Assembly: GCA_035631495.1 (NCBI GenBank)
Contig: DASQIQ010000252.1
Location: 1 to 36,640 of the forward strand
Reading direction: 5' to 3'
From: Micropepsaceae bacterium
GTDB lineage: Bacteria > Pseudomonadota > Alphaproteobacteria > Micropepsales > Micropepsaceae
DNA length: 36,640 bases
The notes under the pieces are model-generated. The model did not search any database. It worked only from the letters and a program-made list of their open reading frames with translations, and had not been told where the DNA came from. Made by a program: the position numbers and the translations under genes. Shown piece by piece: positions 1 through 36,640 of this stretch. Within the stretch, counting starts at the first letter, position 1. The number at the start of each line of letters is the position of its first letter.

Positions 1-2
1 AT

Positions 3-1010
3 CTGGCGGACCGCTTCGTAGCCCGGCCCCCCGAAAGTCTCGTCGCGGCCCTCGTCTATGGTCCGGACCAGGGCATGGTGCGCGAGCGCGCGGCGACGCT
101 TGCACGAAGCGTGGTTCCCGATCTCAACGATCCCTTTCGCGTCGCCGAACTCGACGAGGCCGTGCTCGACGCCGATCCGGCACGCCTGTGGGACGAGGCG
201 GCGGCGCTTTCCATGATCGGCGGGCGGCGCGTCGTGCGCGTTCGCGGCGCGGGCAATGGGCTGGCGAAAGCATTCGAACAATTCCTTTCCGAACCCAAGG
301 GAGATGCGTTGATCGTCGTCGAAGCGGGCGAGCTTGCGAAGAGCGCCGGCTTGCGCCGTGTGTTCGACGAGGCGGACAATGCCGCCGCGATCGCCTGCTA
401 TCCCGACGGCGAGCGCGCGCTTGAGGAGGTCGTGCGCACCGCCCTGAAAGAGATGGGGCTTTCCATCGAGGCCGATGCGTTGGACTACGCTGTGTCGCGC
501 CTGGGTTCCGACCGCGGCGTCACCCGCTCCGAGTTGGAAAAGCTTGCGCTTTACGCCATGGGTGAAAAGACCGTGACAGTGGCGCATGCAGCTGCCGTGA
601 TGGGAGACGAATCGGAACTGCGCATGGAAGAGACCTTCGATGCCGCGGGCGAGGGCGAATACTCCCGGCTCGACGTCTCACTATCGCGGCTTTGGGCGGC
701 GGGCACCACGCCCGTCGCCGTGTTGCGGCAGGCCATGACCCATTTCCAGCGGCTGCTCCTGGTGCGCGCGGAATCCGACGAGGGGAAGAATGCCGCTCTG
801 GCGATAAAGAAACTGCGGCCTCCGGTACATTTCTCGCGCGAACAATCTTTCCGTGCCCAAGTCGCGCGCTGGACGGCGGTGAGATTGGAAGAGGCGCTGA
901 CGCACCTCTACGAGGCCGAAGCGCTGGTGAAGACCACCGCGGTGCCGGGCGAAGCAGCCTGCGGACGGGCGCTTCTCTCCGTCGCTGCGCTCGCCAATGC
1001 GGGGCGCTGA
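3..1010 (+). CDS. holA: DNA polymerase III delta subunit (HolA), 5' end outside the window
   Basis: The frame is open from the window edge ([28 protein letters not shown]...), which matches the usual HolA N-terminal region. The length and helical C-terminal half also fit. Stop TGA is at 1008-1010. Confidence 0.85.
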
Positions 1011-1011
1011 G

Positions 1012-1767
1012 ATGCTCAAGATCCGCGTCATTCCTTGCCTTGATGTCAAAGACGGCCGCGTGGTCAAGGGGGTGAACTTTGTGTCCTTGCGTGATGCGGG
1101 CGATCCGGTCGAGCAGGCGATTATCTATGATGAGGCCGGGGCCGATGAGCTGTGCTTCCTCGACATCACGGCCAGCCATGAGAAACGGCCGATCCTCCTC
1201 GATGTGGTGAAGCGCACGGCGTCGGCCTGTTTCATGCCCCTCACCGTCGGAGGCGGTGTGCGCAGCATCGAAGATGTCCGTGCTTTGCTTCTCGCGGGCG
1301 CCGACAAGGTCTCGATCAACACCGAAGCGGTTCGCCGGCCTGAATTCATCCGCGAGGGGGCTGAGAAATTCGGTAGCCAATGCATTGTCGCCGCCATCGA
1401 TGCGAAGCGGGTGAACGGACGGTTTGAGGTCTTCACCCATGGCGGGCGCAACGCCACCGGCATTGATGCCGTCGAGCACGCGGTCAAGCTTACCGCCCAC
1501 GGCGCCGGCGAAATTCTGCTCACCTCGATGGACCGCGATGGCACCAAAAGCGGCTATGATCTTGAACTCACGCGTGCGGTCGCCGATGCGGTGCCGGTGC
1601 CGGTGATCGCATCGGGCGGCGTCGGATCGCTCGATGATCTGGTCGCCGGCGTGACCCAGGGGCGGGCAAACGCGGTGCTGGCCGCTTCGATCTTCCATTT
1701 CGGAGAGGCGACAATTCGCGACGCCAAATCGCGGCTTGCCGCCGCGGGCCTTCCGGTCAGGCTGTAA
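1012..1767 (+). CDS. hisF: Imidazole glycerol phosphate synthase cyclase subunit HisF
   Basis: [23 protein letters not shown]...DITAS...LTVGGGV...[12 protein letters not shown]...ASGG...ASIFHF is near-canonical HisF along its full length. The ATG at 1012 sits 1 nt after the holA stop (TGAgATG). Confidence 0.95.
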
Positions 1768-1774
1768 GAGGAAG

Positions 1775-2485
1775 CTAGCGGCGCAGGGCCGCGGCGACCG
1801 GAGCGCGCGAGCCCGATGCGGCCTGCGGGCGGAGCGAAGAAGGAGCGGGCTGGCTTTCGGAGCCGTTTCCGGCCACCAGCGATGTCCCCAAGAATTCAAT
1901 GCCGATCCCGTCTTCATGATGGCGTGCCACACGTCCGGCACGGTGGCCGATGAGGACATGTTCGCCGAGGGGCGGCCTAAACTCGCTGCGCAACGAGACG
2001 CCGGAAAGCGAGAGGTCGATCACTTCGCAGCGGATCTGATCGCCAGTCGATCGCGTGAAATGCGTGATGCTTCCGGTGCTTGCTTCGACTCGGTCGAAGC
2101 GCCTGAGTTCGGCACCGTCCAGGAGATGCCGATTCATCTCCAGCATCAATTGGTCGGCCAGCTTTTCACGCTTCTGCAGCGAGCAGGTGAACGTCATGAC
2201 GAAGCTGCCGCGCTTTGCCCGTACGATCGGGCCCTCAAAGCGTCCCAGCGTGTCGAGATAGATGACGGCCCGGCCTTTCGGCTCTTCCCGCAATTGGCAA
2301 AGCAGGCTGGCATCTCCCGGAGAAATATCCTCGACGGTGCAGATGCACTCTTCCTGGGTGGCCGGGATATAAAGGCGGCCGGTGACCGCAACATGGATGC
2401 GCCGAAAGCGGCGGCGCTCTTTTAAGGCGCGCGCGATGACTTTTTGGCCAGCTTCCCTGGCTCGGCTTTCGTCGGACGAGGTCAT
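1775..2485 (-). CDS. Tandem PilZ-domain protein (putative c-di-GMP receptor)
   Basis: Two PilZ-like units are present: RRRFRRIHV...VEDISPGD and LRRFDRVEA...VIDLSLSGVSL. The start is placed at the internal Met (MTSSDES). The ORF-track start at 2593 is also possible. Confidence 0.65.
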   Translation of the reverse strand: MTSSDESRAREAGQKVIARALKERRRFRRIHVAVTGRLYIPATQEECICTVEDISPGDASLLCQLREEPKGRAVIYLDTLGRFEGPIVRAKRGSFVMTFTCSLQKREKLADQLMLEMNRHLLDGAELRRFDRVEASTGSITHFTRSTGDQIRCEVIDLSLSGVSLRSEFRPPLGEHVLIGHRAGRVARHHEDGIGIEFLGTSLVAGNGSESQPAPSSLRPQAASGSRAPVAAALRR

Positions 2486-2677
2486 GAGCGCAAGGGACCC
2501 AGTACGGATTTCGAACGCCAACCCTAAGGCCCCATTGCTCAAGAAAGTGTTTAGAACGGTGCTTGGAAGGCCCTTTCGAGCGGGTTGCCTCAACAGGACT
2601 TAACCAAAGTGACCGGTTTTTTCCGCGTTCTTTCGGGAACCTTTGAATAGGCGTATGGTTGTCATCTGGAGGCCGCC

Positions 2678-3037
2678 ATGAAAGCGCGTGACTCTCGAGT
2701 GATTTTTGCCGCCCTCGCCTTTGCGGGAACGGGTGGATTGGCTTTGGCCCAATCGCTTCCCGCCTCTCCTGGACGCGATCTTTCCCTTGGCACGTCGACG
2801 TTCAACGTTCGCACCATGGATTTCGATCTGTGGTGCCAACAGACGCAGCGTTATGCGGCCGAGCGTTGCGCCGCACGCCGGGCCGAAGACGTCAAGGCCT
2901 TCGAGGACTATCGCAGTTCTATCGAGCGCTACGAGCTCGATTACCTCAAGCAGGTGCAGAAGGACCAGAATGCGCGGACCCGCACCAATCGCGATCCCAG
3001 CCAGACCGTCAGCGGAAAACAGGACGGCGTGCCGTAG
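2678..3037 (+). CDS. Small secreted protein of unknown function
   Basis: Signal peptide MKARDSRVIFAALAFAGTGGLALAQ; RBS GGAGG 7 nt upstream of the ATG; coding-like composition. Confidence 0.55.
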   Translation: MKARDSRVIFAALAFAGTGGLALAQSLPASPGRDLSLGTSTFNVRTMDFDLWCQQTQRYAAERCAARRAEDVKAFEDYRSSIERYELDYLKQVQKDQNARTRTNRDPSQTVSGKQDGVP

Positions 3038-3050
3038 CGCGCCAACGCCC

Positions 3051-3764
3051 TCAGAGCGGCCCGATATCCGCTCTACCGCTCTTCATTTTCGCGACAAAGC
3101 CCATGAAATTCTCGACGACGTCGCCGGCGGCGATGTCGAGCGCGTCATTCTTCGTCTCCATGCTGACGCGCGAGCTGACAAGGCGCAAATGCGGCGCCCG
3201 CGGATGGGCCCGCCAGCCATCGCGAAACGATGGTGGAGGCGGGGGAGCGGAGGGCGGATCAATCGTTCCGCTATCCTCTTCCCGCACGAGCTTTGAGGTC
3301 ACCAAGCGTTCGAAACTGATGGCCTGTCCCGCCAAGGGCGCGACATCGGTCAAGGCCTGTGCCACGCCGAGAAACCGCTCGGGCTGATCGGATCCGAAGG
3401 TAATGGGCATCAGGACTGTCTCTATCTCGATCATATGGCAATGGTCGACGGCGCCAATCGAGTTGAGGCAGAGAGGAAGGCCCGTACGCAAGGATTGGCG
3501 CAGCAGCTCCGATAGGCGCGCGGTGCTCTCCGGATCCCAATGGAGGAAATAGTCGCGGCCGCGAAGCTCGCTGCCATAGCGTTCGCACAGCGTTGTCCCC
3601 GCCAGCCGGTAGGTGAAGTTCCCTCCCCGTGCATCCAACAGGAAAACAAAGGGCAAGAGGCGCTTGAGCGCCTTGGGATCGATATCGGCCTGATCGGGTG
3701 TCGCGCGCCCATTGCGGATGCGGCTCCAATATCCGACTGCGAAATGACTGTTCCGATGCTTCAT
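3051..3764 (-). CDS. PAS_5 (DUF1457)-type PAS domain protein
   Basis: YWSRIRNGRATPDQADIDPKALKRLLPFVFLLD....FTYRLAGTTLCERYGSELRG matches the Rhizobiales PAS_5 pattern. The C-terminal half is Pro-rich and uncharacterised. Confidence 0.65.
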   Translation of the reverse strand: MKHRNSHFAVGYWSRIRNGRATPDQADIDPKALKRLLPFVFLLDARGGNFTYRLAGTTLCERYGSELRGRDYFLHWDPESTARLSELLRQSLRTGLPLCLNSIGAVDHCHMIEIETVLMPITFGSDQPERFLGVAQALTDVAPLAGQAISFERLVTSKLVREEDSGTIDPPSAPPPPPSFRDGWRAHPRAPHLRLVSSRVSMETKNDALDIAAGDVVENFMGFVAKMKSGRADIGPL

Positions 3765-3953
3765 CGCGACACCTATTCACCAATTCGAGGGAGCCGTATC
3801 AGCTTGGGGCAAATCGCCGCGCGGCTCCGCAACTGAGGGTCAGGACAGCGAAAGCCGTGCCAACACCGGCCATTCGAGGCGTGAACCCAAATCACGCGTA
3901 TCGTCAGTGGCTTAGCCTATCGCGACCGGCGAACTCCCGGTTCGGACGTCCCC

Positions 3954-4655
3954 TCATCCCCAGGGGCCGCGTGTATAGCGTCCAAAAAGGGGAAAATGGG
4001 AGAGCAAAGGCGTCAGCAAAAATCCCGCAGCAAATCCTCCAACATGTGCCCACCACGCGGTCCCGGGAGTGCCGGGTGAAGCGCCAACGCCATTCAAGAG
4101 CTGCAAAACAAACCAGAAACCGATGACGTAGAAAGCGGAAATCTTCGTCGGATACAAAAGTATCCCCAAGGGAATGATGACGGTCACGCGGGCGCGGGGA
4201 TAAATCAACACATAGGCGGCCAAGACGCCGGAGATTGCGCCCGAAGCCCCAACCATGGGCAGCGCGGAATGCCGATCGGCGATTCCTTCCGCGAGGGCTG
4301 CCGTTATCCCGCAGGCGAGATAGAAGAGGACGAAGCGCGTGTGGCCCATCGCGTCCTCGACATTGTTCCCGAAAATCCAGAGGAAGAGCATGTTGCCGCC
4401 GAGGTGCAGGAAACCGCCATGCAAGAACATCGAGGTGATCAAGGTCAGCACGGGCCACGGAATCCCGTATACCGTTTGCGTTAAAGCGGAATCGAAGAGA
4501 TTGCGGGGCACGAAGCCGAGCGAAAATAACAGCGTCTCTCCATCGCTTTCACTGAATGAGAGCTGCCAGAAGAACGTCGCGATACAAGCAAAAATAATTG
4601 CCCAGGTCACGAATGGCTTGAGCCGCGTTGGGTTTTCGTCCGAGATCGGAATCAT
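3954..4655 (-). CDS. Rhomboid family intramembrane serine protease
   Basis: HGGFLHLGGNMLFLWIFG, catalytic GASGAISGV and AHVGGFAAG motifs; multi-TM profile. Confidence 0.9.
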   Translation of the reverse strand: MIPISDENPTRLKPFVTWAIIFACIATFFWQLSFSESDGETLLFSLGFVPRNLFDSALTQTVYGIPWPVLTLITSMFLHGGFLHLGGNMLFLWIFGNNVEDAMGHTRFVLFYLACGITAALAEGIADRHSALPMVGASGAISGVLAAYVLIYPRARVTVIIPLGILLYPTKISAFYVIGFWFVLQLLNGVGASPGTPGTAWWAHVGGFAAGFLLTPLLSHFPLFGRYTRGPWG

Positions 4656-4888
4656 TATGGGGGCGGCAGTTCGCCGCTCAATGGCTCATCGAGCCGTGTT
4701 TCTTTATGACGCATATATCCGCTTTGCGGTCTTGTCGACACGGCTCTTCCGCAAGGAGGAATAGCGGTTTGGGAATCCGAAACACCAGGAGCCCAGTGGA
4801 ACGAACGAATTCGTTGCGTGGCTTCCCATAGAGAAAAATTCGCGCGGCGATGATATTTTGCGCCAGCGCGGCCGCGGACCGGCTTCCT

Positions 4889-5203
4889 TCAGCCTCCGGA
4901 ATAGCGGAATTGGCTATTATACACGCGTCCGACGTGATCGCGCCGACGTTTTAGTCTAATAGCTTCGTCATGCAGCCGCGCGCGATGGGCCGCTTCGATC
5001 GCGCCATCGAAATGGAAGCGTGCTTCCTCATAGCGGTTTTTTGCGCCGTGCAAGCGCGCCTCGTACATCGCGTCATAGGCCGCTTCCGCCAACGCCTCCA
5101 AACGCACCATGTCAACGCGGGCGATGATCCCGTCTTCGTCCACTGCTCTAGAAATGAGCCTTGCGCGTTTGCGCTCACGTCGCCTTCGCCACCACTCGCG
5201 CAT
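4889..5203 (-). CDS. Small Arg-rich hypothetical protein
   Basis: Only ORF length (104 aa) and coding-like codon bias support it. No motif recognised. Confidence 0.35.
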   Translation of the reverse strand: MREWWRRRRERKRARLISRAVDEDGIIARVDMVRLEALAEAAYDAMYEARLHGAKNRYEEARFHFDGAIEAAHRARLHDEAIRLKRRRDHVGRVYNSQFRYSGG

Positions 5204-5524
5204 CGACGATTCTCCCCCAAGCTCTTATGGGCAAGTCTAGAACGAGAAACTGGTTCTTACCAATATGCCGAAACCATTTCTGATGGCTCTTTCACAAATT
5301 TCTTTCGCGGAACTCCAGGTTGCAAGCTTGAGCTTTGTCTCACCCGGCCTAAGCGGGGGCGGGCGTCTCGCACAGCTGATTGTCCCCGGCTGCTGCGCGA
5401 GCCGAAGAAAAGCGCCCTCATGGCTCGCTCCGCGCCCATGCGCGCGCTACAATACGCGCCAAGATCGGCCAGCGGCGGGGAACGACGCAGCGAAGGCTGA
5501 CCTGTGAAATCCCCCGAGGACGAG

Positions 5525-6223
5525 ATGGCCTTTCTTCAGGACACCCGGCCGTCGCGAGCGCCGCTTTTGAACGCTCCTCCGATTGTGCTCTGGCTCATCG
5601 GTTTGTTGCTGGCCACGCACGCGTTGCGCGTGTTCCTGCCGGGAAGTTTGCCCGAGGACATCCTTGTCGAGTACTCGCTGACCCCGGCGCGCTACGCGGC
5701 AGTGCTCGCACAAACGACCCACGCGGATAGCGTGATCGGCGTGATCGTTCCCTTAATCACCTATATCTTCCTGCATGCCGATTTCACCCATGTCGGCGTC
5801 AACAGCCTATGGCTGCTGGTTTTCGGGCCGATCGTGGCGCGCCGGCTTGGGACTTTGAGATTCCTGCTGTTCTTTTTGGTGTGCGGAGTCGCCGCCGCTC
5901 TTGTCCATCTCACCGTCTATTGGGGTTCACCGATGCAGGTGGTGGGTGCGAGCGGCGCGGTGTCGGGCCTGATGGCCGCAGGAATGCGCCTTCTCTATGG
6001 CCGCCTGTATGGTGGCGCTGACGGGCTCGCGCCGATTTTCTCCAAGCCTATCCTGGGCTTCTCGGCGGTATGGATCATCGCCAATGTGGTCAGCGGCATT
6101 TTGCGGATAGGCGTGAGCGATGATCTGACCTTGATCGCCTGGGTCGCCCACCTCGGCGGTTTCTTCGCTGGCCTGATCCTGATCGGCCCATTCGGGAGGC
6201 GTGTGGAATCCTTCTCGGCTTGA
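5525..6223 (+). CDS. Rhomboid family intramembrane serine protease (second copy)
   Basis: HADFTHVGVNSLWLLVFG, GASGAVSGL and AHLGGFFAG motifs. The ATG at 5525 is preferred over the GTG at 5504. Confidence 0.85.
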   Translation: MAFLQDTRPSRAPLLNAPPIVLWLIGLLLATHALRVFLPGSLPEDILVEYSLTPARYAAVLAQTTHADSVIGVIVPLITYIFLHADFTHVGVNSLWLLVFGPIVARRLGTLRFLLFFLVCGVAAALVHLTVYWGSPMQVVGASGAVSGLMAAGMRLLYGRLYGGADGLAPIFSKPILGFSAVWIIANVVSGILRIGVSDDLTLIAWVAHLGGFFAGLILIGPFGRRVESFSA

Positions 6224-6287
6224 AGCGCGCCGAGGACGATCTACATGTCGTATGAATTCGTCGAGCCGGTGGGACAGGAGAGTTGCC

Positions 6288-6599
6288 ATGAGCGATTCCA
6301 CGAGCGGTGATGCTCATATTCACCAAGAAGGGACGAGGGTGGGAGGGCGCCTGCCTTTTCCGTGGGTGCGGCTCCTCTACGCTGTCGGATTTGGCTTCAT
6401 CGCCTGGGTGATGTTCTGGCTGATCGTGCTCATCCTCGCGCCGTTGCATTACATCGTGCTTGCGATCGCCGGAAAACCCAATGAGGAGCTCAAGGAAATG
6501 ACCCAGCGGGCGGTGCATTATCTTGTCGAGCTTCTGGTCTTTGTGACGGGCACCGGCGAGGAAAAGCCTTTCCCCCTGGGGCCCTTTCCCAAGGTTTGA
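6288..6599 (+). CDS. DUF4389-like small membrane protein
   Basis: MSDSTSG...PFPWVRLLYAVGFGFIAWVMFWLIVLILAPLHYIVLAIAG has the two-TM layout typical of DUF4389. The start is placed at the internal ATG at 6288. Confidence 0.55.
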   Translation: MSDSTSGDAHIHQEGTRVGGRLPFPWVRLLYAVGFGFIAWVMFWLIVLILAPLHYIVLAIAGKPNEELKEMTQRAVHYLVELLVFVTGTGEEKPFPLGPFPKV

Positions 6600-6806
6600 A
6601 TCGCCTCTCGCGGCCTCGCGATCCCGAATCGAATGTTTTAGAATGTTCCCGCGCCTTGCCGGGCGGGGGATCAAAAAAGTTCGCCTTTGCTGACGGACTC
6701 TTGATTGGACAGCGCTGAAGATGGACGCCGTCCTATCCCATGACGCCCCGGCAAAACGTCCGCGAGCGCGGGAAACAGTGCCGGTGTCACAAAGGAAAGC
6801 CTTGCC

Positions 6807-8891
6807 ATGACGAGAATGAGTTTCGCCGCCCTAGGTCTGTTGCTGGCCGGCTCGGTTATTGGCGCTATCGCCGCCGAAACCGCGCCCGCGCCGAACCGTC
6901 CCGCCGCGGCGGGCGCCGCCCAGAAGAAAACCGTTTTTGGACGTTGGGGCGTCGATCTATCCGGAATGGATCGAACCGTGAATCCAGGGGATGATTTCTT
7001 CCGCTACATGAACGGCGCCTGGTTCGACAAGGCGGTCATACCCCCTGATCGCACGAGCACCGGCTCGTTCCTCGATCTGGATATCCAGAGCGAGGACCAG
7101 GTCCGCGCCATCGCCGCCGATCTAGAGGCTCGTCAGAACAATCTGACCCCGGACGAGAAACGGGTTCGCGATCTCTATCACAGCTATGTCGACACTCAGC
7201 GCATCGAGCAGCTTGGGCTGAAACCGGCCGAGAAGGATTTGCAGACCATCGCCGGCATCAAAACGCTGGACGATGTGGCGCGGGCTATGGGTTCGATCAA
7301 GCTCGGGACCGAGGGCATCTTCGATTCGCGAATCAATGTGGATGACAAGAATCCCGGCGCCTACGCGGTCTTCGTCCGGGAATCGGGATTGGGGCTGCCG
7401 GACCGCGACTATTACCTCAAGGACGAGAAGGGTATCGTCGCGGCGCGCAGCGCCTATCGCATCTACATTGCGGACATGCTCAAGCTTGGCGCGGTTCCCG
7501 ATGCGGAGACGAAGGCCGCCAATATCTTCAATCTCGAAACGGAAATCGCCAAGCTCCATTGGGCGCGGGCCGAGCGTCGCGATGCCGACAAAATGTACAA
7601 CCCGATGGGCGTCGCGGAGCTCCAGACATTCGCGCCGCAATTTCCCTGGGCGGTATTTCTGAAGGAAAGCGGCATTCCCAATCCAACGCAGCGTCGCGTC
7701 ATCGTCGAGGAGAAATCGGCTTTCCCGCCGTTGGCGGCGCTATTCGCCAAGACCCCCGTCGAGGTCTGGCGTGATTATATGACATTCCATTATCTCTCCG
7801 GTCGCGCCGCCTATCTGCCCAAGCGCTTCGATGATTTGCGCTTCGACTTCTACGGCAAGATCCTCGGGGGGCAGGGGCAGCAATTGGCGCGCGAAAAGCG
7901 CGGCGTGCGCTTCCTGGGCGGCGTCATCGGCCAGGGCGTCGGCAAGATCTATGTCGCGAAATATTTCTCGCCCGAAGCGAAGGAGAAAGCGAAGGAACTC
8001 GTCGCAAATCTTCTCAGCGTCTATCGGCAACGCATCGAAACCGCGGCGTGGATGTCGCCAGCGACACGCCAGAAGGCGCTTGAGAAGCTGGCGCATTTTA
8101 CCGTCAAGATCGCCTATCCCGACACATGGCGCGATTATTCCAAGCTGCAAGCCAATGCCGACGATCTTCTGGGCAATGCCGAGCGCGGCAGCGAGTTCGA
8201 ATGGAATCGCAAGCTGGTGCGGTTGGATCAGCCGGTCGACCGCAGCGAGTGGGGAATGTCGCCTCAGACCGTCAACGCCTATTACGATACCTCGCTGAAC
8301 GAAATCGTCTTTCCGGCGGCGATTTTGCAGCCTCCCTTCTTCGATCCCAATGCCGACGACGCCGTCAATTACGGCGGCATCGGCGCGGTGATCGGCCATG
8401 AGATCAGCCATGGCTTTGACGATCAGGGCAGCAAATACGACGCTACGGGTGTGTTGCAGAATTGGTGGACGCCGGACGACCGCAAGAATTTCGACGGAAG
8501 GACGGCTGCGCTGGCCAAGCAGTTCGACACCTACAGCCCGGTGAAGGGGTTATTCGTCAACGGTCAACTGACCCTGGGCGAGAACATTGCCGATCTTGCG
8601 GGTTTGACCGTCGCCCAGGCCGCCTACCACCTTTCCCTCAAAGGGAAAGAGGCCCCCGTGCTCGACGGCTTTACCGGCGACCAGCGCCTGTTCATGGGCT
8701 ATGGGCAGGTCTGGCGCTACAAGGCGCATGAGGAGACCGCGCGCCAGCGCGTGCTCACGGATCCACACAGCCCGCCTGAGTTCCGCATCGATGGCGCGGT
8801 GCGCAATGTGGATGCTTGGTATCAAGCGTTTAATGTAAAACCGGGAAACCAGCTCTATCTCGCACCCGAAGCGCGCGTGCATCTCTGGTAA
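6807..8891 (+). CDS. M13 family zinc metallopeptidase (PepO / endothelin-converting-enzyme-like), secreted
   Basis: Signal peptide; zinc motif HEISHGFDD; downstream GENIADLAG; NAYY and VFPA motifs; 694 aa is the typical length. Confidence 0.93.
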   Translation: MTRMSFAALGLLLAGSVIGAIAAETAPAPNRPAAAGAAQKKTVFGRWGVDLSGMDRTVNPGDDFFRYMNGAWFDKAVIPPDRTSTGSFLDLDIQSEDQVRAIAADLEARQNNLTPDEKRVRDLYHSYVDTQRIEQLGLKPAEKDLQTIAGIKTLDDVARAMGSIKLGTEGIFDSRINVDDKNPGAYAVFVRESGLGLPDRDYYLKDEKGIVAARSAYRIYIADMLKLGAVPDAETKAANIFNLETEIAKLHWARAERRDADKMYNPMGVAELQTFAPQFPWAVFLKESGIPNPTQRRVIVEEKSAFPPLAALFAKTPVEVWRDYMTFHYLSGRAAYLPKRFDDLRFDFYGKILGGQGQQLAREKRGVRFLGGVIGQGVGKIYVAKYFSPEAKEKAKELVANLLSVYRQRIETAAWMSPATRQKALEKLAHFTVKIAYPDTWRDYSKLQANADDLLGNAERGSEFEWNRKLVRLDQPVDRSEWGMSPQTVNAYYDTSLNEIVFPAAILQPPFFDPNADDAVNYGGIGAVIGHEISHGFDDQGSKYDATGVLQNWWTPDDRKNFDGRTAALAKQFDTYSPVKGLFVNGQLTLGENIADLAGLTVAQAAYHLSLKGKEAPVLDGFTGDQRLFMGYGQVWRYKAHEETARQRVLTDPHSPPEFRIDGAVRNVDAWYQAFNVKPGNQLYLAPEARVHLW

Positions 8892-9116
8892 GCGGAGGGG
8901 ATGCTCCTCGGTTGCCGACGCGCGGCGGTGCTTGCCTTGACGGCGGGGGCGCGATAACGGTTGCCTCATTCCCGGGCCGACCTCCGCGAGGGGCGAGGCT
9001 CGGTCGAGCCGGCATAGGGCTTGCCGGCGGACTGTGTGGGCGGACCCTCGCGTTTTGGACTGCGAAAACGTCCAGGATCATTCGGGAATGCGTTTCGCTA
9101 CTCAGGTGGAGTTTCG

Positions 9117-9749
9117 ATGTCAGACGTCAGCAATCAGCGTTCCAGGGCCGGTGCGCGCCGCTTCGCGGGCGCCAATTGGGGCAAAATCGCCAAACGCACC
9201 GGAATCGGCGTTGTAATGCTCGTCGCCGGCGGGGTGATTGCTCTAGCGGGCGAACGCCTGTTCGGCGGCCGCGTTGCGCCGAACGAAGTGCGGATCATGA
9301 CCTATCAAGATTGGCGCGTGATCTGTCCTCCCTTGACGGACGCCACGCCCAATTGTGCGCTGACGGCAGACGTTCTGCGCGACACCGGGGGCATATTGCT
9401 GACCATTTCCATGAACGACCCCACACCGGGCAGTCAGCTATCGCTGACGGTTCCGCATGGGGTTTTGCTTGAACCTGGTCTCGGTTTCGCCGTCGGCAGT
9501 GAACCGGTGCGGGTCAGGCCATACGAGACTTGCACCAATACAGGCTGCATCGCGCTGGTGACAGTCGATGCGGATACGCTGAAATCGCTCAGTGGCAACA
9601 TGGCCGGTCAGGTGTCGGTTGCTGCGCCCAACGCTCAGCAGCCCGTCAACATCCCGTTCTCGCTGAAGGGGTTCGCGGAAGGTTATGGCGAGCTGCAGCG
9701 GAGCAGGGCGCGCCGCACCGGTGTTATCGGTTTTCTCAACCGGCTTTAG
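9117..9749 (+). CDS. Invasion-associated locus B (IalB) family protein
   Basis: N-terminal TM anchor, then YQDWRVICP...C...PYETCTNTGCIA...IPFSLKGFAEGY, the IalB pattern. The ATG at 9117 follows GGTGGAG. Confidence 0.75.
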   Translation: MSDVSNQRSRAGARRFAGANWGKIAKRTGIGVVMLVAGGVIALAGERLFGGRVAPNEVRIMTYQDWRVICPPLTDATPNCALTADVLRDTGGILLTISMNDPTPGSQLSLTVPHGVLLEPGLGFAVGSEPVRVRPYETCTNTGCIALVTVDADTLKSLSGNMAGQVSVAAPNAQQPVNIPFSLKGFAEGYGELQRSRARRTGVIGFLNRL

Positions 9750-9780
9750 GGCCGATTGACGCTGAATGAGGAAGGTCGAC

Positions 9781-10476
9781 ATGTCACGAAACTTCGCAAG
9801 GCTTGCCGTGAACGCCGGACTGCTGACGCTGTTTCCGGTCTTTGCTCTCGCCCAGCAGCCGCCGGCTCCCGCCGCCGCGCCTCCGGCGGACCCCAACGCG
9901 GCAGCGGCTCAGCAGTTCTCGATCAATCAGAACGTGGGCGATTGGGTCGTGCGCTGCGTGCTGACCAGCGTGAAAAGTCCCGCGCCATGCGAGATCCTCC
10001 AGTCCACGGTGAACAAGGACAATCAGCAGCGCATATCGAGCCTGTCCATCGCCTATGTGCCGAGCCGCGAGAGCTATGCCATGCAGATCGTGGTGCCGAC
10101 CGGCGTCGCGCTTGCCAAGGGATTGACGCTCGCTCCCTCGCTCAACGCGGTCAAATTCACCCGTTGCGAACGCGACGGCTGCTATGTGGAAATGCTGATC
10201 GACAACACAGCCATCACCTCGCTCGCCGGCGCTGGCAAGTCGGCGACCATTGGCGTGGTCGGTTATGGACGGGACAATGAAATCAAATTGCCGGTGTCGC
10301 TGACCGGGTTTCCCGAGGCCTTGGACCGGATGAAAACCTTTGCCAAGGACCGCGCCGTCGCATTGCCGAACAATGCGCCGGTACTGCCGTCGACCGGACC
10401 GGTCACCGCTGCCCCAGCGCCCGCCGCTCCCGCTGCGGCCCCCGCGCGGGCGCCGGCGAGGCCGGCCGGACGCTAA
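9781..10476 (+). CDS. Invasion-associated locus B (IalB) family protein (paralog), Ala/Pro-rich tail
   Basis: Signal peptide, then GDWVVRCV...PCEILQ...FTRCERDGCYVE...LPVSLTGFPEAL. RBS GAGGAAGG precedes the ATG at 9781. Confidence 0.8.
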   Translation: MSRNFARLAVNAGLLTLFPVFALAQQPPAPAAAPPADPNAAAAQQFSINQNVGDWVVRCVLTSVKSPAPCEILQSTVNKDNQQRISSLSIAYVPSRESYAMQIVVPTGVALAKGLTLAPSLNAVKFTRCERDGCYVEMLIDNTAITSLAGAGKSATIGVVGYGRDNEIKLPVSLTGFPEALDRMKTFAKDRAVALPNNAPVLPSTGPVTAAPAPAAPAAAPARAPARPAGR

Positions 10477-10483
10477 AGCAAAA

Positions 10484-11875
10484 CTATTTCTGCACCAGCG
10501 TGGTGCCGGGGGAGGGATCCGTCCAACCTCCGCCCATCGCCTTGTAGAGCGCAACGATCGCCAGCAGGCGCTGCAGCCTGATCTGGCCGAGCTGGTCGCG
10601 CGCCGAATAAAGCGTGCGCTGCGCATCGAGCACCGAGAGAAAATCGGCGATGCCCTCGCGGTAGCGCGCCTGCGCGATGTTGAAGGCCAGCTCGGATTGG
10701 GCTTCCAGCTCGATTTGATAGGCTTCCTGCTCCGCGAAATGCGCGATGCCGCCAAGCGCGGTTTCAACTTCCGAGAACGCGTTGATCGCGGTGCCGCGAT
10801 AGGTCGCGATCAGTTCCTGCTCGCTTGCTTTGGCTTCGTCGGATTGGGCGGTCAATCTTCCGCCATCGAAAATCACCTGAGCAAGCGATAGGCCGAACGA
10901 AAAACTTGCGACAGGATTGGTAGCGAGACCGATCAGAGCTCCGCTCGCGATGCCGCCTGAACCGGTGAGCGAAATGGCGGGGAAGAACGCCGCGCGCGCC
11001 GCCGCGACATTGGCGTGCGCGGAGTTAAGATTGGCTTCAGCCGTCACCACATCGGGCCGGCGGACCAGCAAATCCGCCGGTAGACCCGGCGCGACGTCGG
11101 GGATCGTCAGCGTTTCGAGGTCCGCGGCCGCCACATCGAACCCCTCAGGCGGGCGGCCAAGGAGCACCGCGAGCGCCGCCCGATTCTGCAGCTCCTGCTG
11201 TTGGAATTGTGGAATGACGGCTTGCAGTCCCGCGATCTGGGCCCGCTGCTGTGCGAGTTCGAGCGGCGTGGCGATGCCGTCATTCACGCGGGCTTCGGTG
11301 ATTGCCAACACGGCCAGCGCGGATTCGAGGTTCAGCCGTGCAATGGCCAGACGTTCGCGGATGGAAAGCAGCTGAAAGTAGGTGTTAGCCGTTCCCGCCG
11401 TCGCGGTAAGCGCAACAGTCTCGCGATCCGCTTGCGTGGCTTTGTTCGCCGCTTGCGCCGCCGCGAGAAAATCGTGATTCCTGCCCCAAAAATCCAATTC
11501 GTAGCTGGCGCCCAGCGAAGTGCCGAAGGAATCGGAGTGAGTCTGTTTGACGGAGTCGGCGTTAAGCCCGACGCTCGGAAGCAGCGCCGCGCCCGATTGG
11601 CGCACGCGCGCATCGGCCTGGAGCACCCGCGCTTCGGCCGCGGCAAGATTGAGATTCTGCGTCTGTGTCGTAGCGATCAGTTGGTCAAGTTCGGTGCTGC
11701 CGAAGTTTCGCCACCAAAGGGGCGTGGGCCAGATCGGCGCGCTGGCGGACGGCGTTTGCTCGAAGGCGGCCGGCACATCCTGGGGCGTCAGGGCCTTGGG
11801 CTCGGTCAGCGTTCCTGCGCAGGCCGAAAGCATGCCGGCGCAAACTCCGATCAGAAGAAGGTTCCTCACGCGCAT
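10484..11875 (-). CDS. Efflux outer-membrane factor lipoprotein, NodT family
   Basis: Lipobox LSAC|AG; two OEP repeats; the C-terminal ALYKAMGGGW motif is typical of NodT/OprM-type OMFs. Confidence 0.9.
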   Translation of the reverse strand: MRVRNLLLIGVCAGMLSACAGTLTEPKALTPQDVPAAFEQTPSASAPIWPTPLWWRNFGSTELDQLIATTQTQNLNLAAAEARVLQADARVRQSGAALLPSVGLNADSVKQTHSDSFGTSLGASYELDFWGRNHDFLAAAQAANKATQADRETVALTATAGTANTYFQLLSIRERLAIARLNLESALAVLAITEARVNDGIATPLELAQQRAQIAGLQAVIPQFQQQELQNRAALAVLLGRPPEGFDVAAADLETLTIPDVAPGLPADLLVRRPDVVTAEANLNSAHANVAAARAAFFPAISLTGSGGIASGALIGLATNPVASFSFGLSLAQVIFDGGRLTAQSDEAKASEQELIATYRGTAINAFSEVETALGGIAHFAEQEAYQIELEAQSELAFNIAQARYREGIADFLSVLDAQRTLYSARDQLGQIRLQRLLAIVALYKAMGGGWTDPSPGTTLVQK

Positions 11876-11901
11876 ATTGCTACGCCTCGTACACACGCCG
11901 T

Positions 11902-13902
11902 TTATTCGTTGGAGAGTGCGACGACGGGATCGAGACGCGCCGCCTTGCGCGCCGGGGCATAACCGAAGATCAACCCGGTCGCGGCGGCACAGCAGAAGGC
12001 GAGGATCATCGGCGCCGCCGTGAAGACCACCGGTGTTCCGGTGGCTTGGATGATCAGACCCGTGGCGACGCCACCGGCCACCCCCACGATGCCTCCAATC
12101 CCGGAGACCACCACGGCCTCCGAAAGAAATTGTTGGAGGATGTCGCGCTGTCGGGCGCCCGTCGCCATGCGGATGCCGATCTCGCGTGTCCGCTCGGTGA
12201 CCGAAACGAGCATGATATTCATGATCCCGATCCCACCCACCAGCAGCGAGATTGCGGCTACCGATCCCAAAAGGATGGTCATGGAGTTCTGTGCTTCGGT
12301 CGCGGTTTCCACGATGTCCGCCATGTTGCGTATGCGGAAATCGGTGGCACCGTTATGGCGCTCCTTCAGCAAATTGGTGACCGCAACCTGCACCGCGTCC
12401 ATCTTGGAGAGATCGTTCACCGCGATGGTGATGCTGCGCACGAAGCGTTGTCCGAACACGCGCGTCATGCCCGTCGTCAAGGGCACGAAGATGACATCGT
12501 CCGTGTCTTGGCCCCCCGAGGTCGAGCCTTTCGCCGACATCACGCCGATGACCTGGAACGGCACGTTCTTGATCAGAACATATTTGCCGATCGGATCCTC
12601 GCCATCGGGGAACAGCGCTTCACGCACCGTATCGCCGAGCACGGCGACGGTTTCATAGCCTGCTTGATCTTCGTCGCTGAAGAACACGCCGCGCGCCACC
12701 GGCCAGCTCCGCGTCGCCGGCAGCGCCGTCGTGGTCGCCGTCACCGTCGTTTGGTAGTCGATATCCCCGTAGCGCACCGTGTTGTTGCCCTGAATGTCGG
12801 GCATGGAGGTCACGACGTTGGGAATCGACTTGATCGCGATCGCATCTTCCGGGGTCATCGTCGCGATCGGCCCGTTATAACCGCGGGCGTTGCGGAACTG
12901 CGGCCGCACATTGAGCAGATTTGTTCCCATCTGACCGATCTGATCGATCACCTGCTTCTTGGCGCCTTCGCCGATGGCCAACATCGCCACCACGGAACCC
13001 ACGCCGATCACGATCCCGAGCAGCGTCAACACGGTGCGGAAGATGTTGGAGCGCAAAGCCCGCATAGCCATGCGAAGCGATTCCCGGAATCCCGCGAACA
13101 GCGCGGCGCGAGAAGCAGGAGCGCCGAGCTGGGACACATCGATCGGCGTCGCTCGCATGTTCGCCGGCATGCGCCCGCCGCTGGTGTCCCTCACGATCTC
13201 GCCGTCTTTGAGTTCGATCACCCGCTCGGCGTTCGCCGCGACATTGGCATCATGGGTGATGAGGATCACGGTGTGACCCTGGGCCGCCAAATCCTTCAGC
13301 AGCGCCATCACTTCGGTGCCGCTCTTGCTGTCCAGGGCGCCAGTCGGCTCATCCGCCAGGATCACCTGGCCGCCATTCATCAGCGCGCGCGCGATGGAGA
13401 CGCGCTGTTGCTGGCCGCCCGAAAGCTGGCTCGGGCGGTGGGTCAACCTGTCGCCGAGGCCGAGTGTGCTCAACAGCTTCTCCGCGCGGTCGCGACGCTC
13501 GACGGGGCTGAGACCCGCATAGATGGCGGGAATTTCGACATTCTCTTCGGCTGTCGAGCCGGGCAGGAGGTTGTAGCTCTGAAACACGAAGCCGAAGGCT
13601 TCGCGGCGCAGCCAGGCGAGCGCATCCGAATCCAGTTCCGACACGTCCTGGCCCGCAAAATTGTAGGTGCCGCTGGTCGGGCGGTCGAGGCAGCCGAGAA
13701 GATTCATCAGCGTCGATTTGCCTGAGCCGCTTGCCCCCATGATGGCGAGGAATTCGCCCGGATAGATCGAGAGCGAGACTCCACGAAGCGCATCCACGCG
13801 CACGTCGCCGCCGGTGAAGAACGTTTTGCGGATGTCCTTGAGCTCGATCAGCGGCGTCGCCGTCGCGGCAAACTCGGCCGTGCGGAATGCAACTTCGTTC
13901 AT
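11902..13902 (-). CDS. macB: MacB-type ABC transporter, fused ATPase and FtsX-like permease
   Basis: Walker [10 protein letters not shown], signature LSGGQQQR and Walker [12 protein letters not shown], followed by a large periplasmic domain and four TM helices. Confidence 0.95.
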
Positions 13903-15296
13903 CGGAAGCCTCCGACGCCCGGTATGCCCGGCGCCGCCGGCCGCGGTGCGGGCCGCGCGTTGGCCCTCGCGGCGATTTCCTGACCGGCGATGACCTGTTC
14001 GCCCTCCTCGAGCCCGGAGATGATTTGTGCATTGACCCGATCGGTGACGCCGACCATGACATCGCGCGTTTCCTGGCTCCCGTCATCCTTGACCACCGTC
14101 ACCGTGGCTGCGCGCGGCCTCAATCCGGCTTCCGCGTCGCCCCCGCCTCCACCCGCGCCGCGTCCGCCGCCTCCTCTACGCCCACCGCCGCCAGCGCCGC
14201 CCCGTCCGGCGCGCCCGGCTTGATCTGCAGCGCCCTGCTGTGGTGCTTGGGCGGCGCGTCCGCCGGCCTGCGCGCCGGGCGTGTAGTGAAGCGCCGCGAC
14301 GGGTACGATGATCGCATTCTGAGCAGCGGCGCGCACGAAAAAGACCTGCGCCGTCATTTGAGTCATCAGCTGTTTATTCGGGTTGGCCACATCGAACAGC
14401 GCCGTGTAGAGCACCACATTGTTGGTCACCGTCGGGGTCGGAAGGATCTGGCGCAATTTTCCCGAGTAACGGCGATTGCCGTTTCCCAGCGTGGTGAAAT
14501 ATGCGTCCATGCCGAGGCGAAGCTTCGCCACATCGGCTTCGGAGACCTGCGTGTACACCGTCATGGTCGATAGATCGGAAATGGTGAGGATGAGCGGCGC
14601 AGACTGGTTGGCGTTCAGTGTCTGGCCTTGCTTGGCCGGAATGGCGCTCACCGTTCCCGCCATTGGCGCATAGATCTTGCTGTAGCTGAGCGTTGCCTTA
14701 TCCGCCTTGAGCGTGGAATCCGATTGCTGGATCTGCGCCTGGACCGACTTCACCTGCGCTGCCGCCGATTTCGCTGCCGCCTCTGCGGTGTCAAATGCGT
14801 CCTGGCTGGTGGCGTTGTCCTTCATCAGCCGCGCCTGGCGATCGGCCTGCAATTGCGCGAGCGCGAGCGAGGATTGTTTCTCGGCGAGCTGGGCCTGATA
14901 ATTCAGCAATTGCGCATTGTCCGCGTCCACTTTGGCGGCCGCCACCGAGGAATCGATCTCGGCCAAGAGCTGACCTTTTTGTACGTCGTCCCCAATCTGC
15001 ACGTGGAGCGTTTCGAGCTGGCCCGTGACCTGCGCGCCGACATCGACGCTGGTGAGCGGCTGGAGATTGCCCACGGCCGTGACCACGTCTTCCACATCGG
15101 CTCGTGTCGCGGCCACCACAACCGGTTTGCCGGCAGCATTGCTGCTGGCGGTATACCAATAATAGCCGCCGCCAAGCGCGATCAGCCCGAGCAAAAGGAG
15201 AATCGCCGATGCGCGGTGGCGCGCGATCCAGCCCTTGCGCACCTTCGGGCGAGCCGCCGTAGCATCAAGATCACGAATTGGGCTCTGTACGTTCAT
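13899..15296 (-). CDS. macA: MacA-type periplasmic adaptor (HlyD/MFP family)
   Basis: N-terminal TM, coiled-coil hairpin and lipoyl / beta-barrel regions. Its stop overlaps the macB start by 4 nt (ATGA). Confidence 0.9.
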   Translation of the reverse strand: MNVQSPIRDLDATAARPKVRKGWIARHRASAILLLLGLIALGGGYYWYTASSNAAGKPVVVAATRADVEDVVTAVGNLQPLTSVDVGAQVTGQLETLHVQIGDDVQKGQLLAEIDSSVAAAKVDADNAQLLNYQAQLAEKQSSLALAQLQADRQARLMKDNATSQDAFDTAEAAAKSAAAQVKSVQAQIQQSDSTLKADKATLSYSKIYAPMAGTVSAIPAKQGQTLNANQSAPLILTISDLSTMTVYTQVSEADVAKLRLGMDAYFTTLGNGNRRYSGKLRQILPTPTVTNNVVLYTALFDVANPNKQLMTQMTAQVFFVRAAAQNAIIVPVAALHYTPGAQAGGRAAQAPQQGAADQAGRAGRGGAGGGGRRGGGGRGAGGGGGDAEAGLRPRAATVTVVKDDGSQETRDVMVGVTDRVNAQIISGLEEGEQVIAGQEIAARANARPAPRPAAPGIPGVGGFR

Positions 15297-15503
15297 GGAA
15301 ACGATCCTGTGATGCTCAAAAACATAACATCTCTACCGGCCTCGAATGGCCGAACGATGCCGAACCTTGGTCTAAACACGACATTTTGTATCAGATTGCC
15401 TCAGCATTCGCTCTTCACCCGTATGTCAGTAGCTTTAAACGCCCGGACTTGAATGGCAGATGAAGGCAAAATATACTCTATAAACTCTGTGGAATATACG
15501 GAC

Positions 15504-15968
15504 ATGCTATCGCAAAAGGCCCGCTACGCCCTTCGTGCCCTCTTCCTGCTCGCAGGACGGACCATCGGCGAGCCGGTGATGATTGCCGAAATCGCCGTAA
15601 AGGCTCGCGTGCCGCGCAAATTTCTGGAGCAGATCCTGCTCGATCTGAAACGGCGCGGGATTCTCACCAGCCTGCGCGGGAAGCATGGCGGCTACACCTT
15701 GGGACGGCCGGCCGACAAGATTTCCTTCGCCGAAGTCATCCGCGCCATCGATGGCCCGCTTGCGCTCTCGCCCTGCGCGAGCGTGACGGCTTACCGGCGA
15801 TGTGCCGATTGTGTGGACGAGGAGACCTGTGCCATCCGCAAAGTGCTGTTGGCGGCGCGCGACGCGACGGCAAGCGTCCTGGAAAGCCGCATGATCGGCG
15901 ATGCGGTGCCGCAGAGCGCTCCGACGACAAAGCGTCCGCGCGTCCGCGCAGGAGCCGTGGCGGGTTAG
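15504..15968 (+). CDS. Rrf2 family transcriptional regulator with a Cys cluster
   Basis: MLSQKARYALRAL... winged-helix N-terminus. PCASVTAYRRCADCVDEETC offers candidate Fe-S ligand cysteines, as in IscR and NsrR. Confidence 0.9.
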   Translation: MLSQKARYALRALFLLAGRTIGEPVMIAEIAVKARVPRKFLEQILLDLKRRGILTSLRGKHGGYTLGRPADKISFAEVIRAIDGPLALSPCASVTAYRRCADCVDEETCAIRKVLLAARDATASVLESRMIGDAVPQSAPTTKRPRVRAGAVAG

Positions 15969-16733
15969 CTAGGGCTTCGACAGCGGCACAAGGCCCGCTT
16001 TGATGATCGCCGCCTTGGCCGCCGGCGTGGTCATGGCCTGCACGAAGGCCCGCGCCGCCTCCGGATTGGGACTGCCAACGGGAATCGCAACGGCATAATT
16101 GGTCGCGCTTTGAATCGCGGCGGGCAGGGGCCCAGCGATCTTCACGCCTTTGTTCGGCAGCATCTCGCTGATGAAGGTGAGACCCAGTTCGGCGCGCCCG
16201 GTGGCAACGGCGTCGGCGACCTGCGAGCCCTGATAGCCGAATACGACTTTCTTCTTCACCTCGTCTGCGATGCCCATGCGTTGGAACAGGCCGTCGAGAT
16301 AGCCGCCGGATGTCCCGCCGGATTTCGGATCGACATAAGAGATCGAATGTGCGGCCAGCATCGCTTTCTTGAACGCGTCCGGCGAAGAGATGTCCGGCGC
16401 TGCTGCGCCGGCGCGAACCGAAACTCCGATCGCGGCGTTCGCAAGCTCGACGCGGGTTCCGGGCATGATGAGATGCTCCTTCTCGAGCGCATCCATGCCG
16501 GGTGCTGACACCAGGATAATGTCCGCCTTTTCGCCGGAGCGCAGGTGCTTCTGGAGAGCCCCCGTCGTGTCCACGGTGAAGTCGAGTTTGTGTCCGGTCT
16601 GCTTCGAGAAATCGGCGCCGATTTCGCGGAAAGGCTCCTGCATGGAGCCGCCTACGAGCAGCTTCAATTGCGCCGCATTCGCCGGCATGGTCGCGAAAAT
16701 CAAAACGGCCGCGAGGAGTGACGATTTCAGCAT
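15969..16733 (-). CDS. Periplasmic ModA-like (SBP_bac_11) substrate-binding protein, copy 1
   Basis: Signal peptide ...PANA|AQ; layout LKLLVGGSM...TTGALQKHL.SGEKADI...SYVDP..GGTSG is like molybdate/tungstate-type PBPs. Confidence 0.85.
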   Translation of the reverse strand: MLKSSLLAAVLIFATMPANAAQLKLLVGGSMQEPFREIGADFSKQTGHKLDFTVDTTGALQKHLRSGEKADIILVSAPGMDALEKEHLIMPGTRVELANAAIGVSVRAGAAAPDISSPDAFKKAMLAAHSISYVDPKSGGTSGGYLDGLFQRMGIADEVKKKVVFGYQGSQVADAVATGRAELGLTFISEMLPNKGVKIAGPLPAAIQSATNYAVAIPVGSPNPEAARAFVQAMTTPAAKAAIIKAGLVPLSKP

Positions 16734-16770
16734 GATGATCTCCTGTTGTCGCGCGGTCGACGCGCGTCAA

Positions 16771-17544
16771 TCAATGTGCTTCGACGACGGGATCGACGCC
16801 CGCCGCTTTGAGTTTCGCCCGCGCCGCCGGGCCAGTGACGAAGGCAAGAAAAGCGCGCGCGGCATCCGCATTCGCGCTGCCGGCGAAAACCCCCGCCGAA
16901 TAGAGCTGTGGCTTCTGTAGCGCGTCGGGAAACATGACCACTTTGAGAGTCTTGTTGGCGATAAACTCGCTGGCAAAGGAGAGCCCGAGCTCGGCTTCGC
17001 CTTTCGCGACGGCTTCTCCGACCAGCGCGCCCATGGGTTTAAAAGCGGCTTTTCTATTGGCTTCGTCTTTGATGCCCAGAAGCTGGAAAACGCTTTGGAT
17101 ATAGCCGCCGGAGGCCGTCACCGTAACCGGATCGGGATAAGAGATCGAACGGGCGGCGAGCACGGCCTTCTTCAACGCTTCGGGCGTGGAAATGTCGGGG
17201 GTCGGCGCGTTTGCCTTCACCACCACGGCAAAAAGAGCGCGCGCCACATCCTTGCGCGAACCGGGTACGATTTTCCCTTCCTTCTGAAGCGCGTCGGCCG
17301 CTTCATCCGAAATGACGATGACGTCGCCCTTTTCGCCGGCTTTCAATTTGTTCAGCACGACGCCCGTGGTCCCGAGCGAGAAGCGGAGCGTGTGTCCCGT
17401 TTGATGCGTGAAATCCTCGCCTACGTCCTTCAGCGGATCGGCCATCGAGCCGGTGGCGAAAATGGTGAGCTCGGCGGCGTGCGCCGGAGAAACGACCAGC
17501 GGCGCTGAAACCGCCAGCGCCAGAAGCGAAATTTTCCAAATCAT
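16771..17544 (-). CDS. Periplasmic ModA-like substrate-binding protein, copy 2 (most divergent)
   Basis: Same architecture as its neighbours, but the ligand-pocket segments differ (SYPDPVTVTASGGY versus SYV.P..GGTSG.Y). Confidence 0.85.
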   Translation of the reverse strand: MIWKISLLALAVSAPLVVSPAHAAELTIFATGSMADPLKDVGEDFTHQTGHTLRFSLGTTGVVLNKLKAGEKGDVIVISDEAADALQKEGKIVPGSRKDVARALFAVVVKANAPTPDISTPEALKKAVLAARSISYPDPVTVTASGGYIQSVFQLLGIKDEANRKAAFKPMGALVGEAVAKGEAELGLSFASEFIANKTLKVVMFPDALQKPQLYSAGVFAGSANADAARAFLAFVTGPAARAKLKAAGVDPVVEAH

Positions 17545-17560
17545 TCCTGTGTCGCCTGTC

Positions 17561-18340
17561 TCAATGCGCCGCAGGGAGCACGGTTAGTCCGGCGGCCTTG
17601 AACACCGCGCCTCCTCCGGGGCTCGTCATAGCCTGGATGAACGCGCGGGCCGCGTCCTGATTGCCGCTCACGGTCGTAACTGCGGCGACGTAATCGGTGG
17701 CGCTCTGGATCTCCTGCGGCAAGGGGCCCGCAACCTTCACGCCCTTGTTGGGCGCGAGTTCCGCAATGAAGCTGATGCCGAGCTCCGCATCGCCTTTGGC
17801 GACGGCGTCGGCCACTTCCGAGCCTTGGTTGCGGTAGACGATCTTGGACTTCATCTGGTCGGCGATGCCCATGCGCTTCATCAGGCCTTCGAAATAGGTG
17901 CCCGACGTGCCGCCGGCCGCCGGATTGACGTAGGAAACCGAGCGCGCGGCCAGCAGTGATGTCTTGAAAGCGTCGGCCGAAGAAAGATTGGGGGAGGACG
18001 CTCCTGGGCGCACCGCAACCCCGATCAGCGCCCGCACGAGATCGGTTCGGCTGGCCGGGACAATGCGGTTTTCCTTTTGCATCGCGTCCAGTCCCGCCGC
18101 GGTGACCACGACGACATCCGCTTTTTCGCCGGCCGCGAGCCGCTTCTGCAGGGCCCCGGTGGTGTCCGAGACGTAATCGAGCTTGTTGCCGCTCTGTTTC
18201 GCAAAATTGGCGCCGATCTTTTCCACCGTCTCGGTCATCGCGCCGCCGACGAAGATTTTCAGCTCCGCCGCATTGGCGGGCATGCCAGCAAGCAACAGCG
18301 ACAGCGAAGCGGCAATCGTCCAGACGGTTTTGTTTTGCAT
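17561..18340 (-). CDS. Periplasmic ModA-like substrate-binding protein, copy 3
   Basis: Signal peptide ...PANA|AE. Aligns by eye with copy 1 along its full length. Confidence 0.85.
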   Translation of the reverse strand: MQNKTVWTIAASLSLLLAGMPANAAELKIFVGGAMTETVEKIGANFAKQSGNKLDYVSDTTGALQKRLAAGEKADVVVVTAAGLDAMQKENRIVPASRTDLVRALIGVAVRPGASSPNLSSADAFKTSLLAARSVSYVNPAAGGTSGTYFEGLMKRMGIADQMKSKIVYRNQGSEVADAVAKGDAELGISFIAELAPNKGVKVAGPLPQEIQSATDYVAAVTTVSGNQDAARAFIQAMTSPGGGAVFKAAGLTVLPAAH

Positions 18341-18770
18341 GGCAGTCCCTCATGAGCGTGCGCGATGGCCCGCTTTTTACCAGGAACGGCGGGCGAATGC
18401 GCGGGTATCGCCCCAAACTTTGGCCGGCGGCCATTCGCGAATCACGCCCTCATCCCCATAATCCCTATTGACTACATATAGTCTATCGGCAATTGCCGAT
18501 TGGGATTTTCGACCGGCGACGCTGACCTCGGCCGGCGATCGCGACTCTACGAGATTGCCGTTGCAGACCTAAATCCCGGAGCCGGACAACCAGAACCTTT
18601 TGCATTCCGTCAAACCGGAAAATGTCACGAGTTATGAAACCGGCCTTTTGAGAATTCTTTGCTCGCCAGCCGACTCTGAATCTCACCGATGTCGACACCG
18701 ACGTCACCGATTTCCAACCAATGTGGAGTCCGGCCTCGGCGCGCTGAGCAGATGACAGCCGAGTTCCCAT

Positions 18771-18795
18771 GGAACTTTCGGCTTGCGCTTACGTT
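18771..18795 (+). promoter_or_regulatory. EcfG-type (general stress response) promoter
   Basis: GGAAC-tttcggcttgcgctta-CGTT (N16), about 65 nt upstream of the DUF1328 start. Confidence 0.8.
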
Positions 18796-18861
18796 CTTAA
18801 TTTTGACATCCGCTGCCGTTGCGCGGGCGACGGCAATCCGAAAAAACAAAGAGGTGTGACC

Positions 18862-19038
18862 ATGCTCCATTGGGCTCTGACATTCCTGGTGATTGCCATC
18901 ATTGCCGCAATATTCGGCTTTGGCGGGATCGCCGCGACAGCATCCAGCATCGCCCAGATTCTTTTCGTCGTGTTCCTGGCGCTGTTCTTGGTGAGCGCGA
19001 TTGTGGCGATGACACGCGGACGGCCCCCGGCAGTTTAG
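18862..19038 (+). CDS. DUF1328 (UPF0391/YtjA-like) small membrane protein
   Basis: [25 protein letters not shown]... is the family hallmark. RBS AGAGG precedes the ATG at 18862. Confidence 0.85.
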
Positions 19039-19079
19039 CGACACGGTTCAGCGCTTGGCCGCCTTTAGAAGCGGCCGGC

Positions 19080-19844
19080 ATGATGAGGAGCGGTCAATCC
19101 GCTCCTCTTTTTTTGCGTCCGGTGCGACACTGTTCGCGAACAAATGCCAAGGGGGCCGCATTGAGCAGAGATCGCCGATCTACGCCGAAGCATTCGCTGC
19201 ACAGGGGTGCGCATCTCCGCCTGTTGTTTGCGATCGCGGTGGGAGCCACTGTCGGCGCGGTTGCGCCAGTCGAGGATTGGGCCATCCGCTGGCTCATCGG
19301 CTGGGATGCGGGGGTCGCGGTTCTCCTGGCGAGCATCTGGCACATGATGGCGAGCACCACGCTGGAGCATTTGCAGCTCAAGGCGGCGCAGCAGGACGAG
19401 AATGCGCCCGTCATCCTTGCGCTGATGAGTGCTGCCGTCCTTGCCAGTCTCGGCGGAGTGCTCGCGGTCATTCACGACACGCGGCAGGCGGCGGCAGGTA
19501 CGACAGCCTATCTCATTTTGCTGGCGCTGGGCACGCTTCTGCTCTCCTGGCTTTGCATGAATATGCTGTTCGCTATTCATTACGCGCATCGCTACTACGG
19601 CGAACCGGCCCAGGAGACCGGCCGCGGTCTGATCTTCCCCGAACCCAATTCCGCGCCCAACTATTCCGAGTTCGTCTATTTCGCGTTTTGCATCGGCATG
19701 ACCTATCAGGTCTCCGACGTCATGACATGTACCCGTGCGTTCCGGCGGCTCGTGACTTTCCACGGTGCGTTGTCGTTCTTCTACAACACCTTCGTGCTGG
19801 CCCTGGCCGTCAATCTGTTCAGCGGGCTGTCCGGTCTGTTGTGA
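19080..19844 (+). CDS. DUF1345 membrane protein
   Basis: AIHYAHRYY...GL.FP....P.Y.EF.YFAF.IGMT.Q.SDV is the DUF1345 signature. The start is uncertain (ATG 19080 chosen). Confidence 0.7.
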   Translation: MMRSGQSAPLFLRPVRHCSRTNAKGAALSRDRRSTPKHSLHRGAHLRLLFAIAVGATVGAVAPVEDWAIRWLIGWDAGVAVLLASIWHMMASTTLEHLQLKAAQQDENAPVILALMSAAVLASLGGVLAVIHDTRQAAAGTTAYLILLALGTLLLSWLCMNMLFAIHYAHRYYGEPAQETGRGLIFPEPNSAPNYSEFVYFAFCIGMTYQVSDVMTCTRAFRRLVTFHGALSFFYNTFVLALAVNLFSGLSGLL

Positions 19845-19850
19845 GATCTT

Positions 19851-21554
19851 TCACGCTGGAACCGGCTCCGTCATCTTTTCGGGTTCGAAAAGCGGGTCGG
19901 GAAAGATGAGTTCGACCACGGTCCCACCGGTATCGCGCCGGCTCGCGATTGCCGTGCCACCGATCTGTTGCGCAAAAGCCTGGATAAGGCGCGAGCCAAT
20001 GCCGCCGCTTTCAGACTCGCCTTGGACGCCGCGCCCATCGTCCTCGATGGCGAGGCGCAGTTTGCCGTTTCCGATAGGCGCGAGGCTCACCCGAATCGCG
20101 CCTCCGCGCGCGCCTACCGGATAGGCGTGCTTGAAGGCGTTGGTGAGCGCCTCGACGGTAAAAAGCGTCAGTGGCACGGCGATCTCGCTCGGTGCCTGGC
20201 GGTGGGCAATGTCCACCTCAAGATGCAAATCGCGCCGCTCGGCGCCGAAGCCTTCTTGAATCTGATGCGCGAGATCCTGAATGAGCCGCCGCACATCGAC
20301 CGATCCCACATCTTCGATCTCGTGCAGGATGCGGTGAACGAGGGCGAGCGCATTGACGCGTATCTGCGCCTGCTTGAGCGCATCCTTGGCGGCGGGATCG
20401 CGCAACTTCGCAGTCTGCAAAGAAAGCAGACTCATGACGATCTGCAGATTGTTCTTCACCCGATGATGGGTTTCCTTGATCATCAAACTCTTGTTGTCGA
20501 GAGCCTCGCGCAAGCGGCGGTCACGGTCCTGCACGGCGCTGGCCATGGTGGAAAATGCCTCGCCCAATGCACGAAACTCGCTCGGCGCTTCTTCCAGCGC
20601 CACCGGGCGGATCGCGTAATGGCCACGGGCATAGGCGGTCGTAATGCGCCGCAGATACACGATCCACCGCGTGATCTGCCGGTCTGTGAAGATCCAGATC
20701 GCCGCCGATGCCAATCCCAGCATCAGAACCGGAAGCAGTAGGTCGGTGGTCACATGCAAATAGGTGCTGGCGAAGAGGCCGCTGTTGAGCATGGCGAAAC
20801 CCACCTTTATGGCGTTATTTCGCAGCGGCAGCAGGACGTAGCTCCAATTCTCGCCGTTCGCATCAACGGTAAACCGCTCGTCGCCTTTCGTGCCTTGGGG
20901 CGCCTTAACGAAGATCTTTGCGGCCGCTTCGGGGTTGTTGCTTGCCACAATCGTGCCGAGAGGATCGAACAGGGCGATAACCGCGCCGGATGGTAGCGAC
21001 CGGCTGTGCAGCAGAATGTCCAGCCATGCGACATCGAAGGCGAATGCCATCGCGCCATCGAACTCCACGCCCATTCGCAAGGGAATCACGCCGCCGAGAA
21101 CATTGCGGTGCGAAACGACGCTGTAGATCTGCGGCGTGATGAAAAAACCGGAATGTTGGTCCGTGGCTGCCCACCATGGCTGTTTGGAGACGTCCTTCTG
21201 TTCGGCGGGCACCGGCACAGCCGAGCAAAGCACATGGCCCGTCGCATCGATGCGCGCGATGTTGGTGAAATAATTGAGTCCCTTGATGGCGTTGGCGAGC
21301 GCTTTCCCGCAATCCGTCGCCCCGGCGCGCACCTCCGGCTGATTGGCGAGGGCGCGCAACACCTGTTCGCCCGACGCCAGCACCGCCTCCGCGTTGGCTG
21401 CGCTGCTGCGGGCGGTCTGAACGAGGCGGTCGCTGACGTCATTGACGTCGCGCTGCACACGATCGATGCCCTGAACCACGCTGACCACCGCGGCGGGCAG
21501 CAACCAGATGATGATCCAGAATAAAAGACGCAGGCGCAGGGATCTTCCACCCAT
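19851..21554 (-). CDS. HisKA_2/HWE-type sensor histidine kinase (PhyK-like) with periplasmic sensor and HAMP-like linker
   Basis: H-box ETHHRVKNNLQIVMSLLSLQ; C-terminal ATPase with DDGRG; two TM segments flank a ~280-aa extracytoplasmic domain. The ATG at 21554 lies 1 nt after the ecfG stop (TGAcATG). Confidence 0.88.
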   Translation of the reverse strand: MGGRSLRLRLLFWIIIWLLPAAVVSVVQGIDRVQRDVNDVSDRLVQTARSSAANAEAVLASGEQVLRALANQPEVRAGATDCGKALANAIKGLNYFTNIARIDATGHVLCSAVPVPAEQKDVSKQPWWAATDQHSGFFITPQIYSVVSHRNVLGGVIPLRMGVEFDGAMAFAFDVAWLDILLHSRSLPSGAVIALFDPLGTIVASNNPEAAAKIFVKAPQGTKGDERFTVDANGENWSYVLLPLRNNAIKVGFAMLNSGLFASTYLHVTTDLLLPVLMLGLASAAIWIFTDRQITRWIVYLRRITTAYARGHYAIRPVALEEAPSEFRALGEAFSTMASAVQDRDRRLREALDNKSLMIKETHHRVKNNLQIVMSLLSLQTAKLRDPAAKDALKQAQIRVNALALVHRILHEIEDVGSVDVRRLIQDLAHQIQEGFGAERRDLHLEVDIAHRQAPSEIAVPLTLFTVEALTNAFKHAYPVGARGGAIRVSLAPIGNGKLRLAIEDDGRGVQGESESGGIGSRLIQAFAQQIGGTAIASRRDTGGTVVELIFPDPLFEPEKMTEPVPA

Positions 21555-21555
21555 G

Positions 21556-22260
21556 TCAGGTGGCGTCTCGGTCCCCGTTCGATGCCTCGGACTCCGGCCC
21601 GTCAAGGGGCGCAAGGCGTTCAAGCTGCGCCATAATCTCATTGGTGGCGTCTCCCCCTGCCGGGCGCGGCTCGCTCGACAGCGGACCATTCCCCTCCAAG
21701 GCGGCGGATAGCGCCTTGCGTGCCCGCGCGACGCGGCTCTTCACCGTGCCAACGGCACAATTGCTGATTCTCGCCGCGTCTTCATAAGAGAAACCACCTG
21801 CACCAACCAAGATCAACGCTTCTCGTTGCTCCGCGGGCAAGCCCCGCAATGCGCGTGCTGTGTCGGAAAGCTGAACGGCCCAAACTTGCTCGCCTCTGGC
21901 GACCGGCATCCGCTCTGCGGCGGCATCGTCCCATGGCGCCTGGCGCCACGCCCGCCGCCGGTCGGAGTAGAATTGATTGCGCAGGATGGTAAACAGCCAT
22001 GCCTTCAAGTTGGAGCCGGCACGAAACGTGTCGCGCGACTGCCATGCCTTCGCGAGCGCTTCCTGAGCCAGATCGTCGGCCAGTTCCCGGTCGCCGCAAA
22101 GCGAGCGGGAAAAGGCTCGTAAGAATGGGATCAAACCGAGGAGATCTTTGCGAAAATCCTCATTCGTGTCGCCGATCGGCGGGGGTTCCCCGGCGCTCGC
22201 GCTGATAAAGGGCTCATCAAAATGTTTCACGAGATCAGTCCTTCTAGCCCTTTGTGGCAT
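21556..22260 (-). CDS. ecfG: ECF sigma factor of the EcfG (general stress response) group
   Basis: Region 2 (DDLAQEALAKAW...WLFTILRNQFYSDRRR) and region 4 (LILVGAGGFSYEDAARISNCAVGTVKSRVARAR). Sits between nepR and the kinase. The GTG at 22230, preceded by GAAGGA, is an alternative start that avoids overlap with nepR. Confidence 0.9.
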   Translation of the reverse strand: MPQRARRTDLVKHFDEPFISASAGEPPPIGDTNEDFRKDLLGLIPFLRAFSRSLCGDRELADDLAQEALAKAWQSRDTFRAGSNLKAWLFTILRNQFYSDRRRAWRQAPWDDAAAERMPVARGEQVWAVQLSDTARALRGLPAEQREALILVGAGGFSYEDAARISNCAVGTVKSRVARARKALSAALEGNGPLSSEPRPAGGDATNEIMAQLERLAPLDGPESEASNGDRDAT

Positions 22261-22462
22261 CGATCTTCTTCAGAAGTTCGAGAAAATCGTCGGGTACTGG
22301 CTCCTGAACCACCTCGTCATAGATGCGGCGCAATTCGCGTCCGATGGCACGCTGGCGTGCCCGCGCGGCGATCGTCTTTTCCCTATCGGGCTGTTCTTTT
22401 CTCACTTCCAAATTCCCACCCTCACGCCGTGCAGCTGGTCCGTCCCAAAATCGTCCGTCCAT
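22244..22462 (-). CDS. nepR: Anti-sigma factor NepR
   Basis: The C-terminal IGRELRRIYDEVVQEPVPDDFLELLKKID is the conserved NepR helix pair. Lies directly upstream of ecfG and divergent from phyR. Confidence 0.8.
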   Translation of the reverse strand: MDGRFWDGPAARREGGNLEVRKEQPDREKTIAARARQRAIGRELRRIYDEVVQEPVPDDFLELLKKIDATKG

Positions 22463-22532
22463 ACTCACCGGCCCTAGATTGCTCGTGCCCGGGGGGCGCC
22501 CCTCCCCGTTAAGGCTTTCCCTGAGTGGGAGA

Positions 22533-22557
22533 AACGGGCAAACTCGAAACTGGTTCC
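22533..22557 (-). promoter_or_regulatory. EcfG-type promoter for nepR-ecfG-kinase
   Basis: Minus strand reads GGAAC-cagtttcgagtttgcc-CGTT (N16). Confidence 0.85.
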
Positions 22558-22565
22558 ATAGCGAT

Positions 22566-22590
22566 GGAACATTCTCGCTCTTTGGTCGTT
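22566..22590 (+). promoter_or_regulatory. EcfG-type promoter for phyR
   Basis: GGAAC-attctcgctctttggt-CGTT (N16), 30 nt upstream of the phyR ATG. Back-to-back with the nepR promoter. Confidence 0.85.
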
Positions 22591-22619
22591 TGTTCCATAG
22601 CCATCGAGGGAACAAAATC

Positions 22620-23417
22620 ATGACAATGACAGAATCCTTAGCCCCCCATCTGCCCTATTTGCGGCGCTATGCCAGAGCCCTGACCGGATCGCAGTCAAGC
22701 GGGGACGCCTATGTGCGGGCTGCATTAACCGCGCTTTTGGCCGGAAAGTCGGATCTTTCCTCCGATCTACCGCCGCGCGTGGCCCTCTATCGGTTATTTC
22801 ATGTCATCTGGGCGGGTACCGCCAGTCAGCTCGATACGGACACCTCGCTGGATGTTAAGCACATGACCCCTGAGGAGCGTCTGCGCTCCCTGACGGCGTC
22901 GGATCGTGCGGCGCTCCTGTTGACGGCCGTTGAAGGATTTTCGCTGAGCGAGGCCGGCAAGATCCTCGATGAAACACCCGCAGAGGTCGAGCAGTCGATC
23001 GTCGAAGCCCAGCACGCGATTGAAAGACAGCTCGCATCGCGGGTCCTCATCATTGAAGACGAATCGATCATTGCGCTCGATCTCGACAATCTGGTGGTCG
23101 AATTGGGCCACAAGGTGGTGGGGACTGCCGCGTCAAAGGACGAAGCGGTCGCCAAAGCGCGCGCCCAACAACCCGGATTGGTCCTCGCGGACATCAATTT
23201 GGGCGAAGGCGGCTCGGGCATCGATGCGGTGACCGAGATTCTGCACAGTTTCGATATTCCCGTCATTTTCATTACGGCCTATCCGGAACGCCTGTTGACC
23301 GGCGAGCGGCCGGAGCCCACCTATCTGATCACCAAGCCCTTCCTGCCCGAAACGGTGCAGGCGACCATCGGTCAGGCGCTCTTCTTCCACTCGTTGCGGC
23401 ACGAAGCGGCGGCCTGA
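22620..23417 (+). CDS. phyR: Anti-anti-sigma response regulator PhyR (sigma-like domain plus receiver)
   Basis: LAPHLPYLRRYARALTGSQSSGDAYV... sigma-like N-terminus; receiver RVLIIEDESIIALDL...LVLADINLG...ITKPF. Confidence 0.95.
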   Translation: MTMTESLAPHLPYLRRYARALTGSQSSGDAYVRAALTALLAGKSDLSSDLPPRVALYRLFHVIWAGTASQLDTDTSLDVKHMTPEERLRSLTASDRAALLLTAVEGFSLSEAGKILDETPAEVEQSIVEAQHAIERQLASRVLIIEDESIIALDLDNLVVELGHKVVGTAASKDEAVAKARAQQPGLVLADINLGEGGSGIDAVTEILHSFDIPVIFITAYPERLLTGERPEPTYLITKPFLPETVQATIGQALFFHSLRHEAAA

Positions 23418-23418
23418 C

Positions 23419-23444
23419 GGAACCGGCGCTGCGCGTCACACGTT
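23419..23444 (+). promoter_or_regulatory. EcfG-type promoter
   Basis: GGAAC-cggcgctgcgcgtcaca-CGTT (N17), immediately after the phyR stop and upstream of the DUF883 gene. Confidence 0.8.
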
Positions 23445-23477
23445 CCCTCCGCGATGATCAACCAGACGGAGGGAACG

Positions 23478-23810
23478 ATGGCACGGGCCACGACGATGGC
23501 GCGCAAGCGCAAAAACGGAAATTCAAACAATGACGTGCAGGCGCGATTGGGCGTATTGCGCGCCGATCTCGATACGCTGCAACAGGACATGCGCGCATTG
23601 GTCAGCGATGTCGGAGAGGTCGCCAGCGAGCAGGTGCACGGAGCCGTGAACGCAGCCAGGGAGTCAGCTTCCGAAGCCGTCGAGCGCGTCGAGGAATGGG
23701 GCAATGAAAATCTCGAACCCGTGCGGGAAGCGGTGCGCATGCAGCCTCTCGCGGCTTGCATGCTCTCGATGAGCGCGGGCGCCATCATCGGCGCGCTGCT
23801 GTTGCGCTAA
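23478..23810 (+). CDS. DUF883 (ElaB/YqjD-like) C-tail-anchored stress protein
   Basis: Coiled N-terminal part, with the C-terminal PLAACMLSMSAGAIIGALLLR anchor typical of DUF883. RBS GGAGG lies 5 nt before the ATG at 23478. Confidence 0.8.
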   Translation: MARATTMARKRKNGNSNNDVQARLGVLRADLDTLQQDMRALVSDVGEVASEQVHGAVNAARESASEAVERVEEWGNENLEPVREAVRMQPLAACMLSMSAGAIIGALLLR

Positions 23811-23824
23811 CTACGATTTCGCGA

Positions 23825-24217
23825 ATGCTCAACCAATTCGGGCATCAGCTCGGCGCGCGCGCGATCGCGGGGGCTGTGCTGATGATCACGGTGTCGGCCT
23901 TGATCTGGGTTGGAGTCGCTTTTGCGGGCTATGCGCTTTACCTCGCATTTCTTCCCAGTGCCGGCGCGACTTTGGCCGCTTCCATCGCCGCCGCAATTCT
24001 GGTGATCGGGCCACTGTGCTGGGCGGCGATCGTCTACCTCCATGCCCATGCAACCCGAGCGAAGTATCATCCTGCCGAGGTTCGGGTGACGCCGGCCGAT
24101 CCGGCTGCTGCGACGCTTTCCCTGCTCGCGGCGCTCGCTCGGGACAAGCCCCTTCTCGCCGTGGTCTTCGCCGGCCTCCTTGGTGCGTCCGAGGCCCTCC
24201 AGCACCGCAAGCCTTGA
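23825..24217 (+). CDS. YqjE-like (phage holin family / DUF1469-like) membrane protein
   Basis: Two long TM helices. Position downstream of a DUF883 gene mirrors the yqjD-yqjE arrangement. Confidence 0.6.
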   Translation: MLNQFGHQLGARAIAGAVLMITVSALIWVGVAFAGYALYLAFLPSAGATLAASIAAAILVIGPLCWAAIVYLHAHATRAKYHPAEVRVTPADPAAATLSLLAALARDKPLLAVVFAGLLGASEALQHRKP

Positions 24218-24242
24218 GCTTGTGAGTAAGCCCTTGACTAGC

Positions 24243-24267
24243 GGAACTTAGACTTTCCCTGAACGTT
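24243..24267 (+). promoter_or_regulatory. EcfG-type promoter
   Basis: GGAAC-ttagactttccctgaa-CGTT (N16), upstream of the second DUF1328 gene. Confidence 0.8.
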
Positions 24268-24295
24268 TGAAGCGGGGAAGATGTGGGGTTTTCGC

Positions 24296-24469
24296 ATGTT
24301 CGGATGGGCGGCGGCGTTTCTGGTTTTGGCCGTTGTTGCAGCGTATCTCGGCTTCTTCGGGCTGGTTGGTCTTGCCGCTGTATTCGTCAAGTTCTTGTTC
24401 GTGGTGTTTCTCATACTTCTCGCGGGAAGCGGTTTGCTCGGACTGATCCGCGACGAACTGCCGTTCTGA
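24296..24469 (+). CDS. DUF1328 (UPF0391) small membrane protein, second copy
   Basis: MFGWAAAFLVLAVVAAYLGFFGLVGLAAVFVKFLFVVFLILL fits the family. The ATG at 24281 is an alternative start. Confidence 0.75.
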   Translation: MFGWAAAFLVLAVVAAYLGFFGLVGLAAVFVKFLFVVFLILLAGSGLLGLIRDELPF

Positions 24470-24489
24470 GCGGCGACCGGGGGGCGCGC

Positions 24490-24693
24490 ATGCTCAAAAT
24501 TCCTATGCAAACTTTGTTTGGTGCGGGGCTTCTCCTGACGCTGGCTTTCAGCCTCGATGACCGCGCTGCGGTTCCGAACCGGAGCGAGGCCCAGGCCAAA
24601 ATCCAGATTGCTTGCGAGGATGGCGGTTTTCCTGCCGCGACGCCGAATTCGCGGCGGGACGCCGGGCCCTGCCGCGAAACCGACTTTCCATAA
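24490..24693 (+). CDS. Possible small secreted Cys-containing protein
   Basis: MLKIPMQTLFGAGLLLTLAFS looks like a signal peptide. Starts 20 nt after the DUF1328 stop. No homology recognised. Confidence 0.3.
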   Translation: MLKIPMQTLFGAGLLLTLAFSLDDRAAVPNRSEAQAKIQIACEDGGFPAATPNSRRDAGPCRETDFP

Positions 24694-24908
24694 AATTAAG
24701 AAATTGCGATTCTCCCGGAACCAACTTCAGGGGACTCGCATTATGATGGGCGAGCGGGCCCTGATCCCAGGCTACGTCAAATTGCCCCCCTCGACAGTCG
24801 GCATCGGCGGTCCGCTCGTTCCCCCTCTCCCTTCCTTTCCGCGGTTCGATGGACCTTTGTTAAGGGGTCAATTATAGGCTAGGCGGGTTCCGAAATCCGA
24901 GTTGGCCC

Positions 24909-26105
24909 GTGAACATCAACATCGCCCGCAAGACCCTGGCGCCCAACGTCTCGATTGCGCGCCGCATCACGCAGGTGCGCCGCGACATCAAAGTCATCCG
25001 TGCCTGCGCCGTCGCGTTGCTGATTATTATCGCTCTCACCGCGAGCGTTGCGGGAGCCGACGTGCTTGCCCCCACAGTTATTGCAGCCACCCTGGCGCTT
25101 GTCCTCGCGCCCGTGGCGCGTGCTCTGGAGAGGCTGGGCTTTCCAACCGGTCTGGCCGCGGTCTTGGCAGTGGTGGCGACGGTCACCTGTCTTACGGCTG
25201 GTGCCTTCGCGCTGGCGCCCGATATTTCCAATTGGTTGAACGATGCACCCAAGATTGCCCAGTCGATCGAACGCAAGCTGCGGCCTCTTGCGCGTCAGGT
25301 TGCGGCTGTGGAAAGCGTCTCGACCCGGCTCACCCAAGTAGGCGCGAACGGGCCAGAGCCCGTGCGCAGCGTTGCCGCGTCGGACGGCTTGATCGTGACG
25401 GCCGCGCGCAATGCCCCGGCCATTTTGGGCAAGGGCGTCTATGTCACCGTGCTGACGATATTCCTCATAGCCTGCCGGCGGCGTTACACGATCCAGCTCA
25501 TTCTGTTGCCGCGAACATTCCAGAACCGGCTGCGGATGGCGAGGATCTGCCGCAACGTGAGAAGCCGGGTCTCCGGCTACCTCTTCACGCTGTCGCTGAT
25601 CAATATCGGACTTGCGGCGGTCACCGCGCTGTGTTTTTCGCTTGCTGGCATCAGCGACGCGATGCTCTGGGGGATCGCATTCGGTCTTATGAACTTCATC
25701 CCCGTTATCGGTCCCACCACCGTGATCGTGCTGGCGGCCGTGGTCGGTCTGGCGACCGCCAAGACGGTTCTGTTGGGGCTCGTTCCCCCGGCGATTCTGC
25801 TGGGGCTCAACACGGTCGAAGCCAATCTGGTGCAGCCCTGGCTGTTGTCGCGGCGCATCGTGATTTCGCCCGTCGCGATATTCCTGACGGTCGCCACCCT
25901 CGTTTGGATGTGGGGGCCGGCGGCATCGATTACGGCAGTCCCGCTGCTCATCTCCGTTCACACCGTGGCCCTGCACGTGCCGAGCTTACGCGGACTTGCC
26001 ATGCTGCTCGCCACAGACGATGGAGCGGCCGTGAAACGAAATGCGGGTCTTAGACGAGAGCCACGTAGATTGTGGCACCGGCGATCACGGCTAGCATCAA
26101 GCTGA
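24909..26105 (+). CDS. AI-2E family transporter (PerM/UPF0118)
   Basis: Multi-TM protein with the conserved segment GLMNFIPVIGPT...VEANLVQPWLLSRRI. GTG start. Confidence 0.85.
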   Translation: MNINIARKTLAPNVSIARRITQVRRDIKVIRACAVALLIIIALTASVAGADVLAPTVIAATLALVLAPVARALERLGFPTGLAAVLAVVATVTCLTAGAFALAPDISNWLNDAPKIAQSIERKLRPLARQVAAVESVSTRLTQVGANGPEPVRSVAASDGLIVTAARNAPAILGKGVYVTVLTIFLIACRRRYTIQLILLPRTFQNRLRMARICRNVRSRVSGYLFTLSLINIGLAAVTALCFSLAGISDAMLWGIAFGLMNFIPVIGPTTVIVLAAVVGLATAKTVLLGLVPPAILLGLNTVEANLVQPWLLSRRIVISPVAIFLTVATLVWMWGPAASITAVPLLISVHTVALHVPSLRGLAMLLATDDGAAVKRNAGLRREPRRLWHRRSRLASS

Positions 26106-26238
26106 CCACCAATATCATAATGACGTGACCGGAAATGACCCCTTGCCGGGCCTCTTCCGGCGTCAACATCGGCGTCTGATGGGCGCCGTCGCGGCCGCCA
26201 AATTCCATCGAATGGTCCCAAGGCTTTGTCTGTGCCAT
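26050..26238 (-). CDS. Small C-tail-anchored membrane protein (hypothetical)
   Basis: MAQTKPWDHSMEFGG...GHVIMILVVSLMLAVIAGATIYVALV has a single C-terminal TM. Overlaps the AI-2E 3' end convergently by 56 nt. Confidence 0.4.
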   Translation of the reverse strand: MAQTKPWDHSMEFGGRDGAHQTPMLTPEEARQGVISGHVIMILVVSLMLAVIAGATIYVALV

Positions 26239-26355
26239 TGCCCGTCTCCGTGATGCTCTTCCGGAAGTGAAAACGTGCCGTTCACCCGGGAGTTGCGGCA
26301 TCCCAAATTTGATAAGCATGGAACCAGCGGGAGTTTTGTGGAACCAATTGTCCTA

Positions 26356-26637
26356 TCAAGGTTTTTCCTCGTTCATTACGGCGCTCGAACGGCCCTGAGT
26401 GGCGTCTTGGGAGCGCAGCAATTCCTCACGGACGAGGCGAAGCTGCTGCAGCGGGTCGAGCCCGCTTTCCGGCGACTCGTCGCGCTCCTGCTGCTCCCTG
26501 GCTTCGCGTTCCCAGGCGGCTAGGATCTCCAGGCGGTCTGCATTGGTGAGGCGCCTGTCTCTGACAACGTCCGACGGATTGCGGTAATATCGGGAGGGAT
26601 AGAGCTTAGCGTCCTGGATGAATTTGGTTTTTTTCAT
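26356..26637 (-). CDS. Hypothetical acidic / coiled protein, divergent from ku
   Basis: 93-aa ORF with coding-like bias. A perfect EcfG-type promoter lies 34 nt upstream of its ATG. Confidence 0.55.
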   Translation of the reverse strand: MKKTKFIQDAKLYPSRYYRNPSDVVRDRRLTNADRLEILAAWEREAREQQERDESPESGLDPLQQLRLVREELLRSQDATQGRSSAVMNEEKP

Positions 26638-26668
26638 TGTAGGTCAGGCTTTAGGGCACCCGGCGAAG

Positions 26669-26693
26669 GGAACGCGCGCCTCGCGGCGACGTT
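26669..26693 (+). promoter_or_regulatory. EcfG-type promoter for ku
   Basis: GGAAC-gcgcgcctcgcggcga-CGTT (N16), 43 nt upstream of the ku ATG. Confidence 0.75.
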
Positions 26694-26695
26694 CC
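26671..26695 (-). promoter_or_regulatory. EcfG-type promoter for the 26356..26637 gene, overlapping the ku promoter
   Basis: Minus strand reads GGAAC-gtcgccgcgaggcgcg-CGTT (N16). Shares 23 of 25 positions with the plus-strand site. Confidence 0.7.
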
Positions 26696-26735
26696 GAATC
26701 CCGGGAATTCGAGACTTGAGGGGTAGATTCGCAAC

Positions 26736-27665
26736 ATGGCCACCACGAAGAAACGTCGAAAAGACGAACCCGAGGCTGAAACATCCAAACCTGCGCCGCG
26801 GCCCCGGATTCCCGGTCTATCGGCCCGGCCGGTCTGGCAGGGCATGCTGCGCCTATCGCTGGTGAGCTGCCCGGTGGCCCTCTACAAGGCCACGTCGCGC
26901 GCGAACGATATCTCCTTCAACCTGCTCAACCCCAAAACGAACAATCGCATCCGCATGGTCCCGACGGATCCGGAAACCGGGCCCGTCGACCGCGCCGATT
27001 TGGTGCGCGGCTACGAGGTCGAGAAGAACCGCTATGTGATCATCCAGGACGAAGAGCTCGATGCGGTGAAGCTGGAGACCACCCACACGCTCGACATCGA
27101 GCGCTTTGTCGATGCGGATTCGATCGACCGGCTGTTTTTCGACGTGCCCTATATTCTTCTTCCCACGGACGATATCGCCGTGAACGCCTATGCGGTCATT
27201 CGCGAGGCAATGCGGCAGACTCATCGCGTCGCCTTGGGGCGCGTGGTGATGCACACGCGCGAAAGGCTGATGGCGATGGAGCCGCGCGAGAAAGGGCTCC
27301 TGGTCCATTCGCTCAGGATGCGTGATGAGGTCGTCAATCTGCAGAAAGCGCTTGAATCGATTCCGGACATGAAACCCGACAGGCAGATGGTCGAGATCGC
27401 GGAAAAGATCATTGCGCAATTGGAAGGCCCGTTCGACCCCGATGAATTCCGCGACCGCTATGAGGAATCGCTGCGCGATCTCATTCGCCGCAAAGAGAAG
27501 GGCGAGAAGCCGACGGTTTCGGCACCTCCCGCCGAGCCGAGCAATGTCATCGATCTGATGGCGGCCTTGAAGAAGAGCCTCGGCGCCAAGGGCGCGCCAC
27601 CCAAGGGCAGCCCGACCAAACAGGCGACAGCCCCGGCCAAACCGTCCAAGAAGCGCGCGCGTTAA
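26736..27665 (+). CDS. ku: Ku protein (NHEJ DNA end-binding)
   Basis: VWQGMLRLSLVSCPVALYKATS...ISFNLLN...YEVEKNRYVII..EEL is the bacterial Ku core, with the usual basic Lys/Ala/Pro C-terminal tail. Confidence 0.95.
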   Translation: MATTKKRRKDEPEAETSKPAPRPRIPGLSARPVWQGMLRLSLVSCPVALYKATSRANDISFNLLNPKTNNRIRMVPTDPETGPVDRADLVRGYEVEKNRYVIIQDEELDAVKLETTHTLDIERFVDADSIDRLFFDVPYILLPTDDIAVNAYAVIREAMRQTHRVALGRVVMHTRERLMAMEPREKGLLVHSLRMRDEVVNLQKALESIPDMKPDRQMVEIAEKIIAQLEGPFDPDEFRDRYEESLRDLIRRKEKGEKPTVSAPPAEPSNVIDLMAALKKSLGAKGAPPKGSPTKQATAPAKPSKKRAR

Positions 27666-27680
27666 ATCTCATGGCACGAT

Positions 27681-28082
27681 TTACCCCCTCCCCTTGCGGG
27701 AGGGGGATAGGGGGAGGGGCGCTTCGCGAATTGCAGCGTCAATCATATCGAGCACTCCATCCATGTTCTCGAAAATATCCGGATTCCAAAAGCGTAAGAC
27801 GCGAAAATTCTCTGTGCGAAGCCAATCTGTTCTACGTTTATCGTGGTCTGCCTGCGCGACTTCCGCGTGTTGCCCGCCGTCGACTTCGATGACCAAGCGT
27901 GCGGGAAGACAAACAAAATCGCCGAAATATGGACCGAGAGGAAACTGACGACGAAAACGAAGGCCGTGAAACTGCTTACGGCGCAATTTTTGCCACAGCA
28001 GTTTTTCGGCTTCGGAGGATTGTTTGCGCAAGGCGCGCGAACGGAGGGTTGCTTTACCCCTCCCCCTCGCCCCCTCCCGCAA
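27681..28082 (-). CDS. DUF559 (Vsr-like endonuclease fold) protein
   Basis: LRKQSSEAEKLLWQKLRRKQFHGLRFRRQFPLGPYFGDFVCLPARLVIEVDGGQH...RVLRFWN is the DUF559 hallmark. Both protein termini are encoded inside the flanking repeats. Confidence 0.85.
   Translation of the reverse strand: MREGARGRGKATLRSRALRKQSSEAEKLLWQKLRRKQFHGLRFRRQFPLGPYFGDFVCLPARLVIEVDGGQHAEVAQADHDKRRTDWLRTENFRVLRFWNPDIFENMDGVLDMIDAAIREAPLPLSPSRKGRG
27684..27719. repeat. Left inverted repeat of the DUF559 cassette
   Basis: ccccctccccttgcgggagggggatagggggagggg. The first 23 nt form a perfect 9-bp-stem / 5-nt-loop hairpin. Confidence 0.85.
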
Positions 28083-28092
28083 GGGGAGGGGG
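28057..28092. repeat. Right inverted repeat of the DUF559 cassette
   Basis: Its reverse complement matches the left repeat at 34/36 positions. The 23-nt core (28070-28092) is identical to the left core. Followed on the plus strand by ggaTTCTTTTT. Confidence 0.85.
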
Positions 28093-28119
28093 GGATTCTT
28101 TTTGATGCGTCATGGCATT

Positions 28120-30048
28120 CTACAGTTTCTTCAGTCTCTTCCACGCCGCGTCCAAGGATGCCGCGGAGGCCGCCAAATCTTTCCATGGATCGGGCCGCTT
28201 CGACATCGCCGTCGCACCCCGAATTGTAAACGCCGACGGATCGAGGCCTTTGCGCAATTGGCTCCAGGCAAGCGGCACGGCGATGGTCGCGCCTTCGCGC
28301 GCCCGCGGCGACCAGGGCGCAACCGCGGTCGCGCCCCGGCCGTTGCGCAAATAATCGAGGAAAATCTTTCCGGCGCGCTGTTTCTTGGACATGTTGGTGA
28401 CATAACGGTCGGGCGCCGCGCGCGCGACCTTCTCCGAAACGCCGAGCGCGAACGATTTGGCATCATCCCAGGTCACCGGCTTCTTGGGCGTTCCCTTGAT
28501 GGCGACCACCACATGCATGCCTTTGCCGCCGGTGGTCTTCACAAAGGGCGTCAGCCCGCAGGCCATCAGCACCTCGCGCATGTCCTTAGCGGCGTCCATC
28601 ACGCGCTCGAAGGACAATTCGGGCGCCGGATCGAGATCGAAGATCAAACGTTCGGGCGTTTCGGGATCGCGCGGCTTGCAGCCCCAGGGGTGAATCTCCA
28701 TTACCGCCGCCTGAGCAAGCGACACCAGGCCTTCCACGCTGTCGATGGCGTGAAAGGGCTGCTTCTCGCCGGCGGCCGGAATGGGCACGACCCCCGACGC
28801 GCCCGCGAGGACATGGCGCTGGAAAAAGCGCTCGCCGCCGATTCCTTCCGGCGCCCGCACCATCGAGATCGGCCTGAGCACGATATGCGGCAAGATGAGC
28901 GGGGCGATCTTCTCGTAATAGCGCGCGAGGTCGAGCTTGGTGACCGCCGCGTTGTTGCGCGTTGCCGGCCACAGAATTTTCTCGGGATGGCTGATGGTGA
29001 TGCCCGCGACGACATTGTCTGCCCGCGCGGCTGGCCTTTTCAACGATTTGGCGGTCGTCGATGTTTGGGCTGTTTGCATCATGTCTTTCTCCCCTTCCGA
29101 GCGTTCCTCTGCCTCCTGCACCGGCATCATCTGTTCCACCGCGACGGCACGCGCGGGCTTGTCGTCGCGCAAACCCTTGAAGGCTGCCTGCCGCAGCAAT
29201 CCGTCATGTGTGATGTTCGAGTACTCCACTTCCGCGACTTGCCTGGGCGCGACCCAGTGGATGTCCTTGGTGCGCGGCGGCTTGACGCCAGCGGTGAACG
29301 GCGATTTTGGCTGCTCGAGTTTCTTCAGTGCGCGCAGTACCGGCCCGGAATTCTCGGAGTTGAAACCCGTGCCGACGCGTCCAAGATAGGTGAAATCCTC
29401 GCCCCGGTAGGCGCCCACCAGTAGCGAGCGAAGTTTGGTCTGACTGCCCCACCAGGCGCCGATCACCACTTCCTGACCGCCGCGGCATTTCGCTTTGGTC
29501 CACAGATCGCTGCGGCCGGAACGATAGGGCGCGTCGCCGCGCTTGGAAATGATGCCTTCGAGATGGGCGCGGCAGGCGCTTCGCAAGAGTTCCTTACCCG
29601 ATGTCGAAAAATGTTCGACATAGCGGTAATGGGGAACATCGCTCCGGTTCGCCAGTAGCGTCGAGAGGAGATCCTTGCGCGCCGAAAGCGGTTGGCTACG
29701 CAAATCCACGCCCTCGAGGAAAAGAAGATCGAAGATGAAAAAAATCAACTCGGCCGTGCGCCCGTCCGAGAGTGCCTGCTGCAGTCCGGCAAAACTCGGG
29801 ATGCCCCGCTCGTCCAGCGCACAGATTTCGCCATCGATCATACAGTCGGGCAGACGCCTGCCTTCATGCGCGATTTCGGGAAAACGGTGGCTCCAGTCCA
29901 AGGCTTTGCGCGTGCGCAAAACCGCGCCGCGCTTCTCGGCCCGAAGCTGCATGCGATAGCCATCGAACTTGATCTCATGCACCCAGACCGCGCCGACGGG
30001 CGGTTCGTCCACCAGCCGGGCCAACTGGGGCGCCACGAACTCGGGCAT
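28120..30048 (-). CDS. ligD: LigD ligase plus polymerase/primase domains (NHEJ ATP-dependent DNA ligase), lacking the PE domain
   Basis: Ligase motif I EIKFDGYR near the N-terminus. C-terminal Pol domain (ITISHPEKILWP...FFQRH...FDLDP). The frame stays open 90 nt upstream of the ATG. Confidence 0.93.
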   Translation of the reverse strand: MPEFVAPQLARLVDEPPVGAVWVHEIKFDGYRMQLRAEKRGAVLRTRKALDWSHRFPEIAHEGRRLPDCMIDGEICALDERGIPSFAGLQQALSDGRTAELIFFIFDLLFLEGVDLRSQPLSARKDLLSTLLANRSDVPHYRYVEHFSTSGKELLRSACRAHLEGIISKRGDAPYRSGRSDLWTKAKCRGGQEVVIGAWWGSQTKLRSLLVGAYRGEDFTYLGRVGTGFNSENSGPVLRALKKLEQPKSPFTAGVKPPRTKDIHWVAPRQVAEVEYSNITHDGLLRQAAFKGLRDDKPARAVAVEQMMPVQEAEERSEGEKDMMQTAQTSTTAKSLKRPAARADNVVAGITISHPEKILWPATRNNAAVTKLDLARYYEKIAPLILPHIVLRPISMVRAPEGIGGERFFQRHVLAGASGVVPIPAAGEKQPFHAIDSVEGLVSLAQAAVMEIHPWGCKPRDPETPERLIFDLDPAPELSFERVMDAAKDMREVLMACGLTPFVKTTGGKGMHVVVAIKGTPKKPVTWDDAKSFALGVSEKVARAAPDRYVTNMSKKQRAGKIFLDYLRNGRGATAVAPWSPRAREGATIAVPLAWSQLRKGLDPSAFTIRGATAMSKRPDPWKDLAASAASLDAAWKRLKKL

Positions 30049-30059
30049 CTTGACGCGCT

Positions 30060-30794
30060 TCAGTGTTTTCGGGCGTTCCGCGCTCGGGCCATTGTTACGC
30101 GCGATGGACGGATCTTTTTTTTTACGATTATCGCCGGTTCAGCTGAAGGTTTGTCCTCATCGGCCGGCGCGCCCTTTTTGCGAGACGAGTGCCAGACCTT
30201 GGATTTCTTGCTGGACGCGATTTCCTCCAGCGTCCGGCCGGATTTCACGGAGGTGTCGGCGGCAAGAAGCGCATCCGCTTCACCGGGCAGTGCGAATTCG
30301 TCTTTTTCTTTGATGAGCAGCCAATTGTGGTGGAGCTTCCGCCCAAGCTTGGGCTTGTCGTCGCGCAGACGGATCAACGCCCAGCGGCCGTGCATGCGCT
30401 TGCCGTAGAGCAAGATTTTCAACTGGCCCTTGGCGAAATCGCCGCGCGGGTCATCGCTCTGCGGCGCCCAGGTTCCATAGTCCCAAAGCTGCACCGTGCC
30501 ACCGCCATATTGGCCTTGCGGTATGGTGCCCTCGAAGGTGCCGTATTCCAGGGGATGGTCTTCCACCTCGACCGCCAGCCGCTTGGTCGCCGGGTCGAGC
30601 GAAGGAACCTTCGTCACCGCCCAGGATTTGTAGACGCCATCCAGTTCTAGGCGAAGATCATAATGGAGCCGCGTCGCCGCATGGCGCTGGATAACGAAGC
30701 GCAGCGCTTTGGTCTTGGCGCGGGCCACACGCCCGCGCGGCTCCGCGGTGACGCCAAAATTGCGTTTGGCCCGATAGGTTTCCAGCCCAGCCAT
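30060..30794 (-). CDS. ligD: LigD 3'-phosphoesterase (PE) domain as a separate ORF
   Basis: YRAKRNFGVTAEPRG...FVIQRHAATRLHYDLRLE...SWAVTKVPSLDP...EDHPLEYGTFEGTIPQGQYGGGTV. Ends 17 codons after an A9 tract. Confidence 0.9.
   Translation of the reverse strand: MAGLETYRAKRNFGVTAEPRGRVARAKTKALRFVIQRHAATRLHYDLRLELDGVYKSWAVTKVPSLDPATKRLAVEVEDHPLEYGTFEGTIPQGQYGGGTVQLWDYGTWAPQSDDPRGDFAKGQLKILLYGKRMHGRWALIRLRDDKPKLGRKLHHNWLLIKEKDEFALPGEADALLAADTSVKSGRTLEEIASSKKSKVWHSSRKKGAPADEDKPSAEPAIIVKKKIRPSRVTMARARNARKH
30114..30123 (-). other. A9 homopolymer containing an in-frame A_AAA_AAG slippery heptamer at the PE / Lig-Pol junction
   Basis: Minus strand reads cgtAAAAAAAAAGatc. In the PE frame this is GTA AAA AAA AAG ATC. 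The -1 frame continues DPSIARNNGPSAERPKTLKRVKMPEFVAPQLA into the Lig-Pol ORF. Confidence 0.8.
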
Positions 30795-30824
30795 GTGGCC
30801 CTTCTTGTGGGGCCTTGCTCGGCC

Positions 30825-30980
30825 CTAGATACGCCCGATCAGCACCAGAATAAGAAGCACAACCACCACGGTGCCAAGCACGCCGCTCGGACCATAACCC
30901 CAGCCGCTGCTATAGGGCCAGCTTGGAAGTGCGCCGACCAGAAGCAGGATCAGGACGATAAGCAGAATTGTCCCTAGCAT
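30825..30980 (-). CDS. DUF3309 small membrane protein
   Basis: MLGTILLIVLILLLVGALPSWPYSSGWGYGPSGVLGTVVVVLLILVLIGRI is near-consensus DUF3309. Ends 30 nt upstream of the ligD PE start. Confidence 0.8.
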   Translation of the reverse strand: MLGTILLIVLILLLVGALPSWPYSSGWGYGPSGVLGTVVVVLLILVLIGRI

Positions 30981-31010
30981 TGGGTTCACCCTTTTTTCGT
31001 TGTGCAAGGA

Positions 31011-31035
31011 AACTGCCCAGCCCGGCAAATGTTCC
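31011..31035 (-). promoter_or_regulatory. Near-consensus EcfG-type promoter (GGAAC-N16-AGTT)
   Basis: Minus strand reads GGAAC-atttgccgggctgggc-AGTT, 30 nt upstream of the DUF3309 ATG. One mismatch in the -10 element. Confidence 0.4.
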
Positions 31036-31127
31036 CTAGGCTTGGCGGCGCGGACGATCTTCCGTCTTGTCAAGATTAGCTTGACAATTTCGCTGTCAGG
31101 GAGCACCTGACGTGCCCGGGAGATGTC

Positions 31128-31472
31128 ATGCCGCTCAAACTCAAACGCCGCCGCTTGCGCTGCTCGTTCTGCAAGAAGGCCGAGACCGAGGTGGCGAAAT
31201 TGCTCGGCGGGCCGGGCGTGGCGATCTGCGATTCCTGCGTCGGGATCTGCAACCGGATCCTGGAAGCCACCCCGTCGTCCTTCGTGGGTTGGGATTCAAT
31301 GGCGGACGCGCAATTGCTGCAATCGCTCAAGCCGTCGGAGGCCGCCGTCGAGGGCATGCGAAACGTGCTGCAGCAGCAGGTCGAAACCCTGCGCAAACGT
31401 GGGGTCAGTTGGGCCGATATCGGCGCGGCGCTGGGGGTTTCCCGCCAGGCCGCCTGGGAGCGGTTTTCGTGA
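31128..31472 (+). CDS. Orphan ClpX-type C4 zinc-finger (ZBD) protein with a C-terminal HTH-like segment
   Basis: LRCSFCKKAETEVAKLLGGPGVAICDSCVGICNRILE closely parallels the ClpX N-terminal zinc-binding domain. The C-terminal GVSWADIGAALGVSRQAAWERF looks like an HTH. Confidence 0.8.
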   Translation: MPLKLKRRRLRCSFCKKAETEVAKLLGGPGVAICDSCVGICNRILEATPSSFVGWDSMADAQLLQSLKPSEAAVEGMRNVLQQQVETLRKRGVSWADIGAALGVSRQAAWERFS

Positions 31473-31476
31473 GGAT

Positions 31477-31932
31477 ATGATGGCCAAGACCGATTTCACA
31501 TCCGTGGACGAGTACATCGCAGCGCACGCCGAAGATGTGCAGTCGATCCTGAGTTGCGTCCGCAACACCATCCGCAACGCCGTGCCCGGCGCCGAAGAGA
31601 CGATCGCTTACCAGATCCCCGCCTACAAACTGCAAGGCGGAGCGGTGCTCTATTTCGCGGGGTGGAAGCAGCACTACTCGCTTTATCCCGCCAGCGATCG
31701 CCTGGTAAGGGCATTCAAAAGCGAGCTTGCACCGTACAAGATCAGCAAGGGCACGATCCGCTTCCGGCTCACCGAGCCCGTCCCCGTGAAATTGATCGCG
31801 GACATCGCGAAGTTCCGCGCCAAGGAAGGCGATGCGCGCCAGCGCGAAGCTCGCAGCGTCCAAGAAGCGTTGGCTGGTGTGACTACTCCGCGGCGGCGGC
31901 CGAGTGGATGGTCGAACTCGCGCGGCCGGTAA
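31477..31932 (+). CDS. DUF1801 (YdhG-like) domain protein
   Basis: SVDEYIAAHAEDVQSILSCVRNTIRNAVPGAEETIAYQIPAYKLQGGAVLYFAGWKQHYSLYP. RBS GAGGA. Starts 4 nt after the preceding stop. Confidence 0.75.
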   Translation: MMAKTDFTSVDEYIAAHAEDVQSILSCVRNTIRNAVPGAEETIAYQIPAYKLQGGAVLYFAGWKQHYSLYPASDRLVRAFKSELAPYKISKGTIRFRLTEPVPVKLIADIAKFRAKEGDARQREARSVQEALAGVTTPRRRPSGWSNSRGR

Positions 31933-34153
31933 GCTCGGTGGGCGAGAAATCGTCCACGTCGATGGCGTCGCGAACAATGGCATTGGCGCGATTGAGCGCA
32001 TCGGCCTCGCCTTGCGTGATGACGTTCTCGCGCACCAGACGCGGCAGATCGGCAAGCGCCTTGCGGCCCGCGTGACCGGCGGCGCGTATCTTTTCCTCGA
32101 TCGCGTCGCGTTCGATCGCTGCGGCGAAAGCCACCTCCATGCGGCCCGTCGGATCGGTGGCCGAGCGGCTGACATAGATGCCGTCGGTCAGTCTTTCGCG
32201 CGTCTCGGTCGCGCCAAGGATCAACTTCGCGCAAGCATGGGTGAGCCTGTCGGAAGGCGGTCTGCGATGGCGCCCCAGGGGGAACGCCACGAGTCTCAAG
32301 AGCCAGGCGGCCGGGCGCATCGGCAGATTGGTCAGAACCTCGTCCAGCCGCGTCTGAATGTCATGCAGCGTGCTGCGATAATTCCATTCCAGCAGCGGCA
32401 AGTCTTCGGTTTTAAAGCCCTCGTCTTCGAAGCGCTTCAGCGCGCAGCTCATCAGATAAAGCTCGCTCAACACATCGCCGAGCCGTGCGGAAAGACTCTC
32501 GCGCCGCTTCATCTCGCCGCCCAGCGTGCCCATCACCAGATCGGCGACCGCGGCGAAGGTGACCGAGGCCACATGAAGCCCGCGATACATCGGGGTTATA
32601 TGCGGCACGTCGGGCACGCGCGCGAAGACGCCGAAGGTGAGATTGTGCAGGAAGGCGCGGATGACATTCGAGGTGGCGCTGTAAATATGGGCGAACAGCG
32701 CGCGGTCGAACGCCGCCAGCGATTCGTTCGGGTCCGGCAGGTTAGCCGCTTCCATCTCTTTCAAGAGAAAAGGATGGCAGCGTATGGCGCCCTGTCCGAA
32801 AATCATCAGGGAGCGGGTCAGGATGTTTGCCCCTTCCACCGTGATGGCGACGGGAACACTCATATAGGTGCCGAAGAGATAATTGCGCGGGCCATCGCAG
32901 ATGGCGCGGCCGCCATGGATGTCCAGCGCATCGTTGAGCGCGGTGCGCATGCGTTCCGTGGCGTGATATTTGAGGATCGCCGAGAGCACCGAAGGCTGTT
33001 GGCCGGAATCGAGCGATGACGCCGTCAGACGCCGCGCCGCGTCCAGCACATAGGCATAGCCCGCGATGCGCGCGAGCGGGGCTTCGATGCCTTCGAAGCG
33101 GCCGATGGCCATGCCGAACTGGCGGCGAACGCGGGCATAGGCGCCGGCAAGCCGGGCGCAGAACATCGCGGCGCCGGTGCCGAGCGCCGGCAGCGAAATC
33201 GCGCGCCCCGCCGCCAGGCAATCCATCAGCATGCGCCAGCCTTGGCCGACGCGGTCCTTGCCGCCGATGATGGTGTCCATCGGAATGAAGACGTCTTTGC
33301 CGCTCGTCGGGCCGTTCTGGAAGGATTGGTCGGCCGGATAATGACGCCGTCCGATCTGCACGCCCGGCGTGTTGGTGGGCACCAGCGCGAGCGTGATGCC
33401 GATGTCTTCCTTGTCGCCGATCAGATGGTCGGGATCGTAGAGACGGAAGGCGAGGCCGAGAATCGTCGCCACCGGCGCGAGCGTGATGTAGCGCTTGTTC
33501 CAGGTGACCTTGACGCCAAGCACGCGGTTGCCCTTGTGCTCGCCGTAACAGACAACGCCGCGATCGGGGATGGAGGCGGCGTCCGACCCCGCTTCCGGCG
33601 CGGTCAGCGCGAAGCAGGGGATCTCCTGACCGGCCGCAAGGCGCGGCAGATAATAATTGCGCTGCGCATCGGTGCCGTAGCGCATCAAGAGCTCGGCGGG
33701 TCCGAGTGAGTTGGGCACCATCACGGTGACGGCGGCCGCCGCACTGCGGCTCGCGATCTTCATCACCACATGGCTGTGCATCAGCGCCGAGAAACCGAGG
33801 CCGCCATGCTCCTTGGGAATGATCATCCCCATGAAGCCATTGTTCCGGATGTAGGCCCAGACATTTTCGGGCAGGTCGCCGTCGCGGCGGATCTGCCAAT
33901 CGTTCAGCATGCCGCAAAGTTTTTCGACCGGGCCGTCCAGGAACATTTGTTCTTCGGCGGTGAGCGCGGGCTTGGGGAAGTTGCGCAGCTTGTTCCAATC
34001 GGGTTTGCCCGAGAACAGATCGGCATCCCACCACACCGTGCCCGCCGCGATGGCGTCGCGTTCGGTCGGCGAGATGGCCGGCAGGACCTTCCGGTACCAG
34101 GAAAGGATGGGCTTGGTGATGGTGCGTGCACGCCAGCTCGGGGAAGCACTCAT
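31883..34153 (-). CDS. fadE: Long-form acyl-CoA dehydrogenase (FadE-like)
   Basis: About 750 aa with an ACAD core (GLGFSALMHS..., ITVEGANILTRSLMIFGQGAIRCHP) and a C-terminal extension, as in E. coli-type FadE. Strong RBS AAGGAGGG precedes the ATG at 34153. Confidence 0.88.
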   Translation of the reverse strand: MSASPSWRARTITKPILSWYRKVLPAISPTERDAIAAGTVWWDADLFSGKPDWNKLRNFPKPALTAEEQMFLDGPVEKLCGMLNDWQIRRDGDLPENVWAYIRNNGFMGMIIPKEHGGLGFSALMHSHVVMKIASRSAAAAVTVMVPNSLGPAELLMRYGTDAQRNYYLPRLAAGQEIPCFALTAPEAGSDAASIPDRGVVCYGEHKGNRVLGVKVTWNKRYITLAPVATILGLAFRLYDPDHLIGDKEDIGITLALVPTNTPGVQIGRRHYPADQSFQNGPTSGKDVFIPMDTIIGGKDRVGQGWRMLMDCLAAGRAISLPALGTGAAMFCARLAGAYARVRRQFGMAIGRFEGIEAPLARIAGYAYVLDAARRLTASSLDSGQQPSVLSAILKYHATERMRTALNDALDIHGGRAICDGPRNYLFGTYMSVPVAITVEGANILTRSLMIFGQGAIRCHPFLLKEMEAANLPDPNESLAAFDRALFAHIYSATSNVIRAFLHNLTFGVFARVPDVPHITPMYRGLHVASVTFAAVADLVMGTLGGEMKRRESLSARLGDVLSELYLMSCALKRFEDEGFKTEDLPLLEWNYRSTLHDIQTRLDEVLTNLPMRPAAWLLRLVAFPLGRHRRPPSDRLTHACAKLILGATETRERLTDGIYVSRSATDPTGRMEVAFAAAIERDAIEEKIRAAGHAGRKALADLPRLVRENVITQGEADALNRANAIVRDAIDVDDFSPTELTGRASSTIHSAAAAE

Positions 34154-34500
34154 GATCGCCCTCCTTTGGCCACGGCTATCAGATGGCGGGGTCGCCTGAT
34201 GCCGAAGCGCGAGCGAATTTGACACAACTTTTACCAATGAACCGTAACCGAAACCCCGACCTTTAGGCCATATCTCGAAAAACCGCCTGATTTGGGTGTT
34301 CCAAGCTCTATTTGGTGTCGCACACCCCTAAATTCACCCCTTCCACTGTGAATGTCGCACCTTTACCAACCGTCCCGGGCCGGGGGTAAGCCACCCTCCT
34401 CCCGTTGACTAGAAGGGGCGTTTGGCGAACTATTCCGGTTCGGCTTTTTACCCGCTTTTGCGGGCGCTTTGTCACATTTGGGACTATCCAGGAGGAACCG

Positions 34501-36150
34501 ATGCATAGAATGAAAGTGTCGCTGCTGTTGAGCGCGGCCGTGCTCATGAGCGCGAGCGCGACCCATGCCTTCGCCGCACCCTTAAGCGGCCAGGTGACCT
34601 CCGCCAAGGAAGGGGCCATGGAAGGCGTGCTCGTGACCGCCAAAAAAGACGGCTCGTCCGTGGCGGTGACCGTGATCAGCGACGAGAAGGGCCATTACGC
34701 CTTCCCGGCCGACCGCCTGGAGACCGGCCATTATTCGATCAAGATCCGCGCTCTCGGCTACATCCTCGATGGTCCGCGCAGCGTCGATGTGACCGGATCC
34801 GGCGCCACGGCCGACGTGAAGCTGAAAGAGGCCATGAATCTGGCCCCGCAGCTCACCAATGCCGACTGGCTGAACAGTGCTCCGGGTACGGAGCAAGAGA
34901 AGCGCGACCTCGTCGCCTGCGCCACCTGCCATACGCTGTCGCGGCCGCTCACCTCGGCCTATACCAAGGATCAGCTCATCGGCGATGTGTTCCCGCGCAT
35001 GGCGGCGATGGCGAGCCAGGCCTTCCCGGTGCAGGTGCAGAAGCGGGCCGAAGCGCGCGATCAGGCGCGGACATTCGGTGGCGTCGACCGGCTGGCGAAC
35101 TACATCTCCTCCATCAACCTCTCGAGCGCGGCCGATTTCAAATTCCCGTTCAAGGGTGCGGGGCGGCCGCACGGCAAGGACACCCATGTCATCATCACGT
35201 CCTATGATTTGCCCCGCAAATCCATGCAGCCGCATGATTCGGTGAAGGGACCGGACGGCTTTGTGTGGGTGAGCGACTTCGGCGAGAATTCGCTGCAGCG
35301 CCTCGATCCCAAGACCGGGCAGGTGAAGGAATACACCTACGCCCCGACGCGCCCCGGCTTCTCCAACGGCAATCTCGACGTCGAATTCGACACGGACGGC
35401 AATCTCTGGCTCGGCATGATGGATCAGACCGGTGCTGCGATGTTCGACCGCAAGGCCGAGAAGTTCACTTTCTACACCATCCCCAAGGAGATGCAGAACC
35501 TGAAGACCCAGACGGCGATGGTGTCTCCCATCCATTGGAAGGTGGACGGCAAGGCCTGGATCAATGCGGCGGAAGAACCGATTGTCGGGCGCTTCGACGT
35601 CAAGAGCGGCAAGTTCGAACCCTGGATGGAACCGTTCAAGGATCGGCCGAAGGGCGAAGCGCATTCGGCCTATGGCGTCTATACGGATTCGCACAACAAC
35701 GCCTATCTGATGGATTTTCCGAGCCAATATGTTTGGAAGATCGATGCCAAGACCGGCGCGACGACGTCCTATAAGACGCCGTCGGATTATTCGCGTCCGC
35801 GGCGTGGCCGCATGGACAATCAGGACCGCTTGTGGTTCGCCGAATGGCGCGCCGACAAGATCGGCATGTTCGATACCAAGACGGCCGAGTTCATGGAATG
35901 GAACGTGCCGGGTAAATATGGTTCGCCCTATGACGCGCAGATCGACAAGACGGGTTGGGTGTGGACCGACAATATGATGAACGATCTGGTCACCCGGATC
36001 GACACCAAGACCGGCGCGGCGGTGCAGTATCTGATGCCGGTCGAGACCAATGGCCGGCGCGTTGCGGTCGACGATTACGGCGCAAAGCCGGGTCTGTGGA
36101 TCGGCGCCAATCATCAGGCGGTGGTGATGCACGTCGAGCCGCTCGACTAA
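34501..36150 (+). CDS. Secreted mosaic protein: CarboxypepD_reg-like domain, single CXXCH (c-type haem) motif, beta-propeller (streptogramin-lyase/NHL-like)
   Basis: Signal peptide ...ATHAFA|AP; GQVTSAKEGAMEGVLVTAKKDGSSVAVTVISDEKGHYAF; CATCH; repeated propeller blades of the W.(S/T)D type. RBS AGGAGGA. Confidence 0.8.
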   Translation: MHRMKVSLLLSAAVLMSASATHAFAAPLSGQVTSAKEGAMEGVLVTAKKDGSSVAVTVISDEKGHYAFPADRLETGHYSIKIRALGYILDGPRSVDVTGSGATADVKLKEAMNLAPQLTNADWLNSAPGTEQEKRDLVACATCHTLSRPLTSAYTKDQLIGDVFPRMAAMASQAFPVQVQKRAEARDQARTFGGVDRLANYISSINLSSAADFKFPFKGAGRPHGKDTHVIITSYDLPRKSMQPHDSVKGPDGFVWVSDFGENSLQRLDPKTGQVKEYTYAPTRPGFSNGNLDVEFDTDGNLWLGMMDQTGAAMFDRKAEKFTFYTIPKEMQNLKTQTAMVSPIHWKVDGKAWINAAEEPIVGRFDVKSGKFEPWMEPFKDRPKGEAHSAYGVYTDSHNNAYLMDFPSQYVWKIDAKTGATTSYKTPSDYSRPRRGRMDNQDRLWFAEWRADKIGMFDTKTAEFMEWNVPGKYGSPYDAQIDKTGWVWTDNMMNDLVTRIDTKTGAAVQYLMPVETNGRRVAVDDYGAKPGLWIGANHQAVVMHVEPLD

Positions 36151-36174
36151 GCCCAATCCATCGGTTGTAAGAAA

Positions 36175-36211
36175 GCCCTCGTGCCTAACCGCACGAGGGC
36201 TGTTTTTATTT
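36175..36211 (+). terminator. Rho-independent terminator
   Basis: gccctcgtgc-ctaacc-gcacgagggc (10-bp perfect stem) followed by tgtttttattt, 25 nt after the stop at 36150. Confidence 0.85.
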
Positions 36212-36213
36212 CT

Positions 36214-36330
36214 TCACCATGGCCGGGCTTGACCCGGCCACCCAGCACGCCCGCGTCTGCGGGCGATAGAATCCTCTCGGCGCGCGGACGCGCGCCCGCT
36301 GGATGGCCGCCTCAGGGGCGGCCATGGTGA
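36214..36330. repeat. 117-bp MITE/REP-like palindromic element
   Basis: 11-bp terminal inverted repeats (tcaccatggcc / ggccatggtga) enclose four GC-rich hairpins at 36221-36239, 36248-36265, 36279-36296 and 36303-36325. Confidence 0.6.
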
Positions 36331-36339
36331 TGGATGGTG

Positions 36340-36640
36340 TTACGCCGCGGGCTTGTTCACGTCGGGCGCAAGGATGCAGTTCGTCTCGATGGGCGCATTG
36401 GGAGCGCCGCGCAGCACCCTGCGGTCGCGCGAGACGAGTCTGTAGCCCGTCTTGCTGCAAGTGATCTGCACCAGCTTGGGATCGACGCTCTTGGAGAAGC
36501 CGGGAATGCGATAATGCCCCATATTGTCGGCTTGCACGACGAAGCTGGATCCCTTCGCCGTGGTGGCCGTGATGGAGGCGTTGGGAATCGTCTTACCCTT
36601 GGAGTCGCGGACGAAGCCAAAATAGGGCACGCCGTCGTCG
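36340..36640 (-). CDS. CarboxypepD_reg-like domain protein, N-terminus outside the window
   Basis: The frame is open to the window edge (..DDGVPYFGFVRDSKGKTIPNASITATTAKGSSFVVQADNMGHYRIPGF), the typical beta-sandwich pattern. Confidence 0.6.
   Translation of the reverse strand, partial: DDGVPYFGFVRDSKGKTIPNASITATTAKGSSFVVQADNMGHYRIPGFSKSVDPKLVQITCSKTGYRLVSRDRRVLRGAPNAPIETNCILAPDVNKPAA

What the first reader, a model, noticed from the sequence alone, without database searches (positions are those of the whole stretch)
26669..26695. Face-to-face, almost fully overlapping EcfG promoters drive ku and a divergent unknown gene
The 27-nt sequence GGAACGcgcgcctcgcggcgaCGTTCC reads as GGAAC-N16-CGTT on both strands. 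The plus-strand site spans 26669-26693 and the minus-strand site 26671-26695.

The -35 element of each promoter therefore overlaps the -10 element of the other. The plus site lies 43 nt upstream of ku, and the minus site 34 nt upstream of the 93-aa ORF 26356..26637.

Two sigma-EcfG holoenzymes cannot occupy both sites at once. The arrangement predicts mutually exclusive, stochastic firing of ku or its divergent partner under stress.

It also places the NHEJ end-binding protein in the general stress regulon. As far as I recall, stress (RpoE2/EcfG)-dependent NHEJ has been reported for Sinorhizobium meliloti. The overlapping bidirectional architecture is what seems unusual here.
Basis: partly seen in the sequence, partly recalled or inferred. 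Interest (0 to 1): 0.62.

Follow-up and report, generated by a model that had tools for sequence, protein, structure and literature searches.

The report
Shared two-way stress promoter at ku
A single 27-base symmetric stress-sigma (EcfG) promoter box lies between the DNA-repair gene ku and a small unknown gene in a soil alphaproteobacterium and is strictly conserved in relatives, so it very probably drives both genes; both this two-way design and stress control of ku have been described before, so it is a well-supported new example, not a new kind of thing.

Summary
GGAACGCGCGCCTCGCGGCGACGTTCC (26669-26695) reads GGAAC-N16-CGTT on both strands, 42 nt before ku and 33 nt before a 93-aa ORF. The same window encodes PhyR, NepR, an ECF sigma factor and a HisKA_2 kinase, and holds seven perfect boxes where 0.5 are expected.

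In 12 ku-linked loci from this Micropepsaceae genus (own included), both hexamers, GGAACG and CGTTCC, are invariant. The spacer and flanks are only 35-57% identical, and the spacer is 16 or 17 nt long. Three more metagenome contigs show the same box. Where the small gene has no divergent partner, its box is one-way. Where ku is truncated, the ku-side half has decayed. This supports a real bidirectional EcfG promoter (confidence about 0.75).

It is not a new kind:
- EcfG/RpoE2 control of ku was shown in S. meliloti and predicted for about 90% of ku-bearing Alphaproteobacteria.
- Palindromic EcfG sites driving divergent genes were proposed in 2009 and supported by RNA-seq in Erythrobacter litoralis.

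"Mutually exclusive stochastic firing" rests only on steric inference. Work on sigma-70 bidirectional promoters suggests competition matters only at high promoter activity.

Verdict: a new member of a known kind, of moderate interest.

The parts
26669..26695 (.). Symmetric EcfG box GGAACG-N15-CGTTCC, the core shared by both promoters
   Evidence: Both hexamers are invariant in 12 ku-linked loci.
26669..26693 (+). ku-directed EcfG promoter: -35 GGAAC 26669-26673, -10 CGTT 26690-26693. The TSS is inferred near 26700-26707.
   Evidence: The TSS position is inferred from the 13-14 bp offset reported for E. litoralis (10.1101/641647). Bases 26669-26670 and 26690 are used only by this orientation.
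26671..26695 (-). Promoter directed at the 93-aa gene: -35 GGAAC 26695-26691, -10 CGTT 26674-26671. The TSS is inferred near 26664-26657.
   Evidence: A box at about -58 from the ATG is conserved across the small-protein family, including in loci without ku.
26736..27665 (+). ku (309 aa), the NHEJ end-binding protein
   Evidence: Pfam Ku PF02735, 147.8 bits. Orthologues are 68-95% identical.
26356..26637 (-). 93-aa conserved helical protein of unknown function ('sp93'), the divergent partner of ku
   Evidence: No Pfam or NCBIfam match. 497 metagenome homologues, all annotated hypothetical. 13 invariant residues in the N-terminal 45 aa. AF2 model is all-helical, pLDDT 74.5, with no PDB relatives.
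26050..26238 (-). 62-aa small membrane ORF downstream of sp93, possibly co-transcribed. A weak box (GCAAC-N16-CGTT) lies at 26296-26272.
   Evidence: A similar small ORF is called downstream of sp93 in L056, L058 and L059. No Pfam match.
21556..22260 (-). ECF sigma factor, EcfG by context
   Evidence: Sigma70_r2/r4_2 and a PhyR_sigma2-like match. It lies directly downstream of nepR and divergent from phyR.
22244..22462 (-). nepR anti-sigma factor
   Evidence: Pfam NepR PF18557, 56.3 bits against a cutoff of 25.7. The start is placed downstream of the box at 22557-22533.
22620..23417 (+). phyR anti-anti-sigma response regulator
   Evidence: NCBIfam NF006623, 349 bits against a cutoff of 240.
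19851..21689 (-). HisKA_2/HWE sensor kinase with a dCache domain, in the nepR-ecfG operon
22533..22590 (.). Back-to-back, non-overlapping EcfG boxes for nepR-ecfG (22557-22533, -) and phyR (22566-22590, +). They serve as an internal reference for the motif this organism uses.
31011..31035 (-). Near-consensus EcfG box GGAAC-N16-AGTT ahead of DUF3309 (30828-30980) and ligD (28120-30794)

Best explanation
The 27-bp element is one compact, bidirectional sigma-EcfG promoter. The EcfG -35 (GGAAC) and -10 (CGTT) are nearly reverse complements of each other. Adding three bases, a G after GGAAC and CC after CGTT, turns a one-way box into a perfect box on both strands. When PhyR is phosphorylated and titrates NepR, EcfG holoenzyme can bind the same 27 bp in either orientation. 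Bound one way it transcribes ku (TSS about 26700-26707). Bound the other way it transcribes the 93-aa gene (TSS about 26657-26664). Both genes, and probably ligD through its own near-consensus box, therefore join the general stress regulon. Shown here: the sequence, the presence of the regulators, and purifying selection on both hexamers. Inferred: EcfG dependence, the TSS positions, and that only one polymerase can occupy the site at a time. I read the main consequence as economical co-induction of the two genes. Interference between the two orientations probably matters only if occupancy becomes high.
For: (1) Perfect consensus on both strands at usable distances from both start codons. No sigma-70-like site lies in the 98-nt intergenic region. 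(2) PhyR, NepR, an ECF sigma factor and a HisKA_2 kinase lie 3-7 kb away. Five other perfect boxes in the window sit in front of typical stress genes (DUF1328 twice, a 118-aa ORF without a significant Pfam match, phyR, nepR). (3) In 12 ku-linked loci (Ku 68-95% identical), GGAACG and CGTTCC are 100% identical. The spacer is 57% identical and the flanks 35-50%. Three more metagenome contigs agree. (4) The spacer is 16 nt in most loci and 17 nt in L011 and L013. That is tolerated by EcfG promoters and unlike a rigid operator. (5) The three bases needed only by the second strand are not a default of the motif. The other five window boxes lack the full combination, and genome-wide base use at these positions is mixed. 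(6) Natural experiment: sp93 loci with no divergent partner keep a box at about -58, but it is one-way (GGAACA/C...CGTT TT/GT/CT). Where ku is a 66-aa relic (L016), the ku-side half reads GGAAAC. In L041 the symmetric box is shared with a divergent MFS transporter instead of ku. Fisher test on symmetry against an intact partner: 13/1 versus 1/10, p=3.5e-5. (7) Precedent: a palindromic EcfG site in E. litoralis has RNA-seq read starts on both sides (10.1101/641647). RpoE2-dependent ku3-ku4 and ligD4 were shown in S. meliloti (PMC6379672).
Against: The contrast between symmetric and one-way boxes runs largely between genera, so shared ancestry inflates the Fisher test. Within the genus, the one ku-less lineage (L006/L056/L057) still has the symmetric box. 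L014 keeps an intact ku, but its ku-side reads GGAAAC, with only a GGAAC-N16-TGTT alternative read by eye. Genome-wide, symmetric sites are not clearly over-represented: 3 are observed against about 1 expected, and one of them is intragenic. An invariant CGC triplet in the spacer (26677-26679) is not explained by the model.
Confidence: 0.75

Rival explanations
1. Only one orientation works. The box is the promoter of the 93-aa gene, which carries such a box across the whole family. The perfect ku-directed match is then a passenger, and ku is transcribed from another promoter, for example the sigma-70-like site at 26561-26590.
For: The sp93-directed box is the ancestral, family-wide feature. 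A 9/12 sigma-70-like site lies upstream on the ku strand. L014 and L016 keep only the sp93-directed site. The ku-less lineage L006 keeps the symmetric box.
Against: The three bases needed only for the ku-directed reading are invariant in 12 loci while neighbouring bases drift. One-way sp93 boxes elsewhere lack them. The other boxes in the window also lack them. EcfG boxes before ku are common in Alphaproteobacteria (PMC6379672; 4 strict among 20 sampled loci). In L016 the ku-side half has decayed exactly where ku itself is truncated.
Confidence: 0.13
2. The inverted repeat GGAACG/CGTTCC is the operator of a dimeric transcription factor that controls both genes. Its resemblance to EcfG boxes would be coincidental or secondary.
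For: It is a perfect 6-bp inverted repeat with centres about 21 bp apart, roughly two helical turns. An invariant CGC triplet in the spacer is unexplained by the promoter model.
Against: Half-site spacing varies between 15 and 16 nt across orthologues. Homologous sp93 loci have non-palindromic GGAAC...CGTT boxes at the same distance from the ATG. The hexamers match exactly the motif used at phyR and nepR in the same window. There is no extra dyad symmetry in the spacer. No other promoter is recognisable in the intergenic region.
Confidence: 0.06
3. The symmetry reflects a conserved hairpin (an RNA or DNA structure), or is simply a chance palindrome in GC-rich DNA.
For: The 27-mer folds with a 6-bp outer stem plus GC pairs, z=-1 to -6 against full shuffles.
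Against: With the hexamers held fixed, shuffling only the spacer gives equally stable folds: mean z is -0.5, and only 0-4 of 7-8 spacer positions are symmetric. No T-tract or terminator is present. If the promoters work as read, the element lies upstream of both inferred TSSs and is not transcribed. Chance expectation is 0.03 per window, and chance cannot explain conservation across 12 loci.
Confidence: 0.03

Closest known systems
Palindromic sigma-EcfG site between nepR-ecfG and the HWE kinase gsrP in Erythrobacter litoralis DSM 8509 (Fiebig et al. 2019, bioRxiv 10.1101/641647; hypothesis from Staron et al. 2009)
   Same: One GGAAC-N-GTTCC type site lies between two divergently transcribed general-stress genes. 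The -35 of each orientation overlaps the -10 of the other. Both genes belong to the stress regulon.
   Different: The genes are different: ku and a 93-aa unknown gene here, against regulators there. The spacer is N16 here (N17 in two orthologues). Both orientations here match CGTT fully. The evidence here is comparative (invariance in 12+ loci and decay where the partner is lost), whereas there it is RNA-seq in one strain. In this window the nepR-ecfG and phyR promoters are separate, back-to-back boxes.
RpoE2 (EcfG)-dependent ku3-ku4 and ligD4 promoters of Sinorhizobium meliloti (Dupuy, Sauviac & Bruand, NAR 2019, PMC6379672)
   Same: Ku and LigD are placed in the alphaproteobacterial general stress regulon through EcfG-type boxes. 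That paper predicts such boxes for about 90% of ku-bearing Alphaproteobacteria.
   Different: The S. meliloti ku3 box is one-way (GGAACA...) and its upstream gene is co-directional. None of 20 ku loci sampled from other alphaproteobacterial families has a symmetric box. Here EcfG dependence is inferred, not measured.
Bidirectional sigma-70 promoters arising from -10 element symmetry (Warman et al., bioRxiv 10.1101/2020.01.31.928960; NAR 2026, PMC12825309)
   Same: Sequence symmetry lets RNA polymerase bind one site in two orientations and drive divergent mRNAs, and one binding event sterically excludes the other.
   Different: Those promoters share a -10 hexamer and have separate -35 elements on either side. 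Here an ECF sigma is involved, the whole core is shared, and each -35 overlaps the other -10. The inferred TSSs are therefore about 36-50 bp apart. For sigma-70, competition was seen only at high activity and lowered noise, which does not match the predicted stochastic either/or firing.

Membership tests
sigma-EcfG (ECF15) dependent promoter | GGAAC-N16/17-CGTT consensus on the transcribed strand | tested here: met
   Perfect match on both strands.
sigma-EcfG (ECF15) dependent promoter | The genome encodes the PhyR-NepR-EcfG partner-switch system | tested here: met
   PhyR NF006623 at 349 bits. NepR PF18557 at 56 bits, an adjacent ECF sigma factor and a HisKA_2 kinase.
sigma-EcfG (ECF15) dependent promoter | Position upstream of a gene start at promoter-like distance, conserved in orthologues | tested here: met
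   42 nt and 33 nt to the two ATGs. The box starts about 58 nt upstream of the sp93 ATG across the family. The hexamers are invariant.
sigma-EcfG (ECF15) dependent promoter | Stress-induced transcription start that depends on ecfG and phyR | not testable with these tools
Bidirectional promoter (one polymerase site read in two orientations) | Promoter elements for both orientations coincide within one polymerase binding site | tested here: met
   The two sites overlap by 23 of 25 nt.
Bidirectional promoter (one polymerase site read in two orientations) | Selection acts on the elements of both orientations | tested here: met
   The bases unique to each orientation (26669-70, 26674, 26690, 26694-95) are invariant in 12 loci. 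They are lost or absent where no partner gene exists.
Bidirectional promoter (one polymerase site read in two orientations) | Divergent transcripts demonstrably start on both sides | not testable with these tools
   No RNA data were accessible.
sigma-70-type bidirectional promoter (shared -10 hexamer) | A shared, symmetric -10 element with separate flanking -35 elements | tested here: not met
   Here each -35 overlaps the other orientation's -10, and the sigma factor is an ECF type.
Operator of a dimeric regulator | Fixed spacing of the half-sites across orthologues | tested here: not met
   15 nt between hexamers in most loci, 16 nt in L011 and L013.
Bacterial Ku (NHEJ) | Ku70/80 beta-barrel core domain, with LigD nearby | tested here: met
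   PF02735, E=4e-43. LigD ligase and Prim-Pol domains at 28120-30048.

The most novel reading that the evidence does not exclude
The 93-aa helical protein may be more than a co-regulated bystander. It could be an unrecognised partner or modulator of bacterial Ku/LigD end-joining, tied to ku by a shared two-way stress promoter that couples their production. Its family has no Pfam, NCBIfam or PDB relative. It sits head-to-head with ku throughout one Micropepsaceae genus and directly downstream of a ligD polymerase-domain gene in another genus. In the genus it is present almost only where ku is present.
Probability: 0.15. Interest if true: 0.6.

Novelty: new member of a known kind. Interest (0 to 1): 0.36.

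Why it matters
Bidirectional use of the near-palindromic EcfG motif has so far rested on a 2009 suggestion and on RNA-seq from a single locus in one strain. This locus adds independent evolutionary evidence that both orientations are under selection. Twelve bases stay invariant while everything around them drifts. The ku-side half has decayed where ku is truncated, and the box is one-way where no divergent partner exists. The locus also extends stress-inducible NHEJ to an uncultured soil family, and it flags a conserved small protein that is co-regulated with Ku. It gives a compact, well-defined test case for how ECF holoenzymes choose orientation on a symmetric site, with separating mutations at 26669-70 and 26694-95. 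It does not change how the general stress response or NHEJ is understood.

Tried and rejected
2. Hairpin or terminator reading: rejected. The apparent stability comes from the hexamers alone, and spacer-only shuffles fold equally well. No terminator is present.
3. Function of the 93-aa protein: there are no matches in Pfam or NCBIfam, none by PDB sequence profile (best E=0.066), and none by Foldseek against the PDB (best E=2.7). Two JGI labels reading 'Arc/MetJ ribbon-helix-helix' are not supported by the all-helical model.
4. S. meliloti comparison: the first pSymA region I fetched holds a different ku-ligase pair with no box. The ku3-ku4 pair is on pSymB, and its box is one-way. The supplementary figure of PMC6379672 is not held.
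5. Genome-wide enrichment of symmetric sites: not significant. The C423 site is intragenic. The C216 site lies 31 nt from a Cys-rich four-helix gene and 108 nt from a PrpD-like gene, and remains undecided.
6. ku loci without the small gene within the family: mostly no strict box, so they say little about one-way ku boxes.
7. Literature search for 'EcfG' together with 'bidirectional promoter' found nothing. The prior art surfaced only under 'palindrom'.

Full report
**1. Observation**

Positions 26669-26695 read GGAACGCGCGCCTCGCGGCGACGTTCC. The EcfG consensus GGAAC-N16-CGTT is matched at 26669-26693 on the plus strand and at 26671-26695 on the minus strand.
- ku (26736-27665, +; Pfam Ku, E=4e-43) starts 42 nt after the plus-strand site.
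- A 93-aa ORF (26356-26637, -) starts 33 nt after the minus-strand site.
- The transcripts would diverge, so these are fully overlapping divergent promoters and not 'face-to-face' ones.
- The window holds 7 perfect consensus sites against 0.51 expected.
- The 12-base symmetric pattern is expected 0.03 times per window.
- No sigma-70-like promoter lies in the 98-nt intergenic region. One 9/12 match lies inside the small ORF at 26561-26590.

**2. Context**

The window carries the master general-stress locus.
- A dCache/HisKA_2 kinase (19851-21689, -), an ECF sigma factor (21556-22260, -), NepR (PF18557, 56 bits; 22244-22462, -) and PhyR (NF006623, 349 bits against a cutoff of 240; 22620-23417, +) are all present.
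- Separate back-to-back boxes sit at 22557-22533 (-) and 22566-22590 (+).
- Other perfect boxes precede two DUF1328 genes and a 118-aa ORF at 23454-23810 that has no significant Pfam match.
- On the far side of the NHEJ cluster, a one-mismatch box (GGAAC-N16-AGTT, 31035-31011, -) precedes a DUF3309 peptide and ligD.
- The organism therefore uses exactly this motif, and the ku locus lies at the edge of a stress-gene island.
- The genome is a 3.48-Mb, 492-contig MAG. Named relatives are Micropepsaceae or Rhizomicrobium MAGs.

**3. Comparative test**

The 93-aa protein has homologues in 22 of 61 related genomes. ku is its divergent neighbour in 13 of these loci, own genome included, and in L042 at a contig edge.
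- Across the 12 loci with a symmetric box (Ku 68-95% identical), the two hexamers GGAACG and CGTTCC are 100% identical. The spacer is 57% identical, and the flanks are 50% and 35%.
- The spacer is 16 nt, or 17 nt in L011 and L013.
- Three further metagenome contigs (L058, L059, L061) have the same arrangement.
- The three bases needed only by the second orientation are a G after GGAAC and CC after CGTT. They are not a default of the motif: the other five boxes in the window lack the combination, and genome-wide usage at these positions is mixed.

**4. Natural experiment**

- Where the small gene has no divergent partner (L012, L015, L017, L037, L039, L040, and the distant L019-L021), it still has a box beginning 58-94 nt upstream of its ATG, about -58 in the closer relatives. 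That box is one-way: GGAACA/C/T...CGTT followed by TT, GT, CT or TC.
- In L016, ku is reduced to a 66-aa relic that abuts a ligD polymerase-domain gene, and the ku-side half reads GGAAAC.
- In L041 a symmetric box is shared with a divergent MFS transporter. In the related L018 the small gene carries a stop codon, and only the transporter-directed box is intact.
- Exceptions: L014 has an intact ku but GGAAAC on the ku side. The abundant ku-less lineage L006/L056/L057 keeps the symmetric box next to a 53-aa relic ORF.
- A 2x2 test of symmetry against an intact partner gives 13/1 versus 1/10, p=3.5e-5. The loci are not phylogenetically independent, and the contrast runs mostly between genera.

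**5. Rivals**

- Hairpin: with the hexamers held fixed, spacer shuffles fold as well as the native sequence (mean z=-0.5), and the spacer has no dyad symmetry. Rejected.
- Operator of a dimeric regulator: the variable half-site spacing, the identity with the organism's EcfG motif, and non-palindromic boxes at the same position in partner-less homologues all argue against it. An invariant CGC triplet in the spacer (26677-26679) remains unexplained.
- One functional orientation only: this is the strongest rival. The invariance of the orientation-specific bases, and their absence or decay where the partner is missing, argue against it.

**6. What is known**

- Dupuy et al. (PMC6379672) showed with lacZ fusions that S. 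meliloti ku3-ku4 and ligD4 depend on RpoE2. They state that in about 90% of ku-bearing Alphaproteobacteria at least one ku is preceded by a putative EcfG box. Ku in the stress regulon is therefore known.
- I located ku3-ku4 on pSymB. Its box is one-way and the upstream gene is co-directional.
- Among 20 ku loci from other alphaproteobacterial families, 4 have strict and about 5 have loose ku-directed boxes. None is symmetric.
- The overlapping architecture is also known. Fiebig et al. (10.1101/641647) cite the Staron et al. 2009 hypothesis that the near-palindromic EcfG motif could act bidirectionally. They show a GGAAC-N17-GTTCC site between nepR-ecfG and gsrP, with RNA-seq read starts 13-14 bp beyond each end and both genes stress-regulated. 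They state that the mechanism is unknown.
- Sigma-70 bidirectional promoters with a shared -10 are well described. Steric competition there appears only at high activity and lowers noise in the constrained direction (PMC12825309).

**7. Mechanism and verdict**

Most likely (0.75), EcfG holoenzyme binds this 27-bp site in either orientation and induces both ku and the small gene under stress.
- Steric exclusivity of two polymerases on one core follows from the known size of a polymerase footprint (inference).
- Whether exclusivity produces anticorrelated, stochastic expression is untested. The sigma-70 data suggest it would matter only at high occupancy.
- The small protein is a conserved, all-helical family of unknown function. 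It has no sequence or fold relatives.
- Its tight linkage to ku and ligD in two genera allows an NHEJ-related role but does not show one.

Novelty: a new member of a known kind. Its value lies mainly in the comparative evidence that both orientations are under selection.

Noticed in passing
window 26677-26679: A CGC triplet inside the promoter spacer is invariant in all 12 ku-linked loci, while the rest of the spacer drifts. It lies 3 nt downstream of the ku-side -35 and 2 nt upstream of the other promoter's -10. The two-promoter model does not explain it.
   Followed up: partly
window 31011-31035 (-), 30828-30980 (-): A near-consensus EcfG box (GGAAC-N16-AGTT) lies 30 nt ahead of a DUF3309 mini-protein that precedes the ligD ORFs. 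Both arms of the convergent ku/ligD cluster may therefore be stress-induced.
   Followed up: partly
window 26050-26296 (-): A 62-aa small membrane ORF lies just downstream of the 93-aa gene, with a one-mismatch box (GCAAC-N16-CGTT, 26296-26272). An equivalent small ORF follows the 93-aa gene in metagenome contigs L056, L058 and L059, and a convergent AI-2E transporter gene is also syntenic there.
   Followed up: partly
window 27681-28082 (-): A DUF559 endonuclease-like ORF sits between ku and ligD in this genome. In relative L059/L060, ku and ligD are separated by only 5 nt, so this ORF looks like a lineage-specific insertion.
   Followed up: no
genome contig C216:4280-4307: A second intergenic symmetric EcfG site (N17) lies 31 nt upstream of a Cys-rich four-helix-bundle gene and 108 nt upstream of a divergent PrpD/MmgE-like gene with a Tat-like signal. 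It is undecided whether both directions are used.
   Followed up: partly
L041:2932-2959 and L018: In another lineage the 93-aa gene shares a symmetric EcfG box with a divergent MFS transporter. In a relative where the small gene carries a stop codon, only the transporter-directed box remains intact.
   Followed up: partly
L006 / L027 / L056 / L057: In an abundant lineage (index entries in 46 collection blocks), ku and ligD are missing and an acyl-CoA dehydrogenase gene abuts the site. The symmetric box and a 53-aa Lys/Ala-rich relic ORF remain on the former ku side.
   Followed up: partly
window 18771-26695: Seven perfect EcfG boxes lie within 8 kb around nepR-ecfG-kinase and phyR, which makes this a compact general-stress island. 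The genome as a whole has 89 sites against about 53 expected.
   Followed up: yes
L012 (G030) and L016 (G024): In a second genus the 93-aa gene lies directly downstream of, and in the same direction as, a gene that matches only the polymerase half of ligD (residues about 344-642 of the window's LigD). G030 has no ku match in the whole-genome search.
   Followed up: partly

What the first reader, a model, noticed from the sequence alone, without database searches (positions are those of the whole stretch)
28120..30794. LigD is split into PE and Lig-Pol ORFs exactly at an A9 tract carrying the dnaX-type slippery heptamer A_AAA_AAG
**What the sequence shows.** Bacterial LigD of the Pseudomonas/Agrobacterium type is one PE-Lig-Pol polypeptide. 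Here the PE domain (30060..30794) and the Lig-Pol part (28120..30048) are in different frames.
- I translated the junction by hand. The Lig-Pol frame is open back to 30138 and reads TGDNRKKKDPSIARNNGPSAERPKTLKRVK-MPEFVAPQLA.
- The PE frame reads ...PAIIVKKKIRPSRVTMARARNARKH*.
- The two frames cross in the run of nine A (minus strand, 30115-30123).
- One extra A, or a -1 ribosomal slip, gives ...IIVKKK-DPSIARNNGPSAERPKTLKRVKMPEFVAPQLARLVDEPP..., a natural-looking linker and a protein of about 890 aa.
- In the PE frame the tract is GTA AAA AAA AAG ATC. That contains A_AAA_AAG, the same heptamer used for programmed -1 frameshifting in E. coli dnaX. The -1 slip lands precisely in the Lig-Pol frame.

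**Possible explanations.**
1. Homopolymer sequencing error.
2. A genuine inactivating or splitting mutation.
3. Slipped-strand phase variation.
4. Programmed frameshifting that yields both a free PE domain and full-length LigD.

Options 3 and 4 would be new for NHEJ. I saw no strong downstream stimulatory hairpin (only a 5-6 bp CGCGC/GCGCG pairing) and no upstream SD-like element, which weakens option 4.
Basis: partly seen in the sequence, partly recalled or inferred. Interest (0 to 1): 0.7.

Follow-up and report, generated by a model that had tools for sequence, protein, structure and literature searches.

The report
Conserved slippery A-run recoding in ligD
In a whole clade of soil alphaproteobacteria, the DNA-repair gene ligD is split into two reading frames at a conserved run of 8-9 adenines. 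This suggests that polymerase or ribosome slippage makes both a free end-cleaning enzyme and the full-length repair ligase from one gene, which I did not find described for bacterial end-joining.

Summary
The PE ORF (30060-30794, minus strand) and the Lig-Pol frame (28120-30138) cross at an A9 tract (30115-30123), read GTA AAA AAA AAG in the PE frame. A -1 shift, or one extra A in the mRNA, gives an 891-aa protein that aligns end to end with fused LigDs.

It is not an error or a one-off mutation:
- All 120 best homologues of the PE ORF (98-67% identity) are stand-alone proteins of about 240 aa, and 113 carry KK[KN] near the C-terminus.
- In 53 distinct metagenomic junctions the Lig frame is -1, and 50 carry an A8-A9 run with an in-phase slippery heptamer.
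- That run is the only conserved nucleotides in an otherwise unalignable linker.
- Rare NNA codons extend the run.
- Lig-Pol ORFs are intact.
- Five loci have no start codon for Lig-Pol. Start codons are no commoner at the ligase N-terminus in split loci than in fused ones.

No upstream SD-like element or downstream hairpin is conserved.

Best reading: conserved programmed recoding. Standard decoding gives free PE, and slippage gives PE-Lig-Pol. RNA-polymerase slippage (+1 A on a run of at least 8) is somewhat more likely than dnaX-type ribosomal -1 frameshifting. No report of this was found in the literature I could search.

The parts
30060..30794 (-). Zero-frame ORF: LigD 3'-phosphoesterase (PE) domain, linker and a 17-aa out-of-frame tail (244 aa). 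This is the product of standard decoding.
   Evidence: ORF list. Pfam LigD_N at E=1.3e-42, residues 36-142. The motifs QRHAATRLHYDLRLE and DHPLEY are visible in the translation.
30115..30123 (-). A9 homopolymer run. It is the proposed slippage site for RNA polymerase (+1 A) and/or the ribosome (-1).
   Evidence: An A8-A9 run sits at the same place in 50 of 53 distinct junctions. It is the only conserved block in the anchored alignment.
30114..30120 (-). In-phase -1 slippery heptamer A_AAA_AAG. The PE frame reads GTA AAA AAA AAG at 30125-30114.
   Evidence: Codon phasing. All 50 canonical junctions carry an in-phase A_AAA_AAG (40), A_AAA_AAA (7) or A_AAA_AAC (3).
30060..30113 (-). Dual-frame overlap. 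The zero frame gives the tail IRPSRVTMARARNARKH*. The -1 frame gives the linker DPSIARNNGPSAERPKTL... that leads into the ligase domain.
   Evidence: The distance to the zero-frame stop varies from 4 to 67 nt among relatives, and the tail is not conserved. Substitution phasing weakly favours the -1 frame.
28120..30138 (-). -1 frame open stretch encoding the ligase (motif I EIKFDGYR) and polymerase/primase (FDLDP) domains. An ATG at 30048-30046 lies at the conserved MPxFxxPQL motif.
   Evidence: Lig-Pol ORFs of about 630-850 aa are intact in about 27 of 28 relatives with enough sequence.
26736..27665 (+). Ku, the NHEJ partner of LigD, convergent with ligD.
   Evidence: Pfam Ku at E=4.4e-43. The synteny is kept in L164 and L167.

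Best explanation
ligD in this organism and its clade (uncultured soil Alphaproteobacteria; the named members are Micropepsaceae and Rhizomicrobium MAGs) is a recoded gene.

**Products.**
- Standard transcription and translation give a stand-alone PE (3'-phosphoesterase) protein of about 27 kDa. It terminates 17 codons after the A-run.
- A fraction of expression events slip on the A9 run and join the PE frame to the -1 frame. This gives full-length PE-Lig-Pol LigD of 891 aa.

**Mechanism (inferred).**
- The more likely route is RNA-polymerase slippage that adds one untemplated A (A9 to A10 in the mRNA), as at the T. thermophilus dnaX A9 run and the Shigella mxiE U-run.
- A -1 tandem tRNA slip on the in-phase A_AAA_AAG gives the same protein and may contribute.
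- Where an ATG is present, as here at 30048, some free Lig-Pol may also be made by reinitiation.

**Inferred consequence.** One gene gives a fixed excess of free end-healing PE over a limited amount of the complete, mutagenic ligase-polymerase.

**Shown versus inferred.**
- Shown: the conservation of the site, its phase, the frame relation, the intact downstream ORFs and the lack of obligatory start codons.
- Inferred: that slippage occurs at all, its efficiency, and whether it happens at the RNA-polymerase or the ribosome level.
For: 1. **Breadth.** All 120 best homologues of the PE ORF (98-67% identity, each a separate 90% cluster) are 189-257 aa, and none is full length. 113 carry KK[KN] in the last 32 residues.
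2. **Frame.** In almost all of the split metagenome loci where both parts could be placed, the PE-to-Lig shift is -1. The exceptions are L128 and L136.
3. **Motif.** Among 53 distinct junctions there are 29 with NNA AAA AAA AAG, 11 with GCT AAA AAA AAG, 7 with GCT AAA AAA AAA C and 3 with NNA AAA AAA AAC. The run is never shorter than 8, and a slippery heptamer is always in phase.
4. **Nucleotide-level selection.**
 - The run is the only conserved block in a linker that otherwise carries almost no information.
 - Outside the site only 35% of Lys codons are AAA, and only 5% of four-fold codons end in A.
 - Even so, the preceding codon is GTA, GCA, TCA, TTA or CCA in 34 of 53 junctions.
 - Of 72 A/T runs of 8 or more in 903 kb of fetched loci, all but 5 lie at this junction.
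5. **Lig-Pol is under selection.** The ORFs are intact over about 630-850 aa and align over their full length with the window protein.
6. **Independent initiation is not required.**
 - Nine loci lack ATG, GTG or TTG between the site and the ligase motif PxFxxPQL.
 - Five of these have no start anywhere in the open -1 frame until 21-87 codons past the site.
 - Canonical starts at the 'M' position are equally frequent in fused loci (70% of 54) and split loci (77% of 57), Fisher p=0.52.
7. **Not an assembly artefact.** Identical tracts appear in three independent assemblies for each of two lineages, and in a Logan assembly for the window.
8. **The slipped state exists at the DNA level.** L145 is an in-frame fusion with A10.
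9. **Fit to transcriptional slippage.**
 - Runs of 9 A or T give high-efficiency RNA-polymerase slippage in bacteria, mostly insertions (PMC5009743; PMC1088944).
 - An, n>7, is the published motif class for programmed transcriptional realignment (PMC3711429).
 - A_AAA_AAG is ribosomally shift-prone in E. coli because that organism has a single tRNA-Lys.
Against: - There is no direct evidence of a fused product or of A10 transcripts. Everything is comparative.
- No conserved upstream SD-like element was found, and downstream structure shows no signal (mean MFE z=+0.14, n=49). A high-efficiency dnaX-type ribosomal shift is therefore unlikely.
- 68% of split loci, including the window, have an ATG at the ligase N-terminus within a few codons of the PE stop. 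Termination-reinitiation could therefore supply Lig-Pol there without recoding.
- A few clade members (L121, L147) have lost the A-run and use ATGA or GTGA start-stop overlaps. A genuine two-gene arrangement is therefore viable.
- Eleven junctions have only A8, which is expected to slip less well than A9.
- All members are metagenomic or MAG sequences. No cultured isolate was identified.
Confidence: 0.75

Rival explanations
1. The shift is mainly ribosomal: dnaX-type programmed -1 frameshifting. Tandem tRNA-Lys slip on A_AAA_AAG during translation of an unedited A9 mRNA. This is a sub-variant of the best explanation, not exclusive of it.
For: - The heptamer is in the correct phase in all 50 canonical junctions, and 40 of them end in AAG, the best E. 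coli heptamer (PMC4066793).
- Every A8 junction ends in G. Every junction ending in C has A9.
- IS1 uses A_AAA_AAC without a known stimulator.
- The shift direction is uniformly -1.
Against: - No SD-like or hairpin stimulator is conserved. No Rfam frameshift element matches.
- The run always extends beyond the six A's that the heptamer needs, through rare NNA codons.
- Phase conservation follows automatically from descent within a coding region, so it carries little weight.
- From my own knowledge, not checked here: GC-rich alphaproteobacteria generally carry a tRNA-Lys(CUU) as well as tRNA-Lys(UUU). That removes the weak AAG pairing which makes this heptamer slippery in E. coli (the principle is stated in PMC5009743).
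Confidence: 0.3
2. PE and Lig-Pol are simply two genes. Lig-Pol is translated from its own ATG, or by termination-reinitiation. The A-run is irrelevant to expression, for example a conserved Lys patch.
For: - The window has an ATG 12 nt after the PE stop, and gene callers annotate two genes.
- 77% of split loci have a canonical start at the ligase N-terminus.
- In the A8G subgroup the PE stop often overlaps a GTG as GTGA.
- L121 and L147 lack the run and have GTGA or ATGA overlaps.
- From my own knowledge: stand-alone PE, ligase and polymerase proteins are known in other prokaryotes.
Against: - It does not explain the nucleotide-level conservation of AAA AAA AA[G/A/C] plus a preceding NNA codon in genomes of about 63% GC. 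The chance of that, given x-K-K-K, is about 0.004.
- Start codons are not enriched relative to fused LigDs (70% against 77%, p=0.52).
- Five loci have no possible start for a functional ligase.
- In L120 and L127 the PE frame runs into the ligase motif.
Confidence: 0.12
3. The tract is a phase-variation (contingency) locus. DNA-level slipped-strand mispairing toggles it between A9 (OFF, PE only) and A10 (ON, full LigD).
For: - A homopolymer of 9 is mutable.
- In-frame variants exist in the clade: L145 with A10 and L001 with an in-frame A9C.
- L128 and L136 show off-length runs.
Against: - A8 or A9 in the OFF frame is the state in 50 of 53 distinct junctions and in all three independent assemblies of each lineage tested.
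- No fused relative at 60% identity or more covers the junction among 5.8 billion clusters, apart from two fragments from contigs with extra frame breaks.
- Intact Lig-Pol ORFs across deep divergence imply expression in the 'OFF' state.
Confidence: 0.04
4. The split is a homopolymer sequencing or assembly error, or a recent pseudogenising deletion in this one genome.
For: Homopolymers are error-prone. One extra A would restore the frame.
Against: - The same split occurs in dozens of independent JGI, ENA, NCBI and Logan assemblies.
- An independent assembly of the window's own sequence has A9.
Confidence: 0.01

Closest known systems
Thermus thermophilus dnaX (A9 run; programmed transcriptional slippage giving tau and gamma)
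   Same: - Both have a run of nine A in the sense strand inside a DNA-metabolism gene.
- Both lack the E. coli-type stimulators.
- RNA polymerase adds extra A's, so one gene gives a long and a short protein that share an N-terminus (PMC5009743; PMC1088944).
   Different: In T. thermophilus the long product is encoded in one ORF and slippage gives the short one. Here the polarity is reversed: the short product is templated and the long one needs slippage. The reversed polarity is also proposed for the Chlorobi dnaX genes with A10 (PMC3711429).
Shigella flexneri mxiE (two overlapping ORFs fused by insertion of one untemplated nucleotide at a U-run)
   Same: The topology is the same. Two overlapping ORFs are brought into frame only in the subset of mRNAs that carry one extra nucleotide, so the functional full-length protein is trans-frame (PMC1088944).
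   Different: - It is a different gene family (a transcription activator).
- The run is of T/U rather than A.
- No function is known for the upstream ORF product. Here the upstream product is a complete enzyme domain.
E. coli dnaX -1 programmed ribosomal frameshift (A_AAA_AAG with an upstream SD-like element and a downstream hairpin)
   Same: The slippery heptamer is identical, in phase and in the -1 direction. Both give two products from a DNA-metabolism gene.
   Different: - No SD-like element or hairpin is conserved here.
- The run is extended to 8-9 A.
- Here the frameshift gives the longer product, not the shorter one.
E. coli copA -1 frameshift, which releases the N-terminal metal-binding domain as a separate chaperone
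   Same: Recoding in an inter-domain region yields the N-terminal domain of a multidomain enzyme as a free protein alongside the full-length enzyme (PMC5009743).
   Different: - In copA the free domain is the frameshift product and the full-length protein is the standard one.
- A different heptamer context and stimulators are involved.
Canonical fused LigD (PE-Lig-Pol) of Pseudomonas, Agrobacterium or Mesorhizobium type
   Same: - The conceptual 891-aa product has the same three domains in the same order.
- It aligns end to end at 47-65% identity.
- Ku is adjacent.
   Different: Canonical ligD is a single ORF with no A-run in the linker. Across the 80 fused genome loci plus L145, L153, L154 and L158-L160, the only A-run of 8 or more in the linker was found in L001 (A9) and L145 (A10).

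Membership tests
Bacterial LigD (PE-Lig-Pol NHEJ enzyme) | 3'-phosphoesterase, ATP-dependent ligase and primase-polymerase domains, in PE-Lig-Pol order | tested here: met
   Pfam finds LigD_N on the PE ORF. It finds DNA_ligase_A_M, DNA_ligase_A_C and LigD_Prim-Pol on the -1 frame. The conceptual fusion aligns at q1-891 with 80 fused LigDs.
Bacterial LigD (PE-Lig-Pol NHEJ enzyme) | Encoded as one continuous ORF | tested here: not met
   The two parts are in different frames. The same is true in about 50 related lineages.
Bacterial LigD (PE-Lig-Pol NHEJ enzyme) | Catalytic motifs present and a Ku partner nearby | tested here: met
   The translation shows HYDLR and DHPLEY (PE), EIKFDGYR (ligase motif I) and FDLDP (Pol). 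I recognised these motifs from my own knowledge of P. aeruginosa LigD. Ku lies at 26736-27665.
dnaX-type programmed -1 ribosomal frameshift | In-phase X_XXY_YYZ slippery heptamer, with the downstream ORF in the -1 frame | tested here: met
   A_AAA_AAG is in phase in the window. All 50 canonical junctions have an in-phase heptamer and a -1 relation.
dnaX-type programmed -1 ribosomal frameshift | Conserved stimulators: an upstream SD-like element and/or a downstream hairpin or pseudoknot | tested here: not met
   The flanks of the anchored alignment carry almost no information. The downstream 55-nt MFE z-score averages +0.14 (n=49), no different from distal coding sequence. No Rfam element matches.
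dnaX-type programmed -1 ribosomal frameshift | A trans-frame protein demonstrated from an unedited mRNA | not testable with these tools
   This needs a reporter assay, a Western blot or MS, together with cDNA sequencing.
Programmed transcriptional realignment (T. thermophilus dnaX / mxiE / IS type) | A homopolymeric A or T run at or above the slippage-prone length (An, n>7; about 9 in many genomes) | tested here: met
   The window has A9. Among the 50 canonical junctions, 39 have A9 and 11 have A8, and none is shorter. Thresholds come from PMC3711429 and PMC1088944.
Programmed transcriptional realignment (T. thermophilus dnaX / mxiE / IS type) | Run length and position conserved among orthologues against the codon-usage background, with the ORF2 frame matching the commonest slip (+1 nt) | tested here: met
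   An A10 mRNA gives the 891-aa product. Insertions predominate at A9 runs (PMC5009743).
Programmed transcriptional realignment (T. thermophilus dnaX / mxiE / IS type) | A heterogeneous mRNA population with extra A's | not testable with these tools
   This needs RNA-seq, metatranscriptome or cDNA amplicon data across the tract.
Phase-variable contingency locus (slipped-strand mispairing) | Tract-length polymorphism between close relatives or within populations, with ON and OFF alleles both common | tested here: not met
   The tract is identical in three independent assemblies for each of two lineages. The OFF frame is found in 50 of 53 junctions. No close in-frame relative turns up in the protein search. 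Within-population read data were not available.

The most novel reading that the evidence does not exclude
The A-run is a regulated switch, not just a fixed-ratio device. Slippage frequency by RNA polymerase depends on NTP pools or elongation rate. Full-length LigD would therefore rise in stationary phase, starvation or desiccation, when NHEJ is needed and only one chromosome copy is present. Free PE would be made constitutively and would act in trans on 3'-blocked ends, possibly for other ligases as well. This would be the first recoding-based control of a bacterial double-strand-break repair pathway.
Probability: 0.15. Interest if true: 0.85.

Novelty: new member of a known kind. Interest (0 to 1): 0.68.

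Why it matters
Chromosomal, non-mobile bacterial genes with conserved programmed frameshifting or transcriptional realignment are few (dnaX, prfB, copA, mxiE, csoS2 and a handful more). None is known in NHEJ.

A conserved recoding site in ligD would have three consequences:
1. It would add a DNA-repair enzyme to that list.
2. It would show that the PE module is deliberately made in excess of, and separately from, Lig-Pol. This bears on the open question of what PE contributes to bacterial NHEJ.
3. It would correct annotation. These genes are currently called as two ORFs, or could be flagged as pseudogenes, which would undercount NHEJ-proficient taxa in soil metagenomes.

The clade also contains in-frame, run-less two-gene, and PE-Pol variants. 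That makes it a natural series for studying how recoding sites are gained and lost.

Tried and rejected
- **Downstream stimulatory structure.** I computed per-locus MFE z-scores for the 55 nt after the site in 49 junctions. The mean was +0.14, no different from distal coding sequence, so I rejected this.
- **Upstream SD-like element or any conserved flank.** The anchored alignment shows no information outside the run.
- **Known RNA families.** The only Rfam matches at E up to 10 are chance hits far below the gathering scores.
- **Genome-collection scan.** It returned only in-frame fused LigDs, because the ranking favours long single HSPs.
- **Representative search at 50% clustering.** The split clade collapses into very few representatives and many hits are fragments, so it says little about breadth.
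- **Substitution-phase test in the dual-frame overlap.** Only 10 usable pairs were found. Differences at the three codon positions were 13, 35 and 34. This weakly favours the -1 frame and is not decisive.
- **Literature.** I found no mention of ligase, LigD or NHEJ in the 2016 recoding review (first 300,000 characters held), in the GeneTack survey text and supplements, in the 2005 slippage survey, or in four full-text searches. Sharma et al. 2011 (Mol Biol Evol, disrupted-ORF pilot study) could not be read.


Full report
**Observation.**
- The minus strand at 30125-30111 reads GTA AAA AAA AAG ATC. The A9 tract is at 30115-30123.
- The PE ORF (30060..30794, 244 aa; Pfam LigD_N, E=1.3e-42) ends 17 codons after the tract.
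- The -1 frame is open from 30138 to 28120. It carries DNA_ligase_A_M, DNA_ligase_A_C and LigD_Prim-Pol.
- Re-reading one base after AAG, or equivalently adding one A, gives an 891-aa protein. It aligns as a single HSP over residues 1-891 with all 80 fused LigDs fetched from reference genomes, at 47-65% identity.
- The tract is the only A/T run of 8 or more in the window. Composition predicts 0.026 runs of nine.
- An independent Logan assembly of SRR6788489 is 99.98% identical over 5.8 kb and has the same A9.

**The split is conserved.**
- A search of 5.8 billion protein clusters with the PE ORF gave a striking result. The 120 best hits, from 98% down to 67% identity, are all 189-257 aa, and none is a full-length LigD.
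- 113 of them carry KK[KN] within the last 32 residues, inside an otherwise very variable linker.
- I fetched 80 metagenome loci with the PE ORF. In almost all loci where both parts could be placed, the frame changes by -1 between PE and Lig (f1 to f3, f2 to f1, f3 to f2).
- The 53 distinct junction sequences fall into four canonical classes:

| Motif in the PE frame | Distinct junctions |
|---|---|
| NNA AAA AAA AAG | 29 |
| GCT AAA AAA AAG | 11 |
| GCT AAA AAA AAA C | 7 |
| NNA AAA AAA AAC | 3 |

- The other three junctions are aberrant: L087, L128 and L136.
- The run is therefore always at least 8 long, and an X_XXY_YYZ heptamer is always in phase.
- The zero-frame stop follows 4-67 nt later, and the tail is not conserved.
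- Two split PE proteins were each found, with identical A9 tracts, in three independent assemblies from ENA, an NCBI MAG and Logan.

**Selection acts on the nucleotides, not on a Lys patch.**
- In an ungapped alignment anchored on the heptamer, only the A-run is conserved. Thirty-six nt upstream and 70 nt downstream carry almost no information.
- The genes average 63% GC. Outside the site only 35% of Lys codons are AAA, and only 5% of four-fold-degenerate codons end in A.
- Even so, the codon before the Lys codons is GTA, GCA, TCA, TTA or CCA in 34 of 53 junctions.
- Given x-K-K-K, the chance of A9G is about 0.05 x 0.35 x 0.35 x 0.65, or roughly 0.004.
- In 903 kb of fetched loci there are 72 A/T runs of 8 or more. 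All but five lie at this junction.

**Lig-Pol is functional but does not depend on its own start.**
- Where enough sequence is present, the -1 ORF is intact over about 630-850 aa in about 27 of 28 loci.
- Nine split loci have no ATG, GTG or TTG between the slip site and the conserved ligase N-terminal motif PxFxxP(Q/E)L.
- In five of them (L113, L127, L137, L142, L148) the open -1 frame has no start at all until 21-87 codons past the site. A start that late would remove conserved ligase sequence.
- The residue before that motif is often Met, as in the window (ATG at 30048). This is equally true of fused LigDs: a canonical start codon is there in 70% of 54 fused loci and 77% of 57 split loci (Fisher p=0.52).
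- So there is no sign of selection for independent initiation. In loci that have the ATG, reinitiation may still add some free Lig-Pol.
- A substitution-phase count in the short dual-frame stretch found 13, 35 and 34 differences at the three codon positions. The least variable position is the second position of the -1 frame. This is weakly consistent with the -1 frame being read, but it rests on only 10 pairs.

**Phylogenetic picture.**
- In a neighbour-joining tree of the PE domain, the fused LigDs that lack an A-run and the A-run loci fall in two separate contiguous blocks by leaf order. Support was not assessed.
- Inside the A-run block there are informative variants:
  - L145 is fused in frame with A10, exactly the '+1 A' state.
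  - L001 is fused in frame with an A9C run.
  - L121 and L147 have lost the run and have GTGA or ATGA start-stop overlaps, so they are true two-gene arrangements.
  - L100 and L101 are PE-Pol fusions without a ligase domain.
  - L143, L146 and L149 are PE|Pol splits.
- A search with only the conceptual junction (PE C-terminus, linker and Lig N-terminus) found no relative at 60% identity or more that spans it. High-identity hits cover only one side.
- Full-coverage hits are at most 48% identical. The two intermediate fragments come from contigs with additional frame breaks.
- This argues against a commonly toggling phase-variable tract.
- The named members are MAGs of Alphaproteobacteria, Micropepsaceae and Rhizomicrobium.

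**Mechanism.**
- No conserved SD-like element lies upstream.
- Downstream folding energies are no lower than those of shuffles: mean z=+0.14, n=49, the same as distal coding sequence.
- No Rfam family matches. The dnaX-type stimulators are therefore absent.
- Several published facts favour RNA-polymerase slippage that adds one A:
  - Runs of nine A or T give high-efficiency RNA-polymerase slippage in bacteria. The RNA:DNA hybrid is 9-10 bp, and the products are mostly +1 and then further insertions (PMC5009743).
  - Selection against such runs in coding regions sets in at about nine in many genomes (PMC1088944).
  - An, n>7, is the recognised motif class for programmed transcriptional realignment (PMC3711429).
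  - The ribosomal shiftiness of A_AAA_AAG in E. coli depends on its single tRNA-Lys. T. thermophilus, which has two, uses polymerase slippage at its dnaX A9.
- These facts match what is seen here: a minimum of 8, a preference for 9 achieved with rare codons, tolerance of G or C after the run, and Lig always in the frame reached by +1 nt.
- A ribosomal -1 slip cannot be excluded, for four reasons:
  - the heptamer is always in phase;
  - all A8 cases end in G;
  - all junctions ending in C have A9;
  - IS1 uses A_AAA_AAC without stimulators.
- Both routes give the same junction peptide, VKKKDPS. Only polymerase slippage would also give products with an extra Lys, from A12 or A13 mRNAs.

**Comparison with known systems.**
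- It works like T. thermophilus dnaX (same A9) and like Shigella mxiE (same topology: two ORFs joined by one untemplated nucleotide). It also works like the Chlorobi two-ORF dnaX genes with A10.
- It shares the heptamer, but not the stimulators, of E. coli dnaX.
- As with copA, the result is a free N-terminal domain alongside the full enzyme.
- It is a LigD by domain content, order, motifs and Ku linkage, but it fails the 'single ORF' feature.

**Novelty.**
- I found no mention of ligD, ligase D or NHEJ in these sources:
  - the 2016 recoding review (first 300,000 characters);
  - the GeneTack survey and its supplements;
  - the 2005 transcriptional-slippage survey;
  - four full-text searches.
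- One relevant survey (Sharma et al. 2011) could not be read.
- I therefore rate this as a new member of a known kind. The mechanism is familiar, while the gene and pathway are not known to use it.

**Verdict.**
- Error, one-off mutation and phase variation are disfavoured.
- Conserved recoding at the A-run is the best-supported explanation (confidence about 0.75). Within that, I put the split between transcriptional and ribosomal slippage at roughly 60:40.
- The main rival is a plain two-gene arrangement with reinitiation (about 0.12). It cannot explain the nucleotide-level conservation of the run or the loci that have no start codon.
- All the evidence is comparative. The decisive experiments are DNA and cDNA tract counts, a reporter with run or heptamer variants, and detection of the ~98-kDa product.

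Noticed in passing
window 27681-28082 (-): A DUF559 (PF04480, endonuclease-like) ORF is wedged between Ku and the 3' end of ligD. In the related locus L164, Ku follows Lig-Pol directly, so this looks like an insertion specific to this lineage.
   Followed up: partly
window ~30825-30980 (-); L161-L167: A 51-aa DUF3309 membrane-protein ORF sits immediately upstream of the PE ORF. The order DUF3309, then PE, then Lig-Pol is seen in L161-L167, with Ku downstream in L164 and L167.
   Followed up: partly
L145:3624-3633; L001:3675-3683: Two clade members are fused in frame although they carry the A-run: A10 in L145 and A9C in L001. Slippage there would give a truncated PE instead, which is the dnaX-like polarity. 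Whether these are real alleles or assembly effects was not resolved.
   Followed up: partly
L100, L101; L143, L146, L149: The same PE clade contains PE-Pol fusions with no ligase domain. It also contains PE|Pol pairs; in L143 and L146/L149 the PE ORF ends in TTGA, and the -1 frame continues into the Pol domain. These NHEJ architectures were not examined further.
   Followed up: no
L121, L147: These are split ligD loci that have lost the A-run (for example AGG AAG AAG). They have GTGA or ATGA start-stop overlaps at the PE/Lig boundary, apparently a transition from recoding to two coupled genes.
   Followed up: partly
L128:~1380-1400; L136: These are off-length tracts: A10 plus an extra G in L128, and A8 in phase 2 in L136. 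Both put Lig in the +1 frame. They are either errors on short contigs or natural run-length variants.
   Followed up: no
window 31128-31472 (+): This ORF consists essentially of a ClpX-type C4 zinc-finger domain (annotated on the identical locus L167). It lies next to a DUF1801 gene and upstream of the ligD cluster.
   Followed up: no
L003, L008, L010, L012, L013, L020, L021, L070 (about 5600-6700): In Mesorhizobium and Rhizobium loci a second ATP-dependent ligase-like ORF (25-29% identity to the Lig domain) lies directly downstream of the fused ligD.
   Followed up: no
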